Part shown: positions 1 to 64,000 of the stretch, piece by piece
Numbering within the stretch: the first letter of the stretch is position 1
How the letters are laid out: each line of letters opens with the position of its first letter
Source of the DNA: Octopus vulgaris
Taxonomy: Eukaryota
Reading direction: 5' to 3'
Assembly: GCA_951406725.2 (NCBI GenBank)
Contig: OX597814.1
Coordinates: forward strand, 192,696,001-192,760,000
DNA: 64,000 bases
Made by a program: the position numbers and the translations under genes
The notes under the pieces: generated by a model
Database searches by the model: none
What the model saw: only the letters and a program-made list of their open reading frames with translations
Told to the model about the DNA's origin: nothing

Positions 1-260
1 ATATTTGGGCTAGATGTGGCTAGATTAAATGCTACAGGATTAAAACAAGAAGGTTGTTTTTTATAACCAAGGATGATCTCAGGCAGTTTGATATCAAAAG
101 GGTAAACTGCTAATGTATTTCATTTTATTTTATAACTTAGTTGAAAGAAGAAAGACAGTGCTTATGATCTTTTCCAAGGTCTCAGAGGCTGGTGAAAGGA
201 AGTGAACTGGAGACCTGACCCAAATACTAGTAATAGAGTAGGCACTATGAGAGATACCCC

Positions 261-491
261 ATTTCTTTATTACCCACAAGGGGCTAAACATAGAAGGGAC
301 AAACAAGGACAGACATAGGTATTAAGTCGATTACATCGACCCCAGTGCGTAACTGGTACTTAATTTATCGACCCTGAAAGGATGAAAGGTAAAGTCGACC
401 TCGGCGGAATTTGAACTCAGAACGTAACGACAGACGAAATACAGCTAAGCATTTCGCCCGACGTGCTAACGTTTATGCCAGCTCGCCGCCT
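261..491 (-). mobile_element. SINE family B (MetaSINE-like central block gcctttcatcctttcggggtcgataaa); representative copy
   Basis: Flanked by TSD tatgagagataccc (about 246-259 and 492-505). Other copies at about 985-1175, 6823-7215 (dimer), 14641-14762, 15032-15700 (three), 54990-55204, 58672-58808. Confidence 0.85.
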
Positions 492-554
492 TATGAGAGA
501 TACCCAAAGGCCAGGTGATGCTAAACTAGGTGATGGATCAAGTCTACTATCCCT

Positions 555-953
555 TACTCTTTTACTTGTTTCAGTCATTTGACTGTGGTCATGCTGGAGC
601 ACCGCCTTTAGTCGAGCAAAGCAACCTCAGGACTTATTCTTTGTAAGCCTAGTACATAATCTATCAGTCTCTTTTGTCGAACCACTAAGTTACGGGGACG
701 TAAACACACCAGCATCAGTTGTCAAGCGATGTTGGAAGAGACAAACACAGACACATAAACATGCACACACACATATATATACATATATACAACGGGCTTC
801 TTTCAGTTTCTGTCTACCAAATCCACTCACAAGGCTTTGGTCGGCCCAAGGCTATAGTAGAAGACACTTTGCCCAAGGTGCCATGCAGTGGTACTGAACC
901 CAGAACCATGTGGTTGGTAAGCAAGCTACTTAGCACACAGCCACTCCTGTGCC
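555..953 (-). mobile_element. SINE family A
   Basis: Full-length reverse complement of the family consensus. Confidence 0.85.
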
Positions 954-2477
954 TTAAATGCAAACATTATTACGAAAATAGACACAAGGTAGCAAACTGG
1001 TAGAATTGTTAGGCAAAATGCTTAATAGTATTTATGTTCTGAGTTCAAGATCGACTTTACATTTTACCCTTTCAGGGTTGATGAAATAAGCAACCAGTTT
1101 ATAGCCTTGGAGTCGATATAATTGACTAACCCCTTCCCACAAAATTTCAGCCCCTGTGACTATAGAGGAAAGGGATTATGAAAATACATAAATATCAATT
1201 TGAGAGAGAGAAAATAGCAGGCCTGATGATGGAAATGAACCATGTAGCTATCAACTGCCAGGTGACTCATGTTATTAAGTACATTACAGACAATTTGTCC
1301 TTTCATCACCACAAATTCAGTCCTTTATTTCTGCTCATTTAAATGTACTGTTTTAGTGTTTCCCCAAATTTCTAATACAGCAAGGTGTTGTACCTGGGCT
1401 TAATCATCATCATCATCATTTAACGTCCGTTTTCCATGCTAGCATGGGTTAGACGGTTCGACTAGGGTCTGGTAAGCCATGGAGGCTGCACCAGGCTCCA
1501 GTCTCGTTTGGTAGAGTTTCTACAGCTGGATGCCCTTCCTAACGCCAACCACTCTGTGAGTGTAGTGGGTGTCTTTTACGTGCCACCGGCACAGGGGCCA
1601 GAGGAGGCTGGCAAATGGCCATGATCAGTTGGTGCTCTTACATGTCAACGGATCGTGGCCGTTTTAAAAAAACAATTAACCCCATGAATCAAATAACAAA
1701 TTGACTGCTGTAATGACTTTTGATGTTATAATTATCATGCAGACAGAAAAATTCCAACAGTGGGCCTGTTGCTCATTCCTTTCACAAAACAGTGCTTTTA
1801 ATGTGAATATCATTACTAAAACTGTCCAATAAATAAGTCAGTACCCATAGCTCTTGCTGGAACTTCCAGAATCCATGTGATGTTCAGCTTAACTCTCTTG
1901 CATTCACATTGTTTTGAATTAATTATGTATTAACTTGTGGCTGATGCAATAAGGTAGGTGTGAAATGTTGGATCTGATTAATTTAATTGCTAAAGAGTTA
2001 AACACCCACAGCCAGTACTGTGTAAAAGCACCCAGTACACTCTGTAAAGTGGTTGGTGTTAGAAAGGGCATCCAGCCATAGGAACCATGCCAAAACATGG
2101 AGCCCAGGCAGCTCTTCAACTGACCAGCTCCTGTCAAACCATCCAACTCATGCTAGTATGGAAAACGGATGTATGATGATGATGTTATCACACCTACTAT
2201 TTGAGTATTTATATCCATTTTGATCAATTTGATCTCCAAACACCATCAGGTGTTTTATTTCTGAATGTGTGTACACAGAATCAGACTCGATTCAAACAAG
2301 GAACCTAAACATTCTTATCCATTAGGCCAGTGATGCACATAGAACTCTAGGTTTTATATATTTAGTTTTCAGTAGAGTTAATGCCTACACAGGTTTTATT
2401 GACTGGGTTCTTTTGTAACCCTTTAGCGTTCAGATTATTCTGCCAAATGTAATGCTTATTTATTCTGCTTTATCTTA

Positions 2478-3075
2478 TCATCATCATCGTCGTTTAACAT
2501 CTGCTTTCCATGCTAGCATGGGTTGGACATTTTGACTGAGGACTGGCGAACCAGATGGCTGCACCAGGCTCCAATCTTGATCTGGCAGAGTTTCTACAGC
2601 TGGATGTCCTTCCTAATGCCAGCCACTCCGAGAGTGTAGTGGGTGCTTTTACGTGCCACCAGCACGAGGGCCAGTCAGATGGTACTAGCAACGGCCATGC
2701 GCAAATGGTATTTATTACATGCCACCAGCACAGGAGCCAGTCCAGCAGCACTGGCAACAACCTCACTTGAATGTTTTTGCACATGCCACTGGCACAAGTG
2801 CCAGTAAGGCAACGCTGGTAACGATCACACTCAAATGGTGCTTTTTACATACCACCGGCACAGAAGCCAGTTAGCCACTCTGGCAACGATCACACTCGGA
2901 TGGTGCCCTTCGTGCTCCACTAGCATAGACGTCAGTCATCGAATTTGATTTCGATTTCACTTGCCTCAACAGGTTTTCACAAGTAGAGTTTAGTGTCCAA
3001 TGAAGGAAAGGTATGCATAAGTGGGCTGGTTACACCCCTGGCATAGGCCACGAGGTTATGGTCTCACTTGGCTTG
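2478..3075 (-). mobile_element. Repeat family C = solo RTE 3' UTR with (GAT)n tail; representative copy
   Basis: Same sequence as 36517-37049. Other copies at about 1404-1665, 2020-2185, 10370-10690, 14415-14635, 17780-18057, 18740-19030, 19398-19700, 22757-22987, 34311-34708, 40574-41097, 41717-42060, 42257-42720, 50157-50580. Confidence 0.8.
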
Positions 3076-3382
3076 CCAAGCTTCAAAATTTCAGTGAAAA
3101 CGATTGTGTAGTTTTAGAATGACATTATAGGGTAGATATGGAAGGTCAAATCTGGCTGGTTTGTGTATAAAACAGGTAGAATACATGGGCCAGATATGGC
3201 CAGTTTAAATGCTTATAGGTTAATGGTTTTCACTTTCTTTGTCCATCAGTAATGGTACTTGTTTGCTTCTCTACATTCCGTTATTCCTTACTTAGATATT
3301 ATTGTATTGTAACGTTTAAAATCTGAAAATAAATTGGTTGGTTTAGGTAGACGCAGTTCTAACCACTCTTAGATAGATTTAA

Positions 3383-3601
3383 CCCTTTCGTTACTGTATT
3401 TATTTTGAGATGCTGTGTTTCTTTCAATTACTTTAAATATAACAAAGAATTTCGTAAAATAACTTGGTTATCATTCAGCTAGTGTTAGGAACATAAATTG
3501 TGACTAAGGTTTGGTGGAAGATTTTAATTCAAAACTCATGAAAACAAGACATTTCTACCTCAGAGCCAGAGCCGGTTTTGGCCGGGTTGGTAACGAAAGG
3601 G
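3383..3601. mobile_element. piggyBac-type MITE family 1
   Basis: TTAA-ccctttcgttac...gtaacgaaaggg-TTAA; degenerate relative at about 5695-5910. Confidence 0.8.
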
Positions 3602-4846
3602 TTAACTCCAGGAAGAAATGAACATTAAATCAATATGGTTATCTTTACAAAGTTGTAACAACACAAGAGCGAAAAGTGAATTTTAAAAACTTAAGAGAAA
3701 AGTGTTAAAAAATAACTGAAGACAGACTGATCTATTTTTTTTACTCGTTTCAGTCATTAGGCTGCGACCATGCTGGGGCATCGCCTTGAGGAATTTTTAG
3801 TCAAGTGAATCGATCCCAGAACTTTTTTAAAGCCTGGTACTTATTCTATCGGTCTCTTTTGCTTAACTGCTAAGTTACAGGAACATAAACACACCAATAC
3901 CAGTTGTCAAGTAGTGACAGGGGAAAAACTACGCGCGCACACATGCACGTGCATGCGCATGATGGGCTTGTTTCCATGTACCAAATCCATCAACAAGGCT
4001 TTGGTTAGCCCAAGGCTACAGAAGACACTTGCTCAAGGTGTCATGCAGTGGGACTGAACCCAGATCCATGTGGTTGGGAAGCAAGCTTCTTACCACACAC
4101 CCATGCCTGCACCTATTTCAATTTTTTTAAAATTTTCATTTATAAATCATCAGATTAAATATCTCATCAAATAACAAATCACCAAGAGAACGGACTAAGT
4201 TCACACTACATTATTTTTTTTTTCACCTTTTCTTTTTGCACTGAGAGAAAAAAAAAAAAACCCATTTTCCTTTATACTGTAAACTTAAGTCCTAACACCA
4301 TTCTTCAGTGAGCCACAAAAATTATTATTCCTGTTACATTCTTCTCTGTATTTTAACAATTTAAAAATAGCATTGACTATTTTCGGGTTAACATTATTGG
4401 CCCAAAAATAGTCGATACTGTTTTCCGAACAGCCTGTTATACAATGAAGCATTTCATAACACCAGAAAAGAACCCCACCCACCAATAAAATTTGCCATTT
4501 CATATTTTATATATCAATCTCTCTTTCTCCCTCTCCCCTCTTCATATACAATAGACAGGAAATATAAAAGTGTGTTTATACACATTTAGAGAAAATAAAG
4601 TTATGAGAAAAAGAAGATTTTTGTTCACTATAAGGAAGAACTGATGTAAAAGAAGGAATTAATTTTAAGTTGATATATACACAAGCAGGGTGGGAAGAAG
4701 CTTGTTTCCTCAGCTACATGGTTCCGGGTTCAGTCTCACTGCATAACATCTTGGGCAAGTGTCTTCTACTATATTCCCGGACTGACCAAAGCCGTTTGAG
4801 TGGATTTGGCAAATGGAAACTTAAAGAAACCCATTGTGTGTATATA

Positions 4847-4998
4847 TTTGTTTCTCTCCTTGTTTTTTCTGTGTCTCTTTCTGTAGATGAGCATAGGCTC
4901 GAAACGTAAAAGACTTTTTCTATTCCTGAGCGTTATACTAATACATCTGTTTGTTTTGTACACCACCTGTCTTCTTTTGTTTTTTTCGTAAACTCTCC

Positions 4999-5000
<2 letters not shown>
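4847..5000 (+). mobile_element. Short (TA)n-inserted element with variant minimal hammerhead (4876-4913), nested in a family A SINE
   Basis: tcttt-CTGTAGA-t-gagc-atag-gctc-GAAAC-GTA-aaaga; near-identical second copy at 8973-9148; followed by (TA)n. Confidence 0.6.
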
Positions 5001-5032
<32 letters not shown>

Positions 5033-6120
5033 GGGAGGGGGGATTCTCACCATTGCTTGACAACTGATTTATATCCCCCATTACTTGGTGGTTCGGCAAA
5101 ATGGAGACCGATAAAGGAAGCACCAGGCTCAACAAAAGATAAATACTGGGGTTGATTCATTTGACTAAAAATTCTTCAAGGTGGTGCCCCAGCATGGCCA
5201 CAGTCTAATGACCAAAACAAGTAGAAAGAGAAAAGATATACACTGAAGACATCCCACCTACAAAGACAAACTGCTTCAATATAAAAAAACTATGTAAACA
5301 AACGAATGTGAACACAAATCCAGAAAGCTTATTATGACTGTGTTGGTTGCTTTATAAACAACCAGCAACCAGTCACACAAGTTAGTAAAAGAAGATAACA
5401 CCTATCAGTAAATTAGCACTATTAAAGCTCTCTGACCCATCTTCTCACAAACACAAATAAATAAATAAGAAAAGGCACAGCTGTGTGGTAAGAAGTTTGC
5501 TTCTCAGCTACATGGTTCCAGGTTCAGTTTCATTGCGTGGCACCTTGGGAAAGTGTCTTCCAAACTAAAACTAAAGCTGATATTCTTCTTGCCTCCTAGT
5601 TTTAATTTATTCTGCATTTTATACAACAAAGGAAATCATGACTAGTTTTCAATAATTACAAGATTTTCAGTTCTAAATAAGCAATTAGCATTTCAACCCT
5701 TTTGTAATTATATTTCTGATGAATTACATTGCTTCTGATTCAATTAGTTTTGAAAATAACAAAGAATTAAATAAAATAACTTTGCCATTATTAACTTAGT
5801 ATTTGGGACATAAATTAGCAAGGGACTTTAATGAAAGGCTTTAATTCGGATCACTTTACAACAAGAAGTTTGCATTACAGAAGCAGGAGCAGTCCCAGAA
5901 GGGCTAGTATCAAATGGGTTGAAAGGTATTTTTCAAGCAAGTTTAGGAGTGGCTGTGTGGTAAGTAGCTTGCTTACCAACCACATGGTTCTGGGTTCAGT
6001 TACACTGCGTGGCACCTTGGGCAAATGTCTTCTACTATAGCCTCGGGCTGACCAAAGCCTTGTGAGTGGATTTGGTAGGCGGAAACTGAAAGAAGCCCGT
6101 CGTATATATATATATATATA

Positions 6121-6336
6121 AAACCACCTATTGATCCCCTCCATTTTCTTATTGCTATATAAATTAATGGTAAAATATCTCTTTACCTTCACCCATTTAA
6201 TACACTAGGTAATGTAATTGCAATGCAATAAAAAATACTTGTGTATTAATAATTGGGTATTCTACCAGCAGTATATTGGATAGATATTATTCCTTAGTGA
6301 GTTGGATTCACAACCTCTAACTTTCTTGGAGTTATA
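6121..6336 (+). mobile_element. Fragment of the 46630 family, inserted in the (TA)n of a family A SINE
   Basis: Homologous to 46910-46945 and to the reverse complement of 9580-9780. Confidence 0.55.
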
Positions 6337-8260
6337 TGTATGTATGTTTGTGTGTCTGTGTTAGTCCCCATCCCCACATCGCTTGACAACCGATGCTGGC
6401 GTGTTTGCATGCCCGTAACTTAGTGATTCGGCAAAAGAAACTGATAAAATAAGTACTAGACTTACAAAGAATAAGTCCTGGGGTCGATATGCTCGACTAA
6501 AGGCAGTGCTCCAGCATGGCCGCAGTCAAATGACTGAAACAAGTAAAAGAGTAAACTGGATAAGATATATCTATTTTTTACCCCTTTTAAAATTAGTAAT
6601 ATAAAACTACCAAAAAAAATTTTGGATAATAAATTTGCATATGTCTAATTAGCTTTAATCCATCAGCATTTAAACCAGCCATATCCTGCCTGAAATATTC
6701 TACCTTTATTTATGTTCAAACTGGCCAGGTCTGGCCCCTCACATCTACATGACAATGTCATAAACAATCACATCATTGAAACCTCAAAGCTACAAAATAA
6801 TACATGATTATTCCAAAATAATCTTTTCTACTCTAGGCACAAGTTCTGAAATGGTGGGGGAGGGGGCTAGTCGATTAGAGTGACCCCACCATACAATCCG
6901 TACTTAATTTATCGACCCCAAAAGGATGAAAGGCAAAAATCAATCTCAGCAGAATTTGAAGTCAGAACGTGAAGACAGACAAAATACCTATTTCTTTACT
7001 ACCCACAAGGGGTTAAACACAGAGAGGACAAACAAGGACAAACGGATCAAGTCGATTATATCGACCTAAGTGCGTAACTGGTACTTAATTTATCGACCCC
7101 AAAAGGATGAAAGGCAAAGTCGACCTCGGCGGAATTTGAACTCAGAACGTAAAGGCAACGAAATACGGCTACACACTTCACCCGGCGTGCTAACGTTTCT
7201 GCCAGCTCGACGCCTTCAAAATAATGCAAATGAATATGCATTACATTTGACAGAGTAGTCTCAACGTTAAAGGGTTAATTAATAAAACCACTGACAATGA
7301 TGAAGATTAATTCTCATTTTAAAGAACTGTTGAATAAACATATGCTTGCACCAAGTTTAAAACATTCAAAATGTGACAGAGTTACTACTCTAAAATTTAA
7401 CAAGTTAAACAAAATATTCAATACATGAAATTTTGCATTTTTTTCAGACATAAAATATAAATTCACTCAACTACTTTAGTATTGAAGACATAAATATATT
7501 TATAAAGTAAATTATTTTGTATCTTTTGTTTTAGCCATTAGACCATGGTCAAACTGGAGCGCTGCCTTGTAGAATTTTTAGTCAAACAAATCAGCCACAA
7601 CACTTTTTTTTTAAAACCTGGTATTTATTCTATTGGTCTCTTTAATGGAACTATGTTAAAGGGATGTAAACATACCAACACCACCTGTCAAGCAGTGGTC
7701 ACACATACACACATGATGGGCATCTTCATTTTCTATCTACCAAATTCACTCACAAGGCTCTGTTCAGCCCAAGGCTATCATAGAGGACACTTGCCTAAGG
7801 TGCCATGCAGCAGGACTGAACCCAAAACCCTGTGGTTGAGAAACTAACTTCTTACCACACAGCCACTTTCTTATACAGGTAATTTCTTAAATATTGTTTT
7901 GACAAAGGAAGACAAATATTACAGGTGAACTGCCAAAAATATTAGACCAAAGCAACCAAAATTATCATCATATAAGCACCAGTGTGGCTTCCAATCACAT
8001 GGTTCCAGGTTCAGTCCCAATGTATGGCACCTTAGGCAAGTGTCTTCTACTATAGCCTTGGACCAAACAAAACCGGGAGTGGATTTCCTAGACAGAAACT
8101 GAAAGAAGCCCATCATGTTTATGTATATATATATATATCTGTGTGTGTGTGCCTTTGTGTCTGTTTGTCCCCCGCCACTGCTTGACAGCCGGTGTTGGTG
8201 TGGTTCTGTCCCCATAACTTAGTGGTTTGGCAAAGAGACAGATAAAGTACCAGGCTTTAA

Positions 8261-8472
8261 CCCTTTCCTTACCAACTTGGCTGAAACTGGCTCTGGCTCT
8301 GAGTACAAATGTCTTGTTTTTATAAGTTTGGAACTAAATCTTCCACCAAACCTTAGCCACAATTTATGTTCCTAACACTAGCTGAATGATAAACTAAGTT
8401 ATTTTACTAAATTATTTGTTAGTAATTGAAAGAAATACAAAGCATCTCAAAATAAATACAGTAATGAAAGGG
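8261..8472. mobile_element. piggyBac-type MITE family 1 (inverted)
   Basis: Reverse complement of 3383-3601; TTAA at the left end. Confidence 0.75.
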
Positions 8473-8972
8473 TTATTCAAGTCTCAACTTATTTTCACAA
8501 TAGCAGCATGAATTTTTTTTTTCCTGCATTGTTATGTTTGAGTAGTGCTACAGAACTATGGAACAAAATTGCTAGTTCTAACTAAGAAGCATGTTAGGCA
8601 CAGGAGTGGCTGTGTGGTGGGTGGCTTGCTTACCAACCACATGGCTCCAGGTTCAGTCCCATTGCGTGGCACCTTGAGCAAGTGTCTTTGGTTGACTGCA
8701 ACTGAAAGGAACCCATCCTGTATATATGAGTGTGTGTGTGTGTGCACATGCATGTGTCTGTGTGTGTCCCTTGCCATTGCTTGACAACTGATGTTGGTGT
8801 GTTTGTGTCCCCGTAAACTTAACGGCTTGACAAAAGAGACTGACAGGATAAGTTCTAGGCTTACAAAGAATAAATCCCGGGGTTGATTTGTTCGACTAAA
8901 AGTGATGTTCCAGCATGGACGCAGTCAAATGACAAACAAATAGAAGAAAATATATATATATATATATATATA

Positions 8973-9148
8973 TTGTTAGCCACTACACACATTTTTTTCT
9001 CTTCTTGTTTTTTCTGTGTCCCTTTCTGTAGAAGAGCGTAGGCTCGAAACATAAAAGACTTTTTCTATTCCTGAGCATTATACTAATACATCTGTTTGTT
9101 TTGTACACCACCTGTCTTCATCTTTTGTTTTTTTCGTAAACTCTCCCT
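8973..9148 (+). mobile_element. Second copy of the short hammerhead-bearing element (motif 9022-9058)
   Basis: cttt-CTGTAGA-a-gagc-gtag-gctc-GAAAC-ATA-aaag; bracketed on both sides by (TA)n. Confidence 0.6.
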
Positions 9149-9539
9149 ATATATATATATATATATATAACCATGATCTGATTGGAATGCAAACTGCTCT
9201 ACCAAATTTGCCCAATGCATAGTTGTCAAGTTCTCTACAGAAGTTTTAAATCACAAGTCAATTTGATTTGAAGCCATTTTGCCACTTATACATGAGATAA
9301 CACAATAACAGAAGCAGCTTAACATATACAATTGATATCTTTTATTTTTTTACTTGTTTCAGTCATCAGACTGCGGCCATGCTGGGGCACCACCTTGAAG
9401 AATTTTTAGTCAAATAAATCAATCCCAGTACTTATATTTTGGTCAAGCCTGGCACTTGCTCTATTTTTCTTTTTTGTTAGACTAAGTTACGAGGACATAA
9501 AGACACTAACACATATGTGTGTGCATGTGTATACATATA

Positions 9540-9579
<40 letters not shown>

Positions 9580-9581
<2 letters not shown>

Positions 9582-9860
9582 ACACAAAATAAGTTAGGGA
9601 TTATGGGTGCAACCCACTAAGGGATAGTATTTATCCAATATACTGTTGGTAAAGTACCCAAATTCTTAATACATAAATGTTTTTAATTGCAATGCAATTA
9701 ACTTATTATATTAAATGGGTGAAGGTAGAGAAATATTTTACCGTTAATTTATAATACAAATAAGAAAATGGAGAAACAATTTAGTTTGTTCATCAACTTT
9801 TGGATATTAGAATGTTGACTTATTTATTCATTTAACGAAATGAGAACCTTAATAGCATAT
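9580..9860 (-). mobile_element. Fragment of the 46630 family (reverse orientation, lacks the ribozyme part)
   Basis: Reverse complement aligns by eye to 46840-46945 and 6121-6336; flanked by (TA)n. Confidence 0.55.
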
Positions 9861-9879
9861 ATATCATCATCATCATCAT

Positions 9880-9918
<39 letters not shown>

Positions 9919-11036
9919 CAGCATGGAAGGTGGATGTTGATGATATACATATATATACACACACACATATAATGGTCTCCTTTCAGCTTCTATCTAACAT
10001 ATCCACTCACATGACTTTGGTCAGCTTGAGACTATAGAAGACACTTGCCCAAGATGCCATGTGGTGAGAGTGAACCTGGAACCAGGCCACTGGGAAACAA
10101 GCTTCTTCCTGCACAACCATGCTTGCACCTATTGTATGCAAGCACGAAGAAGTAGATACAAAACTGGGGGGAAATGAATATTTTTTTTTTAACCCTTCCA
10201 ACATAAACTGGCCAGCAGTGTTTATAGCTAAATTAAAATCTCAAATGAAATATCATTATAAAATGAATGATGCAGTGAGACTCCAGCTGGTCAACACCAG
10301 TGTAACATACCAAAGCTTTGATTATATTGAAAACTCATGAAAATATTCTGTATATTGTAGAAGTATAACCATCATCGTTTAACCTCTGCCTTTCCATGCT
10401 GGCATGGGCCGGACAGTTTGACAGGAGCCAGCCAGGCAAGAACCTGTACCAGATTTCTGTGTCTGTTTTGACAGAGATTTTATGGCAGGATGCCCTTCCT
10501 AACATTAACCACCCACCCAGCAGAGTGAACCGAGTGCTTTTTATGTGGCACAAACAGAGCTGAGGTCAGTTTTGGTAAGGTTTTTACAGCTGGATGCCTT
10601 TCCAAATGCCAATCACTTTACAGTATGGACTGGATGCTTTTTACATGGCATCAGTATTGACAGGGTCACCAAGTAACGTGCAAAACAAAAACCCTTTGAG
10701 AGGGGTCATTGGATAACGAATCAAATTTGATACAGACCCTGGCTGAGAACGACTGGTTTACATATACCCTGAGGAAAAAATCTGGAAAAGTTGCTTTCTA
10801 AATGAATGCTCACCTAGCACTGAATTCTCCTCATATATATAGAATAATGCTTATTGATTCACATTGATTTGAATTAATCATGCATTATCTCATATCTTCA
10901 AGATCTTGATGGTGTAATTACTTAATATAGAATAACATTGTAGGGTAGATTTGAGGGCCTAGATCTGGTCAGTTTAAACATAAAACAGATTAAATATTTT
11001 GGCCGGATATGGCCGGTTTAAATACTAAAGGGTTAA

Positions 11037-11256
11037 CCCTTTCATTACTGTATTTATTTTGAGATGCTCTATGTTTCTTTCAATTATCTTAAAAATAACA
11101 AAGAATTTATCAAAATAACTTAGTTATCATTCAGCTAGTGTTAGGAACATAAATTGTGACTAAGGTTTAGTGGAAGATTTTAATTCAAAACTTATGAAAA
11201 CAAGACATTTGTACTCAGATCCAGAGCTGGTTTCAGCCGGGTTGGTAACAAAAGGG
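11037..11256. mobile_element. piggyBac-type MITE family 1
   Basis: TTAA-flanked; shares its left TTAA with a family 2 MITE ending at 11032. Confidence 0.8.
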
Positions 11257-11567
11257 TTAAAACAAGTTCAAAATCCACTGAAGTTGACTTCATCTTTCAT
11301 CTCTCAGAAATGAAATCATCACCAATCAATTACTAGTTCAAATCAACTGACTATAAACTGCCACTAAAAATGTTTGGCCTTGGGCTAAACAATATAAAAT
11401 ATCTAAACATAATAGTTGCCAAACGGTTTTTAATACTTTTCAGCTGCCATCACGAAGTCAAGACTTGTGAATGCAGGCATTATTAAGTAAGCACAAAGCA
11501 GCTGCCATCTTCAGATTTATACACATATCCATGGACAATTAAAATATAGTTACCAAACTTAAAAATC

Positions 11568-11625
11568 ACGTCTGTGGCTCAAGTTTTGAGTAAACAACGT
11601 CTGTGGCTCAAGTTTTGAGTAAACA
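11568..11625. repeat. 29-bp tandem duplication
   Basis: acgtctgtggctcaagttttgagtaaaca x2. Confidence 0.85.
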
Positions 11626-11786
11626 GTGAGACATGGGTTTGGTAGTGCATAAGATAGGAACAACTAAATACTTTTATATTTCTGTTACCTACCTAGAATA
11701 GCCACATAGTTAATATACTAGTACTGGAACATAGAGCTGTCGTAGACTGTTTGCCAACTATATTTGGTGAGATATATGTTCTAGTG

Positions 11787-12447
11787 CAGTGCTCTGCAAC
11801 CAGTATGCAGCGGCAAAGTAGAGGTGCAATGGCATAGTGGTTAGGGCGGCAGACTCGCGGTCGTAAGAACGCGGTTTCGATTCCCAGACCGAGCACTGTG
11901 AGTGTTTATTGAGCAAAAACACCTAAGCTCCACGAGGCTCTGGCAGAGTGGTGATGGTGAACCTCGCTGTACTCTTTCACCACACTCTTTCTTCCTACTT
12001 CTGCCACAAAGCAGAGGAACCATGGTGTAACTCACTATGGTGTGGTAAACTTTCAGACCCTAGTCTAGATTGCGAATCCTCTGTACCCCAGGATGGTTCA
12101 GCTCTCCACCCGTTAAAAGCTACCATTTACGGAATGAGAATAACAATGTAGCTTTCGTGCCTGTGCAACCGCCAGTCTATCGCGTGTGGTGGGTGGATCT
12201 TCAAGTTGCCACACGCATTTTTAGTAGCTTAGAGTAGGCTCGAATTAGAGATTATTCTTTGTAGCTAATGGCGTGAGTCCTGATTAGAAGAAGAAGAAGA
12301 GGAGCAGCAGCACACTGGTGTGCCTCAGTGTAACCTGAATATAATCTTTTTCCTTGTACTTGTAGTTATATTCTTTTCAAAATTTGGTGGCACACCTGAA
12401 CTAAAAATATAAGTGTACTACAAGTGAAAAAAAGTTGCAGAGCACTG
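11787..12447. mobile_element. hAT-type MITE with a nested family D SINE; a second hAT-like MITE abuts at about 12456-12758
   Basis: 14-bp TIR cagtgctctgcaac/gttgcagagcactg; 8-bp flanks ttctagtg/ctctagtg. Confidence 0.7.
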
Positions 12448-13291
12448 CTCTAGTGCAGCAGTTCTCAATCATTCTTTTTTCTATCTATGGACTCCTTTGA
12501 TTATTATTTTATTATGGTAGACCCTCATAACCATTTGATGGCTAAAAACTAGTTTCATAGATTCTTCCTTCAAAATTCTTATTTTGTCTATCACACATTC
12601 TCTTATGTAGGCTGAACTATGCAAAATGTTAAGAGAAAAAACCTAGCTGGTTCTTGTAATAAATACATGTAAAGCAAAATTTTTTCATGGACCCAATTTA
12701 TTATTTTGCATGTGTGGATCCCACAAAATCTTATATGGACCCAGAAGGGAGCTACTGCTCTGATGTTACAGACAATGCCAAAGAATCTCTATATAGAGAG
12801 CAGATGTGTTTAACATGTAATCATGCACAACTAAAAATGTGCTCCAAAAGCATCTAAAAGTATACTCTCTGTTACTTGTTTCAATCATTTGACTGTGACC
12901 ATGCTGGAGCACTGCCTTTAGTCGAGCAAATTGACCCCAGGACTTATTTTTTGTAAGCCTAGTACTTATTCTATTGATCCCTTGCCGAACCACTTGCTGA
13001 ATGACAAATTTGGAGTGACAATCTGTCAAGGTAGATGCCAAACTAAAAAGCAACAGACGATTAGTTGCAAGACTTCCTTGTTGCATGTGACAAAGACAAA
13101 TCATAACAAGGGCACTGAGAGAGCGCAAACCTCTGCCAAGGTAACACCCATGTCCTCTCAACGATTCGCTGGAGATGATTTTTAAAATGAGAATATCTGA
13201 AATAAACTTGACTGCTCTCACAAACAAGAATACTAAAAATGAACCCGACCGCTCTCAAAAATTAAGCAAAAAATCTGAAAGAAGCCCATTG

Positions 13292-13310
13292 TATATATAT
13301 ATATACACAT

Positions 13311-13351
<41 letters not shown>

Positions 13352-13404
13352 TACATACACACACACACACACATACACACACACACACACATATACACAC
13401 ACAA

Positions 13405-13453
<49 letters not shown>

Positions 13454-13460
13454 TATATAG
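13292..13460. repeat. Compound (TA)n/(CA)n microsatellite inside a family A SINE
   Basis: Directly visible. Confidence 0.95.
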
Positions 13461-14064
13461 ATGTGTGTGACTGTTGTCACCCCCACACAGCTTGATAACA
13501 GTGTTGATTTGTTTATGTCTCAGTAACTTAGTTCAGCAAAAAAAAAACGGTAAAATAAGTACCAGTCTTAAAAGCAAAAAAATATCAAGTACTGAGATTA
13601 ATTTGTTCAACTAGAACTCTTTACCACAGTACCCCACCATGGCTGCAGTCCAATGATTGAAACAAGTAAAAGATAAAAAATGTATTAAAGCTACATGAGG
13701 AAGGTAGATAACGTTTAAATCCATTTATAGTGTCTGGAAGATGGGGAAACAACTTACAATAATCCAATTATTGAAGCTGTAGTATGATGTGAGAATGTAT
13801 GGTTAAAACAATATGATGTGAGCATGTATGGTTAAAAGGGTATCAGAACAAAAACCCAAGGGACACTAATAAATATTAAAAATTTTTTTAATAAAATTTC
13901 ACTTTCCTAAAATATTTTTTATTCTAAAGAAAGAACAACACCCAGGGGATATTGACTGGTGGGGATTTTGTCCGAGTACCAGTCAAAGCATGATACTGTA
14001 GAAACTATAAATGGTTTCTTGTTAGCTTGTAGGAAACTAAGATTTAGCTAAACAACCTCATTAA

Positions 14065-14286
14065 CCCTTTCGTTACTGTATTTATTTTGAGATGCTCTGT
14101 GTTTCTTTCAATTACTTTAAATATAACAAAGAATTTAGTAAAATTACTTAGTTATCATTCAGCTAGTGTCAGGAACATAAATTGTGACTAAGGTTTGGTG
14201 GAAGATTTTTAATTCAAAACTTACGAAAAAAAAGACACTTGTACTCAGAGTTAGGGCCGATTTCAGCCGGGTTGATAACAAAAGGG
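14065..14286. mobile_element. piggyBac-type MITE family 1
   Basis: TTAA-ccctttcgttac...aaaggg-TTAA. Confidence 0.8.
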
Positions 14287-15888
14287 TTAAAATTAATTAC
14301 TTCTGTTAGATTGTTAGTTGTTTTAACCATCACAGAGAAGGCTATACTGGAGTATGGGTTTCAAAAGTAAGATATTGTGGTAATGGGAAAAAGAATACTG
14401 GAGGTTTCACTACTCTTACTGTATTAGTATTACCGCCTGACTGGCCCTCGTGCCGGTGGCACATAAAAGCACTCACTACACTCTCTGAGTGGTTGGCGTG
14501 AGGAAGGGCATCCAGCTATAGAAACTCTGCCAGATCAGATTGGAGCCTGGTGCAGCCATCTGGTTCGCCAGTCCTCAGTCAAATCATCCAACCCATGCTA
14601 GCATGGAAAGCGGAAGTTAAACAATGATGATGATGGTGATTAAGGAGGTGAGCTGGCAGAATCGTTAGCACACCAAGCCAAATGCTTAGCATCATTTTGT
14701 CCCATCTTAACATTCTGCCAAAGTCAACTTTGCCTTTCATCTTTTCAAGGTCAATAAAATAAACACAGAGAGTGTAGTGGGTGCTTTTACGTGCCACCGG
14801 CACGAGGGCCAGTCAGGCTTTACTGACAACAGCCACACTCAAATGGTATTTTTTACGTGCCACCTGCACAAGAGTCAGTCCAGCGGCACTGCCAACGACC
14901 TCGCTTGAATGTTTTTTCATGAGCCATCGGCACAAGTACCACTGAAGCAGCACTGGTAACAATCATACTTAAATAGTGCTTTTGCCTATAGTAAAAAGGC
15001 TTATTATTATTATTATTACTACTACTACTACTAAGGCAGCAAGCTAGCAGAGTCGTTAGCATGCCAGGCAAAATGCTTAGCGGCATTTTGTCCATCTTTA
15101 CGTTCTGAGTTCAAATTCTGCCGAAGTTGATTTTGTCTTTCATCCTTTCGGGGTCGATAAATTAAGTACCAGTTGAATAGTGGAGTCAATGTAATCGACC
15201 TAACCCTTTCTCCTAAATTTCAGACCTTGTGCCTAGAGTAGAAAGGATTGATTATTATTATTAAAATGACAAACTGGTAGAAGTGTTAGTACACCAGACA
15301 AAATGCTTAGCAGCATTTCCTCGAGTTCAAATTCCACCTAGGTTGACTGCCTTTCATCCTTTCAAGGACAATAAAATAAGTACCAGTCAACTACTGTGGA
15401 GGTCGACATAATGGACTAGCCCTTCCCCACAAAATTTCAGGCCTTATGTCTACAGCAGAAAGGATTATTATTATTATTATTAAGATGGTGAGCTGGCAGA
15501 ATCATTAGCACGCTAGGCAAAATGCTTTGTGGCATTTCATCCGTCCTTCCAGCCCCAGTTCAAATTCTGCTCATGTTGATTTTGCCTTTCATCCTTTTGG
15601 GGGCCGATAAAATAAGTACCAGTTGAGTACTGGGGTCGATTACATCGACTATCCCTTCCCCCAAAATCTTAGGCCTTGTACCTATAGAAGAAAGAATCAT
15701 TATTTTAAGGGTATTTTATCCAATGCCCTAACAATCCTGCTGACCCACTGTTACTTGTAGGAAGACTACATAGAATAACAGGTTATGTTGGTCCCAGCAA
15801 ATTACCTAGTCACACACTAAGAATACTTTTGTAAAATCGCTGTCTAAATGCATCAAGCCAAGTAAAATCACTGTCTTCCACATATATA

Positions 15889-16245
15889 GGCGCAGGAGTG
15901 GCTGTGTGGTACGTAGCTTGCTTACCAACCACATGGTCATGGGTTCAGTCCCACTGCGTGGCACTTTGGGCAAGTGTCTTCTACTATAGCCTTGTGAGTG
16001 AATTTGATAGATGGAAACTGGAAGAAGCCCGTCGTATATGTATATGTGTGTGTCCCCCCAACATCGCTTGACAACTGATGCTGGTGTGTTTATGTCCCCG
16101 TCACTTAGCAGTTTGGCAAAAGAGCCCGATAGAATAAGTATTAGGCTTACAAAGAATAAGCTCTGGCGGTTGATTTGCTCGACTAAAGGCGGTGCTCCAG
16201 CATGGCCGCAGTCAAATGACTGAAACAAGTAAAAGGAAATAAAAG
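15889..16245 (+). mobile_element. SINE family A
   Basis: Starts ggcgcaggagtggctgtgtgg; ends gactgaaacaagtaaaag. Confidence 0.85.
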
Positions 16246-16456
16246 AAAGGCTTGTCCTTTCAGGTGCTTGTGCTGTATAAATGTACTCATGCCAGTGCTG
16301 CGTAGGCAAACCGGTGCCTGTGGCACATAGAAGGAACCCAGCACAATCTACGTGGTTGGCATTAGGAAGGGCATCCAGCTGTAGAAACCATGCCATGCCA
16401 CATGCAAGCATGGAAAGCAGACATTAACCAATGATCATGATGGGACTTATTAATAA

Positions 16457-16825
16457 CTAGCACTATGACCCGGCAACGCAGGGTCATAGTGCTAGTGCAT
16501 GCATATACAGCTGCACGTGTGCACACATACACACGAGTACTGTCCAAATCTCTGACCAATCACATACAGCTAGCTGGCATTCAATTGACGTAACTAGTTT
16601 CAGGCATTTTGATTGGGTTTTGGATAGAAAATTCACAAAAAAGTCACTTCTATTGATTTTTTAATGGCTTTGCGGGGTGACTGGGGAAATGTAAAGATGT
16701 GCACAACCACCCTTGGATGGTTTTGAATGACCATAGAAAGTGCGAGCCCTCTAACTGAAAAATTGTGTATTTTATAAAGGACGGGCACACAGACAGACAT
16801 TTTGCCGTTTGTATATATATAGAGA
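16457..16825 (-). mobile_element. Non-autonomous Helitron
   Basis: Minus strand starts TC-tctatatatatacaaacggc and ends with a GC hairpin and CTAG. Confidence 0.65.
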
Positions 16826-17074
16826 TAAAATTAGGTGTAGATTTAAGAGTGTCTATTAATGTACTGGTATAAAATAAATATATAAGATGCTGAAATGGCT
16901 TCATGTAACTTAATTCAGCATAATTTTAGATTACATATTTAATTACTCACACATTAACAGTATCCCTAAAATTTATTCAAGAAACAGAACGCAAGCAATA
17001 ATGAAAAGTAGTTAAATTGCTAATCTCCATTTTAATCCCTAACTGAATAACACAGTTCAAACTACCCTGAACTA

Positions 17075-17290
17075 TGAGGGGCTGCTGAAAAGCACCTGGC
17101 TTTGGGTAAAAGAAAATACAGGAGGATCAGTTAATTATGAGTTTATTCAACAGATTCCCCTCTCAGATTCACACATTTATTGCAATAGTCCTTCAGTTTT
17201 TCTAAGTTTCGTAAAAGAACTTAAACAGTTGGGCCCCAAACCAGGCCTTTCACAATACCCTTAAAGTCAGGAACTTTTCAACACCCCTCA
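17075..17290. mobile_element. Mariner-type MITE
   Basis: TA-tgaggggctgctgaaaagcacctggct ... agtcaggaacttttcaacacccctca; TIR resembles that of the 56675 mariner. Confidence 0.6.
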
Positions 17291-17577
17291 CTTCAATTTC
17301 ATATATACTTGTAAGCTGAAAGAAGCTTTCCCACAAACTGCACACTTTCACCAGAATTACCATTCAACCTTCAATGTTTCCAAATAAATAGAATGCAAAC
17401 AGATCCATATTATCAACCATAGGAAGAGACAATGAAGAGCAAACCACATTACAATGTTAAATCTGCTAAATCCAATGTCAGTGTCCCCTCAAGAATTCCA
17501 GCAACCTGAGACAAAAGGTTCTATTTGAACAAAATTACACAAGGCAAAATTTAGGGCTGGTGTATAAAAATACTTAC

Positions 17578-17624
17578 TGAAACAATATTTCTGGCACGTA
17601 AATAACGATAGATTTGGGTTGGTT
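17578..17624 (-). CDS. SUZ12: SUZ12 coding exon 2 (47 nt; [16 protein letters not shown])
   Basis: Minus strand reads ttttgcag|AA CCA ACC CAA ATC TAT CGT TAT TTA CGT GCC AGA AAT ATT GTT TCA|gtaagt. It completes the split Lys codon of exon 1 in frame and gives [13 protein letters not shown], matching SUZ12. Confidence 0.95.
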
Positions 17625-19369
17625 CTGCAAAAATAAAAGCAAAGTTTTACGATAAGAAAATAAAAATGCTAAACAAGATATAATAGCAACAAATTAAAAT
17701 ACAGTCATAGCAACAGAATGCAATTTGTACATTATCAGTTTAGTCCAAAACGACCTCCTTAAAAATTTTCCTCAATCCATCTTGGCAGATACTAGCATCA
17801 CCTGACTGGCGTCCGTGTCGGTGACACATAAAAGCGCCAACCGATTGTGGCCGTTTGCCAGCCTGCTCTGGCTCCTGTGCCGGTGGCACGTAAAAAACAC
17901 CCACTACACTCATGGAATGGTTGGCATGACAAAGGGCATCCAGCTGTAGAAACACTACCAAATCAGACTGGAGCCTGGTGCAGCCTCCATGGCTTACCAG
18001 ACCCCGGTTGAACCATCCAACCCATGCTAGCATGGAAAACAGACGTTAAATGATGATCTTGTAGAGGCAGTTGTGCCATTTATTTTCACTATATTCCCAT
18101 AAATATATCCTTCCTCTCTTGCAAACAATATCTTTCATGTCTTTTAATGCAGTAAATTCATCTCAGCAAATCAAAAAGAACTATTGGGTTGGTGCATAAT
18201 TAACAACTGTTTTTTTTTATTCTAAAATTGTTGCAAATTAAATTATAAAACGGTCGTTAATTATGCACCAACTCAATATATCCATTTATTCCTAACTACT
18301 GCAGGTCTTATTTGTTACAAACCAATTGTCACTGAAGGAAATACCCGTGGCCTTGGTGATTAGGGTTTCTACTCATGATCGCAAGATTGTAGTTTCAATT
18401 CCTAAACCAGATGGTGCACTATGTTCTTGAGTAAAACACTTCATTTCACAATGCCCCAGTCCACTCAACTGTAAATAAGTAACCCTACCATGGACTGGTA
18501 TCCTGTCCAGGGGAATGTTATGATCTTTAGTCACTGATACACCATGGAAACTAGCAACTGGGCCTAAGAATTCTAGGACTGAAGACAATAATGGCCAGGG
18601 GTCAAAGTTGATGACCTGTCAATGGTAGAATTGATAGAGTAGCAAATAAAATTACATGAGGTTCCATGGTTACAACTTGCTGAGTTCCACTTTGTCCTTC
18701 AACCTTTCAGGATCAATAAAATAACTACCAATCATATGCATCATCATCATCGTTTAACGTCCGCTTTCCATGCTGGCATGGGTTGGACAGTTTGACTGAG
18801 GTCTGGAAAGCCAGCAGCTACACCATGCTCCGATCTTGATCTGGCGATGTTTCTACAGCTGGATGCCCTTCCTAACGCCAACAACTCCAAGAGTGTAGTG
18901 GGTGCTTTTTACACATCACCAGCACAGGAGCCAGTCAGGTGGGCCTGGCATTGAACACGTTCAGATAGTGCTTTTTACATGCCACTGGCATCAGCCACAT
19001 TCAGATGGTGCTTTTTACAAGTCACCAACACTTGCTTCGATTTAATTGATTACACACATCACCCACCTACATATGCAGCCTTGTGTCTTCGTTAAGAATC
19101 TATATTTACACAGAAATTCCAACATACCACTTTTCAGAAGCAACAGTACAGCATGATCCAGTATTATAATTCGCTTTAATCTAGTTCTTAAATGTACTAG
19201 ATAAGCAACATATAACAATTAATAATAGGTAACGCACAGCCTATTATTTTAATGAAGTTGAAAAGTTCATGGTTGGCAAAAATTATTGTTTGCTATTTTA
19301 GTCTGCATTATTTTAGTTTTGGACAAGGTTCTGCAGTCGAACCTTGATACACTGACCTTTGTTTACATT

Positions 19370-19890
19370 AACCCTGTAACATTCAAACAAGCCATATCAT
19401 CATCGTTTAACGTCCGTTTTCCATGCTAGCATGGGTTGGATGATTCGACCAGTGTCTGGGAAGCCAGGAGGCTGCACCAGGCTCCAGTCTGATCTGGCAG
19501 TGTTTCCACAGCAGGATGCCCTTCCTAACGCCAACCACTCCATGAGTATAGTGGGTGCTTTTTACATGCGAGGGGAGGCTGGCAACGGCCACGATCGGTT
19601 GGTGCTTTTTACGTGCCACCAGCACAGAAGCCAGTCAAGGCAGCGCTGGCATCGACCACGTTCGGATGGTGCTTTTTACATGCCACTGACACAGGTATCA
19701 CAAATATTCTATGTGCTCTATGTATGAACTGGCTAGATCTATCCTCTCACACCTGCCCTACAATGTCATTCTAAAAGTAAACAATCATCCTGCTAAAATC
19801 TCAAAGCTACAAGCTAAAGCATGATTAATTCAAAATAATGTGAATTAATAAGAATTACATTTGACAGAAAATCTGAATGCTAAAGGGTTA
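19370..19890. mobile_element. piggyBac-type MITE family 2, interrupted by a family C copy (relatives at about 2416-3222, 6655-7278, 10830-11032)
   Basis: ttaaccctgtaacattc...atgctaaagggttaa; shared internal text (gcatgattaattcaaaataatgtgaa). Confidence 0.6.
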
Positions 19891-20119
19891 AACATCAACC
19901 AAAGAGACTATATTGATTATCCAATAATTTGGCTCTGATAATTTAGTCTATTAATGGATTCACAAAGCATTCGATTCCACTGTTTATCTAAACTGATTCC
20001 TTTCATCATCTTCAGTAACTATTAATTTCAACTCTCAAATTCATCTCTACTTAACAGTTACAAATTGAGCGTGAATGCTTAGAGCAGTGATTCTCAAGCA
20101 AGAAGCATCAGTACCTTAA

Positions 20120-20327
20120 CCCTTTCCTTACCAACCCAGCTGAAACCGGCTCTGGTTCTGAATACAAATGTCTTGTTTTCATAAGTTTTCAATTAAAATC
20201 TTGTTCCAATTTATGTTCCTAACATTAGCTTAATGATAACCGAGTGATTTTACGAAAATTCTTTCTTATATTTAAAATAATTGAAAGAAACACAGAGCAT
20301 CTCAAAATAAATACAGTAATGAAAGGG
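20120..20327. mobile_element. piggyBac-type MITE family 1 (inverted)
   Basis: TTAA-ccctttcctta...gaaaggg-TTAA. Confidence 0.75.
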
Positions 20328-20392
20328 TTAAGCAAAGTGTCTTCTATAGTTGTAAGCTAACCAAAACCTTACAAGTGGAACTGGTACACAGC

Positions 20393-20568
20393 GTGGAAGG
20401 TGTTTATAAGTCATTTAAGAAACACACAAAATCTGTTAGATTCACTTTTGTCAGTGAACAGGTCGTGGTCTCAAAGCAACGAAAATATTTTGACAAATTA
20501 AATTTAAATGTTGAAGTGAATCTAACGGATTTTGTGTGTTTCTTAAATGGCTTATTAACACCTACACT
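20393..20568. repeat. Inverted repeat with about 55-bp arms
   Basis: ggtgtttataagtcatttaagaaacacacaaaatctgttagattcactt / aagtgaatctaacggattttgtgtgtttcttaaatggcttattaacacc; single-arm relative at about 41510-41625. Confidence 0.8.
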
Positions 20569-20617
20569 GCAAAACTATAAAAGCAATCCCAAATTAGCAC
20601 TTTACACACAAATATGC

Positions 20618-21010
20618 AGTGGCTGTGTGGTAAGTAGCTTGTTTACCAACCACATGGTTCCTGGTTCAGTCCCACTGCGTGGCACCTTGGGCAAGTGTCT
20701 TCTACTATAGCCTCGGGCCGACCAAAGCCTTGTGAGTGGATTTGGTAGACGGAAACTGAAAAGAAGCCTGTCGTATATATGTATATATATATATATATGC
20801 GTGTGTGTGTTTGTTTGTCCCCCTAGCATTGTTTGACAACCGATGCTGGTGTGTTTATGTTTCCGTTACTTAGCGGTTCGGCAAAAAGAGACCGATAGAA
20901 TAAGTACTGGGCTTACAAAAGAATAAGTCCTGGGGTCGAGTTGCTCGATTAAAGGCAGTGCTCCAGCATGGCCGCAGTCAAATGACTGAAACAAGTAAAA
21001 GAGTAAAGAG
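20618..21010 (+). mobile_element. SINE family A (tRNA head, CORE-like block, internal microsatellite, gtaaaaga tail); representative copy
   Basis: A box tggctgtgtggtaag, B box ggttcagtccc, CORE-like caccttgggcaagtg. Other copies at about 555-953(-), 3740-4115(-), 4680-5240(+), 5945-6555(+), 7520-7866(-), 7975-8257(+), 8597-8945(+), 9970-10130(-), 15889-16245(+), 52825-52988(-), 57194-57455(+), 57668-57852(-). Confidence 0.85.
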
Positions 21011-21417
21011 TATTACGAAAATACTTCACAGAGTGATGACCATGTCCTGCATAGTTATATGTTGCCATTTAGCAATGCAAATAGCACCCATTCAGCCACC
21101 CTGCTTGGAATATGATGAAGTTACAGGACTGCAGCATGGCAGATTGTGAAGAGGTCGTGGAAGATCTCATCTGAGCTAATGGTGCTTCTTACATTGATGG
21201 TCAGCATCACCAAGCTCTGTCAAAAATGTAACTGTAATGTATTCATAGGGGTTGCATCCACGGTTGTGTAATCAGCTAATTAAGGATTCACTATGACTCA
21301 AGCTCCCAATTTAGATTCATAATAATGGAATTGGATGGCGACAGAGAGTCATGGGAATTTGTGACAGTAGTGGAAAAAAGACTTTACTTCGGACTTAATC
21401 CATTTAGAACTATTCAA

Positions 21418-21980
21418 TTATTAAGGTTTGAAAAATATGCTCATGTCAATACAATACTCAGGTGGGATTTGATAACTAACAGGCTGGACATAAAGACTGA
21501 TACCACAGTTGGTTGAGTATATGAGACAGCTATGCCTGAAAAACAAGATTCATATCTAAGCTTGCCTCTCCACAAAGCTTCACCACTGCTGACAGTTGCA
21601 AAAACATGCGGTAAAAAGCAATCAACATTTTAAAATTTTCTTTCCAGATTCTGAAAACTCAGAATTTTTCAAAAGCTAATAAATTAATTTGCCAATATCT
21701 GGTAGAATATAAGGCTAGCAGAATGCATGATGGCATTTTGTTTGGCTTTACATTCTGAGTTCAAATGCTGCTGAGACTGACTTTGCCCTTCATCCTTTAT
21801 TAAGGTTTGAAAAATATGCTCACGTCAATACAATACTCAGGTGGGATTTGATAACTGACAGTCTGGACCATAAAGACTGGTACCACAGTTGGTTGAGTAT
21901 ATGAGACAGCTATGCCTGAAAAACAGGAGAATACTGAAAAACAAGCTTCATATCAAAGCTTGCCTCTCCACAAGGCTTCA
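21418..21980. repeat. About 165-bp direct duplication (21418-21582 and 21797-21980)
   Basis: tattaaggtttgaaaaatatgctca...gcttgcctctccacaa(a/g)gcttca is present twice. Confidence 0.85.
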
Positions 21981-24900
21981 TTAAATAAGGAGCTACAATG
22001 TGAACAGAAAAGTCACTTAGAATTTGAAAACCAAAATGTTTGGTTTTCTCACCAAACTATGTTTATTTGAAAGCCCAAGTCTTGGGAAAGAAACTTGTCT
22101 CACTTCAAACACCATAGTAACTGTAATCCATCAGAAAATATCTCACAATCACAGAACACTTTACAATCTTCATAAAGACTTGACTGATAAATTCATCTGA
22201 ACCCCTTTTTTATTTTATTTCCTCAGCTATTTCTCCAGGAAAATAGTGACTGCTTGGCAAAATTGGAGTCTGATTAGATCAACAAACTAACAAATACATA
22301 ATTGATGATGTCCCAAATTTATTAAGAGTGGTGACCTTCAAGAAAAACTGGATTTCTATTTTCATTTTCACATGTAGTTATTTGCGTGAGCATTTCATTG
22401 TTAGCCCTTTTATTTTCTTCTGAGGACACTTGAAGTGATTTTGGTCTTCCCTAGCAAAATTTAGGCATTAAATCAGAAACTTTGATCCCGATATTAGCTA
22501 GAATGCTACGAAAGCAGTTTTATGACTGGTAGTAATCCAGAAGATAGTTCAAGCAAAACTAAGAGAGATACCAACATTACACCCCAATAAGTTTCAACAT
22601 AATAATTTTTAGATCTATCTCATCCATGCTAACATTAAAAACAAATCTTTTTTCGAACTCTTGGAACAAAGAAAAAAAAAAGAGTTTTGTTTGTGTGTGT
22701 CTGCTGTCATGTCCATCTGCAACTCTCCCCACAAACTTACCCAACCAAACTACTTTTAGCACCAATCCGATCGTGGCCGTTGCCAGCCTCGCTTGGCACC
22801 TGTGCCAGTGGCACGTAAAAAGCACCCACTACACTCACGGAGTGGTTGGTGTTAGGAAGAGCATCCAGCTGTAGAAACACTACCAGATCAGACTGGAGCC
22901 TGGTGCAGCCTCCTGGCTTCCCAGACCCCAGTCGAACCATCCAACCCATGCTAGCATGGAAAGCAGACGTTAAACGATGATGATGATTGCCTTATTAAGA
23001 CAAGAAATAAACCTTCTAGACAGGCTATCACACAACTCCATAGAAGCCTTCCAGAAGTTTTGATACATATTCCTTATAGTGAAATTAACTGAAGACTATT
23101 GTACTTAGAAATAAGAAAACACATTGATCTGGTGGTCCAATACCAGAGCCAATTTGTCACGTTACCTTCAAGAGGCCTTTGGAGCACCTCAAATCTTGTC
23201 TTGAAAAAATAAAATTAAAATTTTTTAACAATACATTTTATCATAGGCTGAAGTGTTGGGTCTAAATATAAGTACTTAGAAAAACAGCTGGTTATTTAAA
23301 GATAAATGTTTATTTTATTCTATCACTTGACACAGAAAAATAATATAATCATTATTCACGCAATTGTGAACCTTTAATTTCTAAATGGGTCTTCGATAAT
23401 TCCCCAATGAATCATAACTTTATTACACTTTCATGCAAGACTCTTTAGCTTTCACTTATTTTATGCTCCTCCTGGAGTTTTTTTGATGTTGTTCCTTTTT
23501 TCACTATGAAGATAGTAGTTGCTAAACCACAGCGAGTTCCATTCTTTATTTAACAGTTTTCTCATCTTTATTTTTATCAACCATTTGTCAATAGTATATA
23601 CATGCAATCTACTTTACTAGTCCACTTGAACAATACGCACATTTGAGTAATAAATCTATCGAAAGATCAATATTATCCTATGTGTTTAAGAAAAAAAAAA
23701 GTATCAATATTCTTTCAGATATACAAAATCCATACGATATTTATTACCGTGTGTATTTATTTTATTAACTAGCACGAAATCTATTTCCTTTAACCAGGCT
23801 TATTTATTCACGATGAGATGGGCTTTTTTTTAAAGCTAGATTTTTTTGATCCCATCTTACATATCAGTATAAACTATGGTTTTTAGCACAGTCAAGAGCT
23901 ACAAATTTTTGTTTCAAATACATATCTAGGGATTTTTATTATTGCGTTCTTAGAAAGAAATCCAAAAAAAAAAAATGAAAAGAAATTTAATAAAAACTTG
24001 ATTGATATTAAGTTAAATAGGTGATCCTTTAGTGAACAATATTGCAGTGCTTTAAGCCCTTGTCTCTCTCCTGCATAAAATTGCTTTCTCGTTAAATCTC
24101 TGACAGTTTTTGTTATAACAAGCAAACTTTTCTTACTCAGCTGGGTGTATATATACTGAACTGTAAGAAGAAACGGTGTTTAGAATGATTAAGCTTTATG
24201 ATTTAGCTGTACATGTAAGAGAGTCGATGACTTTAAAAAGATTAACACGAAGACAATCAAATAGGTATTGGATTTATCTTCAGCCGGTGTTTTACATTCA
24301 CGTTCCAACTTGTCTTTTATTTCAACAGGATTCTTAAATATTGTTTATTCTAAAACTTTTATAAGATTGAGAGACAATAACCGCTTTCCGTCGAAGCCTT
24401 AATTTTAGGGATCGAGTTAAAGAACTGCTTAGAAAATGCAAAGCGATGAGATAATTACAAAGAAAGACCAGTTTTATCAATGAATTATTTTCCCCATCGT
24501 CTTTCAACAAGTACATTTTCAACAATGCCCCAAAATAAGATAAATATTTCCTTTGCTTCATAAGTAATGAATTTTATATATATATATTCGAATATAATTT
24601 GACTACATGAAAGAAGGTGCTTCTTACCTATTCACACCTTCTACGTCAAAAAAATGAATTTCTTCAGCCAAGTGTTGGAAATAAAATGATTTTTAACACA
24701 ACATATTTTGAACGAGTATAAACCATGATATTCACACACATCTAAGTGTTGAAAATTTTTTCTACTTAATAACGGTAAAGTTTCAGTTTAGATATTTTGG
24801 GGATCATGAATGCACAATAAAGGACAAAGTTTCACATGTTTAAAACATTGGTGTACTCGTCATATTTCATTAAATCCAACAAGATTGGGGTTTTTTTTGT

Positions 24901-25453
24901 GTGTGTGTCTGACAGAAACATACATCCAATTAATTGATAGTTTTTTTTATTTTTTATTTCCTATCTTCTTCAATCAAACCACTCAAACTGGAGGAATTGC
25001 AGAAATATGGTATTTCTTTTTATCAAATGAATATATTTAAAGCATTTAATAGATCTAAGACAAAATTATGGGAACAGTTAACATCTGATCTTATAACTTA
25101 TAAAAAGCTATATGACTGGGTATACTGGATTATTTGAAAGGTGGGGAAAGGTTGAATGGTGAACACGTGTATCTTCAGAATAGTATCTTTTGTTTATATA
25201 CAATCTAACAGGATAATTATTAAAAAAATAAAATAATTAACACTTATAATTAATCAGTAATAAATGGGCACATGTTTTTAGAGATGTGCGAAGCAGTACT
25301 TTATATTTTTTTTAAAGTTTATTCTTTTTTAAAAAATCGTGTGTAGAGAAAATACTGGAAGTGAAAGGGGGACTAATTAAGGGAGCAAATAAAAAAAAAA
25401 AAGAAATTAATAAGTAGGAGACAGACAAATTAGCAATTATATTTTATACTTAC

Positions 25454-25691
25454 TTTCAAAAGCTTGCAAGAAAAGTTCGTGATCAGCCTTGATAGTTTCA
25501 TATTGAGAATCTTGTTGATTAGTGTTAGAATTGTGATTAGTTGTATTATGATGTGTGCTATTGTGAGATATAGCATGTCCACTTTGTACATGATGGTGGT
25601 GTGGATTGGAAGAGATGTGGTGCTGCTGGCTACCGATACCAGGTTTTTCGCCAACATTCGGCTTTTCTTTATCTCTCTTTCTAGGCTTCAT
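25454..25691 (-). CDS. SUZ12: Polycomb protein SUZ12, coding exon 1 (MKPRKRDKEK...[15 protein letters not shown] + first nt of K)
   Basis: [11 protein letters not shown] is the conserved N-terminal SUZ12 motif (human [25 protein letters not shown]). The exon ends TTT GAA A|gtaagt, a canonical phase-1 donor at 25453-25448. Confidence 0.95.
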
Positions 25692-27000
25692 TATATTTCC
25701 GTTTACCCTCTCCTTTCTTTAAGGAGGCAGGGCTTTGGTTATTTATTTAGTAATATTGTTGCTGTTTGGATTTTTAAAGTTCTTTTAGGGACACTTCCAG
25801 TCGATGCAAATCTTCCGAATATTTGAAATAAATTACAAAACACGCTGCCAATTAATAAAGCGCTAAATACAATCCACATGAACACAAAAATATCAAGCTA
25901 AACATACACACCGTTACAAAAAAAGAGTGTCAAAGAGCATTCTAAGACACTAACAAGTAGTAGTAGTAGTACACCATTTAACAGTAAGTTACTAATAAAC
26001 ACTTTTTTGTTGTTGTTGTTGTTGTTAGTTGCTTCGTGACTTTTAATTAAACACAATCTCTCGACCTGTGTCGTTAGCAGAGGTAAAAAAATGAAATTAA
26101 TAACGTAATAATAGCTAAGTCTAACTAAAAAAAATTGTCTCTGCCGCCTTTTTGTCTTCTAGTATTAATGCTCGTTCAGTGGCAAGAAATGTTGATTGAT
26201 GCTTCAGTGCGATGGCTGTGAAGTTCGAGTAGTGATTTTGAATTGGTTCAAGGTATGCCAGTATCGATGTAAAAAACAGAACTGAAGAAACAAGAGGAAC
26301 ACATATGTATAGGGTGCAGCATATATACATATGTACACACACACGATAAAAGACTTGAGAAGAAGAGAGGGGTAAATATAGTGTGCTAATAAATGTCTTG
26401 GTGTAATAAATGTAGTAGCGATGGTATGCAAACATGCACCAGTACAGCACCCGCCTTTAATGGTGCAAATACACAGACCTGTGCAATGAAATTGGAGGGG
26501 TAAAGATCTATGTAAATCCCTTAACCTGGAATACCTCGTATCAGCCCTTAGTTGTTTGTCTGGGGCAAGACGGTATTGGCAAATGATTCGGTGCTGATGG
26601 CCGTTGGCCTTCTCTCCTCACCGGTTCTTCTACCGGCTGTGTAAAGACCGCTGTAGTTCCGTTCTCTTCTGTTCTTCCTTTAAATAGTATTATTTCCAGG
26701 ATAAATATGATTTTGTGATGGCTATAGGCAGTCTGTCCCGATTGTCCCTCAGTGTGAATCAGATATGTCCAATAAATGTTTATTTCGATATTTGATTTTT
26801 CGAGTTTTGTTTTTAAATAAGTTTGTAATCTTTAATGTGCAGGTGTGTACATATGTATGTGTGTGTATGTATGTATATATACATACATATAATCTATGTA
26901 TGTATATATATATATAAATGTCCCTCCACACTCCGGCGTCAACTTCCCAATTCCGCGGGAAGCCTGCACACACAAAGCAGTCAAGGCATCATGGGATACT
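25692..27000 (-). promoter_or_regulatory. Probable SUZ12 5' UTR/proximal promoter
   Basis: Unique, CpG-richer sequence directly upstream of the ATG, with GC-rich patches at about 26550-26670 and 26920-26965 (ccggcgtc, ttccgcgggaag). The TSS is not determinable from sequence. Confidence 0.5.
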
Positions 27001-30000
27001 ATTCACCAGAATAGCAGCAACAACAGCAGCAGCAGCAGCTTTATCTGGCCCTTCTAATAGTTTACACGTCCGTCTCAACAAATTATTAAGAAATAACTAA
27101 GCCATATATACATTTATATATCATACATACACGCACATGCATGCACACATTTTACTAAGGGTTTATCACTTAAGTGCTATTACATTTAGTTTGAGATAAG
27201 ACTGGGACAAGTTGTTAGGAATAACTAAGCCATAACATGTCTGGCTCGCTTGTCAGGCCTAACTAATCCTTCATTGATCATACATGCAATCATACGTGCA
27301 TACATGCACAACTTGCAGCAGCACGTTGATAACATATTTTTATTGTAGTTACTACTACATATAGTTGTATGTATATCTATATAATTTGGAGGATATACTC
27401 CCGAATTGATATATATACGTTATAAAAATATGTAAAGGGAGCACTTTTTTTTATGCATACATACAGAGCAGACCACCGCTTGGTTTAATTGTAGATAATA
27501 TACACAGTTTATATATTCATATAAATATATAAATAACTGGAAGGATATATTTGGGGTTGATATATATGTATATTTTAAAAATAATAATATTCCGATCGCT
27601 TTCCTTTTCTATGAAGCAACACTTTCGAGTTCGATACTAAAGCTAGGGCTGGCTAGGAGTAATTAATATCGACATAACTGCCATGTCGAGTTTCAATTAT
27701 AACTTGAGATCACTACTCTTCACAAAAATCATCGAATGCCAAATTTCGTTACAGATTTAATTGATGAAGGATAGCAGTAATCCTTTAATTTTCTGTCTAG
27801 AAACTAGATGCAAAACCAGTTTCACTCGTAATGGAAATCGTTCTTCTTAAATAGACATTTCAATATTACTATAAATTTTTTCTCAACATTTGTTGATTAA
27901 GTTACGAAATGTAACTTTCAAAATCGATCGGGTACGTAAAAAAAAAAAATAATTAAAAAGCTCCTTGTCCTTTTAAGATTTTGATTGCAAAATTTTAGGT
28001 ATAACGAAGTATATATATGATCTACAAGACAAACTTCAAATAAGAAATGTTAAATTTAAGATTAATAATAATGGAGTTGTCTCTAATGCATTTTTAGTCA
28101 TTTTGTTATAGGTTCATTGTCTGGTTAATTCTGATTCGTATTTCACTAGTTTTTTTTATTTCTACCCCGACAGGAATCCTTTTTTATAACATTTCTCTAA
28201 ATTATTTCATTATTCCGTTATTTTAAACCGGAAGCTTTGATAAAAACCTAAAATAGTTCAGGGATTTTTTTTTTGATTTTTTTTACAGAGCGGAAATATT
28301 GAAAAATTATCCGTAACTCGAGTAAATAATGTTGAAAACACTATCAGGAGTTTTCTAATCAATATGCTTTAAATTTAAATTTAATTTGGTCGTCGTTAGA
28401 TTTTGAAGCTTAAAGTTAAGGGCAACTTCTGCAAAGATGTATCCAAGAAGTTAATCCTGGCAAGCCGAGCCCACCGATCCATCTTTACCCTCGGTTGTTT
28501 TAAATTCTTGTTTCACTTATCGCCGTTAAAATCATTTAGGAAAAGACGAACATTTTTTTTTTATAATCTTAATTCTCTTCTTCCTATACATGTTACGGTC
28601 TTATGTCTAATTAAAAGAATTATTTTATCTCGAGGTACACCAAAGTTCCTGCAACTTGTCTATTCTGTTTGTTTTACCTCATTTCATTGTACTGATGATG
28701 TTCGTAAGGTAAAACAAGAGCATCACAGAATCATCTTGTGTCTTTTTCTCTAGCTTTAAGCTATGTGCTTTGAGTAAGAAATCAAAATATTTTTAGCATT
28801 CAAACAAGAATTTGAGATTCTAATGACTGTGCCAATCAAGGGAGACTATCCATAGGATTTTACTTTTCTTTTTTTTCCTATTTCCTTGCTTGAAATTTTA
28901 TCTTCCTTTACCTAGCACTTTTTTCCGGGGAAAAACTAAGTAATTAATGTTTAAGTGAATGTAAGTGTTTGTATAGATAAAATTAAGTGGATTTAATATC
29001 TGTTATAAATATGAGATAATTTGAAACATTTTAAGAATCTGAAAATTTAATAAAACTTAAAAGGTTACATTGGTTTTTTTTTTCTCAAAAAGCGAAAGTA
29101 AAAAAAAATACATCAGTTAATAATGGTAAGCAATCGAATTTTATTTTATTACATAGTTTGGTGTTACAAAAGTAATAAAGAATATACAACTTGTAATTAT
29201 TAAGAAATATCTATTTTAGAAGGTTATTGTGAGCTGTGGTGAACACCGTTCATTAGCGGGTAGGTTTTTAGCGGGCAACGTCTAGGACAAGATTTCAATT
29301 CTCAATAGTAATTACTTTTGTTAGATTCGATATCGTCTTTCGGAAACAAGCAAATTAAATCGTTTTCAAATGGCGCTATCAATTTTCAGGACAAATATAT
29401 ATGATATTTTTTGCACGTATAAAATGTATAGGAGGTATGGGGGGGGGGGGTAATAACCGGGGTAAAATGAGTAATTTTTGATTTCTCATTATGTTCTCAC
29501 TACCTGTTTGAAATCATTACATTACAAGAACTGCATCATCTTCAGGAGTAAAAATTGATCAGCATAGTTGTTGTTGAAGTTGAGAGAGTCCGAAACATTG
29601 TCAGGTGGCAGATATTTTTTTTTTTTTTTCATGAAAAGTTCCCTAAACTTTGACCAGTTTGCAATCGTGGTTGCTAATAAAATATCTGGATAATTTTTTT
29701 TGTGTTGAACATCAATATACCTTCCTCTTTTGGATCCCAGGTCAATCTTTCCCCACACTTATGTCTAATTTGATTATTTTCAATTTTCAAAGAAATGTCT
29801 AAAATGGGACAAAATAAGTAACGACTAATTTCACTCATTTCTTCTCTTTAACTAACTGCATGGTACTTAAATATATTGCAAAGAAAGCCACTCGTGAAGA
29901 TCGTGATGAAGCTATAGAGAATATTTTATCTTGAGTTTTTCTTTTTATTTAGTCGAGTTTCGTTAATTTCATATATGCCATTTTTCCCTGAGCCTCTTTC

Positions 30001-30456
30001 ATATGACCTAGATATTTCTAAATTTTCGTTGCATTTCTGATCTTTTCTTATGTCTAGGGATGGATATTGATGTGTGTGTCTGTTCTCAAATGTGATTCTG
30101 GAGAACTGAAGCGACAAATTTACCTTATCTTGGCTAACTCATTTTGCTCTTGCTAAATTTGTCTTTATATGCTCAAAGAGAACGGCGATAATTTTCCGAG
30201 AAAGTGTTCGGATCATGTTATAATATTTTTAATACGTTTAGAAATGGTCATTTGCTTAGCTCATATAGTTTTTGTACGGTAGTGAACATCTGTAAAAAAT
30301 ATTTTTTGTCTCAAAGTCAAAAATGCAGTAAAAACTCCTCAAATGCAGTAAAAACTCCCCAAAAGACAGAGACAGGTGAGAGTGTCACAAATAGATTTAT
30401 TAGTTTGACGCTCGGGAAAAAATGGAAAAGTCTGATGTTTAGAATATATATATATA

Positions 30457-30590
30457 TACGGTAAACTTAAACATTACTTTTTATAATTATGAGTATAATA
30501 ATATTTAGGGTTCAGCAAAAAATTTTTTTTGCTGAACCCTAATTATAATTATACTCATAATTATAAAAAGTAATGTTTAAGTTTACCGTA
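30457..30590. repeat. 134-bp near-perfect palindrome
   Basis: tacggtaaacttaaacattactttttataattatgagtataat...agggttcagcaaaaaa / ttttttgctgaaccct...attatactcataattataaaaagtaatgtttaagtttaccgta. Confidence 0.9.
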
Positions 30591-30745
30591 AATGGTCCTT
30601 TTAACATGCTGAACACTACTTGGTGGAATTATTAATTATTAATCAATTTTACCCTTTATTATTATTGATATATATATATATATATAATAAATAATTTAGA
30701 CATAAGTCGACATAAAAAATCTGTAGTGAGACATATTTTTATCGA

Positions 30746-30797
30746 TGAACCTGATGAGACCCAAACTAACGGGTCGAAACATGTTGTACCCAATAAA
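30746..30797 (+). ncRNA. Minimal Penelope-type hammerhead motif
   Basis: gaac-CTGATGA-gaccc-aaactaac-gggtc-GAAAC-at-GTT-gtac, then AATAAA. Helix II is a perfect 5 bp, helix III is palindromic (AACATGTT), helix I is imperfect. Confidence 0.7.
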
Positions 30798-31081
30798 GAT
30801 TTAATACCGAATCCATCTGTTAATTAATATTTTATACACACAAACACACACGCACAATGAGTATATAGGGATAAATAATCCAGGTGGGTACCGTAAGAAC
30901 TCTCGAACATAGTCCGGATTCTGGATAAACACAGGTAGTAAGAAACATCAAAGATTGCTATGGGTGAGCAATATCCCACTGTAATTCTGATGGGTAAATT
31001 CGGGTTTTAATTAACTGTTAAATTAAAAGAAATATTTGAAGATATACCAGTCGTCCATATTGTAATTGTTTTGGATATAGG

Positions 31082-31113
<32 letters not shown>

Positions 31114-31118
31114 GATCT

Positions 31119-31194
31119 CCGACATTCGGCTATGGTCTTGTGGGAGCATTCTACCGACATTCGGCTATGGTCCTGTGGGAGCATTCTACCGACA
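31119..31194. repeat. 35-bp tandem duplication
   Basis: ccgacattcggctatggtc(t/c)tgtgggagcattcta x2. Confidence 0.85.
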
Positions 31195-32346
31195 CGTTTA
31201 CCCTTAACGTTGTTTCGTGGCAGAATCGGCGTGACAGTCTATGATGAGCTGTGTATTTTAATTACAAATACAATTCACCCGGCGAGGCTTTATACAATTT
31301 CTGTCTACTCAGTTTTAATCTCGAAATATAAATCAACCAAAGTCTATCGAAAACTTTTACCCAAGATTCTATGCACTGGGATAAAACCCGTGACCTCTTA
31401 GGTGAGGAATGGACTCAACCATTCCGCCAAACTATACCTATAGGCACGAACACACGTTTGATTGTGTGTGTCCGTAAAACAAAATATCAGTGTGTATATA
31501 TTTTTATTCCAATAGTTTCAGTTGTAGGACTGTGGCCATGCTGGAGCACCGCCTTAACATAGGTATATAAATGGCTCGTTATATGTAATACACACCGGTA
31601 TTATATAGGCGAGCGTGGAGTATGTGTGTTCACACACGCCTTTCCGATTGCCCTCCCCTGGACTTTCATATAACTTCTAGAAAAAAACGCATATTACTAA
31701 GTGAAATTTTACAGAGGTCTTTTTGTGAGGGAAGGTTATGATTATAAAATTTTTTAAAAATTGATGAGTGTTGGATTATTCTCTTCCATTTCAACTTTGT
31801 TTGCTTATAACTCTGAAATGACATTTTGCAGAAATATATTTTCGGATGTATATATCACATTGGTGTTGATGTTTCAAATATATAAATTTGAAAAACAAAT
31901 GAAAAATGCCTAAGTTCAGAAATTCGTGATAACAAAGTCGAAGAAGGACAGAAGAAAATGAAGGGAAACGTTATCTTTTTCTTTTCTTTTTTTTTTTTTT
32001 AGTTCCTTTATTTTATCTACATGCCATATTTGATGGCTTAAAACTCACAGGCATATCAGATGCACCACAATTTCGGCAGTGCATATACGGGAAAGAAAAC
32101 CTTTAGTACATTAAAACTCATGAGAGACTCAACTTTGCATGTAGGACCCGGAATGATTTTGAGATATTTTGGGGGGGAAATAACGCGCCTTAGCTGCCAT
32201 AAATTATGGTAATGTAAACAAATATGGTAAATGTAAACAATCCTCTCGAAAATACAGTAAACAGTTTGTTAACCAAGTAATTAATGCTGAAAGTACTTGA
32301 GTAAAAGCGTAGGGCTTTTGGTAAACAACATTAATATATGTATATA

Positions 32347-33479
32347 TCGTCATCATCGTCGTCCTTCAACATCCGTTATCCATGCTGGCATGGGTTGGAC
32401 GTTGACTGAACTGGCATACTGGAAGGCTGCACCAGACTCCAGTCTGGTATGGTATGGTTTTCTATGGTTGGATGCCCTTCCTAATGCCAACCACTCCAAG
32501 AGTGTAATGGGTGCTTTTATGTGCCACCGGCACGGGTGCCATTTGCATGACACCGGGGGGGGACGTTTACATGCCACCAGCACAGATGCACTTGGCTTGA
32601 CAAGTCCTCTCAAGTACAACGCATTACCAAAGGTCTCAGTCATTGCCTCTGTAAAGCTCAAAGTTCAGAGATCATGCTTCACCATCTCATCCCATGCCTT
32701 TTTTGGGTCTACCTCTACCACAGGTTCCCTCCACAATTAGAGATCAGTACTTCTTTACACATCTGTCCTTCCATATGCATCACACGACTGGCTTCATTTC
32801 TTTCAGGCGTACACATGTCCTCAGCGGTCATAGCCCATGTTCCACTGCCATGCAGCAGAGCTGTTCAAACACAGGCATCAAACAATCTGCCTTTCACTCT
32901 GAGAGAGAGAGGCCCTTTGTTGCCAGCAGGGGTAGGAGCTCTCTGAACTTTGCCCAGCCTAATCTTATTCTCACAACTACACTTTTGGAACATCCACATC
33001 CACTACTAACTTGGTCACCTAGATAACAGAAGCTATCTACTACCCCTAGCTTGCCTCACTGGCAGTTGATGGAGTCTATTTTCAGCACATTTTCAGTGTT
33101 TATTGTACCTGTGTACCTTCCACATACAAAAGTTAGTTTCCCTGTTAACCTTCCTCTGATGTTGCTGCTCCTTTTACATGTCCAAAGCTTACTCTGAGTG
33201 TATCTAATGGAGTTTTGACATATATCTTTTCTACAGATTGAGCTGGGCCATCTACTTGAAAAGATTTGTAATTTTTCTGCCTTCCTACTTACTATGACTT
33301 TTGTTTTTGCTAGGTTAACTCTAAGGCCATTTGATTCTAGACATTACTTCCATACCTGGAACTTCTCTAGTTTAGGTAGTGATTCAACTATAAGAGCAAG
33401 GTCATCAGCATAGAGGAGCTCCCAGGGGCAGCCTGTCTTGAATTCTTCTGTTATTGTCTGGAGGACTATGATGAACAAG
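32347..33479 (-). mobile_element. RTE-clade LINE 3' fragment with family C 3' UTR
   Basis: Minus strand encodes IIVLQTITEEFKTGCPWELLYADDLAL and the same C-terminal motifs as the 33490 copy. Confidence 0.85.
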
Positions 33480-33489
33480 ATATATATAT

Positions 33490-36400
33490 TTATGCAAATG
33501 ATCTCGTGATCTGCAACACAAACTTCAAAAAACCAGCCAGCCTCCTAATCACTTATCAGTCTGGTGAGCACATAAGCCAGATTGACAATGAGGATATGCG
33601 ATAGATGGATGCTTAAAAATGCAAAGTCTTTCCTGGATGAAGAGTGTACAACCCTACATAGGTTACTAGTTAGTGACTTCAGAATTAGAGCTAGAAAGAC
33701 TCGGAGATATAAACCAATCTGGAAAAGAAGACTATGGAAGCTCAAAAACCCAGCAAACAGACAAAACTTTAGAGGTAACTAATGGAAGCTTCTGACGAAA
33801 GAGAGGGAGAGTTGGGGGGCATGAAGCTTAGAGGACAATTGGAAGTTCTTGTGGGACAATCTACTGAGGGCTACGGATGAAATCTGTGGTTGGTGCAGAG
33901 TCCCATTTAGACCAAGGGTGACATGCTGGTGAAGCAAGTAGGTTGACAGTGCTATAAAAGACTGGAAAAACAGTAGAAGGAGAGAATTATATCAGGTAGC
34001 TAAAAGGGCAGCTAGGTGTCAGGTATACATAGCAAAATGTGTAGCTGAAGGTATTGCAAATGTTCTACAGCATAAGGATCACAGGCATGAGGTGTTCAGG
34101 ATTACAAAGCAGTGTATGGAAGAAAACAGCGAAGAGGTAGGTGAGAAATGTATGCAAATAGATAATGGTATGCTTGCACTTAGTGACTCAGTGAAGATGC
34201 ATGGAAGTGTCACTATGAAAGGTTACTAAATGTGGAAAATGAATGGGAGAAGGAGAGTCTACCAAATATTGAACCAATTGAGGGACCAGCCATCAGAGCT
34301 GATAGTAGCATAATCATCATCATCATTGCTAGCATGGGTTGGACAATTTTGACTGAAGGTTGGCGAACCAGATGGCAGCACCAGGCTCCAATCTTGATTT
34401 GGCAGAGTTTCTACCGCTGGATGCCCTTCCTAACGCAAACCACTCCGAGAGTGTAGTGGGTGCTTTTTACATGCCACCGGCACAGGGGCCAGTCAAGCGG
34501 TACTGGCAATGACCTCACTTGAATCCTTTTACACATGCCACCAGCACAGGTGCTAGTAAGGCGACGTTGGTAATGATCACGCTCGAATGGTGCCCTTTTA
34601 CGTGCCACTGGCACGGAAGCCAGTTGGCTGCTCTGGCAACGATCACACTCGGATGGTGCTCTTGGCACCCTACTAGCACGGGCACAAGTGCCAGTAAGGC
34701 GACGCTGGTATAAGACAATTAAGGACATGAAGACAGAAAGCTCCTGGGCCATCATGAATCACTGCCAAAAGGATTAAAATTCCTGGTGGTGTAGCATACA
34801 GCTTAGTCACCCGTGTAGTTACTCAGGTTATTCAGGAAGGCACCATCCCCAACAACTGGTGTAGTAGTATTATAGTTAGCTGCTACAAAAGTAAAGGTGA
34901 TTCCTAAGGTAGAAACAATAACAGAGGTATTAAATTGCTAGACCAAGTCATGGAAGTTACTGAGAGGGTTTTAGCTCAATTGGTTAGAAATAGAATTAAA
35001 CTAGATGAGATGTAGTTTGGTTTTGTGCCTGGGGAGAGTACCACAGATGCCATCTTCCTAGTGAGACAGCTGCAGTTCTCAGCCAACTCTTATTCATTAT
35101 AGTCTTCCAGGCCATAACTGAGGAATTCAAAACTGGGTGCTTGTGGGAACTGCTATATGCTAATGACCTTGCTCTTATTGCAGAATCTTTAGAAGAACTG
35201 GAGAAGAAATTCCAGGTATGGAAACAAAACCTTTCGGAAGGTATTTCACAAATTGTGTGTAAGCTTTAATAAATGTGCAAGCACTTTCAGTTCTCAGGGT
35301 TATCAAGCATGTGTTATGGCTATATATCATCATCATCATCATCATCATCGTTTAGCGTCCGCTTTCCATGCTAGCATGGGTTGGACGGTACAACTGGGGT
35401 CTGGGAAGTCAGAAGGCTGCACCAATTAAAAAATTGAAGATAAAATCTATGTTAGATATTATCAGGTAGCTAGCATGCAATCAACCGGTTAAGGTAAATT
35501 AATCAATTTATAAATATTCATATAAAAATATAAATAGATATATAAAAACACTAATTAGTGTCTCCTTCTAGCAAGCAGTTGGACTCTTGTTCGTATGTGT
35601 TTACTCTCCTGATATATATTTTTATATATCTATTTATAAATTTATATATACAATCAAAGGGCCTTAGAATCAACCTAGCCAAAACCAAAGTCCTAATAAG
35701 TAGGAAGGTAGACCAATCACAAACGCCTTCAGGTCGATCTGTAGAAAAGGCGTAGATAGAAACTCTATAAGATGCACTAAATGTAAGCTATGGACACATA
35801 AGAGATGTAGTCATGTCAAAGGAAGACTAACTAGGAAAATAGTTTTTATCTGTGGCAGATGCTCAGGAGCAATAAACTCTGAAAACATGCAGAGACCAAC
35901 TTCTACCACGTTCCAGGGAGAAAAACTAGAAGTAGTTGATAGCTTCCGCTACCTAGGTGACCAAGTCAGTAGTGGGGGCGGGTGTGCTGAAAGTGTAACT
36001 GCTAGAGTAAGAATAGCCTGGGCAAAGTTTAGAGAGCTCTTATCCCTGCTGGTGACAAAAGGCCTCTCGCTCAAAGTAAAAGGCAGACTGTATGAGGCAT
36101 ATGTACGTACAGCCATGCTACATGGTAGTGAAACATGGGCTGTGACTGCTGAGGATTTGCATAAGCTCACAAGAAATGAAGCTAGTATGCTCCGTTGGAT
36201 GTGTAATGTCAGTGTTCATAATCGACAGAGTGTAAGTACCTTGAGACAAAAGTTGGACCTAAGAAGCATCGGTTGTTGTGTGCAAGAGAGATGATTGTGC
36301 TGGTATGGTCATGTGGCGAGAATGGATGAAGATAGGTGTGTGAAAAAGTGCCACACCCTGGCAGTTGAGGGGACCTGTGGAAGAGGTAGACCCAGGAAAA

Positions 36401-37049
36401 CCTGGGACGAGGTGGTGAAGCACGACCTTCAAACTTTAGGTCTCACCAAGGAAATGACTAGAGACCGAGACCTATGGAAGTATGCTGTGCGTGAGAAGAC
36501 CCGGCAAGACCAGTGAGAACAGTCAAAATCAAAATCAAAATCAAATCAAATCAAATCAGATATCAGAAAGCAGAACCAAAATTGAGGTCGATCAACATCA
36601 GTGGAAATTGCAGCCGTGGTTAAGCGAACCATCCAATCGTGGTCATTGCCAGCACTGCCCCGTCTGGCCTCCATGCCGGTGGCACGTAAAAGCACCATCC
36701 GTTCATGTCCGTTGCCAGCCTCACCTGGCCCCGTACCGGTGGCACGTAAAAGCACCATCCGTTCGTGTCCGTTGCCAGCCTTGCCTGGCCCCCGTGCCGG
36801 TGGCACGTAAAAGCACCATCCGTTCGTGGCCGTTTGCCAGCCCTGTCTGGCACCTGTGCGGGTGGCACGTAAAAAGCACCCACTACACTCACGGAGTGGT
36901 TGGCGTTAGGAAGGGCATCCAGCCGTAGAAACACTGCCAGATCTGACTGGGCCTGATGAAGCCTTCCGGCTTCACAGACCCCAGTTGAACCGTCCAACCC
37001 ATGCTAGCATGGAAAACGGACGCTAAATGATGATGATGATGATGATGAT
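33490..37049 (+). mobile_element. RTE-clade LINE, degenerate (APE, RT, C-terminus, 3' UTR, (GAT)n tail), with nested insertions at about 34311-34708 and 35231-35650
   Basis: CNTNFKK...HRLLVSDFRI (APE); WELLYANDL (RT); FRYLGDQVSSGGGC...AWAKFREL...MLHGSETW...WYGHVARM...GRGRPRKTWDEVVKHDL; continues into the family C 3' UTR. Confidence 0.9.
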
Positions 37050-37099
37050 ATATATATATATAAATTTATAAATACATATATACATACATATATATATAT

Positions 37100-38458
37100 G
37101 CAAGAATTTTTTTTGTGCATGGTGCAAAAGATTGTGCAGCAGCTGACCTGGCTACATCAAGTGCAAACATGGAACCTTGCCCACCACTGTGCAAGACCAC
37201 CACAATCAACAGATACAGGATGGCTTCCCCTAACACAAGCACAGTCATCATGCCAATATTTTTACTAAATATTGGAGGCCTGTTGCATCACAACAATAAA
37301 AGCAAAATTTTTTTTACCTGAGTAACCTTGCTGCATGCAATCAAGCCCTATGCATAGCACTTGTGGAAACTCATCTTAGGCCTGATATAGAGGATGCAGA
37401 AGTACACTTACCAAAATATACCATACTGCGAATGGATAGAAGGGAAAGGAGCTATGGTGGAGTTGCTGTATACATCCGTGAGGACCTCACACCCCAAGTC
37501 CTACTGTCATACTCAAATTCAGTGTGTGACACTCAAATTGTATACATAACACAGTATAGTCATATGTAATACATATCATCCATTGGATGCTCCAAACTAC
37601 ATGGGAAAGTTTGAAGATTGCCTCACAAGAATAAAAGAAACCCTCATGAAACTGGAACATCAAGTGAGTGTATTTCTTGGTGATTTCAACTTCCCCAGTA
37701 TCAAATGGCCTGAAGGCCTCATGCTGTCAGGAATGACTCATTGCAAACAAGTACAGGTGGCGTCCCTGCTCAACCTCACCAATGCCCTATTCATGGAGCA
37801 AATTGTGCTCCAACCTACCAGGGCGAACAACATATTGGATTCCTGCTTCACAAACAATATGGACATCGTTCATAATGTGAAAGTGCTGCTGACATTAGTT
37901 TCAGATCACAACATAATAGAGCTGTCTATGAATGGATCAAAAGTAGCCAGAGATATACAGCCTAAAGGAAGCACCCAAAATCTCTCCAATCTGAACTTCT
38001 ACAAAGCAAACTGGAAATCGATCCAAAAAGAGATCCTCAGACAGGACTGGCTGAAATGTCTCTCCACACCATTAGCATGAAATTAGGATATTTCATGTCT
38101 GTGGTGCAAACCATATGCCAGAAATATGTCCTGGAGCACAAGGCCAACACAAAAAGGAACAAGACTCCAAGGGAGAGGAAGATCCTCATGAGATGATGGA
38201 TGAAGGTTGCAAATGGCTTCAACCAAAATCTCAAAAGTAGCACCCAAAATTGAATGAAAAACTTAGAAGGTACACTGGCCTAGGGCAATTACAATTCCAG
38301 AAACTAAATCAGTGCAGGACCTGGGTATCAGCATGAGTGATGCTACCTCTTTCCAAGTGCGTATTACCAAGATGAGGAGAAAGTGCAGATAGTTGGCTGG
38401 CTGGATCCTGAGAATCTTCAGAAACAGAGAGAAGGAAACCATGATGGGCCTCTGGAGG
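37100..38458 (+). mobile_element. CR1/L2-group LINE relic (APE endonuclease joined by internal deletion to post-RT region)
   Basis: ETHL...RMDRRERSYGGVAVYIRE; LGDFNFPSIKW...QIVLQPTRANNILD...SDHNII; then QDLGISMS...GWILRIF. Confidence 0.85.
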
Positions 38459-38460
38459 AT

Positions 38461-38531
<71 letters not shown>

Positions 38532-38535
38532 AAAT

Positions 38536-38561
<26 letters not shown>

Positions 38562-38569
<8 letters not shown>

Positions 38570-38660
38570 ATGTATGTATATGACTACGAAGATGACTCAT
38601 GAGTCCAGCTTTACTGAGGCAGGGTCTTGCACAGACATTGCATAAAACGAGACAGATGAG
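38562..38660 (-). mobile_element. Opposite-strand RTE-type zinc-finger 3' fragment
   Basis: Minus strand CNVCARPCLSKAGLMSHLRSH running into (ATAC)n. Confidence 0.55.
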
Positions 38661-38945
38661 TGACAACCTGGCCACTGGTGGTGGCGTAACACACCATACT
38701 AATCATATCTGTCGGGCATGTGGAAGAGAGTGTAATTCGGCAGGAGGACTTAAACGACATGCAAAGGTACATGAAGCCCAGTTACAACTACAGTCGGCTA
38801 TTACCAGTAAAGGTTTTAGTTGCCAATTTTGTACAAGACATTGTAGATCTTTAGCTGGGCTAAAAAGTCACATTCGATCACAGCACCAGTAACAGTTAAG
38901 CTTCGTGCAATGGCCGTACTCGATAATGAGGGGGCAGCCATAATG
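38660..38945 (+). mobile_element. 3' end of a second RTE-type LINE with two C-terminal C2H2-like fingers
   Basis: CRACGRECNSAGGLKRHAKVH and CQFCTRHCRSLAGLKSHIRSQH, then a short 3' UTR (ctcgataatgagg) and (ATGT)n tail. Confidence 0.65.
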
Positions 38946-38991
38946 TATGTATATATACGTAAATATATATCTGCATGCATATACATATATA

Positions 38992-39376
38992 TCTCTCTAT
39001 ATATAAACGGCAGTTTGTCTGTGCGTGTTTCTGTGTGTCTGTTTGCTTGTACCCTCACCCCGACCACGGCTTTCAACCGATTCTGATGAAACTTGACACA
39101 CACATAGCCCAATGTCATAATTCAAAACTAATGCAGCCAAAATTTTGAAAAGTTTCCCCAGTTCTGAAAAAAATCGATAAATTCGACATGGGGTCGAGAA
39201 TCAGAAACACGAACCACAAACTGTCTAGGGGACGCAACTCCATCCTTTTTTAACTCTCAAAAAAAAATTTACCATCATTTTTTCCCATTTTTTTGCTATT
39301 TTTTGGCTATAACTCTCTAAAAATGCTTTATAGTTATTTCCCTTACAAACCTGAGCAACGCCGGGCGATACTGCTA

Positions 39377-39377
<1 letters not shown>
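38992..39377 (+). mobile_element. Non-autonomous Helitron
   Basis: 5' tctctctatatataaacggc; 3' cctgagcaacgccgggcgatactg-CTAG-t. Confidence 0.75.
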
Positions 39378-39413
<36 letters not shown>

Positions 39414-39419
39414 TGCACA

Positions 39420-39870
39420 CATACAATCCTCTCTGAACCCTGATGCTCTCCTGCCAGTAGGACTATTGTCTCCTTCTTTGATTTGATGGTCTTCTTCCTG
39501 CTGATGTGAATGGTAATTCTGTGTTTTCAAATTCTGTTTTCACATTTCTGAGAGGTCCACCTCTTGAATAGTCTAACATATAGTCTGTAGTTTGAGTAAG
39601 TTTTGGTGGAATGTCAGCATTACATAGTTATTGAGAGCCTCTTTATATTGTAGATTCCATCTTTAAACTCCATCCAATCAACACCTCAAATATAAAATTC
39701 CTCCAATGTAAAATTCTCTCCTGAAGACAGAGGTGGTATTATCCAATAATGGATCCAAGTAACTATCATTATTCCAGACCATCAAGCCCCCAGTAACAGC
39801 CGTTGGACTCATAAAACTCTACCCTTTTAATTCCTGATATCATTTATATTCTGTGAGTTATATTCATTTA
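39420..39870 (+). mobile_element. Possible Penelope-type terminal fragment with decayed hammerhead (CTGAAGA at 39721)
   Basis: Starts next to (TA)n; ctc-CTGAAGA-cagagg-tggt...acca...gtaac-agcc-GTT-gga resembles a degenerate long-helix-II hammerhead. Confidence 0.3.
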
Positions 39871-39879
39871 CATTCTGTA

Positions 39880-40151
39880 AGTAATCCCTCGAGTATCGTG
39901 GATGTTACATTCCAAAACCCCCTGCAATAGGTGAAAATCCACGAAGTAGAAACAGTACTGTATATTTTTTTTATTATTATTTTTATAATTTGTATGAGTG
40001 GCTGTGTGGTAAGTAGCTTGCTTACCAACCACATGGTTCCGAGTTCAGTGCCACTGCGTGGCACCTTGGGCAAGTGTCTTCTACTATAGCCTTGGGCCAA
40101 CCAAAGCCTTGTGAGTGGATTTGGTAGACGGAAACTGAAAGAAGCCCTTCA

Positions 40152-40236
<85 letters not shown>

Positions 40237-41349
40237 GTACGTGTGTGTATATGTTTGTGTGTCTGTGTTTGTCCCGCCAACATCACTTGACAACCAATGC
40301 TGGTGTGTTTACACCCCTGTAACTTAGCGGTTCAGTAAAAGAAACCAATAGAATAAGTACTAGGCTTACAAAGAATAAGTCCTGAGGTCGATTTGCTCGA
40401 CTAAAGGCGGTGCTCCAGCATGGCCACAGTCAAATGACCGAAACAAGTGAAAGAGTAAAAAAGAGCATAAATGGAAAACAGCACCACACGCTCACATCTC
40501 AAGTTTCGTTTTCCATACAGTATGTGCGATTCTTTGTTTACTCATCTACGGTACACTACATATTTTCTTTTAATCATCATCGTTTAACGTCCGCTTTCCA
40601 TGCTAGCATAGGTTGGACGGTTCAACTGGGGTCTGGGAAGCCAGGTGGCTGTACCAGGCTTCAATCTTGATCTGGCAGAGTTTCTATAGCTGGATGCCCT
40701 TCCTAATGCCAGTGACTCCGTGAGTGTAGTGGGTGCTTTTTACGTGCCAGCCGAGACTGGCAACGGCCACAATTGGTTGGTGCTTTTTATGTGCCACCGG
40801 CACGGAGGCCAGTTGAGGCGGCGCTAGCAATGGCCACAATCAGTTGGTGCTTTTTACGTGCCACCGGCACGGCGGCCAGTCAAGGCGGCGCTGGCAATGG
40901 CCACAGCCACGTTCGGATGGTTCTTTTACATGCCACCGGCACTGATATCACAACTACAATTTCCATTGATTTTTGATCAATTTCGATTTCACTTGCCTCA
41001 ACAGGTCTTCGCAAGCAGAGTTTTGTGTCCCAAGAAGGAAAGGTATGCATAAGTGGACTGGCTACATCCCAGGTAGAGGCCACGGGTTATGGTCTCATAA
41101 TTTATTTTAATTAATGTGTTATACAATGTAGTACTTTACTGTATTTTTCTTTATTAATTTTTAGGTGTGAAAATGCTTATTTTACCACAGAAATAATTAA
41201 AATCTAAAAAAATATAAATACCTATTGGCTACAGAAACCTGCAATATACTGAGGAGTCCAGGATATAGATTTACATATACTAGCCAGAAAAATCCACAAT
41301 GTACTGAGAGTGTGATAGGTGAACCGTGATAAGGCGAATGATTACTGTA
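39880..41349. mobile_element. Tigger/pogo-type MITE split by family A and C insertions
   Basis: Ends agtaatccctcg ... cgaatgattactg-TA; internal aaaatccac repeats on both sides of the insertions. Confidence 0.45.
39996..40465 (+). mobile_element. SINE family A
   Basis: Full length with expanded (TA)n(CA)n centre. Confidence 0.85.
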
Positions 41350-42055
41350 TTTAATATTCTGTGTGAATTGACTTGTCTAACTTGCTTCTCATTACCTTTA
41401 CTCATCTACTGGCTCAAGTTCAAGTCTCTTGATCACTTCGAAGTGTATTCTATATAGAGAACAGCTGCTTCTAACCTATATATATATATATAGATGCTGT
41501 ATGGAATTTTGTGAGTGAATAGGTCGCGGTTTCAAAAATATTTTGACAAATTAAATTTAAATGTTGAAGTGAATCTAACAGTTCTTGTGTGTTTTTAAAT
41601 GGCTTATAAACACCTTCCATGCTGCAATTGTTTTTGCTTCAGCACACAATCTCAGATAAGGTTACATGCTATGCAAGTACATCTCTCTCTCACTCTGTAT
41701 ATATATATATATTATATCATCATCATCATCATCATCATCGTTTAGCGTCCGTTTTCCATGCTAGCATGGGTTGGACGGTTCTACTGGGGTCTGTGAAGCC
41801 AGAAGGCTTCATCAGTCCCAGTCAAATCTGGCAGTGTTTCTACGGCTGGATGCCCTTCCTAACGCCAACCACTCCGAGAGTGTAGTGGGTGCTTTTTACG
41901 TGCCACCCGCACAGGTGCCAGACAGAGCTGGCGAACGGCCACGAACGGATGGTGCTTTTTATGTGCCACCCGCACAGGTGCCAGACAGAGCTGGCAAACG
42001 GCCACGAACGGATGGTGCTTTTTATGTGCCACCGGCACGAGGGCCAGGCGAGGCT

Positions 42056-42095
<40 letters not shown>

Positions 42096-42206
42096 TATAT
42101 ACACACACATATATTTAAATGATTTGAGAAAATGAATTTCCAAATCAATCAGGTATAACACTTCAGCATTACATGCATCTGCATATCGTACCTTGGGATC
42201 TTCTTT

Positions 42207-42248
<42 letters not shown>

Positions 42249-42899
42249 AATGTATACATCATCATCATCGTTTAACGTCCGTTTTCCATGCTAGTATGGG
42301 TTGGACGGTTCGACTGGGGTCTGGGAAGCCAGGAAACCGCATCAGGCTCCAGTCTGATCTGGCAGGGTTTCTACAGCTGGATGCCCTACCTAACGCCAAC
42401 TACTCTGTGAGTGTAGTGAATGCTTTTTACGTGCCACAGGATGGAAGGTAGGCTGGCAACGGCCACGATTGGTTGGTGCTTTTTACGTGCTGCCGGCATG
42501 GAAGCCAGTCGAGGCAGCGCTGGCATCGGCCACGTACCGATGGTGCATTATACGTGCCACCGGTACAGGTATCACAACTACAATTTCCATTTGATTTTTT
42601 GATGTTGATGTACTTGACTCAATAGGTCTCCTCAAGCACAGCAGGTTGCCCTACAATCCAAGGTAAGTACAGCAGGCCGTCCTGCAATCCAAGGCACTTG
42701 GATGGGCTGGGTCTTCTATGAGAAGTGAAGTGTTTTGTTCAAGAACAAAACATGTTGCTCAATCCAGGCATTGAACCTACAATCGCTAGACTGTGAGTAC
42801 AACACCCTAACCACTAGGCTATGTGCCTTCACATGTGTGTGTGTGTGAGTGTGAGCATGTATATATATACATATATATATATAGATATATATGTGTCAC

Positions 42900-43650
42900 A
42901 GAGGCAATGACGAAAGACCGAGATCTCTGGAAATATGCTGTGACTGCAAAGACCCGACAAATAATGTGAGTTCATGGCTGCTTCCTGCACCAGTTTCACA
43001 TTGCCCCAGCCCATCCAAAGTACCTTGGATTGCAGAACGACCTGCTGTGCTTACCTTGGATCGTAGGGTGACCTGCTGTGCTTGAGGAGACCTATTGAGT
43101 CAAGTACATCAACATCAAAATAAATATCAAATGGAAATTGTAGTTGTGATACCTGTGCCGGCGGCATGTAAAAAGCACCATCCGAACATGGCTGATGCCA
43201 GTGCTGCCTCGACTGGCTTCTATGCTGGTGGCACATGACCTGCTGTGCTTGAGGAAACCTACTGAGTCAAGTACATCAACATCAAAATAAATATCAAATG
43301 GAAATTATAGTTGTGATACCTGTACCGGTGGCACATAAAAAGCACCATCCGAACGTGGCCGATGCCAGCACCACCTTGACTGGCTTCTGTGCCAGTGGCA
43401 CGTAAAAAGCACCAACTGATCGTGGCCACTGCCAGCCTCCCCTGGCACCTGTGCTGGTGGCACGTAAAAAGCACCCACTACACTCACAGAGTGGTTGGCG
43501 CTAGGAAGGGCATCCAGCTGTAGAAACACTGCCAGATCAAACTGGAGCCTGGTGCAGCCTCCTGGCTTCCCAGATCCCGGTCGAACCGTCCAACCTATGC
43601 TAGCACGGAAAATGGATGTTAAACGATGATGATGATGATGATGATGATGA
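42900..43650 (+). mobile_element. RTE 3' end plus family C UTR with internal duplication
   Basis: Begins with EAMTKDRDLWKYAV-like coding end; the block gacctgctgtgcttgagga...ggcac is duplicated. Confidence 0.75.
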
Positions 43651-44539
43651 TTTCTACCCCCACAAGTTGTTTGCATTCAGGTGAATATGACATTACAGGT
43701 TGAATTGTTTTCTCAACACACAACTCTACATTGATTATAAATTGTCAACAGGTAAACCCTTCTTCTAATTGATAAATATCTTATCAAATTCACTCAAAGG
43801 TAACCTTCAATACAATTGTTTCATAAATGATTAAGTGAAGTGTATTAGTAGCAGAAAAATATTAATCTAAAATATATTTAATGCACTCACCTTTTACAAA
43901 CGTCAACAGCCAATGTTGATAAAGTTCACAGAGTACAAATAGGTCTACCCAATATATTTATTACCTCATCTAAAACAGCTACGACTGAGTACATTCAAAT
44001 GGTCTAGATGATCAATGCAATACAAATACAAATATCAAGTGTTGTTTGTTGGAATAATATATTGATATTTTATGTACCAACTGCTCATACAGAGATTTCT
44101 AAAAATATAAGTTGTTGACCTCGAATGGAAAGTTTAGAGAACACCTAACATGATGCATAACAGGTTTGGTTTTTGTTATTATATTTTATAAATTCAAATT
44201 CTATTGGGTTCAACTTTGCGTTTTATTGTTTCGGAGTTTGTAAAATAAATATCAGTAAAATACTTTGGGCTGATTCAGTCGACTTAACATACCACTTGTT
44301 TTTTTTTTAATTGGCTTATTGCTTGGTGAAAATAAATCAATATCAGCTGTAGAGTTACTGTTAAAAGCTAGAGATTAGAAGTGATTGCTTTTTATACTCA
44401 TACAATTTAGGAAAATACAATAGGCTATAAACTCTCTGAAGAGATAATGGCATAATATGTCATGATAACATTGGTTTATGGAAGTTGTTTATTTTCCTGG
44501 TTGCTTTCATAACTCACGGTCAGTAATGTTATATAAGTG

Positions 44540-44845
44540 GGGGCAAATAGCCGAGTGGTTAGAGCAGTGGACTCGCAGTCGAGGGATTACGGGTTCGAAT
44601 CTCAGACCAGGCGATGTGTGTGTTTATGTGAAAAACACCTAGGCTCCACACAGCCCCGGCAGAGGTAATGGTGAACTTCTGCTGACTCATTCGTCTCAAC
44701 TTTCTCTCACTTTTTCCCTCTGCATCTAGCAGCTCACCTGCGACAGACCGGCGTTCCATCCAGGTGGGGAAGCTATACGTCAATGAAACCAGGAAACCGG
44801 CCCTTATGAGCCAGGCATGACTCAAGAAGGAACAAACAACAACAA
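44540..44845 (+). mobile_element. SINE family D (tRNA head; V-domain-like cctgcgacagaccggcgttccatccagg); relatives at about 11823-12300, 62260-62560, 18340-18590
   Basis: A box tagccgagtggtt, B box ggttcgaatct, (AAC)n tail. Confidence 0.75.
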
Positions 44846-45499
44846 TGTTATATAATCCTCCTCCTCCTCACCACCACAACCATCATCATCATCATCATTT
44901 TCTGTGTACTTTCTATGCTGGCATGGATTGGATAGGTCACCATGAGCCAAGTCAGTTCTTATTCACAGTTACTGCTCTCCTGGTTGGACTGAAAAATTTC
45001 TTCTTTCACCTATTTTTTCATTTTGGCTTGGTTTCTATCATTGGATATGCCTTTCCCAACAACTACTACTTCATAAAGTGCCCTGAGTACATTTTATTGA
45101 GACATTGATGCTAAAGAGGTTGTCTTATCCTTGGCAACACATCACTTTAGGGTCTTCTCAAACTTATATTTTTCCTGCTCATTTGGCAACCACTTTACTG
45201 CACAGATTGTGTGCAATTAATCATGGCACCTGCACTAGTGAGGTTGCTTTGTATCCTGCAAGACAAAAGAAGAAATAAGGGTAGTATATTTCCATAGGCT
45301 GAAACAGCTGTAAGTGATTTTAATGATTCTAACAATTTATATTAATGTTTTTTTTAATAATCAACCTTTTGGGGTTGATAAAACAAGTACCAGTTGAACA
45401 CTGGGGTTGATGCAATCAGCTTAATCCCATCCCTAAAAAGGCTGGCTTTGCACCAAAATTTGAAACCAATAAAAAGTAATATTTATCTAAAAGCAATTT

Positions 45500-45930
45500 A
45501 CTCTCTTTTCTCTTTTACTTGTTTCAGTCATTTGACTGTGGCCATGCTGCAGCACTGCCTTTAATCGAGCAAATCGACACCGGGACTTATTCTTTGTTAG
45601 CCCAGTACTTATTCTATCGGTCTCTTTTGCCGAACCGCTAAGTGACAGGGACATAAACACACCAGCATCGGTTGTCAAGCAATGCTAGGGGGACAAACAC
45701 AGACACACAAACATACACGCACACATATATATACATATATATGACAGGCTTCTTTCAGTTTCCGTCTACCAAATCCACTCACAAGGCTTTGGTCGGCCCG
45801 AGGCTATAGTAGAAGACACTTGCCCAAGGTGCCACGCAGTGGGACTGAACCTGGAACCATGTGGTTGGTAAACAAGCTACTTACCACACAGCCTCTCCTG
45901 CGCCGGCTACTTACCACACAGCCACTCCGA
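45500..45930 (-). mobile_element. SINE family A
   Basis: Full length; head-to-head with the 46218 copy. Confidence 0.85.
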
Positions 45931-46217
45931 CTGTAGAGTTGTTTCAACAATAATTAACTCAATATATTAATAAAGTTGTTTTTTTTTTTTTTCCACTCTT
46001 CTCATTTGAGAATTTACATTAGAATGAGTAACATACTTGATTGAATAAAGGTGTGGCCTATGAAAAAATTAAGAAACCTATTGTTGATTGATTGACATCA
46101 ATATAAACCTGCTGCAACATGTTCAAACAGGACTATAATTGATTCTCTGTAGTTTTTAAAGCATTCTGCTTGGCTTCATTAAAATATTCATGTTATTTAT
46201 TTAATGTAAGACGTTTT

Positions 46218-46630
46218 GAGTGGCTGTGTGGTAAGTAGCTTGCTTACCAACCACATGGTTCCGGGTTCATTCCCACTGTGTGGCACCTTGGGCAAGTGTC
46301 TTCTACTATAGCCTCAGGTCGACCAAAGCCTTGTGAGTGGATTTGGTATACAGAAACTGAGAGAAGCCCGTCGTATATATGAATATATATATGTATGCGT
46401 GTGTATATGTTTGTGTGTCTGTGGTTGTTCCCCCCAACATCGCTTGACAACTGATACTGGTGTGTTTATGTCCCTGTAACTTAGCGGTTTGGCAAAAAAG
46501 AGACTGATAAAATAAGTACTAGGCTTCCAAAGAATAAGTCCCGGGGTCGATTTGCTTGACTAAAGGCGGTGCTCCAGCATGGCCACAGTCAAATGACTGA
46601 AACAAGTAAAAGAGAAAGAAAGAAAGAGTA
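46218..46630 (+). mobile_element. SINE family A
   Basis: Full length. Confidence 0.85.
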
Positions 46631-46943
46631 TGTATATGTATAAGTATGTGTGTGTATTTATATTTATAACTTAATCTTATGTACTTTCTAAAAATCTCTG
46701 ACGAAGCCTAGAGAAACACCCAAGTACCTCAATTTCATCTACTAATTACTTCAGTCTACTGGAGGGATAAAGGTAGAATGAGGTATTTTTACCTCTTGGC
46801 TGAAACAGCTGTAAGATATTATCCCAATTTCTATTCCTGTATGTTAATTATCCTTTTAGTAAATAAATAAATAAATAAATTGACATAATATAATGTCTAA
46901 ACGTTGATGAATACCACCTATTGATCTCCTCATTTTCTTATTG

Positions 46944-46945
<2 letters not shown>
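46630..46945 (+). mobile_element. Penelope-like LTR-type fragment carrying the 46691 hammerhead
   Basis: Its 3' part (accacctattgatc...cattttcttattgc) matches 6121-6155 and, inverted, 9760-9860; it lies between microsatellites. Confidence 0.55.
46691..46820 (+). ncRNA. Type I hammerhead ribozyme motif with about 97-nt helix II
   Basis: atct-CTGACGA-agcc...ggct-GAAAC-agct-GTA-agat. Helix II extends through agag/ctct and aagtacctca/tgaggtattt; helix III is palindromic (ACAGCTGT). Predicted cleavage after 46813. Confidence 0.82.
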
Positions 46946-46990
<45 letters not shown>

Positions 46991-46993
<3 letters not shown>

Positions 46994-47665
46994 TCATCAT
47001 CATCATCGTTTAACGTCCGTTCTCCATGCTAGCATGGGTTGGACGGTTCGACCGGGGTTCTGGGCCAGAAGGCTGCACCAGGCTCCAGTCTAATCTGGCA
47101 ATGTTTCTACAGCTGGATGCCCTTCCTAACGCCAACCACTCCGTGAGTGTAGTGGGTGCTTTTTACATGCCACCTGCACAGGTGCCAGGCGAGGCTGGCA
47201 ACGGCCACGGTCAGATTGGTGTATTTTATGTGCCACCGGCACGGAAGCCAGTCGAGGCGGTGCTGGCATCGGCCACGAGTCGGATAATGCTTTTTACGTA
47301 CCACCAGACCAGGGATCCTGGCTGGTTCAATTCGATTTCGATTTCGCTTGCCCCAACATGTCTTCACAAGCAAAGGGGGTTGGCATGGGTGCCTGTCGTA
47401 CGGTCGCATTGGAGTATTTTACGTGCCACGGCCACGAGTCGGATAGTGCTTTTTACGTACCACCAGACCAGGGATCCTGGCTGGTTCAATTCGATTTCGA
47501 TTTCGCTTGCCCCAACATGTCTTCACAAGCAAAGGGGGTTGGCATGGGTGCCTGTCGTACGGTCGCATTGGAGTATTTTACGTGCCACGGCCACGAGTCG
47601 GATAGTGCTTTTTACGTACCACCAGGCCAGGGATCCTGGCTGGTTCAATTCGGTTTCGATTTCGA
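46991..47665 (-). mobile_element. Family C copy with 2.5 x 159-bp tandem expansion
   Basis: Units start at 47270, 47429 and 47588. Confidence 0.8.
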
Positions 47666-47918
47666 TATATATATATATATATATATAAATTAAATTCGAG
47701 ATAAAAGCACTATTAGGTAAATCAAACAGTGAAAAACATAAACCAAAACATAAAAATAAAAATAATTAATATGATATAAAAAATAAATAAAATATAAATT
47801 TTACAAATTTAAATTATTTAAATTTAGATTTAAAATTAAAATTATTAATTTATATTTATAAAATTTTATTTATTTATTTTTTATTAAATATATATAACTA
47901 TCAAAAAGTATTAAAAAG

Positions 47919-47959
<41 letters not shown>

Positions 47960-47976
47960 CATACATATACATACAC

Positions 47977-48048
47977 CGCAGAGTGGCGCAGTGGGAGCAT
48001 GCTGGGCCCATAACCCAGGAGTCCGTAGATCGGAACTACGCTCTGCTA
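47977..48048 (+). tRNA. Initiator tRNA-Met (CAT)-like gene, probably a pseudogene, copy 1
   Basis: cGCAGAGTGGCGCAGTGGGAGCATGCTGGGCCCATAACCCAGGAGTCCGTAGATCGGAACTACGCTCTGCTA is 72 nt with a CAT anticodon, GGG/CCC anticodon stem and the initiator-type A54 T-loop. It has C1 instead of A1, a D-stem mismatch and G58. Confidence 0.85.
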
Positions 48049-48204
48049 TTTGCATGAATCTTTTAAACGGCGGTGCATCAGCATGGCCGCAGCTCTGAGC
48101 TGAAACTAGAAAAAAAATACATACATATACATACATACAAACATACATACATTCATATATACATACACATACACACACATATACATACATACAAACATAC
48201 ATGT

Positions 48205-48735
48205 AAGCTATACCATAGTCATACATATACTACTTGGCGGTGTGAGTTACACACTCCTACATGTTATATTTATATATTTAGTCGTTGACTATTTTCTCTT
48301 TTCCACTAGGCCGCTGGTAGCGATAAATTTCTATTGAATTTTTTTGCTACCCTAAATTGACTAATTGATAATTTTCTGAATAATTCTGAGATTGAATCGG
48401 CAGTATATTTACTGCTGATAAGTTTGGCGCGAATACGTCAGTCTTGAAAATTTTAAGACAGATATTTCGGAGGCATCGATACAGACGCCTCGTGTATATT
48501 TGTCTCTCCCAGGTTTTTTACTGATGAAGTGTAACCTATGGTAGATTAGCTTAATTTAATTTAATTAAGCTAATTTAATCATTAATGACACAGAAACGAT
48601 GCATCGTCTAAAAGATGAATTAGGGTAAATGTTTTTAAATTTTCACCTAATTTCTGAATTACTACTACTTGGCGGTGTGAGTTATGGCTGCTCTTTCTGG
48701 TGGACGAATGGCCTGTTAAGGTCACTCCTAAATTG

Positions 48736-48736
<1 letters not shown>
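48205..48736 (+). mobile_element. About 530-bp hammerhead-bearing element with a 22-nt internal direct repeat
   Basis: tactacttggcggtgtgagtta occurs at 48228-48249 and 48663-48684 (435 nt apart); several hairpins; ends in (TA)n. Confidence 0.55.
48513..48616 (+). ncRNA. Type I hammerhead ribozyme motif with long helix II
   Basis: tttta-CTGATGA-a-gtgt...(hairpin agattagcttaat/attaagctaattt)...acac-a-GAAAC-gatgcatc-GTC-taaaa. Core is intact, helix III is palindromic (ACGATGCATCGT), helix I is tttta/taaaa. Predicted cleavage after 48608. Confidence 0.8.
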
Positions 48737-48774
<38 letters not shown>

Positions 48775-48791
48775 CATACATATACATACAC

Positions 48792-48863
48792 CGCAGAGTG
48801 GCGCAGTGGGAGCATGCTGGGCCCATAACCCAGGGGTCCGTAGATCGGAACTACGCTCTGCTA
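48792..48863 (+). tRNA. Initiator tRNA-Met (CAT)-like gene, probably a pseudogene, copy 2
   Basis: Identical to copy 1 except one variable-loop base (caggggtcc vs caggagtcc); 815 bp downstream. Confidence 0.85.
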
Positions 48864-49342
48864 TTTGCATGAATCTTTTAAACGGCGGTGCATCAGCATG
48901 GCCGCAGCTCTGAGCTGAAACTAGAAAAAAAATACATACATATACATACATACAAACATACATACATGCATATATACATACACATACACACACATATACA
49001 TACATACAAACATACATGTATATATACATACATATACACACACACACACATGATGGACTCTCCTGTCAAAGACGATGTATTGAGTGTTCAGCCATTACTG
49101 AACCACCTGCCCAAATGATTTGTTTATATTGATCAAATGTGTGTACTGTACATAATCTCACTCCCTCCATCAAATCGACGTTACCTGAACCGGTGCACAG
49201 TGTACCACACATCAAAATGTCTTACTATTTTTTCCTTAATAAAACACACTAAACTCATGTTCAGTTCTGTTTCATCATAACTTGCTTTCATTTTCTTTTC
49301 TTTCTTCATGCATATTTTCTTTCCTCTTCATTCCTCCATTAT

Positions 49343-49466
<124 letters not shown>

Positions 49467-49485
49467 TAATTGACGGGAAAAGTTA

Positions 49486-49873
49486 TTATTTCTTTACTAC
49501 CCACAAGGGGCTAAACACAGAGAGGACAAACAAGGACAGACAGATGGAGTAAGTCGATTATATCGACCCCAGTGCGTAACTGGTACTTATTTAATCGACC
49601 CTGAAAGGATGAAAGGCAAAGTCAACCTTGGCAGAATTTGAACTCAGAACGTAGTGGCAGACAAAATACCTATTTCTTTATTGCCCACAGGGGGCTAAAT
49701 ACAGAGGGGACAAACAAGGACAGACAAACAGATTAAGTCGATTACATCGACCCCAGTGTGTAACTGGTACTTAATTTATCGACCCCGAAAGGATGAAAGT
49801 CAAAGTTGACCTCGGCGGAATTGAACTCAGAACGTAACGGCAGACGAAATACAGCTACGCATTTCGCCCGGCG
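49486..49873 (-). mobile_element. SINE family B tandem dimer inserted as one unit
   Basis: Two 3' halves in tandem, flanked by one TSD aattgacgg(g)aaaagtta. Confidence 0.8.
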
Positions 49874-50989
49874 AAATTGACGGAAAAGTTACAGAAGTAT
49901 TTCAAGAGTTGAGAATTTTGTGCATGGCACTTTAGACATCCTCTGCAGACCATGTGATATGTAACATACAGAATTTAGCAACAAAACTGCAATAGATTGC
50001 TGTCAGCCCAAGTACTGCTTGAGGCTGTGCCTTTTTAGCTAATGAAACGATCTGCTTCAATTAATTTATCACAGCTAAGTCATCATTTGTTTCAGCATAG
50101 ATCAATTTGCTACAGTACAGTCATGCTGATTATAAGAATTCACAAAAATCAGGCAACATCATCATCATCATCCTCATCATCGTTTAACGTCCGCTTTCCA
50201 TGCTAGCATGGGTTGGATGATTTGACTGAGGACTGGAGAACCAGATGGCTGCACCAGGCTCCAATCTTGATATGGCAGAGTTTCTACAGCTTGGCAGCAA
50301 ATTTATATAATGATCTGGAAATTGCTATTCATACATCATCATCATCACCCTCCTCCTCCTCAATTAAAGTCTGTTTTCCATGCTGGCATGGGTTGGACAG
50401 CTTGACTGGATGTGGCGAGGCCAGGGACCACACCAAGTCCCATAGTCTATTTTTGGCTTGGTTTCTACCGCTGGATGCTCTTGCTAATGCCAACTACTTT
50501 ACAGAGTGTACTGAGAACTTTTTACAAGAGAGAGTCATCAGTGCTTTTTACATGGTACCAACACCAATGCTTTGGCAAGTTCATTTACACACAATTCCAT
50601 CCAGATATCGAGCTAAACACTAGCACAATATAATGGCTGTAGTTGAGAAAAGTTGGTAAGCCTATGTTTAATGACAAGCATCAAATCATTAACTTTGTTG
50701 AGCAGAGTTATGGGCATGATGTTTTATATCATGTCATCTCTCCGTCATCTTAGGACAGCTGCTATGTAGTGGTTGATGGTTGACCCTGTCAAAAGCTTTA
50801 GCCTTATTGAAATTGACTCATGCCTCACCAAAGCTAAATCTATTGACAGCCTGCTTCAATGTCATAGATAAACCTGCCGATGACCACATAGGTTTGTGTA
50901 TCACTACATTACTAACAACAAGTTTCAAAATCATTAACTCTGTATTGAGCAGAGTTATGGGTGAGAAGATTTTTTTATCATTCTCTCTT

Positions 50990-51505
50990 AGCAGTGCCAA
51001 TACCCAAATCGAAATCGATCAACATCAATGGAAATTGTTGCTGTGATACCAGTGCCGGTGGCATGTAAGCGAACCATCCGAACATGGCCATTGCCAGCGC
51101 AGCCCCGACGGGCCTCCGTGCTGGTAGCACGTAAAAAGCACCATCCGAGCGTGGCCATTGCCAGCTTTGCCTGGCCCCCATGCCGGTGGCACGTAAAAAG
51201 CACCATCTGACTGTGGCCGTTTGCTAGCCCCGTCTGGCACCTGTGCCGGTGGCACGTAAAAAGCACCATTCAACCGTGGCCGTTTGCCAGCCCCGTCTGG
51301 CACCTGTGCCGGTGGCACATAAAAAGCACCCACTACACTCACAGAGTGGTTGGCGTTAGGAAGGGCATCCAGCCGTAGAAACATTGTCAGATCAGACTGG
51401 GCCTGGTGCAGCCTTCTGGCTTCCCAGACCCCAGTTGAACCGTCCAACCCATGCTAGCATGGAAAGCGGACGCTAAGTGATGATGATGATGATGATGATG
51501 ATGAT
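50990..51505 (+). mobile_element. Family C copy with five internal modules
   Basis: gtgccggtggcacgtaaaaagcacc repeated; (GAT)n tail. Confidence 0.8.
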
Positions 51506-51793
51506 TGAGAATGCACTCAGCCAGCTACTTGTTTCAGTATATAGCGGTTAAGTGTGTATCATGGAAAACAGATGCAAATGGAATGTGTATGTCTTTAAAG
51601 TAAACAAATGCGTGAACCGATCCTTAATTAAAAATAATTTATTCACTGGACTTGATTTGTTATAGGTACATTTAATTCTTCACTACATACAAAATGTTGA
51701 CAACTGCTATGAGTTGCTAGAAATATAAACAGGGTACATTTTTGGAAGTCATATATCAGGAATGTATATGTTTGTGTGTGTGCGTAGTTCATT

Positions 51794-51990
51794 TAAGTTA
51801 AGTTAAGTTTTTGGCTCAAAAAGCAAAAGCAAGGCCATGTAGGGAGACATGGAGTTATGTACAGGGAGGGTGTTCATGCAAAGAGTTCAGGCTATTTCTG
51901 GTCAAGAGAGACTTTGAACCGAGTGGTCGTCGGCATCTTCACTATCTCGTCCGGCAGCTTATTCCACGGATCCGCAACCCGGACAGAGAC
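51794..51990 (-). mobile_element. CR1-like LINE 3' end with (TTAAC)n tail
   Basis: Minus strand RVADPWNKLPDEIVKMPTTTRFKVSLDQK; second copy at 53309. Confidence 0.8.
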
Positions 51991-53308
51991 AGTAGTCTAT
52001 CGTGGCACTTCGGACATTCTGTGCGGTCATTCAAAACCTGTTGTGTGGTCGACCTTCCTCGATGCCTGCAGGGATTTTCTCTCCCTTCGTCTCTGTTGAC
52101 CAACATATTTATAATAATCGTGGCAGCTAGAAAGACAGACATACTGCAGCAGAGTTTGTACCTAAATAGGTCAGCTCCTGTCCATTTGAACTTTGCCTGA
52201 CATGACTGAGGTCGTAGGTCAAAGGGAGATGATCAATCAATTTTTGACAGGACAAAGAAAACCTTTTTTCGCACCTGTTGATCGTCGTGGTTTGGACGTC
52301 CGAGAATTCTTAGATTCGGTTTCGAATTTAGGCTTGGAGAAGGAAGTATTAATTTTTACAAGTATACTGGTGCCAAGACAGGAGGATACAGATGCACTCA
52401 TCTTCCAGAATCTGAGTTCCTGTCTATAGTTCTATTCTAAGTTGATTGTATATGTTATGAATTTGTGGTCCTTGTAGCCCCTATCTGAAACTAAGGAAAA
52501 CATAGACTATCTAAATATGACTCGGATACCCTATTGTGATTTCTCTAAGTCCATATTAACATGTTCAAGAAATCAAGGCAAAAAGTTGTCAGTGTCTGGG
52601 AAGGTTTGCATCCCCTCTCTTATTGGTACCCTCACATAATTCCTGAGCATGCCCAAAATGCTGATCCAGCTACTCTCAAACTCTATTGGCAATGCTTGCA
52701 GGAGTGACTATATATCTAAAAAATTCCGACCCTACCTTCTCTCCTCAATGCATAAATATCCACTCATCTGATACCTCTTTCACCACCCAAACTGCTGCTC
52801 ATGTTCAGGGACTTCAGATATATATATGACGGACTTCTTTCAGTTTCCATCTACCAAATCCACTCACAAGGCTTTGGTCAGCCCGAGGCTATAGTAGAAG
52901 ACACTTTGCCCAAAGTGCCACACAGTGGGACTGAACCCGGAACCAAGTGGTTAGTAAGCAAGCTACTTACCACACAGCCACTCCTGTGTCTGTGGACAAG
53001 ATATCTAAAGAACCGTATTACAGTTTTCTTAGACTGAATTTACTATCTGAGTCTAGGAAACCATATTCATTTCTAGGCACAGGTTTTTCTGAAACAGTTC
53101 TTACACTGCTTCATCCAGACTGATCAAAAAGAGGAGGTTGAACCAGTTTGTAATCTGACAATGTTGAGTCGGTCTTCTACCTTCCATGCTGACCATAAGC
53201 AATGTATTTTTAAACTATTTATTTTAGTATAGCCATTTAAACAAAAAGTTGGGAAGATAGTTATTTACCCTGTTCATATTTTCACTTGAATTAAGAATTT
53301 CATCTTTG

Positions 53309-53620
53309 TTAAGTTAAGTTAAGTTAAGTTAAGTTAATTTTTTGTCTCAAAAAGCAAAAAGCAAGGCCTTGTAGGGGGACATGGAGTTATGTACAGGGAG
53401 GGTGTTCATGCAAAGAGTTCAGGCCATTTCTGGTCAAGAGAGACTTTGAACCGAGCGGTCGTCAGCATCTTCACTATCTCGTCCGGCAGCTTATTCCACG
53501 GATTCGCAACCCGGACGGAGAAAGCCCCTCTCCTTCGATTGAAATGAAATCGTCGCAGATAGAGCTTTTCGGAGCGACCCCGCAGCCAACGCTCTGGAGC
53601 AAGAGTGAAGAACAGCTGTT
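53309..53620 (-). mobile_element. CR1-like LINE 3' end with (TTAAC)n tail, copy 2
   Basis: Near-identical to 51794-51990 and extends further 5'. Confidence 0.8.
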
Positions 53621-53829
53621 AGAGAGAACGTACTCCATTAACTGCTTATCTTCTTTCAGAAAGCTGTATAATTGAGAGGTTTGAATGTGAGTTGTTATTG
53701 CTGTGGTTGTAATTATTGTAGCTCTTGTGGCTGTTATTCTTGATGTGCTTTTGATGTTGCTGTGCTTATTACCTCTGCCTTAACGAAGGTGGAGATATTG
53801 TTTTCAGTCATGTTTGTTTGTCTCTCTCG

Positions 53830-54237
53830 TTCTCTTTTCTCTCTTTTACTTGTTTCAGTCATTTGACTGTGGCCATACTGGAGCACCACCTTTAGTCGAG
53901 CAAATCGACCCCAGGACTTATTCTTTGTAAGCCTAGTACTTATTTTATCAGTCTCTTTTTCTGCCAAACCACTAAGTTACGGGGACGCAAACACACCAGC
54001 AAAGGTTGTCAAGCGATGTTGCGGGGACAAACACAGACACACAAACATATGTATGTATATACATTTATATATATACGGCGAGCTTCTTTCAGTTTCCATC
54101 TACCAAATCCACTCACAAGGCATTGGCTGGCCTGAGGCTATAGTAGAAGACACTTGCCCAAGGTGTCACGCAGTGGAACTGAACCCGGAACCATGTGGTT
54201 GGTAAGCAAGCTATTTACCACACAGTCACTCCTGCAT
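53830..54237 (-). mobile_element. SINE family A
   Basis: Full length. Confidence 0.85.
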
Positions 54238-54854
54238 CTGTGGACAAGATATCTCAAGAACCACTGGATGGATTCAAATGAAACTTTCAGGGATGTTTGG
54301 CTTCGTGACTGGCACAAACTGATTAGATTTTAGGATCGATCTAGTACCAGTCAAGGATTCTTGATTATTCTTCCTGTTTTTCTTACTTAATTTTTGAGAG
54401 CAGTTGGGTTCATTTTTAGTTTTCCCATTTGTGGGAGCAGTTGAGCTTATTTAATCGGTGTTGCCTTGGCAGAGGTTTGCACTGTCTGAGTGCTCTTGTC
54501 ATTGTTTTTGTTCTTGATGTTGCTGTTTTTGGTTTCTATCTCTTGTTGTTGAATTTTCTTTTTCTTGTTGATGTGATTGTTGGTTTGTCAAACGGTCAGA
54601 CTGTTTGACCGTTTATTATTATTATTATTTTTTTAATGTTGTTTTGTTTGGTAGGAAGCTTCAGTCACCAGATTGTCCCCTCTTCCATTTAGAATGCCCT
54701 TCCACTACCTGCCGTTCAGACATCTTTGGTTTGTGACTACACATGAGAGGATATATAAAGGCTTCCAATTACTTTATTTTTCCATGATTTTAGTTGCTGT
54801 AGGTGATGATGGTGGGGAACATTTCTTTAGAATCCATTTACAACAACAACGATG

Positions 54855-54902
<48 letters not shown>

Positions 54903-55203
54903 CATACATTGAGCTTCTATGCCCTAGGTGTTTGGAAAACATTCGGCGAGAAATGGAAGAAAATTTGAAGAAATAAGAAAAAAAAAAATCCTTTATACTG
55001 GAAGCACAAGGCCTCAAATTTGGGAGAAGGGATTAAGTTAATTACATTGACCCCAGTGCATAACTGGTACTTATTTAATTAACTCCGAAAGGATGAAAGG
55101 CAAAGTTGACCTCGGTGAAATTTGAACTTAGAATGTAGCAGCAGATGAAATACTGCTAAGCATTTTGCCAGGCATGCTAACGATTCTGCCAGCTTGCTGC
55201 CTT

Positions 55204-55237
55204 TAATAATAATAATAATAATAATAATAATGATAAC

Positions 55238-55292
<55 letters not shown>
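55204..55292. repeat. (AAT)n microsatellite (others at 54855-54900, 57873-57917, 58110-58150, 58645-58673)
   Basis: Directly visible. Confidence 0.95.
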
Positions 55293-55296
<4 letters not shown>

Positions 55297-55718
55297 CATG
55301 CCTCCTCATTGATATGACTGTCCCAACTGATATAAACATATCTGTCAAGACCTACCAGAAACTGAGCAAATAAAAAGATCTTGAAATAGAAATCAGCAAA
55401 ATGTGGAACCTGAAGACTAAAACAATACCTGTTGTCATAGGTGCCCTGGGAATGATAGCAAAAGGGGCTGAGATAGTGCTCATGGGAACTGCTCATATAT
55501 CACACTCAAAATACTTTCTATGTAATCTCAAGTTTTAAAACAAACATAATTTTCGTATGGTTTTTTAGACATTCACTAGTACAACACTAAGTACAAAACC
55601 AAATATATGGCACCCTAGGCATAACACCAACACGAACTTCCAACTTGTTGTTTCTTGAGGTCTCTGGGTGAGACTTGGAACCAGCTTGTGCAAATGTAAA
55701 GCAAAAGTCAAACATAGA
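55292..55718 (+). mobile_element. R4/Dong-like non-LTR 3' fragment (restriction-like endonuclease)
   Basis: CLLIDMTVPTDINISVKTYQKLSK*KDLEIEISKMWNLKTKTIPVVIGALG; bracketed by (AAT)n. Confidence 0.75.
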
Positions 55719-55819
55719 ATAATAATAATAATAATAATGATGATGATGATGATAATGATAATAATAATGGTTTTAAATTTCGATGCAAGGCCAGTAATTT
55801 TGAGGGCGGGCTTAAGAGC

Positions 55820-56055
55820 CTCAAAAGTGAATGTGGTACATATTGTGATCAGTCCACTTGGGACCATCTCAAACAAAACAATACTCTGGCACCAAAAGCT
55901 GCCAATACCAAACATTGGTGGCAATACTGGGAACAGCTCATGTTTTGAACCTGAAAAAGACAGATGATCTCTCAAAATATTGTTCAAACAGTTAAATAAA
56001 CAATCTGTTACAAATTGCATCATGTTCTTCTTGTTGTCTATTTACCTTTGTGAAG
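55820..56055 (+). mobile_element. Degenerate R4/Dong-like 3' fragment
   Basis: VNVVHIVISPLGTI...AILGTAHVL. Confidence 0.5.
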
Positions 56056-56082
56056 AGTTATGTCAATCTTTATAATAATAAT

Positions 56083-56432
56083 GATATCAATACCAACAAA
56101 TGACAATATTTCTCTAAAAGAAATGGAGAAACTTTCAAAATACAAAGACCTGGAAATAGAGGTAACTCGAATGTGGAATCTAAAAACAGAAACAATTCCT
56201 ATCATAGTAGGAGCATTAGGTATGATAAAGAAATATTCAGACAAATACATAGCAAAAACACCAGGACTTACAAATATATATAACATAAATAAAATAGCAC
56301 TACTAGGCACTGCACACATCCTACGCAGAACACTTTCCATACAATAACCATCAGAGCATCACAACAAACCACAGCACATACCCAAGGCACACAGCAGGGA
56401 AGTGAAAGCACGCTATAAAAATTAAAATACTG
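56083..56432 (+). mobile_element. R4/Dong-like 3' fragment
   Basis: SIPTNDNISLKEMEKLSKYKDLEIEVTRMWNLKTETIPIIVGALG...ALLGTAHILRRTL; (AAT)n on both sides. Confidence 0.8.
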
Positions 56433-56472
56433 AATAATAATAATAATAATAATATGATTAAAAAATAATATA

Positions 56473-56637
56473 ATGTACAGAAAATTGCACTACTGGGCAC
56501 TGCACACATCCTACGCAAAACACTTTCAATACAGTAACCATAAGAGCATCACAACAAACCACAGCACATACCCAAGGCACACAGAGCTGCACTCAGTAGT
56601 GCAGTGAAAGCACGTGATAAAAATAAGACTACTGACT
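56473..56637 (+). mobile_element. R4/Dong-like short 3' fragment
   Basis: QKIALLGTAHILRKTLSIQ plus the same 3' UTR as the 56083 copy. Confidence 0.75.
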
Positions 56638-56674
56638 AATGATGATGATTATAATAACAGTAGTAGTAGCAACC

Positions 56675-57607
56675 TCTCTTGAAAGTTGACAAAGTTTGGT
56701 ATTGTGGTGTTTATGAAGTACCTGCAGAAAATTGCTTTAGTCCATAACATTCATGCTGATATTATCCCCTAACGTTGCTACATTAAGGGATAATTTTCCA
56801 TCTTTGTCAACAGTGCAAAAGTGGGCAGCTGAATTTAGGAGGGGAAGAAACAGGCTTGTAGGCGACCCAAGGTCTGGACGTCTTGCGACTGCCACTCCTG
56901 AGGAGAACATTCGTCGCATGTACCACATGGTGATGGATGACAGGTGTTTGACTATAAATCAAATAGCAATTAACATACCCCATGAGAGAGTTGAGAATAT
57001 TCTGCACAATGAACTTGGCATGATGAAGGTTTTCTGTTCAGTGGGTGCTACATCTTCTGACACCTGATCAAAAGTGCACCAGGCTGATTAGATCGTGGGA
57101 AAATCTGACATCATTTGAGGCAGATCCATCTGCTTTCCTTGAATGTTTTCGAACCCAGGATAAGTGTTGGCTTCATCACTTTGAACTGAAGATAGGCGCA
57201 GGAATGGCTGTGTGGTAAGTAGCTTGCTTACCAACCACATGGTTCCGGGTTCAGTCCCACTGCGTGGCACTTTGGGCAAGTATCTTCTACTATAGCCTCG
57301 GGCCGACCAAAGCCTTGTGAGTGGATTTGGTAGACAGAAACTGAAAGAAGCCTGTCGTATATATGTATATATATGTATGTGTGTGTAGGTTTGTGTGTCT
57401 GTGTTTGTCCCCCTAGCATTGCTTGACAACCGATGCTGGTGTGTTTACGTCTCCGTATTTCACTTGGCGTGCCAACATTTCTGCCAGCTCGCCGCCTTAT
57501 CCAGCACTGCAATACCAATGGAAGAAGTGTGTTGAGAAGTAAACCTCATTTGGTTACATTTCAAGAAAATTTTGGTCAGCCTAGGAACTTTTCAGCCAAC
57601 CCTCGTA
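56675..57607 (+). mobile_element. Mariner transposon relic, interrupted by a family A SINE (57194-57455)
   Basis: PSLSTVQKWAAEFRRGR...DPRSGR...DDRCLTINQIA...ILHNELGM is a mariner HTH region; right TIR-like ggaacttttcagccaaccctcg-TA at about 57584-57608. Confidence 0.8.
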
Positions 57608-57871
57608 TAATGAAGGAATTGAGGTTTTAAAAGTACAGTTAAATGATTTAGTGGCCTTGTGATTGCCTACTCTTTACTCTTTTACTTGTTGCAGTCATTT
57701 GACTGTGGCCATGCTGGAGCACCGCCTTTAGTCAAGCAAATCGACCCCAGGACTTATTCTTTGTAAGCCTAGTACTTATTCTATCAGTCTCTTTTGCCAA
57801 ACTGCTAAGTTACGGGGACGCAAACACACCAGCATCGGTTGTCAAGCGATGTAACCCCTCTAATATTAACC

Positions 57872-57916
<45 letters not shown>

Positions 57917-57918
<2 letters not shown>

Positions 57919-58108
57919 CAAAAACACCAGGACTTACAAACATATAACATACAGAAAATTGCACAACTGGGCACTGCACACATCCTATGCAAAACACTTT
58001 CAATACAGTAACCATCGGAGCATCACAACAAATAACAATACATACCCAAGGCACACAGAGCTGCGCTCGGTAGTGAAGTGAAAGCACGCTATAAAAATAA
58101 AACTACTG
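57917..58108 (+). mobile_element. R4/Dong-like short 3' fragment
   Basis: Same family as 56083/56473; between (AAT)n tracts. Confidence 0.75.
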
Positions 58109-58173
58109 AATAATAATAATGATGATAATAATAATAATAATAATAATAAGAAGAAGAAGAAGAAGAAGAAGAA

Positions 58174-58640
58174 AGACCAAAACAATAAAGTTTGCTTATT
58201 GATTGACATGAGCATCCCCTGTGATCATAATATCTCGACAAAAGAGTTTGACAAGCTCAGAAAATATAAAAACCTGCTCATTGAAATTGAGAAAATGTGG
58301 CATCTCAAGGCGGTTACAATACCAGTGATCGTAGGAGCACTAGGAATGATCAAGAAGGGAACCGAAAATTATATGAGAATGATCCCTGGCTTACCATCCC
58401 TGCAAGAAGTGCAAATGATTGTCTTAACTGGTACATCACACGTATTGAGAAGAGCATTGTCGATGTGAGAATTGTTACTACCCATGTATTTTAATTTAAC
58501 TTAAAAAAAAAAAAAAAATGAACGAACTAGTGAGTTTAGTTTAATGGCCTACCAATGTATACTATGAGTTTCTTTGCCCTAGGAGTCGGGAAGACACTCG
58601 GCAAGAAATGGAAGCAAATTTGAAAGAAGAAGAAAAAAAA
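58174..58640 (+). mobile_element. R4/Dong-like 3' fragment (another subfamily; its 3' UTR also occurs alone at about 54901-54990)
   Basis: LIDMSIPCDHNISTKEFDKLRKYKNLLIEIEKMWHLKAVTIPVIVGALG...GTSHVLRRALSM. Confidence 0.8.
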
Positions 58641-58934
58641 GATGATAATAATAATAATAATAATAATAATAATCCTTTCTACTAAAGGCACAAGGCCTGA
58701 GATTTGGTGGTGGGAGACTAGTCGATTACATTGACTCCAGCGTTGGTATTTAATTTATCAACCCCGAAAGGATGATAGGCAAAGTCGACCTCGGCAGAAT
58801 TTGAACTCGAGACTGGAAAGCAAAAAAGTAATCCGAAAGAAGTTAAAGGAGTTATCTCCCTTATACCATAAATTATAAGGCTGAAATATAAAAATTAATA
58901 TCGAGGCCAATCTCACCACCGCGGACTTATAATA

Positions 58935-59310
58935 CTAATGAAATTATTGTATACAGTGCTCAGGTGCACCACGACTTGTCAAAAGTGTGTATAAAGAATA
59001 TGCATTAATGTACAAATGTCTGGAAAGTGAACAGTGTATGAGTCAGATACATGCTTGTGTGTATATGGAGGGGAGAAAATCAGGTGTGGTGTTGGTGAAT
59101 CTCAGGAAGCATGGACGTTTTGAAGGATGCAGTGCTCCGACAACTAACAATTGATGCCAGGAGTTTGTTCCATGCTTCAGCAACTCTTAGCATGAAAAAA
59201 TGTTTCCGAAAGTCATGGGAGCTGTGCTGTTTTCTGACTTTGTAAACATGTCCTCGGTGGAGTTTGAAAAGGTGTTCAGAGTTGTTAGTAAGATGGTTAA
59301 TAATTTTATT
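58935..59310 (-). mobile_element. CR1-like LINE 3' end (different family)
   Basis: RGHVYKVRKQHSSHDFRKHFFMLRVAEAWNKL...SFK is the typical CR1 C-terminal motif. Confidence 0.8.
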
Positions 59311-59860
59311 ATAGACGTCACGCTCGACTTGGGCTCCTGTACATACAGGCCCTACTGCAAGCCAAGTGAGAGGTTGACATACATAAACACAGCCTCCTGC
59401 CACCCACCCATCGTGTTCAGAAACCTGGAAAAGGGTGTCAGCAAGACGATTACGAATCTTTCCTCATGCCGAGAGATTTTTGACGCAGCAGCACCCTATA
59501 TAAAGAGACACTAGTTGCTGGTGGATTTTGTGATCGCATCTTCTACATGCCGGATCTTAACACCCGCAGAAGGAAGTGCTTCAAAGTTAAAACGTGGAAA
59601 GGTAGAATATTCCCTAGGCTTGTAGATAAACACTCCACACGTTCACATAGGTACGGATGCATTTTCAAAGGACACAACCCGAGGGTCTCTTTTAGCCGCG
59701 CCCTTAATATTAAGAGCATTCTTATTAATACTCCAAGGCCACGAGTGGAGGCGGGATGCTCATGCAGGGACTATATTAGATGCCTAGTGGGAGGCCATTG
59801 CGAAACCAAGGGAGTCATCTATGAAGCTGGGGTGGTAGCCGACCTTTGCAGCAGCAGGTT
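59310..59860 (+). mobile_element. Penelope-like element relic (RT C-terminus, Cys linker, start of GIY-YIG endonuclease)
   Basis: DVTLDLGSCTYRPYCKPSERLTYINTASCHPPIVFRNL...NLSSCREIFDAAAPY, then RLVDKH...RVSFS...CSCRDYIRCLVGGHCETKGVIYEAGV; frameshifted. Confidence 0.8.
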
Positions 59861-60855
59861 TCCAATAATTATGGGTGGACACTAAAGAGGGAACGGTTTT
59901 GCTATCCAGCTCTGTTTACGAGTGACCCCTTAGTTTATGGCCACAGGGTATCTTTTTTTCTCATAAATAACAGTGACACACTGATATGACACCGCCAGAA
60001 AATGTTGTTGACAAACTACGGCAGAAATTGTATTCACCTCAATAGACGTCATTGATTGGTTGAAATTGCCGAAATGCAAGAAATTAGACAACAAATAGCT
60101 TACAAACTACAGAATTTTCTCAAGAAAGCCCCCCCCCAAAAAAGATGCTTTATGTAACATACTACCAGTATACGAAGTTTAAAAGTGTTTAGTTACAAAG
60201 AAATTATTTGAAAAATTTGCCAGTCAAAGCGAAAAGATCCAAAACTTTCGTTGTCGTAATATATTGCTTTCGTTTTGTTCAATAAAATGTATCACACAGA
60301 AAATGCTAGCTGCCAAATTCTGTTTTCTGATTTAGCGTAAATAATCAAAATCTTAAACTTCTATAACATTTTTTCAAAAATTTTCCTAGAACAAGTGAAT
60401 ATCAGATTCAACGGGCAATCTTAAATAACAGACAAATCTCTCTAAACGTCACTCGCTAACGGAAAATACACTTGCGCGTACGGACCCATATAAAAGAACT
60501 TCCTGTTTTCCTCTCCCACCAGTTTGTCTGTCTCCCTCATTTACTCCTCCCTATTTTCCTATTTGCATCTCACTTTCTCTCACTGAACTCTCTCCTTCCT
60601 ATAATATTTCCCCTCTATTCCCCGCTTTCCTTCTCTGTCACGCATGTAGCTATTTGACAGCCATGTACCCCAATGTATTGCTTTGTCTGTCCTTGTGCTG
60701 TCTCCGCTAAGTTATGGCCGTAGTGCCAAAATAAAGAAGGAAATGTTTATTATACATGCATTTACGAGATGGCGCTAAGGACGATATCGCAGGGTGAGAG
60801 CTTGGAAAACTTTGTATCCTCCCTTCCACTTTTACAGAAAACCCAAGGTATATGC

Positions 60856-61539
60856 GGTACTACTAGCGCAGAACCGTTAGCACGCCGGGCAAAATGCTTA
60901 GCGGTATTTCGTCTGCGTTACGTTCTGAGTTCAAATTCCGCCGAGGTCGACTTTGCCTTTCATCCTTTTGGAGTCGATAAATAAAGCACCAGTTATGCAC
61001 TGGGTCGATGTAATCGACTTAATCCGTTTGTCTGTCCTTGTTTGTCCTCTCTGTGTTTAGCCCCTTGTGGGTAGTAAAGAAATAGGTACTACTAGCAAAC
61101 AGTGGTCCCGGTGCGCGCACTCGCGCATTCGTGCTAGCTAGTCGTAAGTAGTCGATCCTACAACGACTTGCGCGTATGTTTGTATTTCAAGGCTGAATAC
61201 ATATCAAAGAAAATTAAATAATATTTTTCGAACAAAGTATATAAAACGCAAAGTAAATAATTTTTTAAACTAAGTAAATAAATTATTTTTTAAAACAATG
61301 TATATAATTTTTTTTACACAAATTAAATATTTTTCGAACAAAGTAAATAATTTTTAAAACTAAGTAAATAAATTATTTTTATAAACAAACTAAGGTTAGG
61401 GTTAAAAAATTAGGTTTACGGTTAGGGTTAGGCTTAGGTTTACGGTTAGGGTTAGGGTTAAGAAGTCGTTGTAGGATCGACTACTTACGACTATCTAGCA
61501 CGGATGCGCGCACCGGGACCACTGTTCGCTAGTAGTACC
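60856..61539. mobile_element. MULE-like foldback element with internal TTAGGG repeats and a nested SINE
   Basis: Long TIRs ggtactactagc(g/a)aacagtggtcccggtgcgcgca...tagtcgtaagtagtcgatcctacaacgactt; perfect 9-bp TSD ggtatatgc at 60847-60855 and 61540-61548. Confidence 0.8.
60868..61084 (+). mobile_element. SINE family B inserted in the left TIR of the MULE-like element
   Basis: 12-bp duplication ggtactactagc at 60856-60867 and 61085-61096. Confidence 0.85.
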
Positions 61540-61758
61540 GGTATATGCATGAGAGCACACTGGCTTTGATTGCTATGACTTATGTTCGTAATAATGGATA
61601 TCCTGATCTTTTCATCACTTTTACTTGGAATCCTAAACAGTACGAAGTCCAGAGATATTTCCAAGGCAGTTCTACACCAGTTGGAATGATCTAATAGCAA
61701 AACTATAATTTAGTGGATCCAGTATCAATATGGCTAAAACACATGATCTGGAACAATA

Positions 61759-62149
61759 TCTTTATATATAAAAGTAAGGTTGTGTGTCTGTCTCCTACGA
61801 TTTAGATTCCTAACTACTCCCACATTTTGCAGTGCAGTTTAACCAAAACCGGGTATCTTATAGTCGTGATTCATATCGAGCCCTTCTGGGTATTAGCGAG
61901 CGTCTACGATGAGTATACGATTAAAAAAAAAAAATTTACCATCATTTTTTTCCATTTTAATGCATTTTTTTTGCTATTATATAAGGGAAGTAACTCTCTT
62001 AAAATGTCTACGATGAGTCAACGGTTAAAAGAAAAATTTACCATCATTTTTTTCCCATTTTTAATGCATTTTTTTGGCTATAACTCTCTAAAAATGCTTA
62101 TATAGTTATTTCCCTTACAAATCCGAGCAACGCCGGGCGATACTGCTAG
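61759..62149 (+). mobile_element. Non-autonomous Helitron
   Basis: A|TC start, ccgagcaacgccggg hairpin, CTAG|T end, no TSD. Confidence 0.8.
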
Positions 62150-62259
62150 TTATAAATAAAACTGCAATGTCCTGGTAGGAATTATCAATTCTGTTATTTA
62201 AAATGTTACAGTTTAACACCTTTTCTAATATTTTAATCCACCTATAAACGTAAACGTGC

Positions 62260-62560
62260 AGGCGCAATGGCCCAATGGTTAAGGCAGCGGACTTGCGTTC
62301 GTAGGATCGCGGTTTCGATTCCAAGACCGGGCGTTGTGAGTGTTTATTGAGCGAAAACACCTAAAGCTCCACGATGCTCCAGCAGCGGATGGTGGCGAAC
62401 CCTGCTGTACTCTTCTGCCACAACTTTCTCTCACTCTTTCTTCTGATGGCCTGCTCGCTTAGCCAGCGGGGTAGCGTCATTTGAAGGCTAAAAAAACAAT
62501 GCGAAGCGCATTGTGACCAGCGATGTGTAGCAACATCTGATAGCCTGGTCGGTCACGCTG
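62260..62560 (+). mobile_element. SINE family D
   Basis: ggcgcaatggcccaatggttaaggcagcggact head shared with the 11823 copy. Confidence 0.75.
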
Positions 62561-62767
62561 ATACAAGTAAATATTTATTTATTTACATGTCTATCTATTC
62601 GTCTCTATGCCAATCAATATGGCTAAAATACATTATCTGGAACAATATTTATAAATAAAACTGCAATGTCCTGGTAGGAATTATTAATTCTGTTAAACAT
62701 GTTGATTGATAGACAAAGAGACTAATAGATACACATGTAAATAAACCGCGAAACATTTATAGATATA

Positions 62768-63302
62768 CTAGCAGTATCGCCCGGCGTTGCTCGGGTTTGT
62801 AAGGGAAATAACTATATAAGCATTTTTAGAGAGTTATAGCAAAAAAATGCATTAAAAATGGAATAAAAAATGATGATGATTTTTTTTTTTAAATCGTTGA
62901 CTCAGTGTCTTCAAGCCATGAAGTCGTTGTTCTAAAAGAACGCTGGTCTCCTTGACAACGCTTTACGACGTTGATTTCTTTACACTCCCTTCCCCACAGC
63001 TTCACGAGGGAGGGAAGAAGGGGAGAAGCAAACACAGGTGCAGGTGTTTGAGCGTGGACGCCAACTCCGCCGCCATCGACACACGAAAATTATGCATTAA
63101 AATGGAATAAAAAATTATGTTAAATTATTTTTAAAATCGTAGACTCATCGTAGACGCGCGCTAATACTCAGAAGGGCTCGATATTAATCACGACTATAAG
63201 ATACCCGAATTTGGTTAAACTGCACCGCAAAATGTGGGAGTAGTTAGGAATCTAAATCGAAGGGGACAGACACTCACACAACTAGAGTTTTATATATATA
63301 GA
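62768..63302 (-). mobile_element. Non-autonomous Helitron (inverted)
   Basis: Reverse-complement termini of the same family. Confidence 0.8.
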
Positions 63303-63353
63303 TATATATATATATATATGTAAAATATAATCTCGTTCAGAGATTTATTATTG

Positions 63354-63868
63354 ATATATATATAAAACTGTAGTTGTGTGAGTGTCTGTCCCCTTCGATT
63401 TAGATTCTTAACTCCTCCCACATTTTGCGGTGCAGTTTAACCATATTCGGGTATCTTATAGTCGTGATTCATATCAAGCCCGTCTGGCTATTAGCGCGCG
63501 TCTACGATGAGTCTACGATTTTAAAAATAATTTAACATAATTTTTTATTCCATTTTAATGCATAATTTTTCGTGTGTCGATGGCGGCGGAGTTGGCGTCC
63601 ACGCTCAAACACCTGCACCTGTGTTTGCTTCTCCCCTTCTTCCCTCCCTCGTGAAGCTGTGGGGAAGGGAGTGTAAAGAAATCAACGTCGTAATGCGTTG
63701 TCAAGGAGACCAGCGTTCTTTTAGAACAACGACTTCATGGCTTGAAGACACCAAAACAGAAATGGCTAAGAAAGCCCGAATTGGCATCTATAAGGGAAGT
63801 AACTCTCTAAAAATGCTTATATAGTTATTTCCCTTACAAATCCGAGCAACGCCGGGCGATACTGCTAG
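63354..63868 (+). mobile_element. Non-autonomous Helitron
   Basis: Near-identical to the reverse complement of 62768-63302; ends in CTAG. Confidence 0.8.
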
Positions 63869-64000
63869 TCTTTATATATAAAAGTGAAGTTGTGTGTCTG
63901 TCTCCTACGATTTAGATTCCTAACTACTCCCACATTTTGCGGTGCAGTGTAACCAAAAGCGGGTATCTTATAGTCGTGATTCATATCGAGCCCTTCTGGG
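63869..64000 (+). mobile_element. Non-autonomous Helitron joined head-to-tail to the previous copy (runs off the window)
   Basis: CTAG|TCtttatatataaaag junction; matches the start of the 61759 copy. Confidence 0.75.

Follow-up and report, generated by a model that had tools for sequence, protein, structure and literature searches.

The window, by which we mean the whole stretch of 64,000 nucleotides of Octopus vulgaris DNA that was analysed, had been reported in a preliminary description to carry a hammerhead ribozyme motif with a long helix II at 46691..46820. The letters and coordinates of this motif all held when they were re-checked, and it can be divided into the following parts.

46694-46817, forward strand: type I hammerhead motif with a long helix II (letter check and pattern scan)
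46694..46697, forward strand: 5' strand of helix I, ATCT (pattern scan; pair probability about 0.5)
46698..46704, forward strand: catalytic core, C3-A9, CUGACGA (letter check)
46705..46801, forward strand: rod-like helix II, made up of AGCC, 89 nt and GGCT, 97 nt in all (folding)
46802..46813, forward strand: G12-A14, an 8-nt palindromic helix III/loop 3 (46805-46812) and GUA, lying in the letters GAAAC (46802-46806), AGCT (46807-46810) and GTA (46811-46813)
46814..46817, forward strand: 3' strand of helix I, AGAT (pattern scan)

The core was described as fully intact and it is: CUGACGA, GAAA and GUA are all there, supplying C3, U4, G5, A6, G8 and A9, then G12, A13 and A14, the A15.1-U16.1 pair and H17. 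Three helices surround the core, with helix I (4 bp) at the open end, helix II forming a rod and helix III having 2 bp in the monomer and 8 bp in a dimer; the cleavage site is predicted to lie after 46813. Helix II is closed by A-U, G-C, C-G and C-G, and the G10.1-C11.1 closing pair, which is usual rather than invariant, is replaced by A-U. Among 64 distinct copies of the motif this position was A-U in 45, G-C in 11 (including the young family introduced below), G-U in 6 and mismatched in 2, and natural exceptions to G10.1-C11.1 are on record (PMC3088659). The insert also folds back on itself as claimed, the motif region reaching -34.4 kcal/mol (z -2.31; 3 of 200 shuffles were equally good). 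In an alignment of copies (A1), no loop close to where helix II starts was seen to be conserved, as one making the loop 1-loop 2 tertiary contact of fast hammerheads might be. A scan of both strands of the 64 kb that allowed helix II to extend to 300 nt gave two matches, this motif and one at 5712-5851; the latter is weak and AT-rich.

The motif lies in one of several related or neighbouring features of the window (loci elsewhere in the genome are numbered with the prefix L).

46628..46946, forward strand: pLTR relic of a Hydra-clade Penelope-like element (PLE), about 320 bp (blastn to L006, L009 and L226)
45289..45360, forward strand: 72-bp fragment of a sister long-helix-II family, with the 3' half of the hammerhead only (97% to L249)
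6120..6322, forward strand: 3'-terminal pLTR fragment of the focal family, without the hammerhead (94% to the 3' end of L006)
9592..9846, reverse strand: 3'-terminal pLTR fragment of the focal lineage, more diverged (76% to the 3' end of L006)
48517..48612, forward strand: neighbouring unrelated hammerhead with a 65-nt helix II and a 12-nt palindromic helix III

The relic is 5'-truncated, internally deleted (a deletion of about 85 bp common to L002-L004) and short at its 3' end, and it is flanked by a SINE-like repeat (46218-46618) on one side and a (CT)n(TA)n run on the other. Judged by its sequence, the window copy is probably an ordinary dead fragment, lone, truncated and inert. The 3' half of the motif recurs at 45297-45314, as had been noted, but only within the 72-bp scrap of the sister family; no 5' core was found upstream of that repeat. 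A second, sequence-unrelated hammerhead with a long arm was correctly said to lie nearby, and the one meant was most likely that at 48521-48608, with its core at 48521, its cut predicted after 48608, its 65-nt helix II and its membership of another family. That family is young and non-coding and consists of 474-bp tandem and inverted units, the best 40 of 1,211 candidates being 99-100% identical (about 99.5%). Its copies (window 48250-48735; L146, L133, L137) occur in (TA)n as head-to-tail arrays accompanied by a partial copy in inverted orientation, and each unit carries the 65-nt-helix-II hammerhead, upstream of which a pyrimidine-rich CAG resembles a 3' splice site. Short non-coding hammerhead monomers arranged head to tail are a feature of retrozymes found in the 474-bp family and not in the focal family, and the former can be called retrozyme-like. 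The window also contains an ordinary hammerhead with a short helix II (30751-30790, forward strand: CUGAUGA, a 5-bp stem, GAAAC and a palindromic loop), which probably belongs to another PLE terminal repeat.

The genome is 2.8 Gb in size, and a first look with the focal hammerhead region as query gave 892 candidates, the best 40 of which, the window itself excepted, were 91-97% identical. A pattern containing both core halves and an 85-95-nt gap had 239 exact genomic matches and none in a reversed control; thus, the focal motif is not a chance arrangement. Queries from about 400 bp and about 1.2 kb upstream gave 290 and 26 candidates (these, like the 892, are search candidates and no copy numbers), a fall-off toward the 5' end that is expected for 5'-truncated retroinsertions. 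Copies were truncated at variable 5' points along an untranslated region (UTR) of more than 2 kb, and inverted partial copies, as in PLE insertions, lay upstream of the focal copies at L018, L020, L047 and L090. At the first 90 loci, the 1.5 kb around each copy contained no PLE ORF. A separate observation was a direct tandem of two focal-family copies with a 1.6-kb period and 97% identity (L270:1414-4687, reverse strand), which lacks an ORF; it may have arisen by segmental duplication or may represent a non-autonomous unit.

Invariance of the core in alignment A1 was left out as evidence, since the members had been chosen by the core pattern and the argument would be circular. Instead, we used 26 loci found via the upstream UTR only, 18 copies of which span the motif. 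In these 18, core bases differed at 6 of 228 sites and flanking bases at 66 of 903 (Fisher p 0.009, the copies not being independent), a lower variation in the core that, as a sequence comparison, points to selection on past master elements. Every core base was kept in 11 of the 18 and in 19 of 31 copies of another set; as the remaining siblings (7 and 12) had lost a core base, the intact core of any one copy is no sign of function. The focal family was found too in sequencing runs labelled as three other organisms. Reads filtered at 85% likeness had 14 variant places at a level of at least 10%, 13 of them in helix II, one in helix I and none in the core, and in these runs, which consist of contigs, no sign of A-to-I editing separable from copy variation was seen.

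With helix III fixed as ACAGCTGT, and with counts covering spacers of 8-38 and 80-110 nt, there were 3,401 core motifs with the long spacer (3 in the reversed control) and 2,467 with the short (2 in the control). Twenty-two of the first 30 long-spacer matches had at least three closing pairs, so a minority are decayed or chance. Around seven short-helix-II loci no PLE protein was found within 10 kb. It was also right that searches with a capped helix II miss this architecture: a published core search used a 7-17-nt spacer and described 35-50-nt 'half cores' in 8 Naiads (PMC8557442), and Rfam returned no match in the window at gathering thresholds. The proposal of an under-reported class held for the long-helix-II architecture itself, which is abundant, but was not supported as regards a new class, since short versions with the same helix III occur in the same genome (the 2,467 above) and what is seen is a standard Hydra-clade PLE pLTR hammerhead, enlarged. 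Hammerheads with intermediate spacers of 54-59 nt were noticed beside other PLE fragments (L099:131-532; L098:45-117; L222:6686-6759), which suggests that helix II lengths grade into one another in this genome. A hammerhead-like motif was also seen at L230:3898-3974 (forward strand), with 54 nt in helix II and a palindromic helix III of 12 nt; a LINE-like frame of 893 codons lies 400 nt downstream of it.

The reality of the long arm was assessed on 17 representatives obtained by 90% clustering of the 64 distinct copies, which had been chosen by the core pattern. Their inserts folded with a median z of -4.0, against -1.4 and +0.2 for flanks of equal length, and the ends of the insert were paired in 15 of 17, against 3 of 17 and 0 of 17 for such flanks. 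When the focal structure was mapped onto a MAFFT alignment 75% of positions were paired, a value that dropped to 30-42% when the structure was slid along; by segment, pairing was 91% in the proximal helix II (which includes A-U/G-C double changes), 82% in the middle and 55-67% in the distal rod. The covariation score was 0.191, compared with 0.163 in shuffles (5 of 500 as high), and double changes were seen in 15 pairs, compared with 14.8 among shuffles, of which 273 of 500 reached this count. RNAalifold on the same alignment returned only 4 helix II pairs together with a CUG/CAG misfold. Covariation support for helix II is therefore modest. Helix I was 68% paired across the representatives and had only 2 bp in the youngest family.

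The link to a coding element was reached by walking upstream from the motif to a fragment of a GIY-YIG-type endonuclease. L226 is colinear throughout, all its parts being on the same strand: the endonuclease comes first, then modules of the 3' UTR, the hammerhead and finally the terminal segment, and the Hydra-type endonuclease is separated from the hammerhead core by about 2.1 kb. L183/184 have the same order with nested insertions. Relatives of the endonuclease gave 17,105 candidates, of which 150 were scored, and a covariance model was run on 20 loci that we picked from these 150 listed matches. The long-helix-II motif was on the same strand downstream of the endonuclease at 9 of the 20 (two of these 9, L234 and L236, being training sequences of the model) and inverted upstream at 2, and nothing above 25 bits was found at the other 9. 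In the focal subfamily no intact ORF was found and the endonuclease copies are fragments. In the young relative L236, a frame of 960 codons contains the RT motifs and an endonuclease 58% identical to the focal one, and there are two 883-bp pLTRs that are 98.2% identical and each carry a hammerhead with an 85-nt helix II; the predicted cut lies 513 nt upstream of the ATG. At L286 the pLTRs are 1,173 bp long and 99.7% identical, and the motif occurs in both, 5,600 nt apart. Across lineages with proteins 35-99% identical to that of L236, the architecture occupies the place in the pLTR where it would be expected. A different 82-96-nt insert family was found downstream of a Hydra-type fragment 32-40% identical to L236 at L280, one of five loci of that family that were fetched.

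These elements were compared with the known properties of EN+ PLEs and of the Hydra clade. L236 has the single ORF with RT and C-terminal GIY-YIG of an EN+ PLE, and hammerhead-bearing pLTRs occur as direct repeats and with inverted partners (L236, L286; L018, L020, L047, L090). Marks of the Hydra clade, according to 10.1101/2021.04.23.441226, are DKT, CxCX5C, absence of CCHH and insertion in (TA)n. The change of DKG to DKT is present as SDKT in L236 and L237; the CxCX5C linker occurs in L174 (focal), L229, L234 and L236; the CCHH motif is incomplete in L174, L229, L234 and L236, with the second Cys and second His missing, and is present in the comparator L097; and the 3' ends are followed by (TA)n or (CT)n(TA)n. 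Compared by eye rather than by an RT tree, the RT motifs of L236 match Hydra-1_Obim, and the top Atlas hits (0.98) were clusters in which 24-38% of members carry HTH_animal or GIY-YIG. A Pfam scan of the Hydra-type proteins recognised nothing, and BLASTP of the Hydra-type protein against a comparator PLE of 781 codons gave a weak match (E 0.003). A PLE with 781-codon frames that came from a Pfam GIY-YIG search was rejected as the parent, matching the focal element at simple repeats only. A second active PLE family (for example L097 and L102) has many 781-codon frames with RT and GIY-YIG and an intact CCHH.

The ends of the element gave two further observations. Both the focal and the young families have two discrete 3' ends, which are separated by about 180 nt and each lead into (TA)n (the long end at 7 of 30 loci and the short end at about 19 of 30 by eye, L001-L030; positions 8744 and 8923-8927 in L236), and these may mark two start points of reverse transcription. 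The last 80 nt or so of the pLTR (L006:1955-2030; L236:8745-8847, reverse strand) are about 78% conserved across otherwise diverged families and carry short hairpin-forming repeats, and are by their sequence a candidate RT-binding or priming signal.

We regard the motif as the pLTR hammerhead of a Hydra-clade PLE, which would cleave slowly as a dimer in intact tandem elements and for which a lone copy would be inert, a reading based on sequence and folding models to which we give a probability of about 0.8. In the modelled monomer the hammerhead fold, at -29.5 kcal/mol, is 4.9 kcal/mol above a misfolded minimum of -34.4 kcal/mol, in which the CUG of the core pairs with a CAG of the loop and the probability of helix III is about zero. 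A transcript of a pLTR-ORF-pLTR tandem would hold two motifs 5.6 kb apart, whose ACAGCUGU palindromes would pair to form one 8-bp helix III (-11.1 in the model for the duplex). Sharing this helix would free the core from the CUG/CAG misfold and permit the cut after GUH, and cleavage of the tandem transcript would release RNA of the element unit; the long helix II would hold the two halves of the core together and is a possible protein-binding arm, and the RT/endonuclease protein of the element may assist cleavage. The modelled double hammerhead has -74.9 kcal/mol against -68.8 kcal/mol for two monomers, but an extended, inactive duplex is 1 kcal/mol lower still and is the best two-strand fold (-75.9 kcal/mol). 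Minimal hammerheads of PLEs, which have a short palindromic helix III, showed no activity as monomers and weak activity as dimers (PMC4209133), and in one PLE the hammerhead needed the protein of its element to cleave (PMC11167929). From the models and by analogy, self-cleavage is likely to be weak and dependent on a dimer or a protein.

The arm could in addition have work of its own, with the 85-110-nt helix II docking the RT/endonuclease, or a host dsRNA-binding or editing protein, as a switch for cleavage, or else aiding the translation of uncapped RNA; we put this forward tentatively and think it unlikely, and for a translation role after hammerhead cleavage PMC13725137 provides precedent only in fungal viruses. 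The main rival to the reading as a cleaving hammerhead, itself improbable, is that the motif is a pLTR hammerhead by descent that no longer cleaves, its fold being kept as an RNA-protein or promoter element and its catalysis vestigial. The weak helix I, the misfolded monomer minimum and the competing inactive duplex would all fit such a vestige, as would reports that ribozyme-dead mutants of one PLE still inserted in vitro, so that hammerhead cleavage was dispensable there, with no RNA-seq ends at the cut site (PMC11167929), and that Naiad PLEs proliferate without canonical hammerheads (PMC8557442). However, the catalytic bases are identical in the focal, L234 and L236 motifs despite an overall identity of 58-59%, and L234 and L236 were found through protein similarity; the core is also less variable than its flanks, and in the focal, L234 and L236 lineages H17 is A, C or U only.

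Two other explanations deny the motif a coding parent or any ribozyme ancestry. The first, by which the motif would be part of a retrozyme or SINE-like repeat that is non-autonomous and lacks its own coding partner, would be in keeping with the lack of an ORF within 1.5 kb of most copies, with the ORF-less tandem at L270 (two copies 1.6 kb apart) and with the organisation of the neighbouring 474-bp family, but L226 and L183/184 tie the motif colinearly to a Hydra-type endonuclease, and the variable 5' truncation along a UTR of more than 2 kb leaves no fixed short monomers; we consider this very improbable, the arrangement at L226 largely refuting it. Chance pairing of core halves around an ordinary hairpin in AT-rich repeat DNA might be entertained since bare CTGANGA...GAAA is frequent (14 matches in the window against a shuffled mean of 4.6) and since 8 of the first 30 genome-wide matches lacked three closing pairs. 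The reversed controls (239 against 0, and 3,401 against 3) refute it, and the same pLTR position in lineages 35-99% identical in protein to L236 argues in the same direction, leaving chance a negligible probability.

The discontinuous CLEC2 hammerhead of mammals, reportedly a type III ribozyme with an insert in stem I that lies in a host mRNA, is a precedent for core halves parted by a large insert. Closer to the pLTR hammerhead discussed here, hammerheads in PLE pLTRs, including those of the Hydra clade and of an octopus Hydra family, Hydra-1_Obim (Octopus bimaculoides), have already been published (PMC8557442); the last is another family, as its hammerhead differs and is short. The octopus elements share with the published Hydra-clade PLEs DKT, CxCX5C, the lack of CCHH, (TA)n insertion and a type I hammerhead near the 3' end (PMC8557442), as well as a self-complementary stem III and, often, an extra N/N before stem II (PMC8557442 File S2). 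They differ in that the Hydra hammerheads listed there have a stem II of 3-7 bp and a loop 2 of 3-10 nt, whereas the octopus core halves are 82-110 nt apart, and in that published Hydra elements are generally below 3 kb, whereas the octopus unit is 5.6 kb long with a 3' UTR of about 2.1 kb and a long Asn-rich linker (PMC8557442).

With the minimal hammerheads (min-HHR) of metazoan PLEs (PMC4209133), the motif shares its type I topology, its position in the pLTR, the shortness of helix I, a palindromic helix III/loop 3 and predicted activity as a dimer, and its family shares the prevalence of solitary truncated copies with inverted partners nearby. There, a 'long' or 'larger than usual' helix II means 6-8 bp, compared with an arm of 97 nt here, and G10.1-C11.1 is highly conserved, in contrast to the A-U of the focal subfamily (PMC4209133). 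The longest helix II tabulated in PMC8557442 File S2 is that of PLE-X1_sMoe from Selaginella, with a 9-bp stem and a 34-nt loop (about 52 nt), about half the focal length; it is in the clade Chlamys and a plant host, and PLE-X1 hammerheads are marked there as non-canonical. Animal non-LTR retrozymes, whose non-coding repeats contain a type I hammerhead and are regarded as descendants of PLE pLTRs (PMC7229834; 10.64898/2026.07.22.740005), fit the neighbouring 474-bp family, whereas the focal motif lies in the pLTR of a coding PLE.

In the literature covered, with subscription literature and the main survey of PLE variants mostly outside its scope, no description of an 80-110-nt helix II in PLEs or cephalopods was found, and a search by term of the available part of 10.64898/2026.07.22.740005 gave no mention of octopus or helix II. 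As published loops 2 have 1-10 nt and search spacers 7-17 nt, a helix II of this length looks undescribed. What looks new, on the strength of sequence, is thus the very long helix II and its abundance in a known kind of PLE pLTR hammerhead.

The genome bears on the question of why Penelope-like elements retain a weak hammerhead, since it contains a young family of near-identical members in which the ORFs are intact and both pLTRs are present, and alongside it older sister families and short-arm motifs with the same helix III, which together make the role of the arm directly testable. It also reveals a blind spot: for one helix III sequence long spacers outnumber short ones (3,401 against 2,467), and as published descriptors reach no further than 17 nt (35-50 nt only for 'half cores'), it may be necessary to recheck how many hammerheads animals have and whether some PLEs are without them. 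If the arm does have its own job, long-arm hammerheads would be a large class, with thousands per genome, missed by short-spacer searches, and some PLEs reported to be without hammerheads may have long-arm ones.

Follow-up and report, generated by a model that had tools for sequence, protein, structure and literature searches.

A retrozyme monomer between two copies of a decayed tRNA-iMet block in Octopus vulgaris: a probable long target-site duplication

Introduction

Two tRNA-iMet sequences flank a spacer carrying a hammerhead ribozyme in the octopus DNA described here, and the question is whether tRNA and ribozyme form one mobile unit or whether the insertion of an element duplicated the DNA beside it. 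The window is a stretch of 64,000 nucleotides of Octopus vulgaris (GCA_951406725.2, contig OX597814.1, positions 192,696,001 to 192,760,000, forward strand), and positions given without a locus name are those of the window. A sequence-only reading had left both answers standing.

Organization of the locus

Self-comparison of the window gives a 283-nt block in two copies, with 99.3% identity and a start-to-start spacing of 815.

47923..48205, + strand: left copy of the block, consisting of a (TA)n tract, a tRNA retrocopy, a LINE tail, and (ATAC)n
48738..49020, + strand: right copy of the block

The block opens with the (TA)n tract and closes on a short TA run. It agrees with the block of about 280 bp that the sequence-only reading had placed at 47922-48204 and 48737-49020. 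That reading had also counted two substitutions, both outside the microsatellite; the count is correct, but only one of them (in the tRNA variable loop) is outside, the other being inside (ATAC)n. SINE-like repeats with 159-bp tandem duplications (98%, recent) and an older 184-bp pair are also found in the window, at 47270-47664 and 49487-49852.

Structure and origin of the tRNA region

ARAGORN predicts tRNA-Met(CAT) in both copies of the block. The tRNAs are followed by a trailer and a tail, given here for the left copy.

47977..48048, + strand: decayed tRNA-iMet copy 1, with 5 differences from the commonest tRNA-iMet sequence of the genome
48792..48863, + strand: decayed tRNA-iMet copy 2, with 4 differences from that sequence
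48049..48064, + strand: 3' trailer of the pre-tRNA, with a terminal T4 run like a Pol III terminator
48065..48119, + strand: LINE 3' tail of about 55 nt with an A-run, which elsewhere follows U6, tRNA-Gln, or a LINE RT frame

The reference is the sequence common to 18 of the 28 other tRNA-iMet loci. Positions of index 1, 23, 43, and 57 are changed in both copies, and index 44 is changed also in copy 1. A functional initiator tRNA has the A1:U72 pair, an intact D-stem, and the T-loop A in the standard numbering. Neither copy in the window retains these features: the 1:72 acceptor pair is lost, a D-stem pair is broken, and the T-loop A, which is in the B-box, is altered. The Rfam score of copy 2 is 33.8 bits versus 56.1 bits for an intact gene, and copy 1 has no Rfam listing. 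The calls behind the initiator-tRNA-like gene of the sequence-only reading are real, but they mark a decayed copy and not a gene. Clusters of near-identical intact tRNA-iMet genes are found elsewhere (contig C6, about 111.74-111.76 Mb; contig C7, about 35.01-35.08 Mb).

The tail of about 55 nt is abundant in the genome, with 95-100% identity among the best 40 of 350 candidates. The ten contexts inspected include positions behind U6 (Rfam 106 bits), behind tRNA-Gln, and at the end of a LINE RT frame, suggesting that the tRNA region of the block is an older chimera of a Pol III RNA and a LINE tail. The LINE that donated the tail presumably belongs to a CR1-like clade. Seven other tRNA-iMet copies carry the tail, each behind a different trailer, and the differing trailers indicate independent chimeras. 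A tRNA-derived SINE family was considered and rejected, since the copies have no single head-to-tail junction in common and their trailers differ. The tRNA in the block is a decayed retrocopy of a pre-tRNA joined to a LINE tail.

Such chimeras are frequent (L165:1401-1560, L167, L003-L007, L009, L010, L169, and L171). In these loci, the tail lies behind full-length U6, tRNA-Gln with its trailer, or tRNA-iMet with varied trailers; it also stands alone after TA tracts.

The hammerhead and the spacer element

Between the two copies of the block lies an element bearing one hammerhead.

48205..48262, no strand assigned: 5' junction filler, patched together from short stretches of element and flank
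48228..48249, + strand: fragment of 22 nt, corresponding to monomer positions 415-436 and present again at 48663-48684
48252..48741, + strand: retrozyme monomer of 474 nt with a short 'A' 3' end merging into (TA)n
48350..48365, + strand: site of the family's other 3' end ('B', tailed), unused in the window copy
48513..48616, + strand: type I hammerhead with a long stem II and a palindromic stem III, found by pattern scan, with the predicted cut after 48608

The pattern scan and the pairing kept among family variants bear out the intact hammerhead core noticed earlier and assign it to type I. In 14 hand-picked variants, pairing is kept in 99.8% of 432 cells, and both sides have changed in 7 of the 31 pairs. 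None of 500 shuffles reaches this level of covariation, though related sequences can beat this shuffle without selection, and five of the eight double-change cells come from one divergent copy (L162). The Rfam hammerhead models give no match at gathering or E-value thresholds, the miRNA-family hits being microsatellite noise, and the single-sequence MFE fold of the stretch is another structure, not the hammerhead.

The cut-to-cut monomer is 474 nt long with a GC content of 34%. It is 99.4% identical to its nearest copies, with one substitution and a 2-nt gap in 474. The element has no frame of at least 170 aa, except for one short overlap that reads through a TA run. The 5' junction filler contains antisense element pieces of 7 and 8 nt, an 11-nt piece of the left flank, and the 22-nt sense element piece. 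The last is the 22-nt direct repeat that the sequence-only reading had reported 435 nt apart; the repeat is present, but it is a junction fragment and does not mark a unit boundary. Unit lengths of 435 and 815 nt are both rejected, since the family monomer is 474 nt. Given this cut-to-cut unit and the single hammerhead in the spacer, no circles of 435 or 815 nt would be predicted.

Another type I hammerhead, unrelated to this one, is found 1.1 kb upstream (46694-46817, + strand) and is likely another Penelope or retrozyme relic.

Distribution of the family in the genome

The genome searched comprises 2.8 Gb in 227 contigs. The query 48205-48736 gives 179 matches at the best 39 of 1697 candidate places, mostly with 95-100% identity and in 474-nt tandems. 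Exact matches to a 26-mer from the hammerhead number 145 genome-wide (control, 0), and a wider 16-letter motif gives 3678 matches (control, 57), marking subfamilies of 66-87% identity. Tandems reach about nine monomer-lengths per insertion, and each unit carries a hammerhead. The family shows the features of non-LTR retrozymes, namely, a type I hammerhead, short tandem hammerhead units, no coding capacity, and low GC. The spacer is a single monomer from a young, non-coding, dispersed retrozyme family of the Penelope type.

The 72 close-family regions consist of 38 from the spacer search and 34 from the first 100 of the 145 26-mer matches, and 20 divergent regions were hand-picked from the first 100 of the 3678 motif matches. 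Flanks of about 3 kb (close-family) and 1-6 kb (divergent) were examined. With the window copy, 73 insertions were classed, including loci L061-L132.

Other hammerhead tandem families with units of 361, 536, and 593 nt adjoin some insertions (L061:1850-3040, L084:5252-6391, L108:4557-6228, and L123). Amplification of host DNA linked to the insertion was rejected for the arrays beside L061, L084, and L108, since they carry their own hammerheads and belong to other retrozyme families. At L126:1681-3559, a tandem with an 844-nt period (99.8% identity, no hammerhead by scan) ends at a TA tract beside an insertion.

The tRNA and the element do not travel together

The sequence-only reading had suggested a count of co-occurrence. 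The spacer is a common dispersed repeat, and a tRNA-iMet accompanies it in none of the 72 close-family and none of the 20 divergent regions (0/92; one region has a tRNA-Gln about 2.8 kb away). Conversely, the element is absent within 1.5 kb of the other 28 tRNA-iMet loci, which were taken from the best 40 of 502 candidates. These counts bear on the proposal of an 815-nt unit of tRNA and ribozyme, in which the tRNA would drive Pol III transcription and the hammerhead would cleave the transcript, or of a block transduced from a donor locus. The tRNA and the ribozyme do adjoin at the window locus, and capture of host DNA between pLTRs has been described for Penelope in the available part of one account (PMC3846280). 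However, in addition to the absence of pairing elsewhere, the best 40 of 502 candidates yield nothing else that matches the stretch of tRNA, trailer, and tail by more than 87% along its length, there is a single hammerhead per 815 nt, and the altered B-box is followed by five T-runs of at least four before the ribozyme, as the caveat about T-runs in the sequence-only reading had anticipated. We give hardly any credence to the co-mobile unit or the transduced block. The tRNA is a bystander.

Target, ends, and arms of the insertions

The ends of the insertions should be noted, since they are related to the duplication described later. In the 73 insertions, (TA)n follows nearly every outward-facing 3' end. 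Two fixed 3' ends are used. End A lies about 131 nt beyond the hammerhead cut; end B, which carries the tail, follows after another 98 nt or so. Head-to-head, two-armed insertions number 46 of 73, with the end pairs A/B in 42, B/B in one, A/A in none, and an irregular end in three. Thus, 42 of the 43 cleanly two-ended insertions pair A with B (binomial p at 0.5 = 5e-12). The 27 one-armed insertions comprise 20 with A, 6 with B, and 1 irregular, in a tally where ascertainment favors A. Insertion features of a non-autonomous Penelope-like element are found, namely, partial tandems with an inverted 5'-truncated copy, a tail at one end, and the (TA)n target.

A young autonomous family with a 753-aa frame of RT and GIY-YIG, open in many copies, is present in the same genome (L175:2709-4967; L133-L162). 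It also ends in (TA)n and has two ends about 47 nt apart, the tail being about 47 nt. In 15 loci of this family (L175-L189; L179 was read by eye, and only one end was detected in L187), both end types are paired in all 14 classifiable head-to-head insertions. The frame has a Cys cluster before GIY-YIG, the family may be Neptune-like, and a hammerhead-like motif with a variant core is present.

The RT and GIY-YIG frame is absent from the retrozyme element. The retrozyme and the 753-aa family have only 14-15-nt matches (E 0.15-0.5), and there are none in 15 other Penelope-like loci. The 30 + 15 Penelope-like loci and 20 divergent relatives compared include no autonomous partner with common sequence; the mobilizer would be a Penelope-like protein acting in trans.

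Long duplications around insertions

Two of the 73 insertions, the window copy and L117 (L117:3608-4525; contig C9, near 54.44 Mb), have a long direct repeat from junction to junction. L117 has a 385-nt direct duplication that runs from the TA tract at the 3' end of the element to the exact 5' junction, differs by four substitutions and microsatellite length changes, and includes no tRNA. This second case supports the alternative already given in the sequence-only reading, that an insertion duplicated a long flank which happened to hold a tRNA. Both insertions are one-armed, and both are among the 7 of 27 one-armed insertions with a non-TA 5' flank. Six other insertions with non-TA or irregular ends have no junction-to-junction duplication within 13-24 kb. 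A 145-nt repeat at L104 was rejected as a long duplication because it does not run from junction to junction.

The 283-nt block could instead have been duplicated in tandem first, through TA microhomology, with the element arriving later on the left border of the second TA tract. The block edges, (TA)n at the start and a short TA run at the end, fit this order at the window locus taken alone, recent tandem duplications with 159-bp and 184-bp periods lie nearby, and the element targets TA tracts. On the other hand, among 617 tracts of (TA)8 or more in 808 kb, only two start a duplicated block, and both blocks enclose the element, so that element-free duplications starting at a TA tract number 0. 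L117 has no TA left on the 5' side of the element, and this order would require two young events to have occurred independently at one point. Duplication before insertion is thus unlikely. When the window, which was selected for the feature, is left out, 1 of 72 insertions compares with 0 of about 490 TA tracts (an estimated denominator; Fisher p = 0.13), so that the case rests on geometry, not on counts. No unoccupied site came to light.

The two copies of the block, 99.3% identical and flanked by microsatellites, may also raise the suspicion that the assembly set two haplotypes or a mis-joined repeat in tandem. However, the 5' junction consists of short element and flank pieces in a unique arrangement, which a haplotype join would not produce; the block copies differ at two sites; and L117, on another contig, has the same layout. 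An assembly artifact is very unlikely. In the assembled contigs of four read runs compared with 48150-48420, the element is deeply covered in 4/4 and the junction 48150-48259 in 0/4, in a comparison where repeats are skipped and no locus-specific positive control is included, so that the outcome speaks neither for nor against polymorphism or an artifact.

The ages roughly agree: the blocks differ at 2 of 283 positions, compared with one substitution and a 2-nt gap in 474 between the element and its nearest copies. Judging from the geometry of the locus, the agreement in age, and the templated junction, the 283-nt block is probably an unusually long target-site duplication made when the retrozyme inserted.

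Discussion

The presumed long target-site duplication may have arisen as follows. An older LINE-driven retrocopy of pre-tRNA-iMet with a LINE 3' tail would have come to lie next to a (TA)n tract, on its right. An RT/GIY-YIG protein of the Penelope-like kind, supplied in trans, would then nick this tract and reverse-transcribe the retrozyme RNA from the internal 'A' site. Normally a second priming event would follow on the opposite strand of the tract, starting at the 'B' site, and yield the head-to-head arrays; in this case it would remain incomplete. The cDNA end, after several short template switches, would be joined at the short TA run 283 nt downstream, and fill-in would duplicate the stretch between.

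A more general reading has about even prospects in our view. Penelope-type integration may be an obligate two-site twin priming, with one A and one B start per strand pair (98 nt apart in the retrozyme and about 47 nt in the autonomous family), and failure of the second priming may lead to distant joining and to duplication of hundreds of bases of host DNA. If this is true, Penelope-type elements are a source of local duplications of a few hundred bases, and the unexplained 'tail at one end' follows a genomic rule.

The tRNA-ribozyme pairing is an accident at one locus, and the cassette has no significance. The family-level rule of A/B ends and the occasional long duplication are of more interest. 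A young retrozyme with all Penelope insertion hallmarks and no coding sequence supports the idea that animal retrozymes are non-autonomous Penelope elements, and its many recent insertions give numbers for the near-strict pairing of tailed and untailed arms and for the occasional duplications of 280-390 nt. The genomic A/B rule can be tested directly against the two start sites without strand difference reported in vitro, as far as the available text of that study goes (PMC11167929).

Comparison with known systems

Fusion of Pol III RNA to a LINE 3' end is known for mammalian L1 (10.1101/2025.02.02.635956). The U6/LINE and tRNA/LINE chimeras described there (see also PMC4476161) resemble those in octopus in that a Pol III RNA is joined to a LINE 3' end in one retro-insertion. 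The octopus tRNA chimera is full-length and sense and keeps the pre-tRNA trailer, its tail measuring only about 55 nt, whereas the human tRNA/L1 chimeras are mostly antisense halves.

Animal retrozymes have been proposed to be non-autonomous Penelope derivatives (10.64898/2026.07.22.740005; PMC7229834). According to the portions of these two accounts at hand, metazoan non-LTR retrozymes likewise have a type I hammerhead in each non-coding, low-GC tandem unit and occur as dispersed monomers, dimers, and multimers. The octopus unit of 474 nt compares with 150-450 bp (Cervera & de la Pena 2020, PMC7229834) and 51-972 bp (Li et al. 2026, 10.64898/2026.07.22.740005). The definition of an 'active retrozyme' in the latter, at least two consecutive units, does not cover the window locus with its one hammerhead; many other loci of the family have such units. 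Targeting of (TA)n, head-to-head arms, two fixed ends, and long duplications are not described in those portions. Octopus retrozymes are absent from the literature found, which was mostly open-access, and the family may already be catalogued, for example in Repbase or Dfam.

EN+ Penelope-like elements (Arkhipova 2013, PMC3846280; Craig 2021, PMC8557442; Frangieh 2024, PMC11167929) are the closest in insertion pattern, as far as the sections available of these papers describe it. Their hallmarks are an inverted 5'-truncated copy, a tail of 30-40 bp often at one end, and microsatellite targets (PMC8557442; PMC3846280), and the tail has been linked to the use of two internal start sites by the RT (PMC11167929). 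Partial tandems, the head-to-head inverted copy, the one-end tail, microsatellite or (TA)n targets, and 3' ends internal to the RNA, not at the hammerhead cut, are found in both. The octopus retrozyme differs in having no ORF and a tail of about 98 nt, and the pairing of tailed and untailed ends is nearly obligatory (42/43), whereas it is optional or 'often' seen in Penelope.

The duplications of 283 and 385 nt also differ from the Penelope target-site duplications of 8-10 bp (PMC3846280); no long ones were found for Penelope in our literature search. They are comparable to those of other non-LTR elements, i.e., 126 bp in R9 and a median of 900 bp in Dualen (PMC9977147). As in these LINEs, host DNA of hundreds of bases is duplicated on both sides of a retro-insertion. 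In the available description, however, R9 and Dualen use RLE/APE endonucleases and long duplications are the rule or the majority, whereas they are found in 2 of the 27 one-armed insertions of the octopus retrozyme.

Follow-up and report, generated by a model that had tools for sequence, protein, structure and literature searches.

A hammerhead motif with a long helix II in a solo copy of an abundant ~473-bp repeat, a probable Penelope-derived retrozyme-like element

A type I hammerhead motif in repeat-rich DNA

The window, that is, the whole stretch of 64,000 nucleotides that was analysed, is animal-like and repeat-rich, with 30-46% G+C, many SINE-like families and microsatellites, and a longest frame of at most 224 aa. 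Its set of SINEs may point to an octopus host; a literature search with a SINE motif returned no paper. A type I hammerhead can be read from the letters of its plus strand (Table 1): CUGAUGA (48521-48527), A48528, helix II from G48529 to C48591, A48592 and GAAAC (48593-48597) are followed by a 12-nt palindrome (48596-48607), which overlaps the GUC triplet at 48606-48608. Helix I pairs 48513-48520 with 48609-48616 and comprises five contiguous Watson-Crick pairs, or eight pairs if two G·U are counted. A sequence-only reading of this DNA had reported CUGAUGA, GAAAC and GUC, a helix I of 5-8 bp, a helix II of about 65 nt and a 12-nt palindrome as helix III; all of this was confirmed, helix II measuring 63 nt, or 65 nt once the A on either side is counted.

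On the two strands, a descriptor scan detected one strict hammerhead core in the window, namely the motif at 48513-48616, and none in any of the 40 block-wise dinucleotide shuffles of the window that served as the chance control. Loose cores numbered three in the window, against a mean of 0.075 and a maximum of one in the shuffles. The motif at 48513-48616 is real, and its occurrence is far above chance. A loose candidate at 5716-5847 (+), located in AT-rich DNA, has a non-palindromic helix III of 2 bp and was set aside as a probable chance match. The Rfam search that had been proposed as a check returned no match at the gathering score in the whole window, and none of the 31 matches at E up to 10 within 44500-50000 came from a hammerhead family.

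The earlier assignment to the Penelope type is supported, as the type I core fits the consensus for hammerheads of Penelope-like elements (PLEs), CUGANGAH-G...C-GAAAN-palindrome-NUH (PMC4209133, Fig S3). The motif has the type I order, CUGANGA/GAAA/NUH, an extra base between positions 9 and 10.1, and a palindromic 15.2-16.2 plus loop 3. It shares with the published PLE hammerheads CUGANGA with an extra base, G10.1-C11.1, the optional N11, GAAA, the palindromic helix III and NUH; a short U-rich helix I and a predicted action as dimers are further points of likeness in the available text of that paper. The hammerheads described there lie beside a PLE frame, whereas no such frame accompanies the motif at 48513-48616 among the 49 of 92 frames scanned.

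Table 1. Positions of the features discussed, in window coordinates
Position	Strand	Feature	Basis
45297..45314	+	3' half of a third motif, 18/18 identical to 46798-46815; no core in 300 nt upstream	sequence comparison
46694..46817	+	second hammerhead motif of like build and other sequence: 97-nt helix II, 8-nt palindrome, GUA, 4-bp helix I	scan, fold
47923..48205	+	left copy of 283-bp direct repeat: (TA)n, tRNA-Met-like gene 47977-48048, SINE-like tail, (CATA)n	2 mismatches in 283
48204..48227	-	spacer with inverted 15-nt piece of helix II 5' arm (48536-48553, 3-nt gap)	shuffle test
48228..48261	+	redundant 5' end, made of 22 nt that equal 48663-48684, a gap of 36 nt and the unit's 3' end leading into the joint	sequence comparison
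48262..48733	+	one repeat unit, period 472-476 (~473), 34% G+C, strong plus-strand fold	joints, depth, circular fold
48302..48315	+	5' side of predicted long-range stem with 48671-48704, bracketing the unit	fold; 4/4 listed paired-position differences keep the pair
48513..48520	+	helix I, 5' strand	sequence; 8 pairs with 48609-48616
48521..48528	+	core CUGAUGA and extra A (N10)	sequence; no listed difference in 4 runs
48529..48591	+	helix II, 63 nt: G10.1-C11.1, 4-bp base, 5x5 internal loop, AU-rich 19-pair arm	fold z -6.4; family differences
48592..48597	+	extra A (N11) and core GAAAC	sequence; A48592 altered in at most 3.8% of depth, three large runs
48596..48607	+	12-nt palindrome (helix III) that would, by prediction, join two ribozymes through base pairing	hairpin versus duplex energy; two-copy folds
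48606..48608	+	GUC triplet with the cut predicted after 48608; some family members have GUA	sequence; C48608A frequencies
48609..48616	+	helix I, 3' strand	descriptor scan, folds
48738..49020	+	right copy of 283-bp direct repeat, tRNA-Met-like gene 48792-48863; the unit's 3' end enters its (TA)n	alignment

The ~473-bp repeat and its insertion at the locus

The stretch 48200-48740 is present in 20 of the 24 runs listed, from seven studies and under three organism labels; none of the runs listed with it is marked as RNA. Contigs placed on it numbered 908, 851 and 554 in three large runs and 10 in a fourth (the four runs being X1, X2, X11 and X12). Their depth starts at about 48262 and continues to the end of the stretch at 48740, with zero depth at 48200-48256. 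Head-to-tail joints between the unit's 3' end and its start gave periods of 472 (two contigs, X11), 473 (one, X11) and 476 (one, X2). Among the loose ends listed, three precede 48262 (X11, X12 and X1); all of them are the unit's own 3' end, and one runs on into microsatellite-like DNA. A further 141 loose ends lie beyond this listing, and some of these may lead into a PLE reading frame. Run X1 is RNA by guess only and, being represented by contigs, does not bear on transcription, strand or RNA ends. Four of its contigs, with lengths of 187, 152, 143 and 111 nt, share terminal overlaps of 29-30 nt and form a closed loop of 593 - 4x30 = 473 nt. Because of the joints of 472-476, the loose ends and the closed 473-nt loop, the repeat is described as a ~473-bp unit joined head to tail; solo copies with at least 22 nt of terminal redundancy would give the joints and the loop as well, which are therefore no proof of arrays or circles.

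Summed depth on the unit was ~1e4 to 7e5 in the large runs, versus ~5-60 for single contigs, which suggests thousands of copies as an order of magnitude only, since depth is not copy number. No frame of at least 70 aa lies wholly within the unit at 48262-48733. Folded as a circle, the unit reaches -129.2 kcal/mol with 64% of its positions paired, and the z score is -7.3 for the plus strand and -4.1 for the minus strand (60 shuffles each). A search of the window found no second copy beyond 48228-48737. In metagenome contigs, the two-part pattern occurred in no stretch; 26 stretches matched a short pattern, and none of the 26 matched the family outside it, so they were attributed to chance. The sequence-only reading mentioned neither the unit nor how abundant it is, and neither its head-to-tail joint nor the flanking duplication of 283 bp.

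The element copy at the locus extends from 48228 to about 48737. It is a solo ~1.07-mer with one ribozyme and (TA)n at its 3' end. The score of the inverted piece in the spacer to its left was reached by 26 of 2000 shuffled spacers and by none of 121 other tiles of the window. Tails, inverted 5' pieces and (TA)n targets have been described in print for PLE insertions.

The direct repeats on either side of the copy differ at 2 of 283 positions, irregular (CATA)n microsatellite included, and are likely a target-site duplication, judging by the alignment. A somewhat unlikely alternative is that they arose independently of the insertion, by later local duplication or as an assembly artefact. The length speaks for this alternative: target duplications measure 126 bp for R9 and a median of 900 bp for Dualen LINEs, so that 283 bp is unusually long and is matched in print, as far as the available text of PMC9977147 goes, by Dualen LINEs alone. 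Microsatellite-rich DNA is prone to error, and none of the contigs of the four runs covers 48200-48256, a hole that proves nothing and that we did not accept as an empty allele either. Against a later origin stand the position of the copies, which abut the insertion (the right one directly, the left one over a 22-nt spacer), and their near identity, which extends to the irregular microsatellite.

The two tRNA-Met (CAT) genes within these repeats, both on the plus strand, differ by one base and carry atypical bases, and the tail after each resembles the 3' end of a common SINE. We take both genes to be initiator-like. We discounted read-through out of the tRNA-like gene into the element because of a T4 run 11-14 nt beyond that gene.

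Variation between copies, the long helix II and the palindromic helix III

Forty single-letter differences between copies were listed. Twenty-eight of them, which reach 5% of depth in one or more of the large runs, were tested; the other 12, which reached 5% only in X1 and include A48592C, were dropped. In the plus-strand fold, 12 of the 28 fall in loops, 12 keep a pair and 4 break one, versus 11.3 breaks expected by random placement (P 0.0006), and in the ribozyme-constrained fold 5 of the 28 break pairs versus 10.5 expected (P 0.01); as the differences are one-sided, unphased and common to subfamilies, these P values are optimistic and overstate independence. In the minus-strand fold, 12 of the 28 differences break pairs versus 10.3 expected. 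Because the differences spare the predicted plus-strand fold and not the minus-strand fold, the strand asymmetry of pair-keeping changes points to an RNA stage on the strand of the ribozyme.

No difference is listed in the four runs for CUGAUGA, GAAAC or the palindrome, a pattern that lacks significance by itself (none of the 28 differences falls in these 26 positions, P ~0.19). The sole frequent change among the core and helix III positions is C48608A, which turns GUC into GUA at 1%, 32% and 59% of depth in X2, X11 and X12, respectively; the GUA triplet occurs in published PLE hammerhead motifs (PMC4209133). Conservation across copies had been named earlier as a check on the family, and the outcome favours it, with 4 plus-strand pair breaks against 11.3 and a P of ~0.19 for the core alone.

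In helix I, an insertion at 12% and 17% of depth (X11 and X12) would make the U·G pair a C-G, as read by hand. Four contig records of X1 (3, 4, 6 and 7; 48404-48660) represent a subfamily diverged by ~10% from the copy at the locus, with GUA, C as N11 and a possibly compensated helix I, whose phase comes from contig overlaps only. The pairing of these helix I changes rests on a 30-nt contig overlap and on similar depths in X11 (889 and 970). We did not count the compensated helix I of this minor subfamily (a change at 48516 with loss of A at 48610) as covariation, since in X2 and X12 the loss occurs with no accompanying change.

Helix II is predicted to fold into 4 bp, a 5x5 loop, 19 pairs including one bulge, and a 6-nt terminal loop, at -22.5 kcal/mol (z -6.4), and none of 200 shuffles equals it. 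The frequent family differences within it fall in the internal loop or retain the pair. Helix II is 63 nt here and 97 nt in the second motif at 46694-46817, versus at most 23 nt in the 56 rows of Fig S3 of PMC4209133 (counted by eye). On the reading of the letters, a helix II nearly three times the longest among these 56 published motifs is a new feature. The search descriptor given in the available text of that paper allows a helix II of 3-7 bp plus a 3-10-nt loop, at most 24 nt, and the motif at 48513-48616 falls outside it. The accessible part of PMC13725137 terms a helix II of 6-8 bp long.

The sequence-only reading had pointed out an A-A mismatch at the first helix II position that may reduce activity. 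The A·A is present, but it is no decay mutation of the copy at 48513-48616: a mere 1.1%, 2.2% and 3.8% of depth in the three large runs reads C at A48592, and U is not among the changes listed there. Because A48592 varies so rarely, A·A is the family consensus. It fits a PLE core with an extra N10 and an extra N11, which the descriptor of PMC4209133, as available, permits around G10.1-C11.1.

The 12-nt palindrome was predicted to form a hairpin of -1.0 kcal/mol or a duplex of -18.7 kcal/mol. In single chains, the pairing probability of helix III was 0.01-0.12 in every context (5 + 4 contexts). The ribozyme-constrained fold of the monomer lies 3.7-6.2 kcal/mol above the best fold, which hides the cut site under a competing local hairpin at 48604-48618. 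Two copies of 48513-48616 were predicted to adopt a classical double hammerhead at -65.9 kcal/mol, which is 13.5 kcal/mol better than two monomers. A 12-bp intermolecular helix III, with each copy keeping its own helix II, formed in all four two-copy contexts; the complete double hammerhead formed only in the tightest of the four, and helix I was lost in the three with longer flanks. Helix I is also out-competed in longer contexts, with a pairing probability of at most 0.05 in five of five, which counts against the cleavage account proposed below. All of these folds model secondary structure only, with neither tertiary contacts nor protein.

Because the hairpin is marginal while the duplex forms in every two-copy fold, action as a dimer via the 12-nt palindrome, with a predicted cut after 48608, is likelier than action as a monomer, although slow cleavage by monomers would be compatible with these folds. 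This weakens the earlier statement that helix III is long enough to fold as a monomer. Monomer cleavage, in which a 4-bp helix III with a 4-nt loop would be stabilised in the tertiary fold and each solo copy would cut its own transcript, seems to us rather unlikely, and it fits either view of the element. The helix III hairpin occupies about half of the ensemble if folded alone, the constrained fold is a mere few kcal/mol above the best one (see above), and a fungal PLE hammerhead whose helix III is large is reported in the available text of PMC4209133 to self-cleave as a monomer. These points are opposed by the low probability of helix III in context and by the energy of the duplex relative to the hairpin. 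Moreover, a palindrome that lacks any listed difference over its whole 12 nt exceeds the needs of a hairpin, whose 4 loop bases would be free to vary, although this alone is not significant. Palindromes of 10 nt are already in print for Aedes PLE hammerheads (PMC4209133), and 10 nt is the most found among the 56 motifs of Fig S3 (counted by eye), versus 12 nt here.

Identity of the element and relation to known systems

On balance, we favour reading the locus as a retrozyme-like element, non-autonomous and derived from Penelope: a single dispersed copy of the abundant ~473-bp repeat, in which no protein is recognisable and whose hammerhead would, by prediction, act as a dimer and cut after 48608. 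Pfam identified no PLE protein (reverse transcriptase or GIY-YIG) in the 49 of 92 window frames of at least 90 aa that were scanned; four of these 49 had matches, to a PHD finger, an APE-type endonuclease, C2H2 fingers and, weakly, SMP. We hypothesize that tandem source copies would be transcribed on the plus strand, and that two ribozymes would join their palindromes into one 12-bp helix III, each folding its own long helix II. The dimer would cut after GUC or GUA and free unit-length RNA. A reverse transcriptase and a GIY-YIG endonuclease of Penelope type, provided in trans, might copy this RNA, as a circle or an uncut multimer, at AT-rich microsatellites. Copying beyond the joint would yield a little over one unit, its 5' end scrambled, as in the copy at 48228-48737, and staggered nicks 283 bp apart would duplicate the target. 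A solo copy such as this one, with one ribozyme, would release no unit-length RNA alone.

The locus might instead carry a pseudo-LTR or the 3' end of a 5'-truncated autonomous Penelope-like element, in which case the hammerhead would be an ordinary pLTR ribozyme and the joints would derive from a partial-tandem PLE structure. The core is of PLE type, the tail, the inversion and the (TA)n target are PLE traits, most PLE insertions described in the accessible literature are 5'-truncated with a single terminal repeat, and (TA)n-preferring PLEs are recorded for Octopus species in the available text of PMC8557442. We nevertheless regard a truncated PLE as unlikely: among the loose ends listed, the three that mark the 5' boundary all belong to the unit's 3' end and not to coding sequence, depth near the 5' end (48314-48351) equals that of much of the 3' half, and the predicted long-range stem links both ends of the unit, with differences that keep its pairing. 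Still less probable to us is a motif that is catalytically dead or nearly so, owing to the A·A, a missing loop I-loop II contact and the hairpin over the cut site, in a repeat that spreads without self-cleavage, either through PLE proteins that bind its folded RNA or as a DNA satellite. The hairpin predicted over GUC is consistent with this. As far as the available texts go, metazoan PLE hammerheads are slow and of low activity (PMC4209133), 8 of 9 Xenopus retrozyme dimers failed to cleave in vitro and 1 of 9 cleaved, and the PAc hammerhead needed protein for cleavage, which was dispensable for insertion in vitro (PMC11167929). However, the sole frequent change in the core is GUC to GUA, and the bias of pair-keeping changes toward the plus strand speaks for an RNA stage and against spread as DNA only. 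Because of the slow published PLE hammerheads, the inactive Xenopus dimers and the dispensable PAc cleavage, we treat the predicted ribozyme of the ~473-bp family as no more than a candidate for activity.

The retrozyme-like reading draws on a comparison with metazoan non-LTR retrozymes as described in the available texts of PMC7229834 and of Li, Clavereau and Pollet 2026 (10.64898/2026.07.22.740005). Both are short repeats in which each unit carries a single type I hammerhead, G+C is low and the RNA pairs strongly with itself. Retrozymes further have a target duplication of more than 4 bp where there is one, comparable with the probable 283-bp one here; solo monomers beside tandems, comparable with a solo copy in a family whose joints may come from tandems; and expression as linear and circular RNA of unit length. 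A PLE origin and mobilisation have been proposed for them. The repeat studied here shows a type I hammerhead in a short protein-free unit with G+C below 50% (34%), 64% paired positions and a z of -7.3. By contrast, the core at 48521-48597 is of PLE type versus canonical in the retrozymes of PMC7229834, and the 473-nt unit exceeds the 170-400-nt RNAs of that paper, while lying within the range of published retrozyme units (51-972 bp, with a monomer share of 0 to 1, in the material available). An active retrozyme in the sense of Li et al. has two or more units in a row, each with a whole hammerhead. Two consecutive units were not found at the locus, whose solo ~1.07-mer corresponds to the monomer class in the accessible text of Li et al. 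Because the two-unit arrangement is lacking, we file the copy at 48228-48737 as a solo member of a retrozyme-like family; by analogy, its membership among retrozymes is likely.

Several other systems resemble the element in part. The Dwi_HHR2 family of D. willistoni is a PLE-associated hammerhead family that also occurs as up to 85 tandem 450-bp units (PMC4209133, Fig S5A); it differs by an apparently short helix II and an insect host. Hydra-1_Obim and the Naiad PLEs of Octopus (Craig et al. 2021, PMC8557442) are cephalopod elements that target (TA)n, as does the insertion here, and are candidate helpers by analogy if the host is an octopus. According to the available text, Hydra-1_Obim has a type I hammerhead, which differs from that at 48513-48616 in its 22-nt helix II and in sequence, and Naiad_Ovul carries the label of a half core whose halves lie far apart. 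Two short motifs of the window had no match in the accessible supplement of that paper, where line breaks could conceal one. With 235 Rfam hammerhead-1 hits reported for the giant squid in the text available (PMC6962438), and with Hydra-1_Obim, cephalopod hammerheads as such are already known. The main texts of PMC7229834 and of Li et al., as available, contain no match for cephalopods, the latter having sampled 31 vertebrates, 3 insects and 1 coral. No description of the ~473-bp family was found in the accessible parts of the literature searched, including PMC6765202 and PMC6155905; Repbase and Dfam were outside this search, and the repeat may be catalogued there.

The second hammerhead motif, at 46694-46817 (Table 1), has a helix II with a z of -3.4 that begins with A-U and then G-C. 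This base matches the M. japonicus row of PMC4209133. The motif shows no sequence match to the 48262-48733 family and formed a double hammerhead in neither of two two-copy folds; AT-rich DNA and microsatellites come after it. Since the motifs at 46694-46817 and 48513-48616 have no sequence in common, a long helix II occurs in at least two families of this genome. The partial motif at 45297-45314 is probably a decayed copy of the one at 46694-46817, as its sequence identity indicates.

A broader reading, which we offer as speculative and improbable, is that these motifs represent an unseen class of long-armed Penelope hammerheads in an animal lineage, with two unrelated families within 2 kb that Rfam and published descriptors miss. 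The palindrome would then be a dimer-initiation site joining the transcripts of separate solo copies, and the same machinery would leave ~280-bp target duplications and copy host tRNA-like genes. If so, thousands of dispersed single ribozymes could cut each other in trans without tandem arrays. Lunse et al. reportedly described small PLE hammerhead variants. If the retrozyme-like reading is right, an abundant family of this kind with a Penelope-type core would exemplify, directly and in an invertebrate, the PLE origin that has been proposed for retrozymes of animals and that Li et al. (10.64898/2026.07.22.740005), in the text available, tested by phylogeny in Xenopus only. Descriptor and Rfam scans with short helix II limits may overlook whole hammerhead families, which bears on the reported absence of hammerheads in Naiad elements. 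With the 12-nt palindrome and the natural GUC and GUA forms, the monomer-or-dimer question for Penelope hammerheads is testable with one short construct. As the kind of system is already known, the gain is moderate.

Elsewhere in the window, a PHD finger (35704-36294), an APE-type endonuclease (37550-38080) and C2H2 fingers (38596-38892) lie on one strand (+) within 35704-38892 and are likely remnants of a broken LINE. About three tandem units of ~150 bp in a SINE-like element at 47270-47660 account for the longest frames of the window (47014-47688 and 47130-47693), the first of which had no match in Pfam. A long inverted repeat of ~850 bp at 62905-63751, with arms 62905-63136/63520-63751 at 90% and 63086-63300/63355-63569 at 96% identity, resembles a MITE or an inverted pair of retroelements.
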